This document shows positions 1 through 64,000 of a stretch of DNA of 64,000 bases, in pieces (position 1 is the first letter of the stretch; every line of letters starts with the position of its first letter). Below the pieces are notes generated by a model, which worked only from the letters and a program-made list of their open reading frames with translations, was not told where the DNA came from and searched no databases. Source of the stretch: Sphaerodactylus townsendi. Lineage: Eukaryota. Made by a program: the position numbers and the translations under genes. Location of the stretch: the NCBI RefSeq assembly GCF_021028975.2, contig NC_059430.1, positions 60,326,001 through 60,390,000 of the forward strand, written 5' to 3'.

Positions 1-3000
1 ATTCCAAATCAAATTCTGGCCCTCTTATCAACTCTGCAAGTCTGTACAACTCCTGGGCTGATTTTAAGGTTCTCTGAGGTGCTGTAATAATGTCCAAATG
101 GCCCCGACATTTCCAAAAACTCTTTGTGTCCTTGATATTTCTCAGTTTGCTTGCGCTCAGCCAGAACTCACTGGGTCATTCTACAACAATTGCATGATGA
201 TAGTAAACAGGTACAGGGGGCTTTTGATCCCAGGGGTTTGTCTGAATGTTACTCAGACTGGCTGTTCCCTGTGACAGCCAAACCTGTATTGGCTCAAGTT
301 CCTTTACAGGGTCCCTTCTCAGTTGCTGTGTATTTCTCTGGGTGTTGAAATCCTTCATCATGGATGGGAAATTGGGTCTCCTGCTGGCAGCCCTCAAAGG
401 TTCCTGCCTTTGCAGTGGTAGTAATTCACTGCCTTGACTTTTTGCTGCTGATGTTTTTCAACCTCAGGTCCCAGCTTATAGCCATTGGCCTAGTCATACA
501 GCAGCCTCCTGCTCTCCAACCTTCAATATTCATTTGCTTAGGCCTCCACCTTGGTCTCTCATACGTTCAGCTCCAGTAGGCATGCAAGGTCCCTGGAGTT
601 TATAAATCCTTCTGGCATCTTATTATATTTAACCTAGGTTCACCTCATTCCTGGCATCTGAATGGCTTAAAATTTATTGTATCCAAACTAGGCATACTTA
701 CTGAAGTAATTAAAAACAAGGATTAAATTTAAAATAAAATAAAATATGGTTAAAATTAGGGTTAAAATTAGAGATTTTATTGTTTTTATTGTTATCAGAA
801 GTGTTATATGACACAGCTTCCATGAAGAGCAGCCTATAAAAATAAATAAGAATAATAAAATTCTAAAAAGATCAACAGGCCTATGGCATGATATATTTTC
901 CAAGGAAAACTTTGGAAGTGACTTCAGTCTTCAGCTAGAATCATTCCAGCAACTCCTAGAGAGGCATGACAACACTTCCAAGGTTTTCCAGGAAGTGATA
1001 TCACTCCATCACCAACAGCCCCCAAAGTCTATGCCACCTCCCTTATATTCTTACAATAAATAATTTGTTTCTAAGGGAACCAAAAGAAAGAGAAGATCTT
1101 TAGTTTGCTCCAGAGTAATGATTCCCTAAACAACAGAGACAGATTCAGCATATTGCGTCCAGTTCAGTCAGTTAATAGGAATGGGTGGAAGTGAGTAAAT
1201 GGGACAAGGGAGCACAGGTTTATCTGCTGCCTCAGGGAGGGTTCCTTGGCCAGCCCCTCTCCAACCAGCTTCTATCACACCTGTAGATTGAAAACCAGAT
1301 GTCAGGGAGAAGGGTTTCTCCATGGCATACTACTTGAAGAAAAATGTGTATATAGAGAAACAATAATGTGAACCTCCTACCTGTAGTTTGAACCTCCTAT
1401 CTGTAGTGGTGTAGCCCATCATAGATTTTCGTAGAGCAGAGAGAACTAGACAGATAGCTAGAAATTTGTGGAGCAATGTCTGTCTGAAGAAATGATCTAC
1501 CTGCCTTAAAGATGCTATCATGGAGTGACTCAGAACTGAATATCCTGATAAATGCTTTGGAAAGAGATGTGTTGTATCATCTGAAGAGGAATTTAAGGGT
1601 TTGCCTCAAGATCAGACCAGCTCCGTATTGTGCTTTAAACTGATAAGAGTCTCAAACTTATAAAAGGGAGAAATTTTCACCAGTGGACTGCAAGGGAAAT
1701 TCTCTCTTTATAAACCAAATATTATGTGTACTCTGGCAGTTGATTCCTATTCTTCTCAGGCCTGGCTTTTCCCATGGTCTGCCAGTTTAGATTATGAATC
1801 TCCCAAACAAATAGGTGACAGTTTTCCTGTGCTTTCAAACTGGCCTCAGAATGATGTTTTACAAAATAACTTTCTAGTCTTTTGGGTGTCTTGTCTGAAG
1901 CTTGGAAAGCCTAAAAGTATTCAAAATCAGCAAAAGTGCTTGAAGTTAACTTTTGTTCTAGGCAGTTATGAAATATATTGATTGTATTTTCGGACTGATG
2001 AATGTTAGAGAGTTGCAAGAGGAAAAATCAGAATATATACATTATAAGCATATACATAAATACAGAATTATTCATTCTAAAACTTAGAATGAGCATTAAA
2101 CACTGTGTAAAAAATTTTCAGTGTGGTTTCAAAGGGTCACAGCCAAACAGTATTTATGTGGTTTGACAAGCTCAGAGATTTTAATTCAGTTCCAGTTTTG
2201 GGAACAGTTCTTACTTTGAGTTAGTATTTTATAGCATTTTATTTATAGACAGTGATTACAATAAACCAATGTTATTCAATTAAATGCTAGCATTTCCTAA
2301 GATGGACGTACTGTGGAAACAAAATCTCTTGTGATCATTCCGAAAGGGGAAGGGAGCTGTATAATTGTGTGCATACTGAAAGAAAGAAAGAAAAAATCTC
2401 TGTGTGTGTCTGGGGGGGGGGGGGGATTACATACACATGAACTGCTTTACTTAATATCAATACTGTAAATGGTTTCAGAAAATAACCCAGATAAATTCTT
2501 CTACATTTATTTTCTGTTGCCATTGGAAAAGATTGTGATTCTTTAAATACATAGCAGCTGCCAAAGCCTCAGTTTGGTCCATGCTCAGAAGAGGTGGATT
2601 TTCTCTCGCACAGCCCCTTTCCCTGCCTTAAGCAACACTGACTGTTTGCAATTGTCATACCTGACCTATTTTCCAGTAATTTCCCCAAAGGTAACAAACA
2701 TCCTCCATAAACTTCTTAGCCCATGGAGAAAAACTGCATAGAGTGGACCTCTCTTTTTTAAGGACAAAACTGTGCATACATATACACACACACACACATC
2801 ATAAGTACCAATGGCGTTCAGTCAAGGATGATTTTAACATCAGTTTTTCAGAGGAACGGCATAACTGTTTCCAAACTTTACACTTAGAAATGTTTATTGA
2901 GAGCATAAAATTGTTTCAATTATAGGAGCACACAAAAATAGTAGGTTAAAAAGTGTTTTCGGATTTCTGTCTTAAAAGACTGAGTGATTTTAGAGAATAT

Positions 3001-3149
3001 GTGAAGAAAAATAAATTGTTTTAAAATGGTTGCCTTGCCCAAAGGTTTATCTGAGAGATCTGAACGCAGTGATTAGCTCAAAATATCAGATAGCTACAAA
3101 AATATTTGCCTTACAAGAACTCACAAAGTCCTTGTGTCTTTTCCCCACC

Positions 3150-3470
3150 TTCAGAGGTGAGTCAGGTGCCAACTAGAGAAAGGACTTGTTCAGTAGTGGC
3201 ACCTTGTCTGAAGAATACCCTTCCCCCTGAGTCTCACGTAGTGTCTATGTTGCTCACTTTTAGGCACCAGGCTTTCAAATTACGAAGTTGATGTTTTGTC
3301 ACCATTTTAATAGTGTGTCTGGAAACCGGAATGTGTTGTAAGTTACTTAACTATTACATTTTTAATACTCTGTCTGATTGTTTTATGCTGGGTTTTAATT
3401 AAGAATTTTAAGTGTCTTCTGTTTTTTGTTACATTTTATTATGTAAATTGCCTTGGACAGATTCCTTGCC
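3150..3470 (+). mobile_element. Degraded L2-type LINE 3' fragment
   Basis: Decayed 'RAFSVVAP.LWN.LP'-like coding (AGGACTTGTTCAGTAGTGGCACCTTGTCTGAAGAATACCCTTCCC) followed by a T-rich 3' UTR; boundaries approximate. Confidence 0.55.
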
Positions 3471-3642
3471 TAAAAATTCTCAGCATAATTTTTTTTTGCA
3501 GGAATGCCCAATGTCCTTATTCTAGTAGTGCCAAATCAAACATTGATTATTAGAAATTGTTCATCCCTGTCAGAAACTGCCCCTCAACAGCCCCTTCCCT
3601 CCGAGTGGGAGAAAAAGAAGAGCAGGCTTCTGCTGTCACTCT

Positions 3643-3783
3643 GGCCCCTTCCGCACACGCAAAATAATGCATTTTCAAACCACTTTCACAACTGTTTGCA
3701 AGTGGATTTTGCTATTCCGCACAGCTTCAAAGAGCACTGAAAGCAGTTTAAAAGTGCATTATTCTGCGTGTGCGGAATGAGCC
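3643..3783. mobile_element. MITE, PIF/Harbinger-like
   Basis: ~35-bp imperfect TIRs GGCCCCTTCCGCACACGCAAAATAATGCA / TGCATTATTCTGCGTGTGCGGAATGAGCC; 3-bp flanks TCT/TTA do not match exactly. Confidence 0.7.
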
Positions 3784-4375
3784 TTAGTCAGGAATCTGGG
3801 CAACAGGAGATAGCAATGGCACCCACCTCTCACAGGGTGAGGGCCCTGGTGGGAGGGGAGACAGTGGGGTGGCAGTGATTTGGGGGCTACATTGTTCCCC
3901 CAGCCTCATAATCACTAAGATCACCTATGGGAAATTGCTTCCTCACCATTGTGTTGTAACAGCTCCAGAAGCTGAGAAAGTATCTGCAGACCAGGGAGCC
4001 AAGGTATCATTGGCACAGGAAGAGGCCACACCCAGCTGGGGCTGTTCAGGCTGCAAATATCTGCAGCTCATTGGAACCAGGTGGCAGGAAAATGAATGGG
4101 GAGTGAACAGAAACATGTTCTAAACAAAACTGGACATAACATTTTATTTGAAGACACTGAAATTCTGGACAGTTCAGAAGATTACTATATGAGACTGCAC
4201 AGGGAGGCTATTGAAATTCACAAACACCAAGACAACTTTAACAAGAAAGAAGAGACTCTGAGAATTAACAAAGTTTGGCTACCAGTACTTAAAAATACCA
4301 GAATTAAAAGCCAAGGGTATGCTAAGTTCATGGACAATGGACTCCACCCAGACACAGGATTTGCATTCACCAATA

Positions 4376-4377
<2 letters not shown>

Positions 4378-4442
<65 letters not shown>

Positions 4443-4443
4443 A
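4378..4443 (+). repeat. (GCT)n microsatellite inside the Penelope copy
   Basis: About 22 GCT units seen directly. Confidence 0.97.
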
Positions 4444-4645
4444 GGGAATGCAAATGCAACTACAAATGTAAATGGACTAATAACCCCACCCTCAATACAA
4501 TGTACTCAACCACACCTTTGCATAGCAAGTTCCACCCAAACACTTACTGACTGGTTCCCCACCCTGGAACATGGACAATATATAACCCACTAAACATTCT
4601 CTTCTTACTAGACACAGTGTATAACAGACTTCTCTCTGTGATATA

Positions 4646-4686
4646 CCTCTGAAGATGCCAGCCACAGATGCAGGCGAAACATTAGG
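4646..4686 (+). ncRNA. Hammerhead ribozyme motif (type I, minimal; variant AUU site)
   Basis: CCU-CUGAAGA-U-GCC...GGC-GAAA-C-AUU-AGG: core intact, but the helix III ACGU palindrome is changed to ACAU. Confidence 0.7.
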
Positions 4687-5156
4687 AACAAGATCCACCA
4701 GACCATGGCCACACAGCCCGGAAAACCCACAACAACCAGTTGAACAGAAACTCTCCATGTACAGCTCCAAGGGTAGACTGCATATAGTCCTGCAGTCTCC
4801 TTTGGATCTGGTCTGATTGATGACATCAGGTGCAAGTCACACCTGCTGCATCTTGCCATGTAGCAAGATGTAGCAGCATCTTTCCATTCGCCATCCCAAA
4901 CTAGTGCTTGGGTCACTGAGGCTCTGCACCAGTTCTGGACTCAGATGGTCTCATGACAATTCTGTCTTCAAAGATCTTGCAGTTCAGATACCTATAGGTT
5001 ATGAAACAGCAAAGTCTGCAGCTCAGGAATATACCTTTATAACCTTGAAACCACTTCTGAAAGACAATTATTGGAGGGAATCTTTGCAGTGAGTGGAAAC
5101 CTCCTTCTATTGGATGAAAGCTTTGCTGTCATTGCAATGAAGTTGTTGGGTATAAT

Positions 5157-5292
5157 CAGTGATGGGATTCAAATCATTTAACTACTGGTTCCGGTGGTGG
5201 AATTCAAATAATTTAACAACTGGTTGTTTACAAGCACCATTTTAACAACTGGTTCTGCCGAAGTGGTGCGAACCGACTGAATCCCACCACTG
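5157..5292. mobile_element. hAT MITE
   Basis: TIR CAGTGATGGGATTCA / TGAATCCCACCACTG; perfect 8-bp TSD GGTATAAT (5149-5156, 5293-5300). Confidence 0.9.
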
Positions 5293-7675
5293 GGTATAAT
5301 CAATTGTGAAGTAGCAAAGAAAGAAACAAATAACTACATGTTCTATAGAGCTGAAGAAACATTTGAAATTCTTAATATGTTTGAGAGACAGGGAAATGTA
5401 AATGACCCTTTAAATCAATAAATATATGATTAATTAACTCTGGGATGATGCTGAATTGGCAAATATTCTACATTATTTCAATGTGTGCAATGCTTGTGCT
5501 TTAATTTTATGGTATGTTGGTAGTATCTGTTAATTAAAAATATATAAGGAAATGGTCAATGAAATCTAACCTAATCTGAGTTCACCAAGGGCAGAAATGT
5601 CAAGCTAATAATAATGTAATTATTTGAAAGCATGGTTGATTGCCTAAACAAAGAAAGTGTGATCAATCCTAGTCAATTTAATTTCGGCAAACCATTTGAT
5701 ATGTGCAGTGTAAGCAGTTTGTTTATATTGGGAGCTCATTGTTTAACATAGGTCCTATATGATTCTGACTTTTTTACACTGCTCTGAATAAACTGATAAG
5801 TAATTTTAATCTAATTCTTTAGTTGTAACAGGTTTGGGTCAAAAAGAAACTTGCCTACCCTTGATTTTTTTAAAGTTTGTTTACGCCCCTCCCCTTTTTT
5901 ATTCAGACACTGATGAGGATTTAATTTACTTTCATTCTTCTGTCTGAGTTTGTATTGCTATATTTCTTTTTATCATATGCTGCTGTTTCCTGCAGGAGGC
6001 ATGTTTGTTCTATAAAACTGTTACACTATTTCTATTATGTTAGCTGATCTGCCAAAACGTTTGCTTTTTTGTCATATTTCTTCACTAAATTGGTTCTACT
6101 CACACTTCTAGAGATGCAAAAAGAAAATAAACTTAGCAGAGTAACCTGCTTTCACCCTAATTTTATTATTTTTAACATTAAAAAGATGTAAAAGCCATCT
6201 TCTATAAGAGAAATATGAAAAAGTATTTTCAGAATTTAGACAGATAGAGAAAATGTTTTTTATTCAATTTATTTACCACATATATCTCACTTTTAACTGC
6301 AGCACATGTTTTTATGGACCAAAACCTCTTGCTGTGTAATATCATTCTCTTCAACTGTACCGTTCTTCTATTTGTGTATGCATAGGCATTCATGTACAGA
6401 GGGAATAATGTGTGGATGCTGAGCTGTGGGACATGAGAAAGTTTCTAGGAGCATTTTTGTTAGGTTTTGAAATGTGCAGAGACAAGAATATACTTGAACG
6501 ACTGCAGAAACTTCCAACAGAGCTCTGGAGATAGTGATGAGGGCACTTTAGGATGAGAGATATTTTTCCTCAATTCCAATCCAGATGTTGCAGCATTTCT
6601 TAATTGGTTAGGTATTTTTTGGCTTGGTAGGCCGTAAGTGCTGTCATGGTGATTATGTGAGACATGTAGAGCCCAGTATTTAGGTGAAATTATTGTGAGA
6701 ATGATTCCAGGTATTTGTGAGTAGGATTTGTCAATTATGCCCTGTTTATTCTTTAGCCACCTTGAGTGGATCTAGCAGTCAGCATACAAATTTTCTTAAC
6801 AGATAAAAATAAAGTTTCATCATGATCAAATCTGACTTTTTAAAATAAGGTTTAAGTTTTAATACACTAGAAAAATGCTCAGTTGACTTGCTATTAATAT
6901 ATTGTTAAACACTCCCCAAAGTTAAGAATGCAACTATGTTTATCAGAGAAGCAAAAGTGAATATACATGTACCTTGTGACCTTGGAATGGCATCCAAAAT
7001 GTGTGGTTGTACAGATGGGGTAATACTGGGGAGGGGGGGGGGAGGATATATATGTTGGAGGGTACACATTAAAAAATGAATATCTTGATTGTACACTGTC
7101 AAGGATACAGAATTTGGTCTGCATTGTGAAAGTAAGTTGATCTCTGTATTTGCAAACCAACCAATTATGACAACTTTACAGAAATTTATCTTTTGATATT
7201 ATATCAGTATTAGACGTACTGATTTCTGGTATGAATTTTGTAGATACACAATAGTGTTTACTTTCATTATTTGAAAGGAAGGTGATTCTGAATGAAAGCC
7301 AACACACCCTTGTTGGATGTAGCAATGTGCAAAGGAATTGAGATGAAGACCCAGCAAAGGGTAGGCAATTGGTCAGGGCTGTAAAGTTAGTGATCCCTCT
7401 GTCCTTTTCTGCCACCTCCTGTGTGTCCTTGAACTGATATTCTCAGGTCTAATATCCTCTTCTTCTTGAAAGTTAGTTGTAGAGACTCTTCCTAGCTAGC
7501 AAGATAGGAGCATGTTATCGTTCCCTTTTTTCTATCCTAACTGTAGTTCCTAATAACTATTTACCTTTTACCCTTTCAGTCAGTGTGTTGGCTGCTTCTC
7601 TGAGCAGTAAACTCCAATATTTTTGGTTATGGACACCAGGACTTAATTGACCTGGTTAAAAGAAAAAAGAAAACT

Positions 7676-7771
7676 GGGGTCTGTGTGGTTGCCGGGCTGT
7701 ATGGCCGTGTTCTAGCAGCATTCTCTCCTGACGTTTCGCCTGCATCTGTGGCTGGCGTCTTCATAATATCT
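7676..7771 (-). mobile_element. Penelope pLTR fragment with mutated hammerhead
   Basis: Reverse complement reads CAGAT-ATTA-TGAAGACGCCAGCCACAGATGCAGGCGAAACGTCAGGAGAGAATGC...; TSD-like GAAAACT at 7669-7675 and 7772-7778. Confidence 0.85.
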
Positions 7772-8884
7772 GAAAACTTTTTCCCCAGGTTCAGATAGCC
7801 AGGGAATAAGGACAGAGGTGTGAAGATTGGTGTCTCCTGTGGAAAGAGGTTTGCCATTCCCATGGAACTGCTAACGGTTGCAAATTTCTTAACATGGAAA
7901 TTGCATATGAAAGTGATCCTACAGCAGTAAAATTTATGGAGCTTTCTCTGAACACTGAAACCAGCTCGTTCAGATAAATACTGAAACAAACAGAATTTTA
8001 AAAACCAGAGGTATTATTATTTCATCTTTATCAGATTAATTATTGACTGAAACTTTTGAAACGGCAGCTGAGCTTTGGGAGGAGTTAGAAAAATATTTGG
8101 GAAGGAAATCTACACAAAAGTGATGTGTTTCCATTATTAACTGCTTGTTAAACAAATGCCTGAAGGGGATTATGTACTTAGCATATCAATGAAATGCTGA
8201 AGCTAATTGATCAGCTGCAGTTAACCAGTAAAGTTTTGGAAAATGATGACCTAATTCTATATTTGTTAATTTCATTGACAAAGAGCTATTTTTATAACCA
8301 TAATTAAGAGTAAAGAGAATTTAATTTTGGCACAAGTTGTTGGGGAGCTGAAAGACAAGAGCATGATGAGAAAGTTTGCCCAAAGCACAAGTGATTTGTG
8401 AGTGTTAGCTATATACAACAAGAGATCTTTACAATGTCATACATTAATAAAATTGGTCATTTTTCAAGTTAATGCCCAGACTGCACTGTAAGTCAGCATC
8501 CAGGGAGCCATTTGCATCTTAGAATGAGTGATAAAAGCTTTTGAATTCCCAGACCAGCAGTGCTGAGAGTGCAGTCAAACAGATGAAATCTGGAAAAATA
8601 AAAGCAAAAGTTGGATTTTAGGCAGTAGAAGCAGTCACCACCTCTGAAGAGATAAAAGCTTGTTTGAGTTTCTGAATCAGAGTAAAAAGGAGTTACTTGA
8701 CATTGCAAATGATGAGATGATCACAGCAGAGGGGATCGGAAGGCTGACCATAAACTGTGCTCTTTCAGGAGAATGTGTGAGAGAGATTATTATTACAGAC
8801 TGTTGATGTGTACCCTCCCTTAGAAATAATCTGATTTCTATGCTTCAACAAAGTCTTTTCCATTTCTTTTGATGACACACATTT

Positions 8885-9560
8885 ATTTTTGATGGCTCAG
8901 AATTAGTTGCCCAAGGAACTAAACAAAATGGGCTGTATTTTCTGGTATTACATGTAGAGAAAGTGCATCTTGTACTAATAGACAATGTTTAAATCTGTGG
9001 CACAGATGGTATGGCCATAGATCACTTGAAGCAAAAAACCCTCAAAACCTTGAGAGCCAGAATCTAACGAAGAATATGTGAATTGTTAACTGCTCTCAGC
9101 AGAAAGAGAAATCTGTCTTAGAATGAAGTGAAATTTGTCTTAGAATGAAGAATGTAAGACCAAGCTTTGCAAAGCAATCCAGTAAAGGGAGAGTACCCCC
9201 CCCCCCGATCTTATTCACACTTATTTGTATGGACCTTTTATAACAGAGACCCCATCTGGAAGCAAATATTATCTCACACTTGTAGATGATTTTTCAAAAT
9301 GTACTGTGATGTATTTCCTCAGACATAAAAGTGAAGTTCTAAGTAAATTTAAAGATTACCTTGCATTAGTCAAAAACAGATTTAAAGGACCCCAGTGACT
9401 CTACACTCAGACACTGAGGGAGAATATTCCTCAAATAAAATGAAAGCACTATTGACAGAGTATGGAATTGAACATCAATTGGCTATTCCCCAGACTGAAA
9501 GAAAAAATAGATCCCTTACTGAAATGGCCAGATACATGATGTTTGAGGCCAAACTTCTCT
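8885..9560 (+). mobile_element. Ty1/Copia LTR-retrotransposon pol relic (GAG-pre-integrase plus rve integrase), frameshifted
   Basis: Hand translation gives NGLYFL, LWHRWYGH (from 8995), DLIHTYLYGP...YYLTLVDDFSKCTVMYFLRHKSEV, then ORF 9395 LHSDTEGEY...GIEHQ...ERKNRSLTEMAR. Confidence 0.9.
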
Positions 9561-10779
9561 GTGTGATAAATTCCAACACCGCTTCCCCTTCCCCCGCCCA
9601 CACACACAATTATTATGCACACAAACACATACAAAAGTAAGACAGCCCCTATTTTTAAGATGGAATATGGGGGAAAACTGTAATTGCATTTGAGTAAATA
9701 TAGTATCATGAAGGAGCAACTGCAGTATCAAAGATATCAGGAAGGTTACAACATTCAGTGTATTGAGTTAACCAAAATGAAACATGGGAATCTCATGTTG
9801 GAAACCGGGAATATGAGAATCATTCCTACTCCGTAGCTGATTATATGTGAAGAAGTGGGTTATGTAGATTATTTCATGTTATTTTGTGATACATATATCA
9901 CTCAGTGCAATACAGATATATTATTGCTGCTTTATCACACATACCAGTGGTAATTTGTAGCTCATTATGCAGCTCTGGAAAAGGATATCAGGTAATAAAA
10001 GAAAGATTTACAATGTTTTCTATCAACAATATGATAATAAGGAAGTAAGGGTATCATTTTTGTATGATTCTGCTGGGATACCCTCTTGAAGCCAATATAT
10101 TTTGCAGGAATCATTTAACCTTTTAAAGGTCACATTGTATGAGTTGCTATTATATCATTCAGCCCATATCAATCAGTGCATTATTTAACAAGTGGCAATA
10201 CAAGGCTGCCTTCCTGAATACATCCTAAAGATATCTCAGATTCTTCCTCACCACAGATCACTTGCTACTTCTCTGATTTGACCCTATAATGAGGGGAAAA
10301 GGTGTGCATACTTTTTATCATCCCACCAGTCTACACCTGCCTCTTTTCTAGGAAATATGAGAAAACTGTTTTATCCTGTTCCCTATAGGGAAAAATGTGT
10401 AGTGTCATTTATTTATTTACATTTTCAATTTAGATCCCACCAACCCATTCCGGGTTCATGGCAGCTAACGATAATTAAAAACAATATATTATACAAAATC
10501 CTAATGTATAATTTAAAACCAATCAAAGTCAACAAATAGATGGTATGCTTAAAATCCTGTTGTGTACAGAATAAAGAGAGTTGACTCCATAGGTGGACTT
10601 CATTTTCATTGCTGAAGAGGGATCTGTAGCGGACACAGGCCCAAATGCCAGAGGTAATTGCAGTGTGGATAATTGGTGGGATGCAGAAGAGTTAGGCCTC
10701 CTCTGTTTCGTGCATCTCTAATCTTATGGGTGAGGCCACCCTGGCTCTAGGTCCTGAGCTGTCACATGGGTTCACCTCA

Positions 10780-11420
10780 TGCTCCTTCTTGCCAAACATT
10801 CTTCAGGGAGGTGTGCCATGTCCATTCTCCCTAGCCATAAGGTCTACACATCAGGGATAGTGGCACCACTCAAGGGGTACCTGTCCCAGGTCCATGAAGG
10901 CACTGAGGCTCCAGCCTTCTGGTTTGAGGGTTACCACTTCATCTTCCAAACTGATGCTTCAGGGTGCTCATCTGAGTTGTACCATGTACCATTGAAACAA
11001 CATTTCCCTATACTGCTCCCGCCATGTGGAGGGGAGGGAGGACAGCTCATTGCTTGGTCTGTTTTACCATCTCATTTGATTTTTGCAGTCATCAAGAGGC
11101 CCCATTGCAGATATTTCAAAGGAAATGTCATAACCCTCATCTCAAGGTAGACCCCATTGGGCCTGTACAGGTGTGGAAGACAATGCCAAATGTTTGGGTG
11201 TGAAATATGTGTGCCATCAATGGCAGCAGCCTCAGGCCACACCCAACCATTTATTTTAGCCTATGCCCTTTCCAGGTATTTCAGATGCATTATGCCACTC
11301 CTGATATGCTGGTGAAGCATATCTTACCATACAAGCAGTACACCCAGCAAAAGTGCCCTCAAGTGTTCAGAGTTCTCTATGACTTGCCAAACAATGGACT
11401 TTCCTGCATGTCTTCCCATG
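10780..11420 (+). mobile_element. Highly degraded LTR-element pol relic (RNase H / integrase-like, Gypsy or ERV)
   Basis: LSQVHEGTE...GYHFIFQTD resembles Gypsy RNase H; CEIC...PFQVFQMHY resembles the integrase Zn finger to core junction. Confidence 0.4.
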
Positions 11421-11524
11421 CCATTCTCACTCAAATGAATTAGTATGATGTTAAATGGGGAGATGCCTTCAAGTGGTGGTGGAGAACTACCAACTACTGT
11501 TCCCACAGAATGCTTAGATCACAA

Positions 11525-11620
11525 CCCATGCTGTGCCACCTACCTCACAGGGTGTTTGTTGTGAGGGGGGAAGGGCAAGGAGATTGTAAGCCCCTTTGAG
11601 TCTCCTACAGGCGAGAAAGG
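11525..11620 (+). mobile_element. Squam3-like SINE 3' part, cut by the assembly gap
   Basis: CCACCTACCTCACAGGGTGTTTGTTGTGAGGGGGGAAGGGCAAGGAGATTGTAAGCCCCTTTGAGTCTCC matches the copies at 25.2 kb and 52.2 kb. Confidence 0.85.
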
Positions 11621-11781
11621 NNNNNNNNNNNNNNNNNNNNNNNNNNNNNNNNNNNNNNNNNNNNNNNNNNNNNNNNNNNNNNNNNNNNNNNNNNNNNNNN
11701 NNNNNNNNNNNNNNNNNNNNNNNNNNNNNNNNNNNNNNNNNNNNNNNNNNNNNNNNNNNNNNNNNNNNNNNNNNNNNNNNN
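11621..11781. other. Assembly gap (161 N)
   Basis: N run. Confidence 1.
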
Positions 11782-11785
11782 ACCA

Positions 11786-12853
11786 TGTCATTGTGGGCAG
11801 AGGTGTGGCTCTTCCTGCTCAGTAAATCCTAGTTCGCACAATAATACATCAGACAATATATAGTGTGGATAAAGAAAGCTGGTCATAGCCAAAGAATTTA
11901 TTAGCAGAAAGCACAGGAATGCAAATTGGCACAGCATGGGTAGTGATCTGGGCAGCCCGAGTGCTGTCCCCCAGAGTAAACAGGTTCCTACAGCCCGCCT
12001 GCTGGAGGATTATATCCAAGCGAAAGATTGGAGTGAAACATTCCAGACCAGTGAAGTGCCCATGACTGGAGCTCCCCTCCAACCCCCGCCACCCAAACGA
12101 TTATCGGGGACCCTGAAACAGCTGTCAAGCAAGCTCAGGCTGGCTGGAGCCACGTGGCACAGAACCTTATTGTTGTGAAAATGGCCTGAAGTATGTTTTC
12201 TAGGCCGAGGAGCACCACCTCCCTACGTCCATGACCCTGCTGACTGGGACCCCCAGCCCCGCCACAGTAGACGCTGCCCTTATCCAGAAGGAATGAAGCC
12301 CATAAGAAGCAGGGGAAAGGTACAGGGCAGACAGGCAAAGGCCACTCTTCTGGATCCCTCGATGTCCTGAAGCAGAGTGGGCCCTGAGCCACAAGGCAGG
12401 GCCTTTTATAGGCCCTGCCTTGGGCCCACGAGAGCACGTTCTCCACGAGAGCACTTTCTCCACTGTGGCCCGGCCCTCTGTGTTTACGCAGACTGGGCCT
12501 GAAGCCACCCAGCCCTATGCACATGCACGGATCAGCTGTGCATGCACAGACCGGGTCCCAACACCGGTCTGGGTCCCCCCTCGCCAAGCCGTCCCCTCCT
12601 CCAATGGCAGCCGCGTCTCACGTGCGGCTGCTCTTTTATGCTGACCCAATCCCCTCAGAGCTTGCAATGTCTCAGTGGCAGTCTAGGGAGGTAGATCCAG
12701 TGGCAAACCCACAGTACATGTGACTCACCTGCATTTATGTTGCTTGGCAATCCATTGCCCTACTGCATCCCCTCTAGAGCAACAATATTGGGGCTGCATG
12801 TCCCACTCTGTGCCTGGTTTTCCAAAACCTCCATGCACCCTTAATTGCAGACA
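11786..12853 (-). mobile_element. Solo LTR (probably Gypsy-type)
   Basis: TGTC...GACA termini; minus-strand TATAAAA (~12404) upstream of AATAAA (~11897); flanks ACCA/ACTG are consistent with a CpG-decayed ACCG TSD. Confidence 0.6.
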
Positions 12854-13109
12854 ACTGTGTTACAGCATCTGAGTGTCAATGAAGTGGGACTGTAAGAGAT
12901 GAGAATGCATGAAATTGTGGTCAAGCCAAGCACTGAGATTATCAAGCTTTCACAAGAGCTCCAGTTCTCATAAGAGCCCAGGAACTCCAATGGAGATTAT
13001 GTGACTTTCCTCTTTAAATAAAGAGGCCTGGAAGTGGCCAGCACTTTGCCTTTATGTGTGCATCAGGTGAAAACTGAGAAGTGACAGCGGCAGTAATGGC
13101 AAGGAGTGG

Positions 13110-13460
13110 AACAGGAAGAATGGAGAGGTTTATACCCTGCCTTTCTCCTCAGTGGGGATCCAGGGATCTTACATCATTCTCCTCTCTATTTTGTCCTCAC
13201 ACAACAATCTTTTAAGTAGATTAGGTTAAGAATATATTACTGGTTCAAGGTCACCGAACAAGCTTCCATGACAGAGTGGGGATTTGAACCTGGGTCTGCC
13301 AGATCCTAGTCCAGGGGTCTGCAACCTGTGGCTCTCCAGATGTTCACGGACTACAATTCCCATGCTGGCAGGAGCTGATGGGAATTGTAGTCTGTGAATA
13401 TCTGGAGAGCCACAGGTTGCAGACCCCTGTCCTAGTCTAACACTGTAATCACTGCATCAC
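13110..13460 (-). mobile_element. Squam3-like tRNA SINE interrupted by a hAT MITE
   Basis: CAAGGTCACC..., B-box reverse complement GGGATTTGAACCTGGG, SINE body resumes after the MITE. Confidence 0.75.
13312..13429. mobile_element. URR1-like hAT MITE
   Basis: Near-palindromic, TIR CAGGGGTCTGCAACC; perfect 8-bp TSD TCCTAGTC (13304-13311, 13430-13437). Confidence 0.92.
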
Positions 13461-13809
13461 ATTAGGATGGGGTGCTCAAAACTAATGAGAAGAATGCTAA
13501 CAGGCTGATGGCTGGCACACAGGCAAGACAGTAAATATGCAAACTGGTTGTCGGGCAAATATGTACATGTTCACACATAAGGGAAAGAGCCACAGTAGTA
13601 TATCAATAAGATTGTTCTTGCCTCTGCTGAAACTAGGAGAAGTATTTATAGACCGCTCAGATCAATGATGACCAGCGACCCATCAGAGATGAGGGAGAGG
13701 AAATTGTGGCGCTATGAACAGCCCCGTGCTCTTCAGTTTTCATTTCTTATTCTAATGGATTGATCAGCAACCCTAGAATAAACAAAATGAAGTAGAAATT
13801 TGGGTCACT

Positions 13810-14050
13810 GGAAACTTCCAGTGCAATGAGAGTCAGGTTTAAACAAGTTTAAACTGGGATCTGGAAGATCCCAGGTTTGAATCCCTACCTTGCCCATGGA
13901 AGCTTTCTGGGTGACTTTGGGCTAGTCACATACTGTCAGTGTAACCCACCTTGTGAGGATAAAATGAAGGAGAGGACAACAATGTAAGCCACTTTGCATC
14001 CCCAATGGGGAAAAAGGTTGGGCTTAAACAAAGCAAATAAATAAATAAAC
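13810..14050 (+). mobile_element. Squam3-like SINE (older copy)
   Basis: B-box-like AGGTTTGAATCCC, CTGGGTGACTTTGGGCTAGTCACA, TTGTGAGGATAAAATG, (AAAT)n tail. Confidence 0.75.
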
Positions 14051-15620
14051 ACCTTATTCTAAAACAGACTTTGTGTAACATTTATAATACTTTCTCTCAT
14101 TACTTTGAATGCTTTGGATTACTGGTCATTGCCTATAAAGTCATAGTAGGTATAATAATGGTAGGTTTTGGGGTTTTTTGTTTTTGCTTCTCATGAGAAA
14201 TGAATAGAAATCTGCTTCTGTTTCTGGAATTTCTCTTCGGTTTGGTGATTTGATTTGAGAGTACAAAAAAAAGGTTTTCTGTTCTTCTGTCTCCAGTGAT
14301 CATCTGCCTTTTCATCTTAGCATAATGACTAGTTTGAGGAAGCCCCTATTCACAGAGAGTGCCTCTGGAGACAGCCAGCACATCTCTTGTTGAGGCAATG
14401 TAAGTGCTTGCTACAGTGCTTTATAATTTATGTCACTTCAGCTGAAAAAGGAGATTTCTAGCAAGTTTGGGGTGGAAGAAGGAAAACAAGCCCTTTGATA
14501 ATGTTAGAGTGCAATGCACCCTTAGCAGATGGCAGTGTCAAGTGTGATTTGTACATGATTATTATTGAGTTTTAGGTGGTGCTTTATATTCTTGGTTCTT
14601 GATGAGGAGCTTCATTTGTACACATCATCATTATCTCTTGTGACATATGCTTTAGTGATATTAATCTGTGCTTTACTCCTGCAGCAATAATCATGGGGTT
14701 GTACTCATTCTTTTTATTGTGTTGTCATGCTATCTATGGTTGCATTCATGATTTCAGATACGTTTACCATATAGGGGACAGGCTGTTGCTCAATGGTGAT
14801 TTATGCACAGCAGAAATAAAACATCTTTAGGACTTTTAAAGAAACATTTTGGGAAAGACGTTCGCACAGCACTCTCCCCCAAAATGTCTTCAAAATATTT
14901 TATTTTTCTCAACCCACGTTTCTCAAAAATGGCTAAACTAGCAGTCTTCCCCCCCCCCCCCCCCCGGGTTGAAAATATTTCCTGCCTGCTGAATGATCAA
15001 AAACAGGCAGGAAAGCCTTTATCTCTCCCTCCCAAACCTCTTACTTTCATTTTTGCTGTCCACGCCTGCCATTTTATGCTGCAGCAGAGATTATCTGAAG
15101 GTTCCCCACAGAAGATTCCACTACTTGCAGCTCATCCGTGCATGATTTCCCTGGGAAAAATAGATGAATAAATTTTGTTTTGCCCAGCTACCCTGTGCGC
15201 ATGTTGTTTTACCTTTTTTGTTGTTTTGAGGGGGATCTCTGAAACTACAATGTCACAATTAGAGAAGCTGCAATATGCACATATTTGTTGTGCCTTACAG
15301 TGTGCTTCACAGACATCCCACTCAAAACAAAAAAAGTTAAAAAAGACGTGCGCAGTATCCCTTGGCAAAGCAAACTTTATTCATCAAATTTTTACACAAA
15401 AATCACATGTGGATGAGCTGCAAGCAGAGGAGATCTCTGTGGAAAACCTTCGCCAAATGACAGAGGCACGGAGAATTTCTGCAGCAGCACACAAAATGGC
15501 AGGCGCAACTGTGAAACTGACAAGAGCTCTATTCAGCAGGCAGGAAAAAAAGATTCTGACAATGTTCAATCGTAGAATGGCCAGTTTTAAAACCTAATTG
15601 GCAAGAATGGAGGATCTTGT

Positions 15621-15803
15621 CGAAGGCTTTCACGGCCGGAATCACTTGGGTGCTGTGTGGTTTCCAGGCTGTATGGCCGTGTTCTAGCAGCATTCTCTCC
15701 TGACGTTTCGCCTCTGAAGATGCCAGCCACAGATGCAGGCGAAACGTCAGGAGAGAATGCTGCTAGAACACGGCCATACAGCCCGGAAACCACACAGCAC
15801 CCA
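15621..15803. mobile_element. Palindromic non-autonomous Penelope pLTR insertion
   Basis: Minus-strand pLTR piece with tail (15621-15713) joined to a plus-strand piece (15711-15803); 15-bp TSD AATGGAGGATCTTGT (15606-15620, 15804-15818). Confidence 0.9.
15711..15751 (+). ncRNA. Hammerhead ribozyme (type I, minimal, intact core)
   Basis: Stem I CCU/AGG, CUGAAGA 15714-15720, stem II GCC/GGC, GAAA 15741-15744, GUC triplet with predicted cut after 15748. Confidence 0.85.
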
Positions 15804-15993
15804 AATGGAGGATCTTGTTATCATTAACCCAGTCCTCCAATTTGCATTTCAAAAATTTGGCATAAACTTTTGAAGCAATTGGTCTATCATTCCATGGATC
15901 ATGCTTATCACCCTTCTTATGGATGGGAACTATTAAGCTGGATGTCCAACCGCACAGTACCACCAGTGTTATTAGTTTGTGTAGAGAGGCTTG

Positions 15994-16552
15994 TGTGAAG
16001 AGGTTGTTCCGGTTGCAGTCTCAGGTAGATTCACACTTGCCTGACAAGGACCTTTGATCTTCAGATAGGAAGCCAAAAAGCCTTTGAATAAATTATGCAA
16101 AGGAAGCTAGTGTAGATCAGAAGTTGATTTACAAGGGGGCCAGGAAACAGAGTTTACCTGAGAACCAAGGGGAGAGAACAATGGGAATTCTGATCCAGGC
16201 CAGGCAGGAAAAAGCAACTCCTGATCCCAGGTCTGAAACTGTCATGATGTGTGCCATGGGGGATGGGAGGCTGCTGGGATTTTGCTGTATTCTGCTGTGC
16301 TTTGCTGTTCTGTGCTGTTGCTTCCCACAGGTGTCTTATCTTCCTCGACCTGCCTATGTAACCTTGGCAGTGAGTTACAGAGAATGTTGTGCATAGAACT
16401 TCTCACGTTTGGGAGGGGGAGAGAACACTGATGTATATCATCTGCTGTTCTGAGAGTGTTCCTCAGAACATACTTTTGCCTTCTTTCTGCCTGTAGCAAT
16501 AAAACTCTTTGAACTGTCAATTATTTTGTTGTCTATGCAGAGGAGTTCTGAC
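15994..16552 (+). mobile_element. LTR-like segment
   Basis: TG...TGACA ends, AATAAA at ~16498 followed by a U5-like T-rich stretch; no clear TSD. Confidence 0.5.
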
Positions 16553-16589
16553 AGAAACAAAACCAGTTTGGAACGATGATATAGCTGAG

Positions 16590-17540
16590 AAATTTATGTA
16601 TTAGAACATTTCCTATTTTTGTTTTTCAATAAAATCTTTGGAAAACTCAGTGATTTTTGAGTATCTGGAAAAAAGAACCCAGGATTTATAAGGCAGGCGT
16701 GGATCCCCACATCCCTAGTCCTGTGATATTATGGCAGCGATTAAAGGTTCCAGTACTCTGGTTTGAGCATGTTCCTGGTTCTGTGGCGGTCAGTGATGGC
16801 AGAGCATTCTGACAAAAGCTGGCAGGGAGAAAGGCAGGCTGGTGCATTTGCCGAGGTGGATGTCACTCTGCCTGAGACTTCTCTGGACTGCGGAGTTCAG
16901 GACTGGAGGTCGGTGATCGTTGGGTTTGATGGTGCTTCAGGTGCTGAGATGGAATACCGGGACAGCGTGAGTGACTTTGCAGGTTTCCAAAGCCAAGTCA
17001 GTCCTGAGACCCAGAAAGGCAGCTTAAACAAACCGCAACTATAACTCACAGGAAGGATTTTGCCCTTAATGTGGAAGGTCCAGCAGCTGTACCTGTTCCA
17101 AATGGACCAGCCTGTTTCTTCTGCAAAGTGACAGGCCACCTTAAAAAAAATTGTCCCAAGCAAGGGGAGAAGCTTGCAGCTGGAATGAGATTTTACTCGG
17201 GAGCCAGTGCTGTGCATCTTGCAAGGATGGAAGAGAAGGGCAATCGCCAGTATGAACTGCTTCAGGAGAGGGTGGCTTCCAATGAGGCAACTTTATGCGC
17301 TGTGACCCAGGGAAAGCGGCAGCACAGAAACATCTTGGGTCAGCTCTCTGACAGTGATTCACCAGCAAAGAATTGTCAGCATGAAATACATTGCACCAAT
17401 GAAGTAGAAGGTCTGGGTGGAAAGCCTGCAAAAAGAACCTGTGATACTTGGACAGACTCTTCAATTGGATGGTACTTTGGACTCTGGGGCAGACATTTCA
17501 TCGATCAGGGCTGATTTATTGCCAAAAGTGCCTCACAAGT
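16590..17540 (+). mobile_element. Ty3/Gypsy LTR element 5' relic (LTR end, PBS, gag zinc knuckle, protease)
   Basis: AATAAA ~16628, PBS-like TGGCAGCG ~16732, CFFCKVTGHLKKNC (CCHC) in ORF 17071, and GTLDSGADISSIRADLLP from 17471 in another frame. Confidence 0.8.
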
Positions 17541-17602
17541 GATATGGACAGGTAAAAATCTTGCCAAAAGTGCCTCACAAGTGATATGGACAGGTACAAA
17601 TC
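17519..17602 (+). repeat. 42-bp tandem duplication
   Basis: TTGCCAAAAGTGCCTCACAAGTGATATGGACAGGTA(A/C)AAATC x2. Confidence 0.95.
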
Positions 17603-19009
17603 TTGACCTTCTACTTCATTGCCATATGAAGCAAATGTAATTTCTTTCAAAACTTTTCTCAGTGTGATTTGCATTCCTCAGGTTTCCACCTCCTCCCCCA
17701 GATGTGTTAAATCTCAGAAGGGGTTGTGGGTGTATTTTTACTGCAGTACACATGTTTGTGAGTACCTGTACATGGACACAGAAAACAATTTCACAAAATG
17801 CCTATCTCCTATTCAGACTGCAGATGCTTCTGAGAAATGCGCCTCGGAGTTAAAACTGAAATCACAAAAATTATGTTCATTTGCTGAATGTATGTTTCCT
17901 TTCTGTCTTTCTGTTTGCAATGCTTTGATCTGTTCCTGGCAGGCTTTCTTTTTTTTTATGGATAGTTGCTTTTTCTTCTTTAATGATCTGGATGGACTCT
18001 CTCATCTCTACTTTTCTTTTGAACAAGTCAGGATTGTCCAGCTTTGCTAAACATAGAGGTGATTACAACAAGTTCTGACCTCACAATAGCACATTTCCAG
18101 TTGTAATTATTGGACTTTCTGGCAGCCCAGCCATATAGCAATTGCTTAGTTCATATTAAACAAATATATGCCTGGGGCTGTTTCAGACTTTTTTGCATCA
18201 TGACCAAAATGAATAGTATTAACCTGCCCGCAGCAGACGTGGAACATTTAAAGTACATAATAATGTCTTGGGATAGAATCTGAGCAAGGGTGATTCAAAT
18301 TTGAATGAGTGGATTTTATCTGGTTATAAATTTAGCTGTGGCTACAATATGAACGTAGTTACTGCAGTCTTGTTATAAATTATATAACTAGAACTGTTAG
18401 ATTTTGGGGACATTTAAATGGTGCATGTTTACTGGCATGAAAATGCGTAAGAAAAAGATTATTTTCAACTTCATCAGATGGTTTCTAAAATGAGTTAGTA
18501 TTCTCAAAAAGGTGGTACATTCCATTTTTATCAAATTGCTTAGGAAATTCACTGTATGTCATATCACCCTTCCATTGTGGCTTAAATAAATAAAAGATTT
18601 GCGTGTATACAGTTATCATAGATGTCCATAGTTGTTCAGGCAGAAAATCTGCAAAAGGTTTCCATCAGCTAGTTGTCATGTTATACTCGAATGATTACTA
18701 AAAGCAGCCTTTTGTCAGCAGAAAAAATATTGCAGTTCTCAAAGATCATAGCAGATTATTTACTATAATTTATATTTTAAATTTTTTGCCAGGTCAACTG
18801 ACACATGTACTATCAAGCAGAAGGAATTTCAATGGAGACATGTGTCTTGTTTTTCCTGAACAAGTCAATGTGTTTTCTATAGAGCAAATAGTAAGAGAGG
18901 AGGTTAGAGCAGGTGGCACAAGCATAGAGCACCAGAATGAAGGTATAGCTATCACTTCCCTTGCAGACAAGTCCTTACCTATTGGATGAAGAATGTATCT
19001 ATGAAAGTG

Positions 19010-19260
19010 TATCTTGGCCTCTTAAGTGAGGCCAAGGAAAGAAGAAACCACTGGGAGTATTAAAGATGGTGCACAGGTTCATACTGAGATGCAGTCCTTT
19101 AATTATGTAGGTCCAAGTTTGTGAGAAGTTTTAAAGGTAACAACCAATATCTTGAATTGAAACCTGAGAACAAAACAAAATAAACATACAAAACCAACCA
19201 AGAAGTTCCAGAAGATTTTTTGTATTGTTGAACCCACATTCTGAATCAGTAAGAAGGCAA
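19010..19260 (-). mobile_element. Degraded L2-type LINE fragment
   Basis: ORF 19103-19390 contains QFKILVVTFK...LGPT, the L2 RT C-terminal motif. Confidence 0.6.
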
Positions 19261-21599
19261 TGTTTGGGCATCCTGCCCAGTTTAATGCTGGAGCTGGTAT
19301 CTGGGTTGTTGTTATTATAGAACAATGTATCAGATTTTTCTTTTTTCTATTTGCAAATTTGTAAAAAGACTTCAAGATGCAAGTAGCCAAGTTTCATTGA
19401 CAAATTAGCAACTTTTAAACGGGATGTTTTCATTGTAAATCTTTCATTTCTTGAATATAAGGAGTATGAGTAAAGGAATATGAAATTTCTTGGTATGTGT
19501 TTTTAAAATGAACAGAAGATTGAACAAGAATTGAGGAAGAAGTTGGGTTTTTAGGGATTCTTCTAGAAGAGGTAATGTACACAGGTAGTGTAACTCTGTG
19601 TCATAATGCAGAATGAAAGCGAAGAAACAATGCAACATCAAGCGAGTCACTTAATTTTCCAACCATATTGTGTGCATTCAGAAAGGAATCGAAAGACCGG
19701 TAGAATAAAGGAAATAAAAACAAAGTACTAGAAAGAGGACAGGGCACAAGGTGATTGTGAGAAGCGACTATGCTATGGCCTCTTTTTTATGCATCGCTGC
19801 TGATTCCTAGGCATATGATGCCTATCTAGGTCAGATAAATAAAACTAAGTCTTCATGTACAAAGAACCACAGCTTTTTCTCTTGCAGGGAAATAAAGGCA
19901 CTGTGATTCTATGAGGTTTGCTTTTTCATGTTTTGTCTTTATGTTTTTCCAGACAATGTCTTTTTTACTTGGACAGTCATTTATGTCCCATCATGTCAGA
20001 AGCACAGATCAAAAAGGAAAAGGGGACATCTACAGCTGTTTGGCCATATACATGTAGACCAAATATCACAAAATCTGTTTTTGACATGACTGGGCCAAGT
20101 GTGAGCAGTCAACAAAAACATAATTTTGGCAACTGTATTATAATTGGTGCACGAAATAAAAAATGCTGACACATCATGAACTGTGATAACGAGATACTGT
20201 ACTAAAGGGAAAATTAAAGGAGAAATTTTATTAGACCTTAGCATATGCAGTCATCACTTCATAGTGCTTAAGAGCTGTAGTTTGTTGCAGATGTTTTATA
20301 TTGCTGTGCTGAATCACCCTTTTTATTAATTCCCTTTGCATCCATTCTAGTCCCTCCTCCCCCCCACAAACATCTCTCAACCCCTGAGAGAAATGAACTA
20401 GCCAAGCAACTTTATATTTCATATCTATATCCTACAGCTCACTATATAATGGCAGAGAGAGTACTCAAGCTTCCAGTCTAATTGCTCTTGAGATAATATA
20501 GAGGTCGACAGCTAATCATTCTCTGTGTGTTTGCAGAGTATAAGTTGCTGAACCATGTGTTGAAAATGCCTGTTGAAGGTCTCTGACAAATTGGAGGTTT
20601 AACTTGTTATTTGCTGCTGCAACATTTTTTTCCTTTTTTTTGACCTGACACAATGAGCAAAATGTTCCCTATATTGGTAGAAAAAAATAGGAACCAGTCC
20701 CTTTTTGCCGGGGGTGGGGGATGGGGTAGGAGTAAACCATATTCCTGGTTACTAATCTAGTAATCTAATATGGCTAACTCTAGTACGTAGCCATATTCCT
20801 GGTTACTAATCAAAACATTGCCTGACCCATCCCTTAGAAGGCAAACTTGTGAAGAAGAAATGGTTTGTTTAGTATTTGCAAGATTAAAGAGTTAAGGTTC
20901 TGCTTAGTTTGCACTGAAGCAGGAGGGGGAGAAAGCCTTTTACAAAAAAGACACACTCAGCTGAATCAGAGCACACATAATGGAATCTGTATTTTTATCT
21001 TCATTTTTCTGACATTTTACTTAAAATGAAAAGTGCATCCAAGTGCATCCATTTTGCTTAATCCAGACACAAAATTCAAAGATAGATCAACTGAAACATT
21101 TGAAAAATGGTTCACAAATTATGACTAGCATTTCACAACCACAAAATAACAGCTACTGGTCACGGACTCTAAAAAGCACCAACTGATATGGGGTAATGTT
21201 CTCTTATTGGGTTTTTGTGAGAAAATTGGGCCTAGCTTTGCTTAATCGGTTCTGTTTCTTACATAGGCACCTCAATTTTGGTATAAGTGGCTTGAACCTC
21301 TATAAACCTGATCTTATTTATGGCAGTTTGTTAGGGGAAGTAGAGAATAAGCATAGAATGAATTAAATGTAGTGAATTGGCAAGGAAAGATATAGCTACT
21401 ATATATTGGGCAGCAATTGGGCAGTGCTTGTCAAGAATAATATTACTTGGTGATATGGGAATTATTGAGTTTTCTGTTATTTTTTATTATAAAGCATCCC
21501 ATGACTTACATTGAAACAATCTTTGTCGCTGACTTTTATTTTCTACTGTTTAGTACTCTCCTACTATCAATTGTCCCATGTTGTTCTGTGCAAGAATAG

Positions 21600-21740
21600 T
21601 CAAACGCGTCGTGCCGAGGAAGTGAAGGCGTGGGGGGGGGGGGCTCACGATGCACCGGGCATGGGCTGGGGCATTCCAGGACAGAACAGGGGCACAGGGC
21701 ACACGCATGCCCCGGGTGCAGTTCCCCCTTGCTCCAGTCC
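21600..21740 (-). mobile_element. GC-rich non-autonomous DNA-element fragment
   Basis: Reverse-complement similarity to 61131-61282 (GGAGCAAGGGGGAACTGCACCCGGGCATGCGTGTGCCCTGTGCCCCTG). Confidence 0.55.
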
Positions 21741-22135
21741 TGAGAATATTGTTGGTTTTTGCTGCAGTAGCTATGATAAACTTGTTATGACTATTTCATC
21801 TGTGGATGCCATTTTTGCATTACTGTTTGTGCATCCTGGAGGAAGGCTTCCACTTCACAGTTCAAGATCTGTTTTGTTGTCACTGTGTCATGAATCTGTC
21901 TGCCCATCTCCCACTACTCCTTAGTTTACAATTAGTGCTGCTGGCTGTTCTCATATATGTACTGCTATTGTAATCTTTCCTCTCTTCAACCTATCCTCTG
22001 TTACATAGCTTCACTCTGAATTGTATCTTTAGTAGTCTTTTTTTACAACTGCGTATCATAATAAATTCTGCTTTTCAATTGTCTTTACAAGTGATGTGTC
22101 AACCAATGTGTGCATTTTCCACATTGGCAATCTAT

Positions 22136-23156
22136 GGTCGATTCCCCACTTCAAAAAATACGGAGATACGCACCGGTTTGGTTTGCTGCGGGGCCTTTTG
22201 TGCACGGTTTCACAGTCCCCACTGCAGCTTCTGCGCCAGCCACGCAGCAGCCATGCAGGACTCCCCACAAACGTGCGATCCGCTCATGGGCTGTCCTGAT
22301 TGGCTGCTGCATTGTACTGGGGCAGGATTTTTTTTTATTTTCAAAAGAATGAATGTACGTCTCCACGAATGACGTCTGGGCTTGCTCCATTTGCACACGC
22401 TCGCTTCTTTCCTGGGGGTGGAGGGGAAAGTGAGCTCCCTTTCATGTGCCCAGTGGATATTGAGGCCCCGCTTCTGAAGCCAGGGGAGGAGAAGATGGAG
22501 GCAGAAGAAAGGGAAGAGAAGCTGAGGGGGCTTTGAGTCGGAGCCCCTCTTGCCTCCCTCCCGAAGCCCAAAGGTGGAGCAGCAGTGGCAGCAGCCTCGC
22601 AGTCCTGCAGCAGGTGCAGAGAGGTGGAAACGCACTTCTCTGCCTCTCACGGGTCAGCTGCAGCGGATTTGAGGGGGCACAAAAAGACAATTTCCCAAAA
22701 GGGACCAAAAAATCCTCCATTTGATTGAAAGAAGGAGCGAGAAACTTATTGTGCAGGGAAGGGAAGAGAACCAAAACCCCCCCACAAGAGGGAGCCAATG
22801 GGGCAGTCCCTGAAGCCAGGGAGAAGGGATGCTGCTTGCAAACGCCCGGCTTCCCCTCCTTCCCTTCCCCTATTTCCTTCAACCAGGGCTATATTCTACC
22901 CCCCTTCTCTCTCCCCCCCTTCCCTCCCCACGTCATCAAAAAGAGCCCGGACTTCCCCACTGCTCCTCTCTTGGTGCGGAGGTTTCCCAAAAGGTGCTCT
23001 TCCAACCAGGATCCTAAATGACACGCGCTGAGGGGGTGGGAGAGTGGCAGAATCGGGGTGGCTGCGTTGTTGCCACTGGGGTAGTGGGGAGTGCTGCAGG
23101 ACCCCGGGCTATTTCCCGTGAATAGCCCACATCAAATGGTGAGTGGGGAAACGACC
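22136..23156. mobile_element. Non-autonomous PIF/Harbinger-like element (~1 kb)
   Basis: TIR GGTCGATTCCCCACT / AGTGGGGAAACGACC; 3-bp TSD TAT on both sides; GC/CpG-rich interior. Confidence 0.85.
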
Positions 23157-23177
23157 TATATTATATTGTATTGTGCT

Positions 23178-23890
23178 TGTGGCAGTGAAACCTCTGGTAT
23201 TGATTGGTGTAGCTGGTATGCTGGCTTAAACTGGTTAGGAAATAAAATACTTTACAGGCAGGCTTCTGTGAGGGAGGGAAAAGATGACAGTTTGGCTGGA
23301 ATTAAAACTGTAGTCAGGAGGTAGCTGAGGCCTTGGGCATAAGGAAGGGTGCCGAGCCCAGAGCCAAGGAGGCTGAAAGAAGGATGCTGAATAGAATGTG
23401 GTTTGAGGAAGAAGAACTTGAAAGATGGGCAAGTAGAAGAAAATACAGAAGTTGACAGGGAACTGAGGTTAAGACAGGCTAATCAGAGAGGAGTATTTGT
23501 GTGGTTGCAGATGTATGGTTGGACAAGAAGAATGCTAGTCAGTCTGATTAAGGAACATGATGGTTAAAGGAAGTACAGAAGAGTAGACAGAGACCTGAGG
23601 AAACAATGGATAGTGAAGACTGAATAAAGGAACTCTGGAGTTGAAGAAGGAAACCTCTGAAGAAATTGGGTCTGGAACAAATTAAAAATAGGTATGAAAC
23701 AGGTGCGGTTGTAAACTACTGACTGAAAGAAGTGACCAGACAAGAGAAAGGAGGCATAGGACTCGATAGTACTGATGGGAATTCTGGCAGCTGCAGGGTT
23801 TTTTGATCAGTGAAACACTGTATGCTTGCAGCCACCAATCTCTGATGATTAAACCTGTTTAGGTTTGTAATGAAAAACAAATATGGCACA
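23178..23890 (+). mobile_element. Possible solo LTR
   Basis: TGTGGCA...TGGCACA ends, purine-rich body, ATTAAA near the 3' end; no TSD. Confidence 0.4.
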
Positions 23891-25065
23891 AAATCTCTAG
23901 GTAGTCTTATAATGATAATAGAAAATATTAAATGAGGCTATAAATGTTATCTAGTATTATGTAGCAGTGATGACATTTCAGAACAGGAAAATGACTGCCT
24001 TCAAAAGCGACCCTTTTTCTTCAATTTTAACTACACAATTTCTGGTTCCATTCCAAACATCTACGTAGGTTAGAAATGGTAGATCATTATAAAGTGGCAG
24101 AATGACAGAATCATTATGAACTGCAGGAACAAGAAGGATTCATCTTATAAGATATGTCTAAACAACATTATAATATGCTAAACATTGTCAGCTGTACAGC
24201 ATCAGCCTAGTCTCCTCTGTGCATTTCCTAGGATCTCTGGAGAGTCCCTTTCAGATTGTAGTGGCTTCAACACCTGTGACATAGTGGGAGAAGGAACAGC
24301 TTGTTTTAATCCACATAAACCTTTGTAATACTGGAAAATCTTTTCAGATATGCCTAAAACAATCATTTTCACTATTGTGCAAATGAGTGTTATTTCAAAA
24401 TGCCAGTATCATAATAATGTGTATTTAAAAAATTAATACAAATCACTTTGGAGTAAATAGAAATACTTCTATTAGCTTACCACCTGTAAAAAGCCAAAGA
24501 CAATCTATAACAAAGCTCTCCTGACAGCAAAGATCCCTTCGCTATAGGAGGGCTGGAGTTAGCAGGGTTAGACAGACTTTCCTGGGAACTTTCCTACTTT
24601 TAAAGTAGCAGAAAGGTTTGGAAGCTGCTTGTTGTGGTTTCTGTATTGTACCAGAAATAATGATGCAAGCCAGGTCCCATGGGCCAATGTGTAGTCTATG
24701 GGGGAAACTTGTTTAGTACTCTATTTCTGATAGAGAATGTCAGTTCATGTCAGATAAAAGCAAAAAAAAAAAAAAACAGAAAGGAAGACAGAATCAGCCA
24801 ACCGAAACAATTACAAAAAGAACTCTTTTTATATGCAACCTTTTCATATAAGTTTCATGTGGCCAGGAACACCATGAAAAATGGCAGGCATGTTCATATA
24901 AGAGTACATTTTAAAAGAAAATAAATTAAAAGACTACCTCTGAAATAAAAGAAGATATTTTAACATTTTCAATCAGGCCTTTTAAAAATACATCCATTGT
25001 TGTTTTCAATAACTGAAAGGCTCTTCCACCTCCCTCCCAGGAAGGAGGTTTAAGTTAGACTGTTA

Positions 25066-25335
25066 GGAGCAGCAGTGATGTAGTGGTTAAGAGCACGTGT
25101 ACTCTAATCTGGAAGAACCGGGTTTGATTCCCCACTCTGCCACCTTCAGATTAGAATCAGAATTCAGATCAGAATTCAGATTAGCCTGTACACTCCAACA
25201 CACGCCAGCTGGGTGACCTTGGGCTAGTCACAGTTCTTCTGAGCTCTCTCAGCCCCACCTACCTCACAGGGTGTTTGTTGTGAAGGGGGAAGGGCAAGGA
25301 GTTTGTAAGCTCCTTTGAGTCTCCTATAGGAGAGA
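25066..25335 (+). mobile_element. Squam3-like tRNA SINE
   Basis: A box TAGTGGTTAAG, B box GGGTTTGATTCCC; body matches the 52.2 kb copy. Confidence 0.9.
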
Positions 25336-25959
25336 ATGTCCAGTGCCACAAGCCTAATAATGACTTGCAAAGAAAATATCATTGTCCACAAACAGCTGAG
25401 AATCTCTGCAAATTGTGTGGGGAAAAACCTGATTGAGCCTCTTTGTCCTGAGTGGACACCTCCTGGGTTGCAGCCATGGCCTGTCCTTCCTCTGCAGGAT
25501 CTGTGTGGAGAGGCATTGGATAGAAGAAGTGATAAGGGCATAATGTTCACACCAGGATTACAATCAGTCTGCAGGCTATCACATTCCACCCACCAAACAG
25601 GTACACAGCACACCAGTATAGTCCTTAGTTCCTTCAGATTCTATGTCACGTTAGTTGGAGGGTGCCTTCCTTTAAAATAGGGCATTTCTTGGCATACATC
25701 AAAGCAATAGATTGACCCTTTTCTGAATCTCACACTGTATAATTCTCATGTGCTTGATATTGATATTGGATGTTGGGAGTATCTGGAAACACACAGGATT
25801 ATAATGTGTGCTCAAGGACTGTTCAGTAAAGGTGGTGAGATCCTGAAAGGCAGCTTCATGTTCATACAAATATGAATATTTGTATTTGTATTCATATTCA
25901 TACAAATAGTCAAAATCAACAACTGCTCATACATATATTTTCTCTGTTGTGGCTCCTAC

Positions 25960-26515
25960 TTTATAAAATGGAGGTCAGGAAAGCTCTCATACTTTGCTTT
26001 CTTCAAACTCTGCAAAACTGAACTATTCAAGAGAGCTTTTCTGTGCAGGTAATAGAGTAGCACTGTATAAAATAGTTCACAAATTAATTTTGTTATATTA
26101 CTGATCCTATAGTCTATACCAGGGGTAGGGAACCTGCGGCTCTCCAGATGTTCAGGAACTACAATTCCCATCAGCCTCTGTCAGCATGGCCAATTGGCCA
26201 TGCTGGTAGGGGCTGATGGGAATTGTAGTTCCTGAACATCTGGAGAGCCGCAGGTTCCCTACCCCTGGTCTATACTGTGAAGTATAACTTATTTTAATAG
26301 GATCCTACTATGTAATTTCTGTACAACTCAATATGTCATGTTAATATGCATTAATATGCATTGCTACTCAGTTCTTTCTGGTGATTCCAGACTTCTACAG
26401 TCCAATGCATTGGTTAGTTAATCTCCCATTTTGTTGCTTGTACTGACTTACTATGTGTAATCTACCTTCAGTCCCTATGAGAAAGGTAGACTATAAATAA
26501 TGTAAATAAATAAAA
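25960..26515 (+). mobile_element. L2-type LINE 3' end, interrupted by a MITE
   Basis: Similar to 47030-47437 (GCAAAACTGAACTATTCAAG..., TGTGTAATC..CCTT..GAGAAAGGTAGA, TAAA tail). Confidence 0.7.
26120..26267. mobile_element. URR1-like hAT MITE, near-perfect palindrome
   Basis: TIR CAGGGGTAGGGAACC; perfect 8-bp TSD GTCTATAC (26112-26119, 26268-26275). Confidence 0.95.
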
Positions 26516-27704
26516 AAGAACAGCATGACAGAAGGAAGACTATATATTCACGCAGGGAACAAACAAATCTATTAATTTTGTGGTAGCTCCCTTTGTGTCT
26601 CACCATATATCATTCTATACTGTAAAAAAAGAAATATATAGAGGAATAGTGTACTCTTAAACAAAATTACCTCCTTCTAATCCCACTGAAGTCAATGAAT
26701 TTACAAGGGTGTAACTCAGGATTTCGCTGTAAATGTTTCAAAACATGCTACCAATGATGTTTTAATTGTTTCATCAAGTAATTAGTATACATGTTCAGGA
26801 AGTACATTATTTCACAAATAATGGAAAATTGAATTTAAATTTATTATTTAAAATGTTTTAAATCTTGATTTAAATGTGATTAATTTAAATTGGTGATTCT
26901 GTCTTCAAGACTGTCTCTCCCCCCTCCCCCCTTTACTAACATGTATGATGTTGAAAAGATATCATGGTAGGTGATTGACTGTTAGAATTTACAGCATGAG
27001 TCTGGTGACTAATTGGAGACTCACTGCTGGTAGAGGCCCTTGCTGGTAATGCAGTGATGTCACCAGCAACACATCGACCTCCATTCTTGCACAACTGGAA
27101 GTTACATTGGCACATTGCTAGGGACAGTTTAGCATTTTGCAAAAATTCCATGGATAACTTGTAGAATTTTAGATGTACACTAGAGTGTTGTCAGTGACAT
27201 GTTGACATCAGTTTCAGTTGTGCCAGAAGTGATATTGGTGCATTGGAATTGGTGCATTGGGATTTTAGCTATCATCTTCTCCCCCATTTCCCTTTTATTT
27301 TTCTCCTTCTTCTGAGCTGAGTGGTGGCTGGAAGATTCCACTGGGTGCAGGAGATTCCCCACCTCCAGCAGGAATTTGGCACCCATATAAGCTGTATGTT
27401 GCTAATTGGGCTAAGGCCTGGCCAGAAACTCACAACAGTATCATGCTGTGATTAATTGGCCATAAATGTATCAATTACACCATTTTGCATCTCTGCAAAC
27501 AGAAAGTGGAAGAATCAGCTATCAAGAAAGCTTCAGATTCACCTTCCCCTTCCTTTCATTTATTTGTAAATGTTTATTCGGAACATTTAAATGCTTCATA
27601 GGAAATTATATATTACCATATTCAAAGATTTAAGATGTACTTTTAGACTACCTTTTATTTCATATACTGTACACTGTTACAGTCCCTCCCTGCTGCATGT
27701 TTCT

Positions 27705-27917
27705 GTGTGGAAAGTGCCATCAAGTCACAGCTGACTTGTGACAACTCAGTAGGGTTTTCAGTGCAAGCGACTAATAAAGGTGGTTTGCCATTCCCTTCAT
27801 CTGCGTAGTAAGCCCAATATTCCTTGAAGGTCTTCCATCCAAGTACAAGCCAGAACTAACCCTGCTTATCTTCTGAGATATGATGAGATCAGACTAGATG
27901 GGCCATCCATTCAGGCC
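27705..27917 (-). mobile_element. 5S rRNA-headed Sauria-like SINE
   Basis: Reverse complement GATCTCATCATATCTCAGAAGATAAGCAGGGTTAG...GTACTTGGATGGAAGACC resembles the 5S internal promoter region, followed by GGCAAACCACCT. Confidence 0.8.
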
Positions 27918-28417
27918 GTTTTGGCCCTGTGTGCAAAAGCATGTTTTCATTGCCACTACTCCAAGATATAAAATCCAGACTCACAAGTGACCAGTGCCTT
28001 GGAGTAACCTGGTAATGCTGCTTCTGATCAAGTAGGAAGGACAGAGCTTCCAATTGCTTTAGTACTTCCCATGCATGTGTATCCTTAGTGTATAAGATCA
28101 GTCTTCAGTTTGTGGGTGAGTTTTCAAGAAAGAAGCTTTAATACTAAAGATTAAACTAGACCATGTACATAAAAAATAGCTATCAGATGAGAATATAGAT
28201 CTAAGAACCCCATCCAAAGCCCCCCCCCCCGAATCCACCCTTGGGAGTGGTGGGGCAGCCATGCTGGCAAATTCGCCCTCTCTGGAGTACTCAACCCAGT
28301 GGAGGGATGAAACCACCACTGCCACCCTCCCCTGGCAGTGGGACACAGTGTAGGATGCTGCGGCAGCATCCCTGTGCCTGTGCAACCACTGGTGTTGTGC
28401 CGGCAGGTCACAATCCA

Positions 28418-28489
<72 letters not shown>
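28418..28489 (+). repeat. (GAT)n microsatellite
   Basis: About 24 units seen directly. Confidence 0.97.
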
Positions 28490-28490
<1 letters not shown>

Positions 28491-28529
28491 GAAGATGTCA
28501 CAGCTGCCAGATCTTTCGCTGGTTGTTGG

Positions 28530-28690
28530 NNNNNNNNNNNNNNNNNNNNNNNNNNNNNNNNNNNNNNNNNNNNNNNNNNNNNNNNNNNNNNNNNNNNNNN
28601 NNNNNNNNNNNNNNNNNNNNNNNNNNNNNNNNNNNNNNNNNNNNNNNNNNNNNNNNNNNNNNNNNNNNNNNNNNNNNNNNNNNNNNNNNN
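28530..28690. other. Assembly gap (161 N)
   Basis: N run. Confidence 1.
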
Positions 28691-29005
28691 CTCTACCCCC
28701 AGTGGGCTCAGAGCAGTTTACATCAAATAAAATCACCAATAAATAACAAATACAAACAATCAACAATTCAGCTAAAACTCAATACAATCAATAAGATCAG
28801 TAGCAAACATTAACCCACTCATGATTTAGTGGATGACGTCCAGTCCTACCCCTGGGAGGGGACTGAAAGCCAATGACAAGGCCAGATGGTACAGCGGGCA
28901 TCAAGGCGTGGCGGCAACTCCGCGGCCAGCGCCCCCCCCCCAAAGCCCGGTGGAACAGCTCAGTTTTACAGGCCCTGTGGAACTCACCAAGGTCCCAGAG
29001 GGCCC
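28691..29005 (-). mobile_element. L2-type LINE 3' end
   Basis: Minus frame ALWDLGEFHRACKTELFHRA followed by 3' UTR; similar to 49075-49140. Confidence 0.8.
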
Positions 29006-30062
29006 AAACCTGTTGGCTTTCAAAAGTCCCTTGTGTGTCATTGAGGCTTCTCAGTGGCAGGGAGGCTGTTGCACTTTGCGAGCTTTCCCACACCACTAGG
29101 AACCCTCTTTGGGAGTGGCGGGGTGGCACCACATGGGCACCACAGCCTGCCACCTCCACTGTGGATGAGGCTGCCTGTAAACAAAAGGAAAAACATCATT
29201 CTGATTAAGGTCCCTTCTATTATTTTTTCACTACTTCTCACCCATGCGTAGTTATGCAGGCAAGCGGAAATGAACCCCCACACCATTCTGATGTCCCACT
29301 ATACAACTATACAACCACCTGCACCTGCATACACAGATGCAAGCCGCAAAATTTTAAAAAGGAAAACAGAGGCAAATAAAGCGCCTCCTGCCCAGCCATT
29401 CACTTGCGAGCAGCTGCAACCCAGGATTTCTGAAAGGACTTGCTTGTTTAGTGATTTAAAAAAAAACATTTTGGGAGAAATAACACAGGGCAGATTAGTT
29501 TGGGGGGCAGGATCTATGTGAAGCCCCTCCCCCAACAGGTTTTTTAGCGACCTACACTCATGTTTGTTGGCCCGTGCGGAATGGGCCAAAGTTGCACTAG
29601 ACAACAGTTATCTTAGATACAACAAACACATTCTCCACCCTCCTGCTGTAATGTTATAGAAGATGAGGAAGCCCAGTGGTCACAGCATCTGGGCAAACTG
29701 TTTGAACCCAGAACAAATAAAGATTTCATCTTTTAAAACTTCTGCCTCCTGAGGTGAAAACCTCCCCCCTTCCCACCCAGAGTTATGAATCCTACTCCTT
29801 ATGGGAGATACTCAGCTCTCTGACAATGAGCCCTTCTGGCAAGTCTTTCTTTCTTCAATCAGGTTTTATGATGCACATTCATCTGTTCATTATGCAGGTA
29901 GGCCAAATAGCTGGGTTTTCCACTGAGCCCCAGTTCTTGTTTTTTCTGACGCTCCCCTCCTAAGAAAATAAACAGATGCCATAGTTTCAGGGTCCCAATC
30001 AACGCATACATAACCTTGTAAAAATAATAATTGAAAAGCTTTCAGGTCACATTAGAAGCAGC

Positions 30063-31288
30063 CAAGGATGTAGGTAAGGGGGTTTCCTGGGTTCAAACCC
30101 CCATATTACATGTCCGAAGCTCTGCTCCGTTTGGTTTTTTTGTATTTTTAGTGTAAGTCCCGCAGGGCCCTGATCTCCCTAGGGAGCCTGTTCCACCAGG
30201 TAGGGGCCAGGGCTGAAAAGGCCCTGCCCCTCGTCGAGGCCAGCCTGATCATTTTTGGGCCAGGGATCACGAGTAGGTCCTCCTCCGAGGAGCGGAGGAG
30301 CCTACCAGGGCAATATGGGGAGAGGCGGTCCCTCAGGTATGCAGGTCCGCGAACGGCTTTGAAGGTCAAAACCAACACTTTAAACATAATCTGGAACTCA
30401 ATCGGCAGCCAGTGCAGATGGTATAGGATCGGTGTAATTCGATCCCTGCTCGAACTGTCAGTAAGCAGCCTGGCTGCTGCATTCTGAATGAGTTTTAATT
30501 TCCGGATCATGGCCAAAAGGCAAGCCCGCGAGAGCGAGTTACAGTAGTCTAACCTGGAGGTGACCGTTGCATGGATCGCCGTTGCTAGATCAGAATGGGA
30601 GAGGTACGGGGCCAGTTGCCATGCCTGCCGCAGATGGAAGAAAGCTTGGGTGGTATCATCATGAGAGGCTCCTAAAGATACCCTGAAAGCTTGGTGCTGC
30701 TAGCTTAACAATTGCACCACTGACAGCAGGCACCCTTCAAATTCCCCCAGATTCTCCTTTTAAATCCAACCCCTTCAGCATGGATTTAAAGGGAGAATCT
30801 GAGGTCCCCAATTTAAACATTGAAAGTGATGCTGTTTCAGGGTTGGGGATAATCCAAAACAGCATCACTTTCAATGTTGTTTTAACTGGGGACCCCAGAT
30901 TCTCCCTTTAAGATGGATTTAAAAGGAGATCTGGGCTCCCTAGTTTAAACACTATTGAAAGTGATGCTGTTTTGGGGTGGATTCCAACATCACAGCTCAT
31001 AGGGGCCCCCCAAAAAACTCAAATTTTGCACCGGGCTCCATTTTTCCTAGCTACACCTCTGCCTGGAGGGGAGGGCAGAAGAGACTGCTGGCTGCCGGCT
31101 GGAAGCCCAGCAGGTGGGGGGGGAGCGGGGCAGGGGAGTCTACCATCCCTGGCCTTGGAGAGCTGCTTGTATAAGCACTGAGGCCGTGGGTGGGGTTTGT
31201 GGAGGTGTGGTCATGCCCTCAGAGGTGGGTGGGGGCATTGCCCCACTTCCTGAACCCACTCCATAAAATATCTATACCTACGTCACTG
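30063..31288. mobile_element. Composite hAT-like element with nested L2 and second DNA-element pieces
   Basis: Imperfect TIR CAAGGATGTAGGTA / TACCTACGTCACTG; partial TSD GAAGCAGC / GAAGCTAA. Confidence 0.5.
30150..30650 (-). mobile_element. L2 LINE RT C-terminal fragment
   Basis: LIQNAAARLLT...ITPILYHLHWLPIEFQIMFKVLVLTFKA...RAFSALAPTWWNRLP. Confidence 0.92.
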
Positions 31289-31839
31289 GAAGCTAAATGT
31301 ATCAAATATCTTTTTAAACTCTGCTTGTTGAACACAAGTGGGTTTTGTTGATATTCTCAAATTTAAACGCTCATAAGTTGTTCATGGTTACTAATATCAA
31401 TATACTGTAATAAAGTAAATCCAGGTACTGTAAGATAAATCTGATATATCTTACACACTTTCCATTTAGTCGCTAGTTCTTATTTCATGAAATGTCAAGT
31501 TGAGATGATCTAAAACTTTTAACAACTTCCACTGGGAAATGGATGGCTGAGAATACTGAAAATTTAACCATTTGCCATATTCACATCTTTCATATATAAT
31601 AAATATGCTTATCTGGGTGTTCTTGGATATTTTTAGGGAAAGAGGAATCTAATTCCATTTGGGATTTATTTAAACCTTGACTTTGGATTTTTTTAAAAAA
31701 AAATATGCCTGTATATTTTTATTATTAAGCTCTAAATAAAAATGAACTCTTGAGGTTTTAACCCCAAATTTCTGTTTACTAGAGAAAGAAATTGATAGAA
31801 GTTAACACACGAAATTAAATTACTGAATTATTAAAATGT

Positions 31840-32497
31840 AAAGATGTGATCAGTACTTTTTAGTTGGTTCTACTTATTTTGACAGCCTACTTAGATTACT
31901 TATATTTGATTGAGAGAAGCTTCTCAGCCAGTGCACATGCAGCCTTCCAGCAGAGTAGGTGTAACCCCCATGCCCAGAATGGGTTGGCCCAGAATGGGTT
32001 GACCCAGTAAGGGGTGGAGACTCGGAGCAGCAGAGAGGCTGAAAGAGCTCTTTTGCAGAAGAACAAGGCTACCAGACTCGGACCTTGATTTCTATAAGCC
32101 CTTAACACCTTGTTAAGGTAATTTCAATATTGTTGGGAACTACTGGGAAGGTAGTTGTTGTTTTGCTGTGTTGTAAATGTTGGAGTTTATTGTTTCAGGG
32201 TTTCTTTTGTGGTTGTAATGGGTGAGAGTTCTCCTGGAGACCTTCATCATGTTGCAACCTGTTCATCAAGCCCTTGGAGTCTTCAGGAGCCAGCCAACTT
32301 GCAAAGGAGAATTTGGACTTGGCAATATCAGTAGACTGTAAATAGAAGGACTTGTAATGCAACCTGAACAGGACCTTGAATTGTAACGTTAAATGTTGAT
32401 GTTATATGTAAAGAAAAGTAAACCATTTTGTTGTTTAAAAATTGTTGTTGCAACTCATTCCAAGTACTGCCCCACAGAACCCACAGTAGAGGTTACA
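31840..32497 (+). mobile_element. Solo-LTR-like segment
   Basis: TATAAG at ~32092, AGTAAA at ~32418, ends GGTTACA; 5' end uncertain; internal 15-bp tandem CCCAGAATGGGTTG. Confidence 0.5.
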
Positions 32498-33183
32498 TAG
32501 GCAGGGGTTTGGTTTAAAAAAAAAGTCCCAGCAGGACTGTTGAAGCTCCGTATCCCTTCATGCTGCATTCTTGAGCTGAATTAGGCTTCAGTACACTTTG
32601 GAATGTTAGTTCCCTGACATCACATCTGACTGTTCAAAGGAACAGAGTTGGGGTGGTGGATGTCTAATTTGGGCCTCTGGCTGCCTCCCTCCCCAATTGT
32701 GTCATTTTGGTACTCTGGTGTTTTGAAATCAATTGAGGGTCCCCACCCCCCCACCCCAAATCTGTAATAATGCCTTTTGATGCATTATTTACACACACAT
32801 CTCTTACACAATTTTCTCATTTAAAGCTTTTTGAAGTTCAAATTATTTTAAAGAAGTCCAAGTTGTAGGGTTTTTTTGTTAGCAAGGGAGCATTCTGTTA
32901 TAGTTTAATACTGAATGAGCAACCTGTTTTATATTTTCAATCTCTGCATAATGAATCATAGTCTCCCTGATGTCCGGGGTTTGAGCACAATGTTTTTAAT
33001 AAATCTTCCTCTGTTTCATAACACTTCAGCTTGTGCTGGTGTTCCATAAATTATGGCTAAGCCCACTGAATGCCATTGTGCCTGGTAGAAAGTGCATTAT
33101 TCTTTTGCTTGTATACCAAAAATATTCCTATAGTTTATTGTTGTAAGCATCCTCTGTTTAACTGTGCTGTATGCTACTAATTT

Positions 33184-33885
33184 TTGCCCAAGGAGCTGCT
33201 GATACAGTTCTACAGAGGAATCATTGAGTCTGTTATCTGCACCTCTATAACTGTGTGGTTTGGTTCTGCAACCCAACAAGATCGACACAGACTTCAGAGA
33301 ATAATCAGAACTGCAGAAAAAACAATTGCTGCTAACCTGCCTTCCATTGAGGACCTGTATACTGCACGGGTCAAAAAAAGGGCTGTGAAAATATTTACTG
33401 ACCCCTCGCATCCTGGACATAAACTGTTTCAACTCTTACCCTCTAAACGTCACTACAGAGCACTGCACACCAAGACAACTAGACATAAGAACAGTTTTTT
33501 CCCGAATGCCATCACTCTGTTAAACAAATGATTCCCTCGATAATGTCAAACTATTTATTATATATTTATTATATAATTACTGCACTACTTTTTTCATCAT
33601 TCCTATTACCCATCTCCTCCCAATTATGACTGTATGACTATAGCCTGTGCTGACATTTCATTTTATTTTATGATTTTACATTTTATGTTTTTATTACTAT
33701 TGATTGTTTCCTGATTGCTTACTAGACCTATATGACAATCATTAAGTGCTGTACCTTATGATTCTTGACAAATGTATTTTCTTTTATGTACACTGAGAGC
33801 ATATGCACCGGAGACAAATTCCTTGTGTGTCCAATCACACTTGGCCAATAAAGATTCTATTCTATTCTATTCTATTCTATTCTAT
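33184..33885 (+). mobile_element. Rex1/Babar LINE, 5'-truncated, with (TTCTA)n tail
   Basis: Uninterrupted ORF FYRGIIESVICTSITVWFGS...DPSHPGHKLFQLLPSKR...NSFFP (Rex1 RT C-terminus); AATAAA then (TTCTA)n at ~33855-33885. Confidence 0.92.
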
Positions 33886-35234
33886 TTTTAAAATCTTTAT
33901 ACCCTGCTTTTCTCCCCATTGGAACCCTACAGTGGCTTACAGCTTCTTCCTCCATTCATGCATTTTTTTCTACATTGTTACTCAAATGGATTGGTCTCTT
34001 TTACCAATAAATTAAATGAGTGCTTTAGGTTTTGTAATAGTGGTACTACTGAAAAAAGTTATTTATTTTAGGATATATTGTGTTTATTTGAAACATCTTT
34101 TGACATCTATGAAACTATAGTTCTGTTGAATGAGAATGAATAGATGTGTTACTCAATCCTGAAAACAGTAGATGCTCCTTTCAAATGAAAAGTGCAATGT
34201 ATTTCCTCCCCATCATGGATGAACTGAATAACTAATTGCAATGATACCGCAGCACTGAGGAACCTGTTGGCCTTGGATAGCCAGACCTCTGGGCCCAGTG
34301 TGGAGAGCAGTCCGTCTTGGGAACTAAATAATTAGCAGTGCCACTCTAAGCACAGTTACACCTTTCTAATCCAGTTGCATAAAATTATATTGTATGTTGC
34401 TGACCTAAGGAAAATAGCATAAAAAACTCAATTCCGTGTAATGCTGTTTCAAAGCTAGGAGAATGTGGAAGCAGGAAAAAAAACTTGAATGTAAAGTGTT
34501 AATTTCTCACAAAGTCTGTGATGTGTGAGTGACATGCTGTGAATGGATAGTGTTTAGAACTGAGTCAGAGCTGCTAACAGGAATATAGGTTGGAACTCTT
34601 GGAACCAGAGAATTCAGACATGTTTAGTATCCGTGTGTAGACCCGTGGTGGCGGCAGGGAAAAAGTAATTAGGAAAAAGGACTTTTTAGCCAAAAAGAAT
34701 GTCTAAGGAAAGAAGAATTCCTAGTCCAGGTTCTAAAAATAGAGCTAGTTAATTTCCAGTTAATTTCCAGAACTGCACATGTATATAAGCCTGCTTCTTT
34801 CTTTCTCATCAAATTTCTCCCCACCTTATTTTCCCCTGATGAGTTTAATAAATTCTTATGTTTTATCGTTAACCTTGGGAAAGCCTCTAGCATGATAATC
34901 TCTGAGATCAGCACAGGAGAGAGAAAGAGAGGATCACCTCAGTTTCTTAAGTTGGTTCAGTTATTTATTTTCTTTACTGAGGTATGGTGTGCGACAATTG
35001 AATAAAAAAACCCCAGAACAATATATGTATTAAAGTTGACCAACAAGAAGATCAGAAGAAGCCAATATCAGAAGAACTGGGGAACATTTCTGCCTCTGGG
35101 TATATGGGAGATGGGACATATCCCAGTGTGACAGTTGCTTCCAGTGCTGAGCAGCTGTGCTCATTAACTTCAGTGATTGATGAAAGTAGGATCAAATAAG
35201 CTTAATAATATGTCTCGGAATTTTGTATGTGTGT

Positions 35235-35420
35235 AATAAGTGATATCAAGTCTCAACCAATTTATGGAGATCCCAGCAAGGCGTTTTCAAGTCAAGTGAG
35301 AAACTGAACAGGTCTACTATTGCTTTCCTCTGCAGAATCTTCCTTGGTGGTCTCCCTTTTAAGTACCACCCTGCTTATCCTTCAAAATGGTACGAGACTG
35401 GGCTATTCCTTACTGCCTTC
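35235..35420 (-). mobile_element. 5S-headed Sauria-like SINE (degraded)
   Basis: TTCCTTGGTGGTCTCCC..AAGTACC.CCCTGCTTA, same as the other copies. Confidence 0.65.
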
Positions 35421-36292
35421 TCTCTCTGCAAGCTTGTAGGGAACTAATATTATTTGTGATTTTTGCACAAGCAAGCACTCTGAATCAGGGCTATTTCTGA
35501 ATAGTAAGCAAAATGTTCAGTATTAGACTTCAGTCTCCAGCCCAAAAATGTCAATTCCCATCCAGCTTTTGAATTCAACAAGGAAGAACAGTTTTTCTTT
35601 CCTCCAAATATATAAAGCATCTTACTTTGTCACTGGAGAATTAGAACTATTTGTTACCCAGCTTAACAGTATAAGAACTTATTTTTAAATAGCAATGGGG
35701 AACTACTCAGCTTGGCAGTGCGAGAGGCAGGCTGGGTGGGATCTTTTAGACAACTACACCAGAAAAATGGCTTGAAACGTTCTACAGAAAATTCACAAGA
35801 GGCCAAATTGCAGTTTAAATATTTTTATATAAGTTTTGATTTCCAGAAACAATCATACAGTGAGACGTTAAGGCTCATACACATAGTTCCTAAGTATATA
35901 AACGGGGGGTTTGGATGATAGAGTAGGAGGGGAAGCAGGGGACTTATACGTTACCTAAATTCAGCTGAAGAAGACAAGGATCTCTATGCCAGCTTGGGGA
36001 CCCAAGCGAAGGATGATATATCGTGTCTCCAACCAACTATATCAAGAGAGGTTTAGCCAGTAAAGAGCTCTGAGGCTATGGTGCACAATACTTTTATACC
36101 TTTTTGCGCAGGTAGGGGTGGGCTCAGGTAAGTTTCAGTTTCATTTTCCTGCATCTGTTGGGATTTCCCATGCTGGGTTTGCTGGCTTGAGCTAATTAGT
36201 AGCTCTGTATATTGTCGAAGGCTTTCACAGCTGGAATCAGTGGGGTGCTGTGTGGTTTCTGGGCTGTATGGCCGTGTTCTAGCAGCATTCTC

Positions 36293-36335
36293 TCCTGATG
36301 TTTCGCCTGTATCTGTGGCTGTCATCTTCAGAGGA
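36293..36335 (-). ncRNA. Hammerhead ribozyme motif, degenerate
   Basis: UCCU-CUGAAGA-U-GAC...GGC-GAAA-C-AUC-AGGA: stem II mismatch and lost ACGU palindrome. Confidence 0.6.
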
Positions 36336-36349
36336 TCTGAATCTTCAGA

Positions 36350-36392
36350 TCCTCTGAAGATGCCAGCCACAGATGCAGGCGAAACGTCAGGA
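36350..36392 (+). ncRNA. Hammerhead ribozyme (type I, minimal, intact core)
   Basis: Stem I UCCU/AGGA, CUGAAGA 36354-36360, stem II GCC(A)GC/GC(A)GGC, GAAA 36381-36384, GUC with predicted cut after 36388. Confidence 0.87.
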
Positions 36393-39319
36393 GAGAATGC
36401 TGCTAGACATGGCCATATAGCCCGGAAACCACACAGAACCCCAGGAGCTCTATAGTTTCTAAGTGTTGGGATAATAGAGTCAATTGTTCCTTGATTACAT
36501 CGGGAGCTCTGAAAGGCTTTATGCAGAGTAAGTCCTTGGAGTTCCTGCTCAGGTATTCAATTTGGGTGAGGCTTTGATTGGATCAGGAAGGGATTGATTT
36601 TTAGGGAGATCGTATCTAGAGGTAGAGGAAATGCAAGGAAGGAGCAATTGTTGATGAAATGGTTTCTCAAAGGTAGATTAAATATAACGTCTAGTATCAG
36701 GGAGTCTTCCAGGATTCATTGGATCAGAACAGCTTAGCGGGGTGTGGTAATCAAGATATGTCCATGGTCCATGAGGCTTCCAGCTCCTATTGCCTGGAGT
36801 AACTCATTCACTGATTTAATCTTGCAAACAGACCTTTTGCCTTAGGCCTGCTTTTAGGGTGGACACTCTGCTACCTACACACACAAATGTGAGAATTGGC
36901 TTTTACCAATACAGCTGTACAGAAAAATGATATGGAATCTATATTTCAATAGAGCGGGGTATGAAGGGCAGGGCTAACATAGCTTAGAGCTGAATCTTGT
37001 TCAATAATGTTCCTTCTTAGGACCTCATCTTCTGTTAGAGGTAGTAGGAAACAGTTAAGTCAATTTTTGTGTAGAAAGGAGCTGTTGAATTCTTTAATAC
37101 AGAGGTGGAACACGAACTTTTTAGATCTAGACGTGCAGCCAGATCTCTATAAGAGTTGATAGGCTTCAAGACACTGGTGGGGGCATTTCTTCCACATCAG
37201 CTTTCATAACTTGCTGCAGGTGTGCATTGTTTTTATATTTGAAAATAACATCATGAGAGTTATATTGTTTCCTGAGTATCACTAACATATTGACATCTCA
37301 CCAGGATATCATCCTGCTGATCTAGAAGGAAGTGTTTTTAAGGAAATCCAATACTGGATGTTGCAAAGTGTCAAAGATTTATGGTACACCTTAACTTACC
37401 ACATTGCTAACTACATAACCTACCACAAAAGCTAAATTATATGGATTAAAGTATCATCGATATGCAGATCATACTAATCTGTTTATGTTTTCAACAGAAT
37501 CTGATGAGTTGTTTGTTTATTACATGTTTTGACTGCCTCCTCTTCAAAGTGTTCAGGGTGGTATGCATGGTTCTCCATGACTCATGACCAGAGTGCAATT
37601 TTTATGCCCTGTTTTTAACTTGTGGTTTAGGGAGCATTCAAGAATAATGTTGCACATATTAAAGGTTAAGAATAACAATTAACAGCATAAGAGACAGTAG
37701 GGAAAGGGAAAATATGAAAGAATGGGGGAGGCAAGAAAAACAAAAGCAAATAATTATGTTTAATTTAAGGTTAAAATTGTCAGTTGCAGCTGGAAACCCA
37801 TAGGAGCTACTCGCAGGGGTGGGTGGGTAGGAACAGTTGTACTAGCATCATGGCAACATGCAAAATCACTACCAGTACAAAACCATCATCATTGTGTTAG
37901 GGTAGTGCTCTAGAATTTGCCCAAATTCTGTGGTTAAACATGGCATTTTAAACAAATCCTTGATCATTCCTTCTGGACATTGGGAGCTGAGCTCCAGTTT
38001 CTCTCCTGCACAGTCACATGTGAAGCTGCAGTGGGGAACCGGGGCTATAATGGGAGTCATGCTCCCCATATTTTAGTCCAGGAATACTCTTTGTTAAATG
38101 GTTCTGCAAACTTTAAATGTTGTCTTCGACTGCTCTTAGTTAGATTTGTGTCCGTTACATGTCAAAACCTAAACCGTCTTACTGAACAAGTACATCCAAT
38201 TTGTGCTGATAAAAATGTAATCAGAAAAGAAATATATGAAAGAGAAATATATAATATATAAAAGAATATAATATTCTTAAATGTCAAGATCAATATTTTG
38301 TTCTACAGAATGACTGCATTTGAATTTCATCCAACAGTTTGTCACTTAAGATGAATAGTTAAAATTAACATGTATGATTATAACTACCTAACATTAAAAT
38401 TAAATGCTTATTTCTCAGACAAGCTCATGAAGTCCACTATGAGAAAAGAGCCAGCTAATTTTACATTTTTATACTTCCCTCGGTTATGATTGATGTTACG
38501 ATTCTTGTATATAATAGGTTAACGTAGTTTGCTGTTTTCTCCCAGCATGGAGCTTTCATTGTTGGTGTTTTCTCTTTGGGAAACCAGCACTAACATTTTG
38601 GCGTAGTCACTCTGTGACTAGCATTTTACTGAGAACAAATAGGAATTTGGAGAGTTTGGAATTTGAACATCTATAAGAAAATGGACATATAAGCAGTTTG
38701 TAGACATATAATCAGTTGTTTGAGGGATTGAGCATTGAATAGATTAATAATGCTGTCCTGCAAAGATGAATCTCTCTTGAGAATGAGATTTTAATTAAAA
38801 CCTACACAGATATGTGTCGTAGTTCCATTGGTTTGAGCATGCTGCCCTCTGCCTACAAAGTATAAAAACATTCTCTGCTGTTCATATTTTTCCTACAAAC
38901 CTTGAGATGAACAAAGGACCTCAGTATTTTTCTGTCATCATAAAAACCTCTGTTTTTGAATTCTGTGTGAGAGCATCCTTCAACTGGAAATGAAATACTA
39001 CCAAATTCAAAAGCTGCATTGCAGTGTTGTGGATTATTGTCTTAATTGAGGACATGCCTTCATTGAGGACATGTTCTTGTCCTGCCTTGTGGCTGTGTGT
39101 AACCTGTTGTTATTAGCATTGTAATGGCAGCCATAATCTGATAAATAATTATTTCAATAAAGGAAGATGAAACAGTTGGGCAAATACAGATGCAAGGAGA
39201 TATTGCTTCAAAGGTCGAGGCTGCAACAGCCAAAAGAAGTTAGAGATGCGAAGGCATTAAAAGGAAACTTTGTGTTTTGTTGAGCTTTCATTTGACTTAA
39301 ATCACTAGGAATTTCCAAA

Positions 39320-40123
39320 TCTATCTTGAGAATTGGTTTTTGACAAAGTATCCAAATCCATAGAAGCGCTAGTTGTGGCGCTTCCCCTCCCTGCGCAGGG
39401 CCCTTGGGCGATGGAACCTTCCCTCCCTCCCTGTCCTGGGGGTTGTCCTCCCCAGAGATTGGGGAGCCCTCGGGCCAATCTTTTCCAATTGGCCCGAGGG
39501 GCCAAGAAACAATTTAGCCCACAGGGCGCCTGGTGTTGAAGAACCCCTCTGGCTTCTCCAGCTGTCTCTTCCCTAAACCCCCAGCGTGTCAGGCCCCGCC
39601 CGCGCCCAGTTTCTGCCTTCCTCACTAGCCATGGCTGGAGTTGGCTAGGCAGGCAGCTGACGCCAGCCACAACCCAGTTGCTCCTACCTTCACTGGACTG
39701 AAGCGACAGCTGCTCGCCGAGAGGTGGCTCCTGGCACAACCCTCCCAAGCGCGAACCTCCTCAACGAGAGCCGTCTGGCCCCTTCCACCACCTGCCACAC
39801 CCCTCCCACGCCACTCCTTGCTGGAGGCGTGCAGCTCCCCCACCTGAGCTTCCCTTTTCTCTCCCTTAAATCCCCTTCCCAGACTCAAAACCCTCCCCCT
39901 GCCCAGTTGCAGCGCGTCCATGCCGAGCCAATCGGGCTCAGCTGCGCTCCGGGCATGGCCGGAGCTACGGAGCTTTGTATCTTCGAAGCATTGTTGCGTC
40001 GAAACTTCGACGCATTTCCGTGCCGGTCCCGAGGAACCCCCCTGGCCAGCCGACCTCAGGATCACCGGCTTCAGTCCGGGCGCAGGAACGGCTACCATCA
40101 CTCCGCCTGCACCCGGACACTAG
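39320..40123 (+). mobile_element. Candidate non-autonomous Helitron
   Basis: A|TCTATC start, GC hairpin 40074-40086/40106-40118, ends CTAG|T, no TSD, CpG-rich. Confidence 0.65.
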
Positions 40124-40236
40124 TCATATATTCAGGATTGAATAGCAGTAGTTTAGTATAGCCAGTCAACAGTGTAAGAAAAACAAATCTGATATTCTTA
40201 TTATTCACACTCTTGGAGAGAAGAAACCATAAAATA

Positions 40237-40977
40237 CCGTATATACTTGAGTATAAGCCGACATTTTCAGCACAGTTTTTATGCTGAAAAAGCCCCCCTT
40301 GGCTTATACTCAAGTCTCACCTACCTGTTCTCCAGTGCCTCATCAGGGAGAGCAGCTCCTTATCTAGGCTCTGCTACATTTCTCTTAGATTACCTTTTCC
40401 CCTTACCTTACCTCATCTGAATTAACTCCTTCCTTCGCTCCCCCCCACCATCATCTCCTCCTCTTCACCTCCCTCCCCTCATGGCAGATTTACCCAGCGG
40501 GGGCCCCAGGACCTAAGCAGCCTCAAATGGCTGCCAAATCCTTCTCACCAGACAAGGAAACATTCGTCCGCTAACTGCCGGCATGCACACAGGTGGCTTC
40601 CAAGGGTGCGGACTGGGATAAACCGGTCCCCACCCAGAAGAAGGCTGGCAGAACGGGCATGCAAGCTCCAATTGAGACGCATCCTCCGGAGCCACGTTTA
40701 AAAAAGCCACGGCTGCAGCAACAGGAGGGAGGAGCGAAAAGCAAACAGGCAGACGCTGGCAGCCCCAGCAGGGATGTGTCTGGCGTGGCCTGACAGGAAC
40801 ATCGAGCTGAGGAGGGAGGAACGAGAACCATGCCAGCAAACGCCGACAGCCCCAAAATTGGCTGCTGCATTTCCCACCCTAGGTTTATACTCGAGTCAAT
40901 AAGTTTTCCCAGTTTTTTGTGGTAAAATTAGGTGCCTCAGCTTATATTTGGGTCGGCTTATACTCGAGTATATATGG
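40237..40977. mobile_element. Tc1/mariner (Tc2/pogo-like) non-autonomous element
   Basis: TIR CCGTATATACTTGAGTATAAGCCGA / TCGGCTTATACTCGAGTATATATGG; TA TSD; internal subterminal copies of TTATACTCGAGT. Confidence 0.9.
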
Positions 40978-41049
40978 TATCTTGACCCTGCTGGCAGCTA
41001 GGTGGTATAAATAGCCAGTCAACCAATTATTATGTTCCTTGTATAAGTA

Positions 41050-41345
41050 GGAGAAGAATTGGGTTTTACACCCCATTTTTTACTACTTTTAAGGAATCTC
41101 AAAGCATCTTATAATCACCTTACGTTCCCTTCCCCACAATGGGCACCTTGTGAAATAGATCGGATTGAGAGAGTTCTGAGAGAACTGTGACAAGTCGAAG
41201 GTCACCCAGCAGACTTCATATGGAGGAACCAGGAAAAACAAATCTCATTTCCCAGATTAGAGTCTGCTGCTCATGTGGAGGACTAGGGAATCAAACCCAA
41301 TTCTCCAGATGAGAGTCTGCCACTCATAACGACTATACTAGACTG
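41050..41345 (-). mobile_element. Squam3-like SINE
   Basis: AAGGTCACCCAGC, GGGAATCAAACCC..TCTCCAGAT; internal duplication of the head region. Confidence 0.8.
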
Positions 41346-44199
41346 TTAAAAGGTATATGCAGTTCCCTTAGTTGTTTCTTCTTGTTCTCCCTCAAACCTC
41401 TCTCTTCTGCCATTCTTGTTTTATTCCTGCTTGGAAGGGAAGACCTAGACCTGAAGAGCAACTGTATTTTTTAGAAGTTGTACATAAATATTTAAAATAA
41501 CATTCAGTATAGTATCCATGGATCTTTCATTATTTATGTTATTACTTTTGTTGATAATAAAAATAGTGTGCAAGAACTGGGAATACAAAACAGAAAACTG
41601 CCCGTCTCATGCTTGACCACTAATGTGCAAATGTGCCACTAAAATGGAACTTGAGCTGTTTGCACAACTTCTCAGACATTATGACTAATCCATGCGTTAG
41701 TTCAGTAGCCAAGGCACGTTGCAAAGCTGTAGCCACATTGCATTGATTAGATGTATTTCACACAGAACCCTTTGCAGAGCTACTCTTTTCTAAGCATATT
41801 GACCTCAATAGATTTAGAAAGGTACAACTCTGTTTAGAATTGCATTGATAGTTTCTTAGAGGGACGATCTGTTTCTAATTATAATGTATAATCACTATTT
41901 TATTGCCTTCAGATGCCTTCAGAAGTATCTTAACTAAAGAAAATTAAGTTTACATGTTTGGCCACATTTTGCAAAAAACAAAGATTCCAAAATTAAACTA
42001 TTTTTATCTTTAGACAAATTGCAATATTTACCAGTAGAGGGAGTCTGTTAACACTAATTTCTTTTTTGTAAGCATTACTTAAATGAATGCATAGTGTGGT
42101 ATTAATCCAAATATTCACTGATTTATCTTCCACCAGCTACTTAGCTAAAATATATAACATGTAATATTTGGCATTATATCAAACTTTAAAAATATATTGC
42201 CAAATTATTCCATAACTGTTGACTGACTATATTACACAGCTTTATTTTAAAAATGCATCAAAGCAGTTCACATTCTTGCTTTGGTATGATTCTCTCTCTC
42301 TAGCATCTCAGTTTCCTCCTTTCCAAATGTAATTATGCAAATTGCTGTCCCTTCTAGAATTTTACTGCTGTCCTTTTAATCTGTGGCATTTAGTATAGTT
42401 GTAAAGCTTCATGTTTGACAAGAATTATTCATGTTGGGCTTGTAGGGTTTACCTTGTGTCTGTATGCTTTGCTGTGGGTTGTTCCTGTGCTTTTTTGTTT
42501 GTAGAGGATTCTTCCGTTGCTGTACCCACAGCCAAGCCGATCAGCCATTTTATTTATATTTATTTATTTATATATCACATTTTATATACCACCCCACCCC
42601 CAAATGGCTCTAAGCAGTGTACAATCAACAGTAAAACATCATAAAACATTATAAAGTTAAAACACAAACCTAACAGCAAAAGCATCTCAGATGGCAAATT
42701 CTACCTAAACTTGTCCTCTCCCACTTCCTTGTTCTGTGCAATTGAAAGGAACTCCTGATGTGTGGGTAGGGAAAGCTGGAGGAGCAAGGAAATCTGAAGA
42801 AAGCAAAATACAGATTGATTCCTTTTACTTTCACTTTGATTTTCCCTGAAAAGTCACACTTTAACCAATCTCAGAAACCATAGGGAGAGTCTGACTTAAG
42901 AGTATGAAGAGGATGAAATATGTGCATCACTGAGAATCCAACCCAAAGAGAATGTACACTGAATGTGGATGAGGCCAAACATGCTTCATGCCCCACTGTA
43001 GAATTTGTAGGAAATTTTGCTTGACTACATTTTCCTACCGTTATCCAAATCAAATATGGTGAAGTTGAATTTGATATCAAATAGAATATAGGGGTGGAAA
43101 TTTAAAGACCTTTAGTATCTGTTTTCCAGATTAGCATTTCATGAGAATCTGAAAGTGAAGTGAAAAATAACAGTTGAGCTTGTAATGTAGAATTACAAAT
43201 TTGGATAAGGGACATTTTATTTCTTTTGGGGGGAGTATACTATCTATCATCATTTTATCCACAGCATGTACATAGTGAAGGATATCCACTTTCAACTCTT
43301 TTTCCCCACATACCTTTTCAGATTGCCTTTCATTCACATTACTTGTATTATCTCACAGCAAGAACTCTGACATTTTCAAACTTTGTTATTTTGATCATAA
43401 CTTCATTCTGCAACTAAAGGGTAATGTGTGTGGATATAGGAACTAAAATGTTATCTTAAATGGAATATAGCTGTGAACATGGAGACCAACATCATTCTAT
43501 ATATTTAATGGATGCATGTGCCTTCTGCCTGCATATACTTAAATCTGCTAATAGAGGGCACAGTTCCTTCCAACAGGTTTTTCTATAGACACAGGAAACC
43601 CCCTAGATTTGCAGAAAAAGCAAAAAAGTTTTTTTAAAATGAGATTTAAATTTTCCCAAACTGAAGAATTATCTGTGCCTGCATAAACAACACACTTACC
43701 CCCTTAGGACCTGGTAGGAATTGCAGTACAGGGTCCACGCTAGGCTCAGCTGCTGTGGCCAGCCACCACAGGTACCTGTGGCAGAGCCTGGGAGCAGTGG
43801 GGGAGCCTGTTAGTGACAGCAGAGTCCAAGAACCACGAGTGGGCTCACCTCCCATTGCTGTAAGGTAAATGGGGGAGGGAGAGATAAGATTCTCTCCTCC
43901 CACACAAGTTTTGCTGGCTTCAACCTTGGTAAGTTGAAAAGAGAGCTGGACTGGGAAAGGAGGCCTGGAGCAGTGATCAGGGAAGATGGGATTCTCCCCT
44001 GTGAGTTTCATGGGCCCCCACTTGTATATCTAATTGTGACCCCATCTGTGGATATTTGAATCTGGAGTATGGATAAACAAGATGGACCCTTTCTACTAAC
44101 CTGAGAACCAAGTTTGCAAAAAAAAATCTGAAATGTGCATGGGGGTCCTTTCCTTAAATAATAGAAGCAGTCGCTTTAAGAAATGAATACTTTGTTAGT

Positions 44200-44345
44200 C
44201 ACTTTTGTGACCTTGGGCCTGTCACACACTACCAGCCTAACTTACCTCACAGGGTTGTTGTGAGGATAAAATGGGGGACAAGAGAATGACAGATGCTTCT
44301 TTGGGTTCCATTGGAAACAAAGGCTGAATATTAATCACATAAATC
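44200..44345 (+). mobile_element. Squam3-like SINE 3' part
   Basis: GTGACCTTGGGCCTGTCACAC...TACCTCACAGGGTTGTTGTGAGGATAAAATG. Confidence 0.75.
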
Positions 44346-44818
44346 ATAAATATAGCTGAAGATGGGGTGGGCAAATAAAAGGTAGGTTTTGTGGTGGGTA
44401 GGGCAGAGAAAAGCAAACAGATAATATGGGAGCTGCCAGCAGGATTGTAAATCACCAGGTGGGGGTTGAGGGTCTTTTGGAATTACAGTTCATCATCAGA
44501 CTACAGAGATCACTTTCCCTGGAGAAAAGTGCTACCTTTGGAGGATGCGCTCTGTGACATTTATCTTTCTGAAGTCCTTTCCTCTCCAAACCCAGTGTTC
44601 CCCAGGCTGTTCCTGGGTTGGCAGTGAGCTGCCATGAGGAGGGAAAAAAGAAATAGTGGGAGATGGGATAACAGAGGAAAGTGTGGTACCTCCCCCCCCC
44701 CCCAAATCCTAATTCAGAACTCTAAACATTATACCACCCCTTTTCTATTTGACTGGTTGGGTTCTTTAGTTTGTCAAAAGTTCCGGAACTGGGGTAATGC
44801 AACATTACATTTGCTTCA

Positions 44819-44906
44819 GGAGCAATCCTGAATAGTCTACTTAGAAGTAAGTCCCATTTAATTCAATGGGGCATACTTCCAAAAAAGTAATTTTAGGATT
44901 GCAGCC
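44819..44906. mobile_element. Short palindromic MITE
   Basis: GCAATCCT...AGGATTGC ends with central CCCATT..AATGGG; weaker relatives at ~26650-26730 and ~41770-41845. Confidence 0.6.
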
Positions 44907-47029
44907 TTTACAACATATATAATAAGCTTTTCTGCAATATGACAAGAAATATTCATTCTTCAGAGTCATCTAGAAAATGGTTTCCCTTTTCATTGAAAGA
45001 GGTTAAACGTTTTTCATTGAGAAAAGTTAATACCTTTGCCAGCACTGTGAAGTTCTACTGTGTGATTGGCCCTGTGCTTTTGTGACTAGTTGAGATTCTT
45101 CATAGACTGTTAAGACTATCAGAGTCCAGAATGTCAGGTACAGAAATTAACCTGCATCTGGATGTTGCTTTTCTGTCAGATTAGCACCACCTCCAGCATC
45201 AGCACTGGCATGTGATCTAAAAATAAAAAGCCTTTGCAGAATTGTTCGTGCACTTTTAAGTTCTCTGTTCTGAGAAACAGCATGTAACAAAATAGAATTC
45301 TGCTAATGAATGCAATTTAATAGAAATGGAGGAAAAAACCTATGACATTGTGAATTCAAATGCACTGATGCACAAATTGAAATTGGCTTAGCAAATTGCA
45401 GTGTTCCATCTTTCATTTCCAGCACCTATGAAATAAGCAAACAAGCAAAATGCATTAGTATTGAGAATATTCTCTGCCATACAACTGGAATATTATTGTT
45501 GATAAATGTTTCTACCAACCTATTCAAAGTAGAACTTACTGTCAGTCAATATGATATTGGAAGGCAAAACACTACATTTGAACCGAAATCCACCCATCAG
45601 TTCAGGACGTCCACAAAATGTTTAAACTGAACACTGTTTTCAAATCTCAGGCTATTAAAATGTAGCACTGTCAGTTTCATCTATGAAATTATCCTGTATT
45701 TGTTTCATAGTTTTTTATTCAACCATATATTTAGCCAAACATTTAAATATTCCTGAAACCCTCAACAAAGCTTGAAAGCACAGTAGTCCCTGCAGTTTCT
45801 ATGCAGGTTTATTGAAATGCTATTTGTTTTTATTTGCAAAATTTGTATGCCACCTTTCGGGGCCTGCTCAAGGCAGCTCACAATAAAATCTAGTAAAAAC
45901 AATAAAAAAATAAAGCATATGCAAAGCATCTCAATAAAACAATCGAATAAAAAATCTAAATAGCAGTTCAGTATGAATTTTATCATTTCTAATGCAGATT
46001 TCATTACTGGTTTCTCATCCTTATTGGTATTGGTTTTTCATTTGTTCCTTGTATGAATTACTGAAGTAAACATAGAATTTTCAGTTTAAGCTGAAAATGC
46101 TACTGATAAGCATTACATTTTGTGGTGATATATTTCTGAACAACAAGAATCTCCTTTGTGCATGTATGACAATCCTCTGGTGTCCTAAAATCAATATCAC
46201 TGCTTCTAACTGATGTTGTACTCCAGAAAGATGACTGGCTCAACTGTTTATTATTTGAATATAATAGCACAATTTTCTCTGGGCTTGTAAAAAGCATGCA
46301 GAAACCAACATGCATGTGTCTTTTTCATGAAGGCATTTGTGCCTTCATGAAAAACAAGGGCCTCCATTTGTTGCCCTAAGGGCATGTTTTACACAATGAA
46401 CAAGCAACAACTATGTGAAGGAGTTCTTCATCAGGCCTGCCTTAAGTGCAAGATATTGATATAACATGTTGATCAAGAGTATGCTCTCACTTGTAACAAA
46501 ATTAAAACTGACAGCATAACTCTCTTCTACACAGGAAGAAAACTTTTTTTCCTGCTGCCATCTTAGCTTCATTTGGATGAAAATATAAATGAAATAAGTT
46601 TATTCTCAGACACCACCTTTTAAATGGCATTTTATCAATTATAATGGAAATATTTCTCCAGAGTCCAGGATGAAACTAAGAAGTATCTTGGATGTGTATG
46701 TCCTTAAACGTAATAGAGTGGAATGTTAATAGCTGAATAAATTGAGGTGTTGCGTAGTTTGTCATTTGTTAGAAAACCTAGCATGAGATTATGACTACAG
46801 TAATTGCAGTGACAAATTTGAACAGGAAAATGTCACTGTGATGCCGTTTTAAATGAAAGCTTGCTATTTCCTGTTCGATACCCACAAAAGTAAGATTATA
46901 TTCATGTGAACCAACATATTCAGAATTTGAATGCAGAACAACTTAATGGTTCGTAGGTCCATGTGAGAGTATATGGACACAGATTTTTTTAAAAGGAACA
47001 CTTAGTAGTAATTCTCCAATAAATGTGGT

Positions 47030-47437
47030 TGCCACCTTGTGAAATAGCTTGTGTGAGGAAGTCAGGAAAATGCCCATTCTCCTGTATTTTTGCAAAATAT
47101 ACAAAACTGAACTAATCAAAAAGGCTTTTCTGCTCAGGTAACTCAGGTTACAACTGTACAAAATGGTTAACAAACTTACTTGGTTAAAGGATTAGGAACT
47201 GTACTACGGTATATAGCTTACTGTAAGTTGGATCCTATTGTGTAATCTTTGTACCGCTTAATGTTTCATGTTAATACATATGATATGTTTCAGTTCTTTT
47301 TGGTGGTTCCAGACTTCTAAAATCCTAATTCACTGATTATTAAATGTCCCATTTTATTAATTGTGCTGACTCACTTTGTGTAATCCACCTTGATTCCTTT
47401 GAGAAAGGTAGAGTGTAATTAATGTAAATGAATAAAA
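47030..47437 (+). mobile_element. L2-type LINE 3' end
   Basis: Paralogous to 25960-26515. Confidence 0.7.
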
Positions 47438-47552
47438 TGGTAGAGGTTGACTTGCTTTAATTATTATTTCTATCTTTAGCTCTTATGGCAAAACCACAAG
47501 GAAATCCATGATGAGTTCACTAGCAAAGTTTAGGAACCATGGCTCAGGGGAC

Positions 47553-47950
47553 CAGAGGCATATCAGGTGGAAATGGTGCCCAGGGGCAACACTTGCTCTG
47601 GGTGCCCCCCCCCACAGCCCCATGGCCCACTTACCTTTGCAAGCCTGCGAGGGGGGGCGGCTTGGGAGGTGGCGAGTGGCTCAGTGGGCACCTGACACTG
47701 GCTCCTGCACTCTTCTGCCTCCCTGCTGACAGACCAGCCTCCAATAGAGGTGGGGAGACCGGCAAAAGTCAGCACCAGGCCAGCAGCCTGCCGCGAACCC
47801 ACCAAAGTGCCCCTCAACTTGAAGGGCACCCAGCGGGCCCGCGGCAGACTTCAGTGTGTGGGGGCAATTTTGCGGGGGACCCCATGTGACCTGATGGACA
47901 GTGCCCATGGACAGAGGATACCTCCTGTCCCTCTGACAGGTACACCCCTG
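47553..47950. mobile_element. GC-rich hAT-like non-autonomous element
   Basis: Ends CAGAGGCATATC / GGTACACCCCTG; 8-bp TSD CAGGGGAC / CAGGGGAT (7 of 8 match). Confidence 0.7.
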
Positions 47951-48130
47951 CAGGGGATCATGGCTCAGTGGTAGTATATCTGCTTGACATCTGCCTCCTC
48001 AGTTAGGCCCAAGTTAAGTCCCCAGCATCTCCATCTAAATGGATATGGTAGTAGGTGATGTAAAAGACATAAGGCCGTGGAGAGCCTTGATGGACCAAGA
48101 GTGATTTGGTATTAGGCAGCCTCGTATGTA
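47951..48130 (+). mobile_element. Squam2-like tRNA SINE (degraded)
   Basis: A box TGGCTCAGTGGTAG, B-box-like AAGTTAAGTCCC, CAGCATCTCCA, GTAGTAGGTGATGTAAAAGAC. Confidence 0.65.
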
Positions 48131-48846
48131 CCACATAAAAAGGAATGCTCCTTCCTTATCTTTTCCCTACATGGACAAAAAATGCAGCTGTTCTGCTGTA
48201 AAAATAAAACAATAGCCTAGTATTCCAATTCCAATCCAAACTGGAGCTGTCTGTGTATGACTTAAGCATTTTTTTAAAAAGTTTTGGAGATCTTTTGGAT
48301 CTTCTAGGTCACAGTTTCATACTGTCAGGAAACTTAAGCTTATTTAATCAGACTTGATCAGAGTAGACTAGGAAGGATCTAACTGAGGAGGCAGGTGTGA
48401 AGCTGCTACAACACTGGCCTAACTCAGAGCCAGGGTAGACTCAGCCCTTGTTTCAATTAGCCACCTGTTGGTGACAACTCAAACCAGAGTTAGGATGGTT
48501 TATTTGAAAATAAATGAATAAATAAAAACTAGTGTATTTGTTTGATCTTTTAGAAAGTTTTAAATTAAGTAAATACTTTTTAAGTGATTAGGGTGGGAAA
48601 ACTTAGCAAGCACTTTAGAGCACCCACTGATGAAATGAATTTGCCTTAAGTAAATAAACATTTCTTATTTCCTGAGTAGGAATATAGTACATAACATTTG
48701 AAATTATTTAAGGATGTCACTTTACGTTTATTATCCAGATTACTTGCTAAGGGCAGATGCACAGTTGGAAAGTTTACAAGTCACACTAGACAGTACATCT
48801 ATGTATGATAACAGGTCACCGTAGAAAAACCTAACAAAACCTATCT

Positions 48847-49333
48847 GAGTCATGTTCAAGGTGCTGGTTCTGACCTTTAAGGCTGTAAATGGCCTTGGGC
48901 CTACATACTTGAGGGATTGCGTCTCCCCATATTGCCCCATTAGGGCCCTCCGATCTTCGGAGGGGTTCCTATTAGAGGACCCTGGACTGAAACGTGTCCA
49001 GCTGGCCTCCACTAGGGCCAGGGCCTTTACGGTCCTGGCCTCTCTCTGGTAGAACAGGTTCCCTAAGAAGACCAGGGCCCTGTGAGACTTGTCAAGTTTT
49101 TGCAGGGCCTATAAAACAGACCTGTTCCGTCAGGCATTTGGCCAGCCGGACTGAAAATATATTCCATCGCCCTGATCTCCAGTGGACTCGGGGGGGGGGG
49201 GGGGGTTATTGCCATCCGTGTTTTTGTATTAAATATCATAAATAGGTTTTTATATGCTGTGATATTTATTCTCTGTTGTACGTCGCCCTAAGCCCTTCAA
49301 GGGAGGGCGACTAATAAATTGAAAGAATAAAAT
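48847..49333 (+). mobile_element. 5'-truncated L2 LINE with TSD
   Basis: MFKVLVLTFKAVNGLGPTYLRD...RAFTVLA; 10-bp TSD AAACCTATCT (48837-48846, 49334-49343). Confidence 0.92.
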
Positions 49334-49534
49334 AAACCTATCTTCTTTTGCCCCAATGAAAAAAAATCAAGAACTCAAAAGTCAAGTAGCTACAGGAGAG
49401 CACTATTGTTTACACATCTGCTCACATATATAACACATATTGTGCAATGTGTTATTAAGGAATTACAGGGCATATAATAAACACAAAAACAGCAGAACAT
49501 TGTCCTTTTACATGGGATTTTATCAGTTGTGTAA

Positions 49535-49697
49535 ATGTCAAGTGGTGTCAAGACATAGCCAACTTAGAGCAAACACATAGGATTTTCAGAGCAAGTGATT
49601 AAAGTGCCATTGCCTTCCTCTTCAGAGTCTTCTTTGGTGGTCTCCCATTCAAGTACCCACCTTGCTTAGCCTCCAAGATCTGATGAGATCAGGCTAT
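49535..49697 (-). mobile_element. 5S-headed Sauria-like SINE
   Basis: GGTGGTCTCCCATTCAAGTACC..CTTGCTTAGCCTCCAAGATCTGATGAGATCAGGCTA is the reverse complement of a 5S-like head. Confidence 0.75.
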
Positions 49698-50329
49698 ACT
49701 ATTAATGCCACATTACCCATTTTAAAAAAATCATTTTTACATAAGTTCACTTTTTTAAAAACAAAAAAATAAATAAAACGGTTATATTTGTATGTACAGC
49801 CTTTATATTCAAAGACTTTATTCCAACATAACATGAAACCATGATTTATTTTGAGTATGGTTATTCTGTGAAATATTTTGCTCAAAGATGTTAATGCAAA
49901 TCCTGATTTGCCTCAATTAATGCTGGGTTCGTTGCCTTTACTCTTTTCCCCACCTCCCCTGCAAATATCCTGGTCTCCACTGAGGTGACCACAGTACAGG
50001 AAAGCAAGCAATTTTAAACCAAGATATTTACAGCAAGCAAAACCATTGTTAGGACTGTAGTAAATAAACCAACTTCAGACCATCCTTCATAGCCAGGATT
50101 TATGGACCTTAACTATAGTAGTAGAGTGGGCCATATTTGGGTGATGTGACCCCTATGTTACCTTTTTTTCCTATCTTAATGTAAATGTTTAGTGTGATGT
50201 GCATCAGTTTTCTGTGTGCTCTTAATCCTATCCCCATTCATTGTCTATCACAGGAGAAGGAATGTGTAGAACAGCTCAAGTAAGCCTAACTGCTGAGTTT
50301 TGACGGCCATCGTATAGTGAGTATCAGAT

Positions 50330-50715
50330 GTAGATCCATCCACAGATGTATACCATATTTTAAAAAATGGATCGTTATTGACTTATGGGGTGACGCCGCT
50401 TCTGAAACTCGCTCGGTTGGAATACGCCGGTTGCCACCTGTTGCTGAGCGAACAGCAGCAGGTGGAAGCCGGCATATTCCCGTGGCGCTCCCAAACAGCT
50501 GCCTATCTTTTCCCTGCCTTTCGTCGCTCCGAGGAGGGAAGGGGACATGCCTCCTTGCCTTTGTCACTTCAGCTGTCGCTCTGGCCTGGGGGCATGTCCC
50601 CTTCCCTACTCGGAGTGACGAAAGGCAGGGAAAAGGTAGGCAGCTGTTTGGGGGGCTGTGCGGCTGTGCAGAGCGTGCTGCACTTTGCCAGTACTGCACC
50701 TTGCCATGATGCACT
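50330..50715. mobile_element. GC-rich MITE fragment with long internal palindrome
   Basis: Arms 50490-50553 / 50589-50652; shares AAGGGGACATGCC with 60650-61080. Confidence 0.6.
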
Positions 50716-52075
50716 ATGAAACTCCTATATACAGATGACAGTATGCCTTGGTGTTTTCACCAGTTATTTTATATTTTGGAATCTTAAGTAATGACTTTCT
50801 ATGCCACTAGGAACTTTAAAAACCTGAAGTTCAGTCAGATCTTGGTTGATCAATTTTTACCACCTCTTTTGTTCTCTGTGGAACCCACTCTGTTCTCTCC
50901 AGCCTAATAAATAATCAGATAATTAATCCAGCTTTTAATTGTTTTTCTCCTTTGCAGCACATTATTTTCACAGCAGTTTAAACTTGGGTCTCAGGTGCAG
51001 ATGACTCTGTTTACACAAGCATTTTGAAACAAGGAGATTTGTCAAATTGAGGATGAATCTTTGGTGCCTTCTGTTTGAGATACTTTTCATGTTCATGCAT
51101 CACAGCAGATGCTGTGTTCCATCTTCATTTGGATTTTCTTATCAAGTGTGAAATGAGCTGATAATAAATCCACATTCCCACAGATTCATCAGTGATGGAG
51201 ATTGATTGCTATTGTCCCATGTCCTCTGAATTGTTATGACTTCGTTTCTGCATACCAACCAAAATGACAGGAATTCATATTGTACTGAAATGACATCCAG
51301 ATGCATTTCATAAGAACATGCATGAGAACACACAGTCTGATGTTTAATATGTTGTGACATGATAGGCAGGCAAGGTATATTCTAGCTAAAGAGGCTTCTG
51401 AAGAAAGAGAAATAATGACAACAATGAGGAGGCAAAAGGTTGATTTTTAATCTGCGAGAGGCTGTCACCTAATTATACATGATGTTTGGTATGTTTGCTT
51501 CCATTTTCAGCCCCAGTACCTCTTTTTGCCTTGAACTATTTCTGAGCATATCTCGATTAGGGGGGGAAAGGCAGCATTGTTTTCAGAAGATGGTATGTAC
51601 ACTGAGCTTTGCATTAGTAAGATGTCTGTTGAGAGACATGCCCTCTCCCTGCTCTCTCCATATGTATAACACACTCTTCTGAATTTCTGCATACTAAAAG
51701 CAGCCAAAAAGCAGCCCTATCATTTCAACAGTTTTATGGCACTTTGCTGAAAGAAGTGGGATCTTAGATCCTGGTGCAATGCATTAGAATACTGAAAGAT
51801 TTGAGGCATTAGAATACAGTTCTGCAGAATATTTCATCCTTTCATGAGCATATTGTGATCAATTATGTTTATTTAGGCTTTTCCAAACAACTTAATTGAA
51901 GATGTAATAAGTTCCATTTTTATATTTTGCCCAGGAATACAACCAGTTGGAAGGATGGTAAACATGCAGTAGGTTTGTATACATAATTATATTCTCTTAG
52001 AAGTTATGACATGATTTACACATTGAGAGGGGTCATGTGAGTAATCCAAGGCCAAAATCTTTGGCATGAACAACT

Positions 52076-52153
52076 GAAGAAGAAGAAGAAGAAGAAGAAG
52101 AAGAAGAAGAAGAAGAAGAGGAGGAGGAGGAGGAGGAGGAGGAGGAGGAGGAG
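52076..52153 (+). repeat. (GAA)n(GAG)n compound microsatellite (SINE tail)
   Basis: Seen directly. Confidence 0.97.
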
Positions 52154-52433
52154 TTTGGATTTATATCCCCCCTTTCTCTCCTGTAGGAGACTCAAAGGGG
52201 CTTACAATCTCCTTGCCCTTCCTCCCTCACAACAAACATCCTGTGAGGTAGGTGGGGCTGAGAGAGCTCGGAGAAGCTGTGACTAGCCCAAGGTCACCCA
52301 GCTGGCGTGTGTGGGAGTGCACAGACTAATCGGAATTCCCCAGATAAGCCTCCACAGCTCAAGCGGCAGAGCGGAGAATCAAACCCGGTTCCTCCAGATT
52401 AGAAACACGAGCTCTTAACCTCCTACGCCACTG
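52154..52433 (-). mobile_element. Full-length young Squam3-like tRNA SINE
   Basis: Reverse complement starts CAGTGGCGTAGGAGGTTAAGAGC...CCGGGTTTGATTCTCC; CpGs retained; microsatellite tail. Confidence 0.92.
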
Positions 52434-54642
52434 AGGCTTATAATGTTTGTTTGATCCCAGTCTATGTAGACACAAACCACACCGTGACTTCCATTTTGAA
52501 TGTCGTGGACCATTATTGCTCTTGTGTGCAATAAAACAACTGTGTTGCAAGAAATTTGTGAATGAGGGGAAGCTTATAATTATTTTGGGAAATTAACTAC
52601 AATAGTGATTTGGTGATTACAAATGAAATAATAAGTTAGCAAATTATGCAGGTCTGGGAATACTGCTTTATAGATAGATCTTGACATTGTAAATCAGACT
52701 TCGATGAGTCTTTTAATTTCCTAGAGGAGACATTTATTACAATGACAAACAGGTTTTTGTCCTTTTTACTGGTATTTGATGAATCACTATGTTCAATTGC
52801 ACCTGGTAAGTTATTGATGACGTTGCTTGTAAAAACAAATTTCCTTGAGACATTATAGGCATGCTGTGATAAGAACACATTCTATATATTTCATAGCGCC
52901 AGTTTTGGTGTCTTTAAAATGTTACTAGAAGTAACTGTAAAATGTGGTGAATAGCTATGATGTGTCATTGAGATATTTCTGACCTGTGTTGGAATATACT
53001 GGCATAGGTCTGCAAATTCTGCAGCTTCTGTGCTTGAAGGTATTGCTTCATTTGGTATATTGATTCCAGCCTCTCAGCATTTTGGTTGCTTTTACCTTTT
53101 CAGGATAACATGATTTGGAATTTCCATGTCCTCTTCTCTGCATGTTTCTAGAAAACATAGGGCCTTATGTAAAAAAAATGCAGTGTCTGTTCTGTTCAAG
53201 CCAGGTCCTGAGCAGCTGTACCTGAGTCTACATTTGGAGCATATGTCAATGGCTGCTGAGGTCTATTGCAGCTAGAAATGCATCAAGAAAGAAGTGCTTC
53301 ATTTGATAAGGCACAAGTAGAAATTAAGATTTTTATTTTTCCAAAGTAGACGCTAACATTGCATAATCAGGCCATGTTGAATTTTATGCTTGAAGAATGC
53401 TGTATGTCCTCAGTGGATAAACTATCCAAGGTTAGTTCATTAGGTTATGTCCCATGAGGGGTATCCTACTTCAAACTTCAGCCATCACAGAAAAGTTCAG
53501 ATTCATTAAACTGATAATTTTTTGTCTTTCAAATGAAGAGCCACCACTGGTTTTTAAATGCTTTTATTCCTTCTTTTTGAATTATTGTATAGATAAATTG
53601 AGAATAGCAAATGATTTATTTTTTAAAAAATTGTGTTAATTTAAATGTGCTGGGAAAGGGGCATAATTCTGGAACTACTTATAAGGTCATAAATTGCATT
53701 CCAACTAGAGGGATTTATGAATTTGCAAGTAAATACTGGATTGCCCTCATGTGCATGGATATGTAGAAGCATGCAGATCATGTTTACCATTTCAACCCTT
53801 TTATTTTTTTAAAGGGAATGACATTTATATCATAGTTTGTCAGCACTTTAAATTGAGTTCAAGATATATTTCCTGACATACTCTGATGTGGGATATATGA
53901 ACTCAGTTCTCATATTCTTAACATATTTCTCTTCATGCAAGAAACAAAATAAACAAAACTTGGCATAAAAGGAGTGTTTATCTTGTTTTCTGTTTTACAA
54001 CTAACACTCAAGCTTCACCTGCCAGTAACAATTTTAATACTTGGACAGATATACAACGGAAACTGAACATTGTCCTGCTTTTTCCAAACAGAAATGGTCA
54101 ATGTGTCAGTAAAACAGTTTCTTCTATTTTCACTGTTAGTATTGTAAAAGCTTTATCATCTTACTTGTTGCTTTGATGTTATAGTTGGTACATATAGTTG
54201 GTACATTTTGATCTGATCTGTTTACAGTTGCATTTTGCCCTCTGTTCTCCTTTGAAAAAACTTCATTAACTGAAATTATTTATTTCCATAAATGCATTTT
54301 TACTTGTTCTGTTTGTAATGGTACCTGCCATCCTTAAGTATTCAAAACTGAAGTGAATCTTGGCTAGGCTATAAAGGATGTGGCAACAGATACAGGGATA
54401 TTCTATATGAAGTTGCTTTATGGTGAGTCAAATCAATGACCTATCTATCCCAGATCTGCCTATTCAGGTTGGGGTGCTTCTTCAGAGTCTCAGACAGAGC
54501 ATTTTCCAAACCTTGCTGATCATTTTGAGTTTCCAGAACTGAAAAAAAGTCCATATCACTTGCAGAAAAATCAAGGTTTAATCCTTGGAATCTATACTTA
54601 AACAATGAGAGAGGGGTGATGCAAAAACCATTCCCACACTTA

Positions 54643-55074
54643 GGCCGTTTCCGCACGGCCAAAAGCAGCGACGCGATGACGTTGCAAATTGCGACGCATA
54701 CGAAAAAAAGCGTTCACACAGACAGGCGGAGCTGCGGGCGTCCGCAGCCCCGCAGAAATGTGACGGTTCGCACGGAAGCGCTGCGGAAGCGGCGTCTCGC
54801 GATGTTGCGCCTGCGCACTTGCGAAGCCGTGCAGGCCCGACGCCATTTGTGACGACAGCTCCGTGGCGGCTGTTCGCACGAGTGCGGCGTCGATGCGTCA
54901 CATGGGGAAAAAGAGTGGTTTTAAGCGTTTGCTGAATACACCGTCTTCGCGCCGGTTTAGCGTTTTCGCGACGGCGCGACTGCGCACCTCCGCCGCTGCG
55001 TGTGCGAACGCTCTCGCTCTGACGCTTCTTTTTCCGTTGCGACGACGTCATATTTTGCCCGTGCGGAAACGGCC
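54643..55074. mobile_element. CpG-rich PIF/Harbinger-like MITE
   Basis: TIR GGCCGTTTCCGCACGGCCAAAA / TTTTGCCCGTGCGGAAACGGCC; flanks TTA / AGA. Confidence 0.85.
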
Positions 55075-56094
55075 AGAGTTTTTGTTCACTTTGTTTTTAA
55101 ACTAGAGTACTTTTATTGATGATACCCACATAATCTTACATTCTAATTGACTTCAGCACATTGTTTGCCAATCCTGATTCACTACAAACTAGAGGTATGC
55201 ACCATTTTTCCGGTATTTTTTTTAGTATGATTTTTTTTCAGGTTTGGGTTTGGGACCAGGATTTTTTTTTTTAAAAAAAAATGTTTTTAAGCTAAATCCC
55301 TGTACTAGTATGGGGTTTTTTGGACCCTTTTTGAAAATTCAAATTATATTTGGGTCTATCAACTCAAACCTGAAAAATTCCATACCTCCTCCAAACTCCA
55401 CATGGGTCTTGAAGGCAGCAACTGGAGCAGAGCTGACCACTGAAACCAGCATTCAGCTCTGAACAGCCTGCTGACTACAAGACCCACATGTACTTCAGAG
55501 GTGGCAGAGCAGACCTGAACTCTGGGCTCAACAAGCTAAGCCTAGTGTTCAGCTCTGCACCACCTGCCGCCTCTGAGGCCCACATGGATACTGGAGGCGG
55601 CAGAGCAAAGCTGAATACTTGGCCCAGCCAGACCAAGCCCAGCATTCAGCTCTGTGCTGCCTGTTGCCTCTGAAAGGCGGCCAACTGGTAAAGGAGGGGG
55701 AGAGAGAGGAAGGGAGGAGGGAGGGAGGAAGAGGGGATTCCTCCCTGTATTTTTTTTTACTAATGATTGGGCCAAAGCAGTTCAAAAATATCAAATTATT
55801 CTGGATCTGCATTTCCTTAAGTTACCACCATTTGGGGGGGAATACAACCCCCCCCCCACACACATACAAATGTTGAAGAGGTATTTTGGATTTATTCAAA
55901 CTTTTTGAATAAATCACAATCCAAGTGTGTTATCACACTGTCTGGATAGGATAATCCAAATTTTCAAAGATCCTGCCCACACTGGTACCATTTTTTTCAT
56001 GCATCACTCCCTCATGTCTACCATTTATGCTGATCACACCACTGCAAGTCTATTTGAGAGCTTTTTTAAAAGTGGTAAGTGCTATCCCATTTGT

Positions 56095-56300
56095 GTATGT
56101 GTAAAGTGCTGCCAAGCTGCAGCCAATTTATAGTGACCTCTTAGGGCTTTCATTGTGAGAGGTGATTGGTCATTTCCTTCCTCTTCATACTAACCATTAG
56201 ATTTCTGGGGGTCTCACATCCAGATACTAACCAGGGCTGACTCTGCTAGCTTCTGAGATCTGATAAGATCAGGGTTGGCTGGAACATCCAGGTCAGGGCA
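56095..56300 (-). mobile_element. 5S-headed Sauria-like SINE
   Basis: GGTCTCACATCCAGATACTAACCAGGGCTGACTCTGCTAGCTTCTGAGATCTGATAAGATCAGG. Confidence 0.8.
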
Positions 56301-57576
56301 CTATACTATTTCAATTTTTAAAAACTGGGAAAGCCTTGAGGTAGCATTTTGGGGAAAAAATAAGGATAATGGAGGAAAATGAGTAGAAAACATCTACTTG
56401 GAAGGTCTGTTGCCATGCACATGCTGCTGGATTAACAGCTGTGATCAATGTAAACTGTATGGATACCAGGTTGGAGAGTCTGATTAGAATGGACAAAACA
56501 GTGGTTATGATCCTCAAAAACATCAAGCCACACCCCCATCTTTCATGCTCTTTAAGTTCCATTCCTGCTCACATCAGCTCCTTTTCCATTTTCTTCAACC
56601 ATTCTCCAAGAACTTCCCAACCAAACCTTTCCATAATATACAAGGCTATGGCTTTTTCTTACTTTATTTGTCAGTCTTCAGCAGCAGGAGGAAGACAAGC
56701 TTTGTGACTAATTGGAAAAGTACAAAGCCCTGTTGGAATTATAGTTTCTTAACGATACTCAGTAGCACATGGAAATTATTTTTTAGACAAAGAAATACCT
56801 TACTTTTGAGACTACATTGAATCCCCATTGCTGGTGGAAGGAAAATAATAGTTTGCCTAGTGTGGATCATTTGTTTTCGTTTTCATTTTATTTTTGTCAT
56901 TGAAACATGATGACAGAAAAGAAAGTACACGGTGATATTGCTTCAATTATATCTTTACCTTCTATGCTTTTGCTTTTCAGGACTGTCAAAAACTACTCTG
57001 CTTGTGCTTTTTTGCATTATACCTTTTTTCAAAAGAGGCATGTCCATCATGAATCATCCTGTCAAAAGATACTCAGAAGAATTCTCACTAGTATTATGAA
57101 ATTCTGTTCTTTTGTTAACAAATTACTGAAATGAAAAGTGGAGGAGGTTTCTAAAGTGACTTACAAACATGGGGTTGGATCGAACCAGCTTTTATTCAGG
57201 CTCTCCCACTTCTGCTGCCTACTATAACTTACATGGTTTTTGTCTGTACACATCCCATGATCACTGCCATAGTGTTTTTGGTTGTCAAAGGAGATCACAT
57301 CCTCTTTTTCCACCAGTTGAAAAGTTGGTTGGATACAACGCCTGGGGCACAGTCAATCTAAAATTGCAGATGAGCTGTAATTCCAGGAGAACTCCAGGCC
57401 CTACTAGCTGCACTACTAATAACTTCTTTTTCCTTTTGTTTTAAGAGGAGATAAAGATAGGTAGAGGAGAAAAGTAGACATATACACTTGTTTAAAAGAA
57501 TGGGTCCCGGGTGGCAGATAGAGTCATCAGCTCTCAAGTAACAAATTTTAGCTGCCTTGCAGTAGGGCATGCAGAG

Positions 57577-57772
57577 TAGGGTTGCCAACTCTAGGTTGGC
57601 AAAATTCTGGAAATTTTGGAAGTGGAACCTGTGGAGGGAAGAGTTTGGGAAGGAAGTGACCTAAGCGAGATATAATGCAGCCATTTTCCCCAGGGGAATT
57701 GACTTTGTAGTCTGGAGGTCAGTTGTAATTCTGGCAGATATTACAGATTTCACCTGGATGCTGGCAGCCCTA
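57577..57772. mobile_element. hAT MITE
   Basis: TIR TAGGGTTGCCA / TGGCAGCCCTA; 8-bp TSD ATGCAGAG / ATGCAGAT; a degraded relative lies at ~44430-44625. Confidence 0.85.
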
Positions 57773-58398
57773 ATGCAGATATGACATCAGATGGTAAAGT
57801 GCAGCAGAGTAATGGAACAGATCTGCAGAGTCCAGACTAAATCAGCATATCCCATAATTTCCCTTTTCTACTGCAGATATCTCACATCTCCTATTCCCCG
57901 CCCCCTGCTGAGAGCAGCATTTTATGGAGATCAGTGGGCTGCAAGTGGCAAGCTGGGAAAGTTCCATTCCATTGGTGGAAAATCTAGTCTGGATCAAAGC
58001 CATGGGGTGGAACCCTTAGAATACATTGTGTTAATCTAAGATGTTCAGCTATTTTCTGTGCTTCCCAAGTCCCTGGTAGATCCATGCACATGAAAACAGA
58101 CCAAAATAGATTACTCCAACAGTGTCACAAGCACAAGTTTTTTGTACTGTTTTTATGCCCTTGCTAGGTTTTTCATGCTAGGCTTTTAACTGTTAATGAC
58201 TTTTGTAAGTTCTCTGGAAAGGTACTGTGGAAATTTTATAAAGCAAACAAGCAAGCAAGAATTAAAAGGACACAAGTAAAATAGGTGAGCTTGGGTACAT
58301 CCTACATATTGTCAGATCTGCAATACATATAGCATATTATTAACTAATGAAGTACCTAGAGGTCATTCCACAAAGTGTTTATAGATATTAAACTATCT

Positions 58399-58584
58399 CA
58401 GTGGTTCTCAACCTTCCTAATGCCGTTACCCTTTAATACAGTTCTTCATGTTGTGGTGACCCCCAACCCTAACATTTATCCATTTTACAGATGGAGAACA
58501 CTGATGCAGAGAGTTTTAGGCAACCCCTGTGAAAGGGTCGTTCGACCCCCAAAGGGGTCCTGACCCCTAGGTTGAGAACCACTG
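58399..58584 (-). mobile_element. SPIN (Space Invader) hAT non-autonomous element
   Basis: TIR CAGTGGTTCTCAACCT; SPIN-type subterminal GGGGGTCGAACGACCCTTTCACAGGGGT and GGTCACCACAACATGA..AACTGTATTAAAGGGT; perfect TSD AACTATCT. Confidence 0.92.
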
Positions 58585-59980
58585 AACTATCTGATGTTTG
58601 CTAAGTTGTAGGAAGGTTTGACATCCTCAGAAACAATCTACGTAAGGCAAATAATGCAAAGGAAGTGAACCAAATTATAGTTTCAGAATGATCAAATTCA
58701 GACAGCTCAAAATTAATTTAAGAACAATAAAGAAAAACCATGCTGGATCAACCAAGAACTATAAAGTCCAGCAGTCTATTCACACAGTGGACAACCAGCT
58801 TCTATGTACATTAAAGAAGATAATTATGGAAATATTTTCAGGTGGGTTGCCCTGTAACAGAAAAAAAATTGAGTCCAGTATCACCTTATAGACCAACAGA
58901 ACTTTTCATATATATTTCTTTCTTTCTCATTCACATATCTTCTTCCTCTCCCACACTCTCATTCACATATCAGTGAACAACCCACAATCTCTAGTTCTCT
59001 CTCTCACTCACTCTCATTCATACCTTGTATGAATTTTTTAAAATGGTGCTGAAATTGATGGCGTTGGTTGAAAAGGGTTCAGTGTCATCCGAAACTCCCC
59101 TGAATTCTTAGGCAGGTGGGTAGCTGTGTGTGCTAGCCAGCCTGCCCCAGCATGGCTTCTTCATTCAATTTCTCCCAGATGTGATGCACAGTAGCATCAG
59201 ATTGGACTCATGTCTACAGTGCCACCTATACTCCTGGTCTTTCCTGCCCCAGTTCAAAAAAATGCACAGTGCAGGCCAAGCACAAAATAAAATTTGGGTT
59301 TAAAAAACCATGACATACTGCCTTTCTTTGAAACAGTTGCAGGAAAGGTATGAAAAGTCTCAAAATCATCTGGACTAATGATGATTCAGTTCACAATCCT
59401 AATATTTTAACATGTAAGTGAAAAGTTTTATTTCATGCAAATTTAATATATTTATTGTGGCAAAAACTTTCACAGTCTCTTAATACACAAGGTGTCTTGT
59501 CACATGCAATTAGGAACTCATGCTTAAAGTATGGAAAAAAATTTCCTAACAATATCTCAGTTGTTCTTAGCTTTATTAAAGATAAACATAAGCTGTTGTC
59601 TCTGATGAAATCTGGAAAATATATTTGAAAGTTAACAATAGTAACTTAAAAATATTTTGCGCCTGATAACATGCAAAACAGAGCGGAATATAGAGTATAA
59701 GCAATATTATAATAAAATACACACAATAGTATATTAAACCTTCATTAAACCACCTCCCTAATTTCCTTAACATTTTCCTAAAGGCTTATAAATAAGTCAT
59801 GAAACAAAATATGCTTTTATTCTCTTTGCATAATTTGTAATTCAGAGTAGTTTCACAAGTTACAATGAATCAGTGGAGATAAAATACAAGTTAATTGTAC
59901 TCACTGAACTTGAAGGAATTTTTTTGGGATAGATGTTGGAATGCCTCTTTCAAAGCTGTTGCAGACAAATACAGTGCATG

Positions 59981-59984
<4 letters not shown>

Positions 59985-60033
<49 letters not shown>
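59985..60033 (+). repeat. (CA)n microsatellite
   Basis: Seen directly. Confidence 0.97.
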
Positions 60034-60036
<3 letters not shown>

Positions 60037-60649
60037 CACTCACTCACAATGGCCAACACAATCACTTTTGCTTCTCTCAGCAAGTAATTGATTTGCAAGG
60101 ATTAAGGTTATCAGGCCATGACCTAGTTTCAATTCCTCTTGCATTAAGAGGCATAGGGTAGCAAAATATTGTTATGCGTGACTAGGGAGGGAATCAGCAT
60201 TGCTGTAGTTATATAGCACTTGGTCAGTCAGTTTATTGTGATCATAGACCAGTAAAAATATAAAATCAGGATGTCTCAGGAAATACATCAAAAGACGTTT
60301 AAATCCTGCAGCACTAAGGCAGGCCAAGTAGATAAATCTCTGAGGATGCATTCTGAAATCCCAAATAAGATGGAATTTGTTCAAGATGAGCACTAATCTC
60401 CTTTGTTTTCAGGTTTCCATGTTCCTTCCCTCTAGCTCATGATCACGACCTGGAATCCAAGACTTCCAAGAATAGAAAATCTTCAGTCTATCTCCAGTTC
60501 GCTGTGATGTCCAAATTAAGATGCGTGAACAACCTGGGGGTTTCCAATAAGTGGGAGTCTAAAGCACAATTTAATACCAGTTTAGGCTACTATTCTTTTG
60601 CAAATACAAGAGAGGGAGGGAAGATCACACAAACCTTCAAATAAACTGG

Positions 60650-61080
60650 GGTTGTTTCTGCACAGCTAGAGCAGCTGGGCTGCATCGGGGCTGTTTGCCC
60701 TGGGGCTGTTTGCACGAATGGCCTAGCTGGCTGCGCAGCTGGCGGAGCAGGCTCTGCATGGCTGCACAGCCCTCCAAGCGCCTCCTTACCTTCTCCTGGC
60801 TTCCGTCGCTCTGTGGAGGCAAGGGGACATGCCCCCATGGCCAGAGCGACGACTGCAGGGACAGAGGCCAGGAGGAGGAAAGTTCACACAGCAGAGGATA
60901 GAAGATGCCGCTTTTGAAAAACCTTGTTGAGCGAGGTTCAAAAGCAGCGTTTTCGCCCTGCTTGAGAGGGGTGAGCACAGCGCTGCTGCAATGCAGCACC
61001 ACCAGCTGAGCGAACAGCGCCCCAGGGACTGTGTTTTTACTGTCCCTAGGGCGCTATTTTCTGCTGGCGCAGAAACAGCC
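60650..61080. mobile_element. PIF/Harbinger-like MITE
   Basis: TIR GGTTGTTTCTGC / GCAGAAACAGCC; 3-bp TSD TGG on both sides. Confidence 0.8.
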
Positions 61081-61130
61081 TGGGTTTGTGCTCACCATGA
61101 ACAAGCTTCAACTTCTAAATGTGGCTGAAT

Positions 61131-61282
61131 TAGGGGTGGAGCAAGGGGAAACTGTGCCTGGGGCACGCATGCGCCCTGCACCCCTGCCACAGCAGTACCC
61201 GCCCCTGCCCCACCCCTCCACACTCCCGCTGCAGCACACACCCAGGGCATCATGCCCCCGCCCCATTGCCGCTAAGCCACTG
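61131..61282 (+). mobile_element. GC-rich hAT-like MITE
   Basis: Ends TAGGGGTGGAGC / GCTAAGCCACTG; paralogous to 21600-21740; TSD not evident. Confidence 0.55.
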
Positions 61283-64000
61283 AATGGACTTGAGTTGCAG
61301 CTATTCTTTAAAAAGTAAGGATCTGTTGTGAGTTTAAACATTAGGTTGTTTTAACATAAAGACTAATGTACAATAATGTGTAATGAGGCTAGAAGAAAGG
61401 AGGCTCAGACAATGATCTGGTTGTGAGAATAGTGCTGTTCACAACGTTCAAGTGCATCTCTATTTTTATTATGAAAAAGACTGAGGGTATGACATGGTCC
61501 AAAGACATGCAATGACATGATTCTGAATGGACAACAGCCTTGAGGAATCCTTGTGCTTATGTGTTTCCCTGCTTTTGAATGCAGGACGGTTTGCTTAAGA
61601 CTTGTACTTTAAGAGCAAACTATATGTTTGAAATAGCAACTATGGTTATTCTCTTCCACACAAACCAGGCTTTGTCTTGGTTTGTTATTCTAATATGTAG
61701 AAACTACTGCTAAGTGTCGTTTGTGGTCTTCAAAAATTCTATTGATTTCAACAGGAGTTACAAGTAACTTACATTTCTTATTTGTACTGTTTTACTCAAG
61801 GGGCTTGAAGCAGAGGTACTTTCTTGGCCACTTTCTTACTGGCAGTCTTTACCTGCCTGTAGAAACTTTCTTTCAACTCTGGATTGCAAATTGTAGTTTG
61901 CTATGAAAGTGGAAATCAAACTGGGTGTGATGGGAATGGAATGTGCGATCCAAAGGATTCTTCAGGCTTATTAACATCTTGACACACATCATTACATGAA
62001 GGATAATTAGGACTCACATCCTAACTTTGGCTACTGTACTATTTTCCTAGGCGATAGTCAGATAAACATATTTAAATATTATGCATATTAAGGGTAGTAT
62101 AACAGCAGCTATATACAATTCTATTGAGTGTAGGTTTAATGTCATGTGATCAGCTTCTCCGTCATATAAACTCTCTCACGCGCACACACACTGCTAATAC
62201 ATTTAAATCACAAAATGATATTTGAATGATGCTGCATCTCAGCAAAATGAGAACTGGGATTTATTAGTCCTGTTAAACAACAAATATTCAGTATCTGTTA
62301 TAAAACACCTGAGTTAGCAAAGTAATCCATGTGCAGGAAAGTACTTAAGCCACATGCTTAAGGACCAACTGGATGAGTTATTGCTTATATAAACTATAAT
62401 GTTTAAAAAGAGCAGTAATGCTGCAAATTATAGTCCTCCAAATGTATTTCAAACCTTGGGGAAAATGCAAAAGATGAGTCGTGATGAATATGTAGAAGAA
62501 GTTGCACCAAATCATTGATAGCTGCTATAAATATCTATTAAAATCAAAAGAATGGAATTAATTTTCTTTCAGTAAAACAGATGATGCTTTGGAAAAAATT
62601 TTTTCCAAAGGTCTTGTATGCAAATATTGATCTGTGGACTCAAGACAGATTGAAGTAATTAGTTGTGGCACTGAATTTGCCCTTTAACTGTGCACCTCAG
62701 AAAATACAGATTCACAAAACATACATGTATTCTGCATCCTAGAAGACTTCTAAAGCTTCCATTGAATCAAATATTTGAGACTTGCATAGGTTACATTAAT
62801 ATTGCCTGGATAGTAAATCTGATCTGTCCCACCAAACTATCCTTTAAGGTGAATCATCTGGTATTCAGCCTTATTCCTATTTGTCTGGTGCTATCAAAGC
62901 ATAGAGGTTGGATAGGCAGAACTGCCTCAGCTGCAAAAAGATTAATTCTCCAGCACTAAAAATCTAAGGGATCTTCTTACATAGACACATGGGCAGAAAA
63001 CTTGCTGATACTAGCAATTAACAAGGGAATGCATTCAATAGATTGATGTATGTATAGGAGAACTTTAAAGCAATTTGTTCTTTCGTTTTAGAACTGCTTA
63101 AAACATTAAAAACATAGGAGTTAATGAAAGGTTGGCTTTGATTGGACCTAGCCTTAAATTAGCTAGCTGATTGGATGAATGCATCAGTGTGGCAAATAAT
63201 TCTCATGCATAGATAATTATACCTGTTTTTACAATTCCAACTATAAAATGTGGCATTGTTACAGAATGTCCATATTCTTGAATCATTTAAAAAATGGTAT
63301 GGATGGGGGAGCAGTTGATGAATTTAGAAAATCTGTTTCATACATTCTGCTGGTGCACACTATGGGACACCTTAAAGAGTAGCACATTTACTAAAGCATA
63401 CGTTTCATAAACGAGAGCCTACTTTGTCAAAGTATAAACTTAGACTACTCTAAGCCACTGAGTACATGGATTCCAAAAAGGGAAGGAAATGTTTTACACA
63501 TTAGAGCAAAAAGGCCAAGAAATCACAGCAAATTGTAGTATCGGTAGCTATACCAAATTTCTGCGCACAGCAGAAAGAAATACAAGATCTAATTAGAGTG
63601 GGCTTGACCCATTCTGAACTAGCAGCTGCTGGTGATAGATTAGCATAGCAAGAAAGATAGCATTTGCACCTGAAATAGAACAATTACTTTCTGAAGCTAA
63701 GAAGTCAATCCGAATGCTTGTTAATTCCAAATGCTACGATATCATAGGTGCTAATTAATTTTAATCAAGCAGTTTTATATCGGAACATTGTTTTGAAACT
63801 TTTCTTGTTGAACATTGGTGGTTTCCAGGTTAGGGAGCCTGAAATACTTTCCAACAATTTCTGCCTTATGGCTTGTGAAAATTGTAGAAGTAGTAGTGAT
63901 GGTACCTATCACAACATATTCTGTGTAAATGAGACCTTGAATAGTTTGATCTCATAGCGGTATTGGCTGTCATCAGTACAGAATTGACAGTGAGTTTTTT

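Follow-up and report, generated by a model that had tools for sequence, protein, structure and literature searches.

A short head-to-head Poseidon insertion in a gecko genome and break points that suggest twin priming

The sequence analysed, called the window throughout, is the whole stretch of 64,000 nucleotides from Sphaerodactylus townsendi. At 15606..15818 it carries a palindromic insertion, bounded by a target-site duplication (TSD) and set in a LINE reverse transcriptase (RT) fragment. It derives from a Penelope/Poseidon retrotransposon, of which it is a young and inert fragment, and represents an ordinary copy of a known transposon family whose architecture is also already known. Element coordinates are numbered relative to the ATG of the open reading frame (ORF) of the Poseidon Penelope-like element (PLE), with a natural copy, L154, as the reference. 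The features of the insertion and its surroundings, followed by the other copies in the window, are:

15555..15620, minus strand, left part of the host LINE RT fragment, 92% to its paralogue L072
15606..15620, plus strand, left TSD, the last four bases of which (15617-15620) also match the end of the element tail
15617..15713, minus strand, tailed arm, Poseidon PLE +114 down to +18, 96/97 identical to L154 with one CpG change
15617..15645, minus strand, PLE tail, +86..+114, between the two RT start sites reported for PAc (PMC11167929)
15711..15713, no strand, CCT microhomology joining the arms and part of both
15711..15751, plus strand, minimal type I hammerhead (motif type as described in PMC4209133), predicted to be sequestered in a long stem
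15711..15804, plus strand, tail-less arm, -9..+85, 94/94 identical to L154
15804..15818, plus strand, right TSD, the first base of which also matches element +85
15819..15994, minus strand, right part of the host LINE RT fragment, 83% to L072 with 17 nt of gaps
4646..4738, plus strand, lone arm of a diverged subfamily starting near -9
7673..7763, minus strand, tail-less arm of the same family, without a partner and with its end near -5
36201..36454, no strand, second palindromic copy, arms to about -15 separated by a short snap-back-like insert, TSD of 9 bp including one mismatch

Translated on the minus strand, the flanks give a non-LTR RT, with EDWVND in the right flank and KILHSCQLGFK in the left. 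In L072 the left flank aligns up to base 1513 and the right flank from base 1514; the alignment is contiguous and the paralogue therefore has a single copy of the duplicated stretch, a paralogous empty site. A 132-codon stretch of L072 across this point is open and matches RVT_1. The insertion thus interrupts a LINE RT frame; as L072 runs through the site without a break, the LINE fragment is the older of the two, in agreement with an earlier note made from the sequence of the window. The host fragment has already decayed, with stops as well as the gaps relative to L072. Contigs from four runs were compared with 15100-16400, and among those listed none bridges the insertion site. A search with the left flank assigned 15400-15554 to a different repeat, and the fragment adjoins an older repeat at 15097-15554 with 126-nt inverted arms (73%) and many copies at 84-90%. 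A Pfam scan of 33 of the 46 listed window frames of at least 110 codons returned one zinc knuckle, one sub-threshold match and no host gene. The CCHC zinc knuckle (Pfam E 3e-4) lies in a frame at 17008-17511 that is probably another retroelement fragment.

The duplicated sequence, AATGGAGGATCTTGT, is exact at 15606-15620 and 15804-15818 and has no third copy on either strand of the window. About 10 bp of it can be counted as duplicated without ambiguity, since the element matches its final four bases and its first base too. The inverted arms, 15643-15713 and 15737-15807, are 71 nt long, 97% complementary and 23 nt apart, and the intervening loop (15714-15736) contains CTGAAGA, the 5′ strand of stem II, its loop and part of stem II. 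Both arms together are identical to L154 at 190/191 bases and cover only the first 38 codons of the ORF. The earlier note had described a 15-bp TSD, a tailed minus-strand arm and a tail-less plus-strand arm, an inversion point inside the ribozyme at the CCT and a long stem with a 23-nt loop. The analysis bears out this arrangement in each part, the TSD with the shorter unambiguous core just given. The copy at 36.2 kb was said to have the same plan, and does.

The plus-strand hammerhead core, CUGAAGA...GAAACGUC, is intact at 15714-15748, as had been claimed, with the ORF ATG at 15720 and the predicted cut after 15748, that is after element +29. Stem I is reduced to three pairs. Is such a ribozyme likely to be active? 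An Rfam scan of the whole window gave no hammerhead match at the gathering score. Hammerheads of its minimal PLE type are reported to need a dimer or protein, so the intact core is no proof of activity; the second copy is antisense and hence no dimer in cis is possible. In structure prediction the plus transcript folds at -153.6 kcal/mol and a forced hammerhead fold at -124.5 kcal/mol, a penalty of about 29 kcal/mol, with stem I pair probabilities of about 1e-20. The ribozyme of the window copy is predicted to be unable to fold and silent, in keeping with the earlier suggestion that a plus transcript would bury it. The hairpin is probably a by-product.

The long arms of some copies extend upstream into an endonuclease-like frame, GVY...YIG, and a search with this frame found L154. 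This natural copy has an 819-codon ORF starting at the ribozyme ATG and matching RVT_1 (E 1e-12). Pfam gave no GIY-YIG match in the L154 ORF; a GVY...YIG motif is visible by eye near residues 700-715 of the protein, and two of its listed relatives carry PF01541. A PDB search returned weak RT matches only. Over the whole length the L154 protein shares 690/816 identities (85%) with a protein of Anolis carolinensis. The best database relatives are Anolis proteins at 85-88%, the next being at most 65%. We take the A. carolinensis protein to be PAc, the Poseidon of that species, because its N-terminus agrees in 29/30 codons, counted by hand, with the RNA printed in Fig. S1B of PMC11167929. The 85% identity suggests that the gecko element belongs to the Penelope/Poseidon clade. 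The pLTR overlaps the ORF start and occurs in both direct and inverted orientations in the family; its hammerhead core is present by sequence, in the layout described for PAc. The one-sided tail, for which 30-40 bp is expected in the clade, ends near +85 and +118 in the sample described below and is 29 nt in the window copy. The account in the earlier note had the architecture right but lacked the family name; inverted arms, one-sided tails and TSDs are published features of that family (PMC3846280, PMC8557442). We note that the gap between Anolis (85-88%) and all others (65% or less) for the ORF at L154:1799-4258 makes horizontal transfer conceivable if the host is distant from anoles.

Short head-to-head insertions of this kind number in the thousands, the window copy among them. 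Exact matches to a 27-nt tail pattern occur 6,895 times across the 1.81-Gb genome, with a further 1,027 and 919 for two variants that differ by one letter. The sample consisted of the first 100 of the 6,895 matches and 70 of the first 100 for each variant, all on contig C1 and aligned to natural copies as references; being anchored on a near-intact tail, it is one of young copies. The 243 anchors were reduced to 241 unique ones and, after removal of the second anchor of two double-tailed elements, to 239. The first 30 look-alike loci are biased toward the query junction and were excluded from every count. Among the 241 anchors, 152 have an inverted tail-less arm, six a second tailed arm, 51 another second alignment that fits neither class and 32 none, so the inverted tail-less arm is present in 152/239 tail-anchored elements. 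An exact TSD of at least 9 flanks 114/152 palindromes (median 12) as against 0/400 mismatched control pairs, and in 15/152 it is at least 15. The outer ends cluster near +118 and +85, which is the tail region reported for PAc, and microhomology between the TSD ends and the element averages 1.9 and 1.2 nt compared with 0.5 in letter shuffles.

Three further palindromes in the window, at 13.3, 26.1 and 50.5 kb, have no match to the Poseidon element. Those at 13306-13435 and 26111-26276 are MITE-like and belong to another family. The 26.1-kb palindrome is flanked by an 8-bp repeat, the TSD length of hAT elements. The third, at 50490-50652, is an unrelated G+C-rich hairpin with 70-nt arms and a 23-nt loop, without a clear TSD.

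How might such insertions arise? The reading we favour, with a probability of roughly 0.7, is that the insertion was made by twin priming on a single sense RNA, with run-off at the 5′ end of that RNA and subsequent end joining. Nicks staggered by about 10-12 bp, to judge from the TSDs, would leave two 3′ overhangs. One would prime near +118 and the other near +85, aided by 1-4 matching bases; the end positions and the microhomology of this step are seen in the copies. Both cDNAs would then copy the same 5′-terminal stretch, usually stopping at -12/-13, the predicted transcription start. A minority would stop at +30, where the ribozyme is predicted to cut, or immediately 3′ of it; the positions are those observed, and RNAs ending there would explain them. 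From the RNA 5′ end the RT may also jump to a position further downstream on the RNA and resume copying, as the tandem copies suggest. Finally, the cDNA 3′ ends would be joined; junctions showing microhomology, short snap-back or templated filler are all found. In the window copy the tailed cDNA would have stopped at, or been trimmed to, +18 and been joined at the CCT. Template jumping is a known property of RTs, and templated inserts of the polymerase-theta type are likewise familiar. PAc cleaves and extends both strands in vitro, has two start sites and is a predicted dimer (PMC11167929).

The tailed arms end at -17..-7 in 112/239 elements, with 85 shorter, 42 longer and the mode at -12. The same interval holds the ends of 72/142 tail-less arms and 20/32 lone arms. 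The ending rate per nucleotide is 0.102 at -17..-7, compared with 0.005 at +80..-6 and 0.008 at -18..-117. Break points tabulated over the 239-element sample are thus not random relative to the ribozyme, as had been anticipated. The wider idea, that integration repeatedly makes inversions near the ribozyme, also stands, but the hot spot is the 5′ edge of the ribozyme, not its interior or cut site. Since partnerless copies show the hot spot equally, the ribozyme is probably its neighbour rather than its cause.

Direct tandems were sampled among the matches that continue into the ORF, of which the first 30 of 160 were used. They gave 22 junctions at 19 loci; at each junction a unit extending to between +150 and +1200 gives way to a fresh one, whose start lies at -17..-10 in 13/22 cases and at -12/-13 in 11 of these. 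A TATATA motif is present at -41..-48 in 51/58 copies with upstream sequence, its spacing differing by 7 nt between subfamilies, and -15..-9 fits the Inr consensus. The full ORF of L154 begins at -10 beside an inverted tail-less arm. From these sequence features -12 is predicted to be the RNA 5′ end, the transcription start of the element.

It is unlikely that twin priming occurred with -12 marking something else, namely a splice acceptor, an RT pause at the hairpin -16..-4 or a GATC favoured by end joining. A pyrimidine run and CAG precede -11, so that the site does resemble a splice acceptor, and the D. virilis intron is reported to end at helix I, the place equivalent to -12 (PMC4209133). 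The D. virilis Penelope promoter has been described as TATA-less and internal, and 14 of the gecko junctions are perfect GATC-centred palindromes. A shared spliced first exon was not supported, however, as 0/119 post-junction sequences match an upstream exon within about 1.9 kb of one natural copy, and neither was splicing or back-splicing, as no GT donor follows the upstream unit in the 10 tabulated direct junctions landing at -17..-10. Partnerless lone arms, moreover, end around -12, and the copy with the full ORF begins there.

Twin priming places two primers on one RNA, and the relation between the arms bears on both parts of this statement. The tail-less arm extends more than 10 nt further 5′ in 40/142 elements and the tailed arm in 26; in 76 the two end within 10 nt of each other. 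An alternative is that a single cDNA or antisense template folded back and primed itself, the second end being set by endonuclease (EN) resolution. Self-priming has been proposed for rotifer PLEs (PMC3846280) and the tail ascribed to EN-mediated resolution (PMC8557442). The 76 closely matched pairs would suit this model, as would the 13 of 119 ends at -16..-10 that are snap-back-like, continuing as fold-back sequence. We nevertheless consider it improbable. A fold-back arm cannot exceed its template, yet the tail-less arm does so in the 40 elements and in the window copy. In the latter each arm holds sequence that the other lacks, so fold-back alone cannot produce it. Some elements pair a long arm with a hot-spot arm (-8/-293, -17/-323, -670/-19), the ends of lone arms and direct tandems coincide with the hot spot, and a second peak falls at the cut site of the sense strand. 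With respect to a single RNA, an A/C variant at +84 is concordant between arms in 80/85 elements and discordant in 5/85, and six further subfamily variants are mostly common to both arms. Pieces of one insertion often share a 5′ end off the hot spot (44/44/45, 53/53/47, 30/30). We caution that the concordance of the arms could alternatively reflect subfamilies active at different times.

Could the junction of the window copy be secondary? The original insertion may have been a longer palindrome from which cruciform processing subsequently removed 31 nt lying between two CCT. The instability of long DNA palindromes speaks for such an event, and direct CCT repeats would flank the missing piece in a GATC-centred palindrome. 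We judge this, too, to be improbable. The window copy is nearly unmutated relative to L154, and divergence is no higher at shortened junctions than at those that extend to -7, with no age trend in junction class against divergence (p 0.77). The 142 junctions comprise 66 with overlap, 6 blunt and 70 with inserted bases, which a clean deletion does not add.

A minor peak lies at the predicted cut site. Of 38 tail-less arms ending in +1..+60, six start exactly at +30 (P 4e-5 at a single position and about 2e-3 for all 60), and all six have partners that end no earlier than +29. In 19/142 elements neither arm extends 5′ of +29 (Fisher 6e-9), and the same holds for 11/11 near-symmetric short pairs under a 6-nt tolerance chosen after seeing the data. 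Genome-wide, arm-start patterns have 191 matches for +30, 73 for +33 and 49 for +27. AGAG-type microhomology joins account for 18 of the first 100 rows for +30 and 18 of the 73 for +33, a difference in background between the patterns, so the excess at +30 is only about 3-fold. Both arms are at +30 in six elements of those first 100 rows and in none of the 73 or 49 control rows. For 30 fetched +30 loci, four of them already in the main sample, the partner ends at +29 or later in 13/25 partnered elements. The cut site explains only a minor class of break points, and the map hints at ribozyme cleavage in vivo; in the portion compared, Frangieh et al. (PMC11167929) report no RNA-seq reads ending at the PAc cut site. 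We suggest tentatively, at a little under even odds, that the mini-palindromes are paired strong-stop cDNAs of routine twin priming which record the RNA 5′ end, mostly a capped start at about -12 and in around a tenth the hammerhead cut at +30.

The strong form of the idea in the earlier note, that cleavage or folding of the ribozyme is the main cause of the inversions, is very improbable. The peak at +30 is real, and the 19 elements with both arms at or beyond +29 are in its favour, but just 5/239 tailed arms end at +28..+32 against 112 in the main interval, which largely refutes it for the majority class. A structural stall is expected 3′ of the fold, not beyond its 5′ edge, and PAc ribozyme mutants are reported to insert normally in vitro (PMC11167929). 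The notion of a non-autonomous unit (SINE-like, MITE-like or a retrozyme) that spread in its entirety from a few masters is hardly credible: nine copies genome-wide do share the exact junction of the window copy, inside stem II, but they span both +84 subfamilies, have differing TSDs and in two cases carry the tailed arm in sense, so they reflect an independent but rare recurrence, and the junctions of the sample are very diverse. Assignment as a non-LTR retrozyme was rejected as the arms are head-to-head and not head-to-tail tandem sense units, short direct tandems occurring elsewhere in the family (L372). A MITE was rejected on account of asymmetric ends, variable junctions and the lack of a fixed unit.

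Several known systems invite comparison. In PAc the ORF likewise starts at stem II of the ribozyme with the same cut offset, the tail terminates around +111..+118 and the RT starts at two sites (PMC11167929). The portion of that paper compared derives no inverted insertions, gives no map of 5′ ends or TSDs and detects no trace of ribozyme cleavage in vivo. According to Frangieh et al. (PMC11167929) PAc primes without homology, whereas the gecko copies show 1-2 nt of excess microhomology. Canonical PLEs (PMC3846280; PMC8557442) are described with the same head-to-head pLTRs, one-sided tail, TSDs of 8-10 bp and palindromes where the inverted units meet, the pLTR likewise carrying TATATATA together with an Inr-like motif. 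In contrast, most gecko copies are two arms only, without the ORF body. The published explanations for PLEs are self-priming on an antisense template or EN resolution, whereas the gecko break points favour twin priming on sense RNA. In the twin or dual priming of L1 (PMC2837659) the second nicked strand also primes a second cDNA, and the result is an inversion that is joined through microhomology and lies between TSDs. The priming sites of L1 are the poly(A) tail and a variable internal position (PMC2837659), so the arms of L1 are mostly different segments; the gecko element differs in using two fixed sites about 33 nt apart, which gives overlapping arms, and in having the inverted structure as the majority outcome. 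The minimal PLE hammerheads and non-LTR retrozymes (PMC4209133; bioRxiv 10.64898/2026.07.22.740005) share the type I motif, in which A9 is followed by an additional base, and a palindromic, loop-less helix III.

The value of the finding lies in the population of copies, the break-point map bearing on an open question of PLE mechanism. The origin of tandem and inverted PLE pLTRs was called still undefined in 2021 (PMC8557442), and the in vitro study of PAc in 2024 left later steps unvalidated (PMC11167929). If the proposed mechanism is correct, run-off and template jumping would explain inverted and tandem pLTRs by one route, and the mini-palindromes would be a genomic record of PLE hammerhead cleavage in vivo. 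The map gives concrete predictions for the existing PAc assay. Annotators should be aware that such hairpins can pass for MITEs or structured RNAs. In the literature searched (titles, the starts of abstracts and passages) we found no application of twin priming or of a 5′-end map to PLEs; Arkhipova 2006, Evgen'ev and Arkhipova 2005, Pyatkov 2004, the Xena paper and Repbase/Dfam may hold part of it.

Some individual loci deserve mention. At L211:1625-2015 an arm ends at -13 and is followed by a run of 12 T, about 13 nt further on by the complement of AATAAA, and by about 386 nt of unrelated sequence. This resembles a jump onto the poly(A) end of another RNA, and three more arms continue as T runs. 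L372:1378-2023 holds three direct units of about 182 nt (-12..+170) and a tail-less unit, with non-identical junctions. The unit end at +170 is near the 172 nt reported as the minimal PAc RNA (PMC11167929). Many direct jumps land at +150..+240. At L159:1285-9024 a palindromic element and its flanks occur twice, inverted and about 6 kb apart, either a large inverted duplication or a feature of the assembly. Finally, 10/241 elements (among them L066, L083, L129, L191 and L204) repeat the 5′-terminal 9-30 nt at the junction, as if the RNA end had been copied again, which recalls the reiterative synthesis of the related telomerase.

What the first reader, a model, noticed from the sequence alone, without database searches (positions are those of the whole stretch)
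36211..36445. Head-to-head double-hammerhead mini-retroelement (Penelope-derived, non-coding)
Seen: a ~235-bp insertion made of two inverted copies of the same pLTR segment, each carrying a hammerhead core. The + copy is intact: UCCU-CUGAAGA-U-GCC..GGC-GAAA-C-GUC-AGGA, predicted cut after 36388. The - copy is degenerate. There is no ORF. Established: Penelope-like elements carry minimal type I hammerheads in their pLTRs, and they often have an inverted, tail-less pLTR piece at the 5' end. Inference: this is a ribozyme-only, SINE/retrozyme-like unit mobilised in trans. A read-through transcript from either strand would contain a hammerhead motif, and the ~100-bp arms could fold back and mask it, giving competition between self-cleavage and dsRNA formation.
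Basis: partly seen in the sequence, partly recalled or inferred. Interest (0 to 1): 0.85.

Follow-up and report, generated by a model that had tools for sequence, protein, structure and literature searches.

The report
Fold-back Penelope retrotransposon fragment with hammerhead
This 235-bp palindrome is a real but ordinary dead-end insertion of a Penelope-like (Poseidon-type) retrotransposon: two short end-pieces joined head to head, one still carrying an intact hammerhead ribozyme motif that the fold-back hairpin would bury.

Summary
Two inverted arms (36241-36341 and 36344-36443, 91% complementary) form an insertion with an imperfect 12-bp target duplication. The + arm carries a complete minimal type-I hammerhead motif (36350-36392, cut after 36388). 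The - arm copy has three lesions.

The arms are homologous to nt -17 to +85/+114 of the published Anolis Poseidon_Ac element. [quoted passage not shown] The right end stops at about +85. The left end runs on about 30 nt to +114. These are the two internal reverse-transcription start sites ("tail") mapped in vitro for that element, whose protein nicks and extends both DNA strands.

The best reading is therefore a doubly 5'-truncated, dead-on-arrival insertion made by convergent priming from both strands. It is not a self-propagating ribozyme mini-element:
- The second palindrome in the window has a different inner junction.
- Contigs of three related genomes show hundreds of different head-to-head junctions.
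- The arms lack the RNA region that the enzyme needs in vitro.

A read-through RNA folds into a -198 kcal/mol hairpin, against -8 kcal/mol for the ribozyme fold. The scan has noted the same kind of element at several other places in this genome. Already known kind; low interest.

The parts
36199..36210 (.). Left copy of the target-site duplication (imperfect; 9 of 12 letters match 36444-36455)
   Evidence: Read directly. table 5c shows contigs of a related genome that join 36206 to 36449 with one letter between. These are copies of the flanking repeat that lack the insertion.
36211..36240 (-). 'Tail': about 30 nt present only on this arm, corresponding to about nt +86 to +114 of the PLE ORF and ending ...GCCTTCGACAA on the - strand
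   Evidence: Alignment of arms. Read by eye against Poseidon_Ac nt 85-114. The tail is defined as about nt 85-119 in PMC11167929 Fig. S2.
36241..36341 (-). Left arm, sense on the - strand: PLE nt -17 to +85
36293..36335 (-). Decayed hammerhead copy. Both catalytic boxes are intact, helix II has 2 changes, and GUC has become AUC, so the ACGU palindrome for helix III in trans is lost. The nominal cut lies between 36297 and 36296 on the - strand.
   Evidence: The consensus letters at 36299, 36310 and 36322 come table 3.
36342..36343 (.). 2-nt centre between the arms (36343 may belong to the right arm)
36344..36443 (+). Right arm, sense on the + strand: PLE nt -17 to about +85, tail-less
36350..36392 (+). 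Complete minimal type-I hammerhead motif. Helix I is 36350-36353/36389-36392. The CUGAAGA box is 36354-36360, followed by unpaired U 36361. Helix II is 36362-36380. GAAA is 36381-36384, CG is 36385-36386, and UC is 36387-36388. The cut falls after 36388.
   Evidence: The layout matches the published PAc HHR.
36360..36362 (+). ATG of the truncated PLE ORF, at the start of stem II. The cut site lies 26 nt after the codon.
   Evidence: translation (MPATDAGETSGENAA...). This matches the statement for PAc in PMC11167929.
36444..36455 (.). Right copy of the target-site duplication

Best explanation
This is a dead-on-arrival, doubly 5'-truncated insertion of a Poseidon-clade Penelope-like retrotransposon.

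Inferred steps:
1. The element's GIY-YIG endonuclease made a staggered break, which left the roughly 12-bp target duplication.
2. Both exposed 3'-OH ends primed reverse transcription on PLE RNA. One started at the outer internal start site (about +114, giving the left end with the tail). The other started at the inner site (about +85, giving the tail-less right end).
3. Both cDNAs stopped just upstream of the hammerhead (-17) and were joined head to head.

The hammerhead motifs are passengers, because they overlap the first codons of the PLE ORF. The unit has no coding capacity and lacks the RNA segment the enzyme needs, so it does not propagate. It has since decayed by about 4-5% per arm.

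If transcribed as part of a longer RNA, it forms a roughly 100-bp hairpin that hides the intact + strand ribozyme.

Shown: the anatomy, the homology, the end positions, the heterogeneity of junctions and the folding energies. Inferred: the order of priming and joining events.
For: 1. Homology to Poseidon_Ac, read by eye. The first about 114 nt and 25 of 38 N-terminal residues match. The ATG/stem II/cut-site geometry is identical.

2. The ends fall at about +85 and about +114, which are the two RT start sites and tail boundaries of PAc. The second palindrome in the window has the same tail-on-one-end pattern.

3. The PAc protein cleaves and extends both DNA strands in vitro.

4. An inverted 5'-truncated copy and a 30-40-bp tail at one end are described as typical of PLE insertions (PMC8557442). 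Dual min-HHRs on opposite strands, 100-700 bp apart, were seen in Schistosoma.

5. Junctions differ between copies. Here both arms end at -17. At 15620-15803 the antisense arm ends at about +19 and the sense arm at about -9, with 2-nt microhomology and a perfect 14-bp TSD. One search gives 649 different joints across the centre in contigs of three related genomes, with left-arm breakpoints spread over 36267-36298.

6. The arms are 91% alike to each other and 93-94% alike to a near-consensus copy. This is star-like decay. The other palindrome's arms match at 61/62, so it is a separate, younger event.

7. PAc needs the first 172 nt of the ORF as template in vitro. These arms stop at +85/+114.
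Against: - Both arms end at the same nucleotide (-17). Two independent truncations would rarely do this. It suggests a defined stop or a template-jump point, or that one arm was copied from the other.
- The TSD is imperfect (9/12).
- The PAc biochemistry comes from a related family, not this one, and the in-vitro work did not show the joined head-to-head product.
- No full-length copy of this subfamily lies in the window.
- The contig 'joints' come from short unitigs of repeats in related species, at 88% likeness. They show variety but give no clean census.
Confidence: 0.8

Rival explanations
1. One reading: the palindrome is a non-autonomous, ribozyme-only retroelement family (SINE- or retrozyme-like) that is transcribed, self-cleaves, and is copied in trans by PLE enzymes.
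For: - The arm sequences are extremely abundant in three related genomes (33,000-84,000 contigs laid) and are transcribed.
- Many TSD-flanked palindromic copies are noted across this genome (unchecked notes).
- Animal retrozymes are proposed to derive from PLE pLTRs.
- Sense arms tend to begin at the same place.
Against: - Junctions and lengths differ between copies (noted lengths 213-287).
- A transcript holds only one sense hammerhead, so no unit-length RNA can be released.
- The arms lack ORF nt +115 to +172, which the template needs in vitro.
- The hairpin (-198.5 kcal/mol) buries the ribozyme.
- RNA reads show no pile-up of ends at 36388/36389, as also reported for Anolis.
- The abundance is explained by ordinary PLE copies and fragments that share the arm sequence.
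Confidence: 0.06
2. Same dead-end origin, but formed by snap-back. A single cDNA primed at the left end folded back on itself at -17 and copied itself to make the second arm.
For: - The centre is symmetric, with only 2 nt between the arms.
- The region -17 to -1 is itself a small hairpin (CUUCAGAUCCUCUGAAG, arm-alone fold) that could favour fold-back.
Against: - The right arm stops exactly at the canonical inner RT start site (about +85), like solo tail-less copies such as 7674-7776. It does not stop at a random point or at the tail end.
- The second palindrome is asymmetric at its centre.
- The enzyme is shown to extend both strands.
Confidence: 0.1
3. The fold-back has been taken over by the host as a hairpin-RNA gene (miRNA/endo-siRNA precursor or ADAR substrate).
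For: - The hairpin is near-perfect and about 100 bp long.
- Generic miRNA models give sub-threshold hits.
- In the RNA run, A>G and T>C places exceed those in a DNA run of the same species label (15 vs 5 and 19 vs 12), while other classes are equal.
Against: - All Rfam hits are far below gathering scores (31-41 bits against 66-100).
- The arms are decaying neutrally and independently.
- There are no small-RNA data, and the RNA reads cannot be assigned to this locus.
Confidence: 0.03

Closest known systems
Poseidon_Ac (PAc), the Penelope-like element of Anolis carolinensis (Arkhipova 2006; Frangieh et al. 2024, PMC11167929)
   Same: - The hammerhead overlaps the ORF start: the ATG is at stem II and the cut lies 26 nt after the ATG.
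- The N-terminal peptide matches (25/38 residues by eye).
- Insertion ends fall at about +85 and about +114 (the tail).
- The enzyme cleaves and extends both strands, which accounts for inverted pieces.
   Different: - This is a different subfamily, roughly 80% alike over the first 114 nt by eye. The core box is CUGAAGA rather than CUGAGGA, and helix II has an A.A mismatch where PAc has U.G.
- Only about 100-130 nt per arm is present here, with no RT or EN.
The complex tandem/inverted insertion structure of PLEs (Evgen'ev & Arkhipova 2005; Craig et al. 2021, PMC8557442)
   Same: An inverted 5'-truncated copy next to a sense copy, a 30-40-bp tail at one end only, and a TSD.
   Different: This is the extreme short case. 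Both copies are truncated to the last about 100-130 nt, so nothing lies between the inverted pieces.
Minimal PLE hammerheads (Cervera & de la Pena 2014, PMC4209133; Lunse et al. 2017, cited in PMC6765202)
   Same: Both catalytic boxes, the extra nucleotide before helix II, the G10.1-C11.1 pair, a short helix I, no helix III but a palindromic ACGU that can pair in trans, and occurrence on opposite strands close together.
   Different: Activity has not been tested here. No Rfam hammerhead model recognises it.
Non-LTR retrozymes of animals (Cervera & de la Pena 2020, PMC7229834; Li et al. 2026 preprint)
   Same: Short, non-coding, hammerhead-bearing and related to PLE ends.
   Different: Retrozymes are head-to-tail tandem repeats with canonical type-I hammerheads that release and circularise a monomer. 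Here the copies are head to head, so a transcript has one sense ribozyme only.
Twin-priming inversions of L1 (Ostertag & Kazazian 2001; from my own knowledge, not checked here)
   Same: Both strands of the target break prime reverse transcription, which gives an inverted, 5'-truncated structure with a TSD.
   Different: In L1 the second priming is internal on the same RNA and gives an inversion with a deletion, not two copies of the same 3' segment. PLEs also start at fixed internal sites.

Membership tests
Penelope-like element (Poseidon clade) insertion | Sequence homology to a curated PLE | tested here: met
   The arms match nt 1-114 and the 3' end of Poseidon_Ac, and the peptide matches at 25/38 residues.
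Penelope-like element (Poseidon clade) insertion | Insertion ends at the internal RT start sites, with an optional 30-40-bp tail at one end | tested here: met
   The right end is at about +85 and the left end at about +114. The palindrome at 15620-15803 shows the same pattern.
Penelope-like element (Poseidon clade) insertion | Target-site duplication | tested here: met
   36199-36210 matches 36444-36455 at 9/12 letters. The sister copy has a perfect 14-bp TSD, 15606-15619 / 15804-15817.
Penelope-like element (Poseidon clade) insertion | RT plus GIY-YIG endonuclease ORF | tested here: not met
   Only the first 28-38 codons are present, so this is a fragment and not an element. A PLE endonuclease C-terminus of a sister subfamily lies at 4096-4320 (41/59 residues match PAc by eye; no Pfam hit).
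Minimal PLE hammerhead (min-HHR) | CUGANGA and GAAA boxes, an NUH cleavage triplet, an unpaired nt between positions 9 and 10.1, and a G10.1-C11.1 pair | tested here: met
   Met by the + arm at 36350-36392. The - arm keeps the boxes but has helix II and 16.2 lesions.
Minimal PLE hammerhead (min-HHR) | Palindromic 15.2-16.2, allowing helix III in trans (dimer) | tested here: met
   ACGU at 36384-36387 in the + arm. The - arm has ACAU, so the feature is not met there.
Minimal PLE hammerhead (min-HHR) | Self-cleavage | not testable with these tools
   The PAc motif cleaves only with PAc protein in vitro. RNA reads show no end pile-up at 36388/9, which is a weak test.
Rfam hammerhead families | Score against the covariance models | tested here: not met
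   No hammerhead hit at gathering score or at E<=10. This is expected for motifs that lack helix III.
Non-LTR retrozyme | Head-to-tail tandem repeats, each with a hammerhead on the same strand | tested here: not met
   The copies are inverted and there is no direct tandem.
Propagating non-autonomous (SINE-like) family | Copies at different sites share the same internal structure and junction | tested here: not met
   The two in-window palindromes differ in junction. One search shows 649 different joints in related genomes. A full census of this genome was not possible.
Propagating non-autonomous (SINE-like) family | Holds the RNA segment that the mobilising enzyme recognises | tested here: not met
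   The arms end at +85/+114, while PAc needs up to +172 in vitro. This is an inference across subfamilies.

The most novel reading that the evidence does not exclude
Fold-back PLE fragments such as this one, which are scattered through introns, may act as a standing source of long hairpin RNA. That RNA could be edited by ADAR or diced into small RNAs that target active Poseidon elements. Separately, the clustering of sense-arm 5' ends at -17 to -6 may mark a defined template-jump step of PLE integration that has not been described.
Probability: 0.1. Interest if true: 0.45.

Novelty: already known. Interest (0 to 1): 0.13.

Why it matters
It matters little as a discovery. It is a routine relic of a known retrotransposon class, and its shape follows from published PLE biochemistry.

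It is useful in two smaller ways:
- As an annotation rule: short TSD-flanked palindromes with back-to-back hammerhead motifs in squamate genomes are PLE fold-back fragments, not a new ribozyme element.
- As natural evidence that both strands of a PLE target break prime cDNA from the two mapped start sites.

Tried and rejected
- Rfam search of the whole window at gathering score, of 461 nt at E<=10 and of the 60-nt motif at E<=10 gave no hammerhead family. The palindrome gave only sub-threshold miRNA-hairpin hits, and the 60-nt motif only a chance RydC hit. These were rejected as generic hairpin or chance matches.
- A Pfam scan of the PLE C-terminal ORF piece at 4096-4380 gave no family. Homology was instead read against the published PAc protein.
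- BLAST of the flanks against the window found no paralogue or empty site inside the window.
- nhmmer with an arm profile found no copies beyond the four loci already seen.
- The sequencing-run search found no holder on record as RNA. The best holders share only about half of the sampled words, so these are related species or low coverage. Contigs could not show whether this exact insertion is shared between species, because no piece spans the whole stretch.
- A transcription start at -17 was considered as the reason for the common arm end. RNA reads mostly continue upstream and no starts pile up there, so it is not supported.
- Simple snap-back was considered and rated low (see rival explanations).
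- A computed alignment to the Poseidon_Ac consensus was left out, because that sequence exists here only as text in a paper supplement and has no reference.
Full report
**What is there**

The stretch 36211-36445 is a palindrome. The repeat finder gives arms 36278-36341/36344-36407 (64 nt, 95% complementary) and 36241-36277/36407-36443 (37 nt, 89%), with 2 nt at the centre. Over the whole arms, 93 of 102 positions agree. The left arm has about 30 extra nt at its outer end (36211-36240) that the right arm lacks. The flanks carry an imperfect direct repeat, 36199-36210 against 36444-36455, with 9 of 12 letters matching. Contigs of a related genome join 36206 to 36449 with one letter between (table 5c). 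The flanks themselves are moderately repeated there, so these are copies of the flanking repeat without the insertion. That supports the insertion boundaries.

**The hammerhead**

On the + strand, 36350-36392 has every feature of the minimal type-I hammerhead that Cervera and de la Pena described for Penelope-like elements:
- helix I of 4 bp (36350-36353 with 36389-36392);
- CUGAAGA (36354-36360);
- one unpaired U (36361);
- helix II closed by G10.1-C11.1 (36362-36380; 3 bp, an A.A mismatch, then 2 bp);
- GAAA (36381-36384);
- no helix III, but a palindromic ACGU (36384-36387) that can pair in trans;
- the GUC triplet ending at 36388.

A descriptor written here finds it as the only complete hit on either strand of the window, with none in 200 simulated windows.

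The - strand copy (36293-36335) keeps both boxes. It has two helix II changes, and G16.2 is changed to A. All three are private to this copy: most family reads carry the consensus letter at 36322 and 36310, and at 36299 most RNA reads do, though only about a third of the DNA contig depth (table 3).

No Rfam hammerhead model scores it, even on the 60-nt motif alone. This is expected for motifs without helix III. Membership therefore rests on the descriptor and on homology, not on a curated model.

**What it comes from**

The arms are not anonymous pLTR. From the ATG at 36360 each arm reads as an open frame, MPATDAGETSGENAA.... The supplement of Frangieh et al. 2024 prints the Poseidon_Ac consensus of Anolis carolinensis. 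Its first about 114 nt, and the last letters before its ATG, are plainly homologous to the arms. The peptides agree at 25 of 38 residues (read by eye).

[quoted passage not shown] The same holds here: ATG at 36360-36362, cut after 36388.

The paper also shows that reverse transcription starts at two internal sites, and that the roughly 34-nt 'tail' seen in a fraction of genomic copies is the stretch between them, about nt 85-119. Here the right arm ends at about +85. The left arm runs on to ...GCCTTCGACAA, which is about +114 of the consensus. So the - strand arm is the tail-bearing one, and the intact + arm is the tail-less inverted piece.

Elsewhere in the window, a 5'-truncated PLE of a sister subfamily ends at 4646-4740 with the same hammerhead core. 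It is preceded by the C-terminus of a GIY-YIG endonuclease ORF (4096-4320; 41 of 59 residues match PAc by eye).

**How it formed**

Craig et al. 2021 describe, as typical for PLE insertions, heavy 5' truncation, an inverted 5'-truncated copy next to the sense copy, and a 30-40-bp tail at one end only. Frangieh et al. show that the PAc protein, unlike R2 or L1 proteins, cleaves and extends both DNA strands.

The simplest account is therefore that both 3'-OH ends of a staggered break primed cDNA, one at each start site, and that the two short cDNAs were joined head to head. This last step is inferred.

A pure snap-back of one cDNA is less likely. The right arm stops exactly at the canonical inner start site, as the solo tail-less copy 7674-7776 does. 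Also, the second palindrome is asymmetric at its centre.

**Is it a propagating mini-element?**

They do not.
- The other palindrome in the window (15620-15803, perfect 14-bp TSD) has its antisense arm cut at about +19, inside the ribozyme, and its sense arm starting at about -9, with 2-nt microhomology. Here both arms start at -17.
- That copy's arms match at 61 of 62 positions, against 91% here, so the two are separate events of different age.
- Contigs of three related genomes were laid on the locus at 88% likeness. They give 33,000-84,000 matching contigs and 649 different joints. The best-supported ones link variable left-arm positions (36267-36298) to the start of the right arm.
- The notes of this scan list further palindromic copies elsewhere in this genome, with lengths of 213-287 bp and TSDs of 12-15 bp. 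One of them was already judged an ordinary fold-back PLE fragment by another follow-up. These are unchecked notes, used as leads only.
- PAc needs the first 172 nt of its ORF as template in vitro. These arms stop at +85/+114.
- A head-to-head unit has only one sense ribozyme per transcript, so it cannot release a unit-length RNA as retrozymes do.

**RNA behaviour**

The + strand RNA of the element folds into a nearly perfect hairpin of -198.5 kcal/mol (-176.1 for the - strand). The hammerhead-compatible fold of the motif is worth -8.4 kcal/mol, and the free motif prefers another fold at -11.7.

On the + transcript the antisense arm is made first, so the ribozyme strand can zip onto it as it emerges. 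Masking is real, but the 'competition' is one-sided (inference from the energies).

RNA reads of a related species cover the arm family on both read orientations at about 1,800-fold in the ribozyme bins. They show no pile-up of ends at 36388/36389. This agrees with the absence of such ends in Anolis RNA-seq, although it is a weak test. The PAc ribozyme cleaved in vitro only when PAc protein was added.

**Left unexplained**

Sense arms tend to begin just upstream of the ribozyme. The positions are -17 twice here, about -14 to -17 at 7674-7776, -9 at 15709, and 36344-36354 in all 15 best-supported joints. RNA reads do not support a transcription start there.

A strong stop or template-jump point at the small hairpin CUUCAGAUCCUCUGAAG is possible. 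So is alignment bias, because the reference arm ends at 36343.

The RNA run also has more A>G and T>C places than a DNA run of the same species label (15 vs 5 and 19 vs 12), with the other classes equal. This is a hint of A-to-I editing of fold-back RNA, but the two runs are not from the same animal.

**Verdict**

The origin and the masking idea are right. The claim of a new self-propagating ribozyme mini-element is not supported. This is an already known kind of PLE relic.

Noticed in passing
window 15606-15817: A second, younger palindromic PLE fragment (15620-15803). It has a perfect 14-bp TSD and arms matching at 61/62. The antisense arm is cut inside the hammerhead at about +19 and the sense arm starts at about -9, with 2-nt microhomology at the joint. 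The tail is on the left end only.
   Followed up: yes
window 7674-7776 (- strand): A solo tail-less arm (-14/-17 to +85) with a short possible TSD (AGTTTTC). Its CUGAAGA box is mutated (AUGAAGA) and its ATG has become ACG.
   Followed up: partly
window 4096-4740: A 5'-truncated PLE of a sister subfamily. It comprises the endonuclease C-terminus (4096-4320), a pLTR holding a (CTG)n microsatellite at about 4378-4443, then the same hammerhead core. The triplet is AUU and 15.2/16.2 are unpaired. It ends at about +85 to +90.
   Followed up: partly
window 36100-36210 and 36446-36560: The flanks of the insertion are themselves repeated in three related genomes: summed contig depth runs in the thousands, with 14-43 variant contigs. 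The PLE fragment therefore landed in an older repeat of unknown type. No paralogue lies in this window.
   Followed up: partly
window 36211-36445, RNA run X11 against DNA run X5: There is an excess of A>G (15 vs 5) and T>C (19 vs 12) variant places in RNA reads over DNA contigs of the same species label, with other classes equal. This may reflect A-to-I editing of fold-back PLE RNA. The runs are not from the same individual.
   Followed up: no
window 36344-36360 and its mirror 36325-36341: The 17 nt upstream of the ATG form a small hairpin (7-bp stem). It pairs away most of the CUGAAGA box in the arm-alone fold and coincides with the common 5' end of sense arms.
   Followed up: partly
window 33184-33531 (+): A 115-aa ORF (…FYRGIIESVICTSITVWFG…HKNSFFPNAITLLN) looks, from memory, like the C-terminal region of a non-LTR retrotransposon protein common in fish and reptile genomes.
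   Followed up: no
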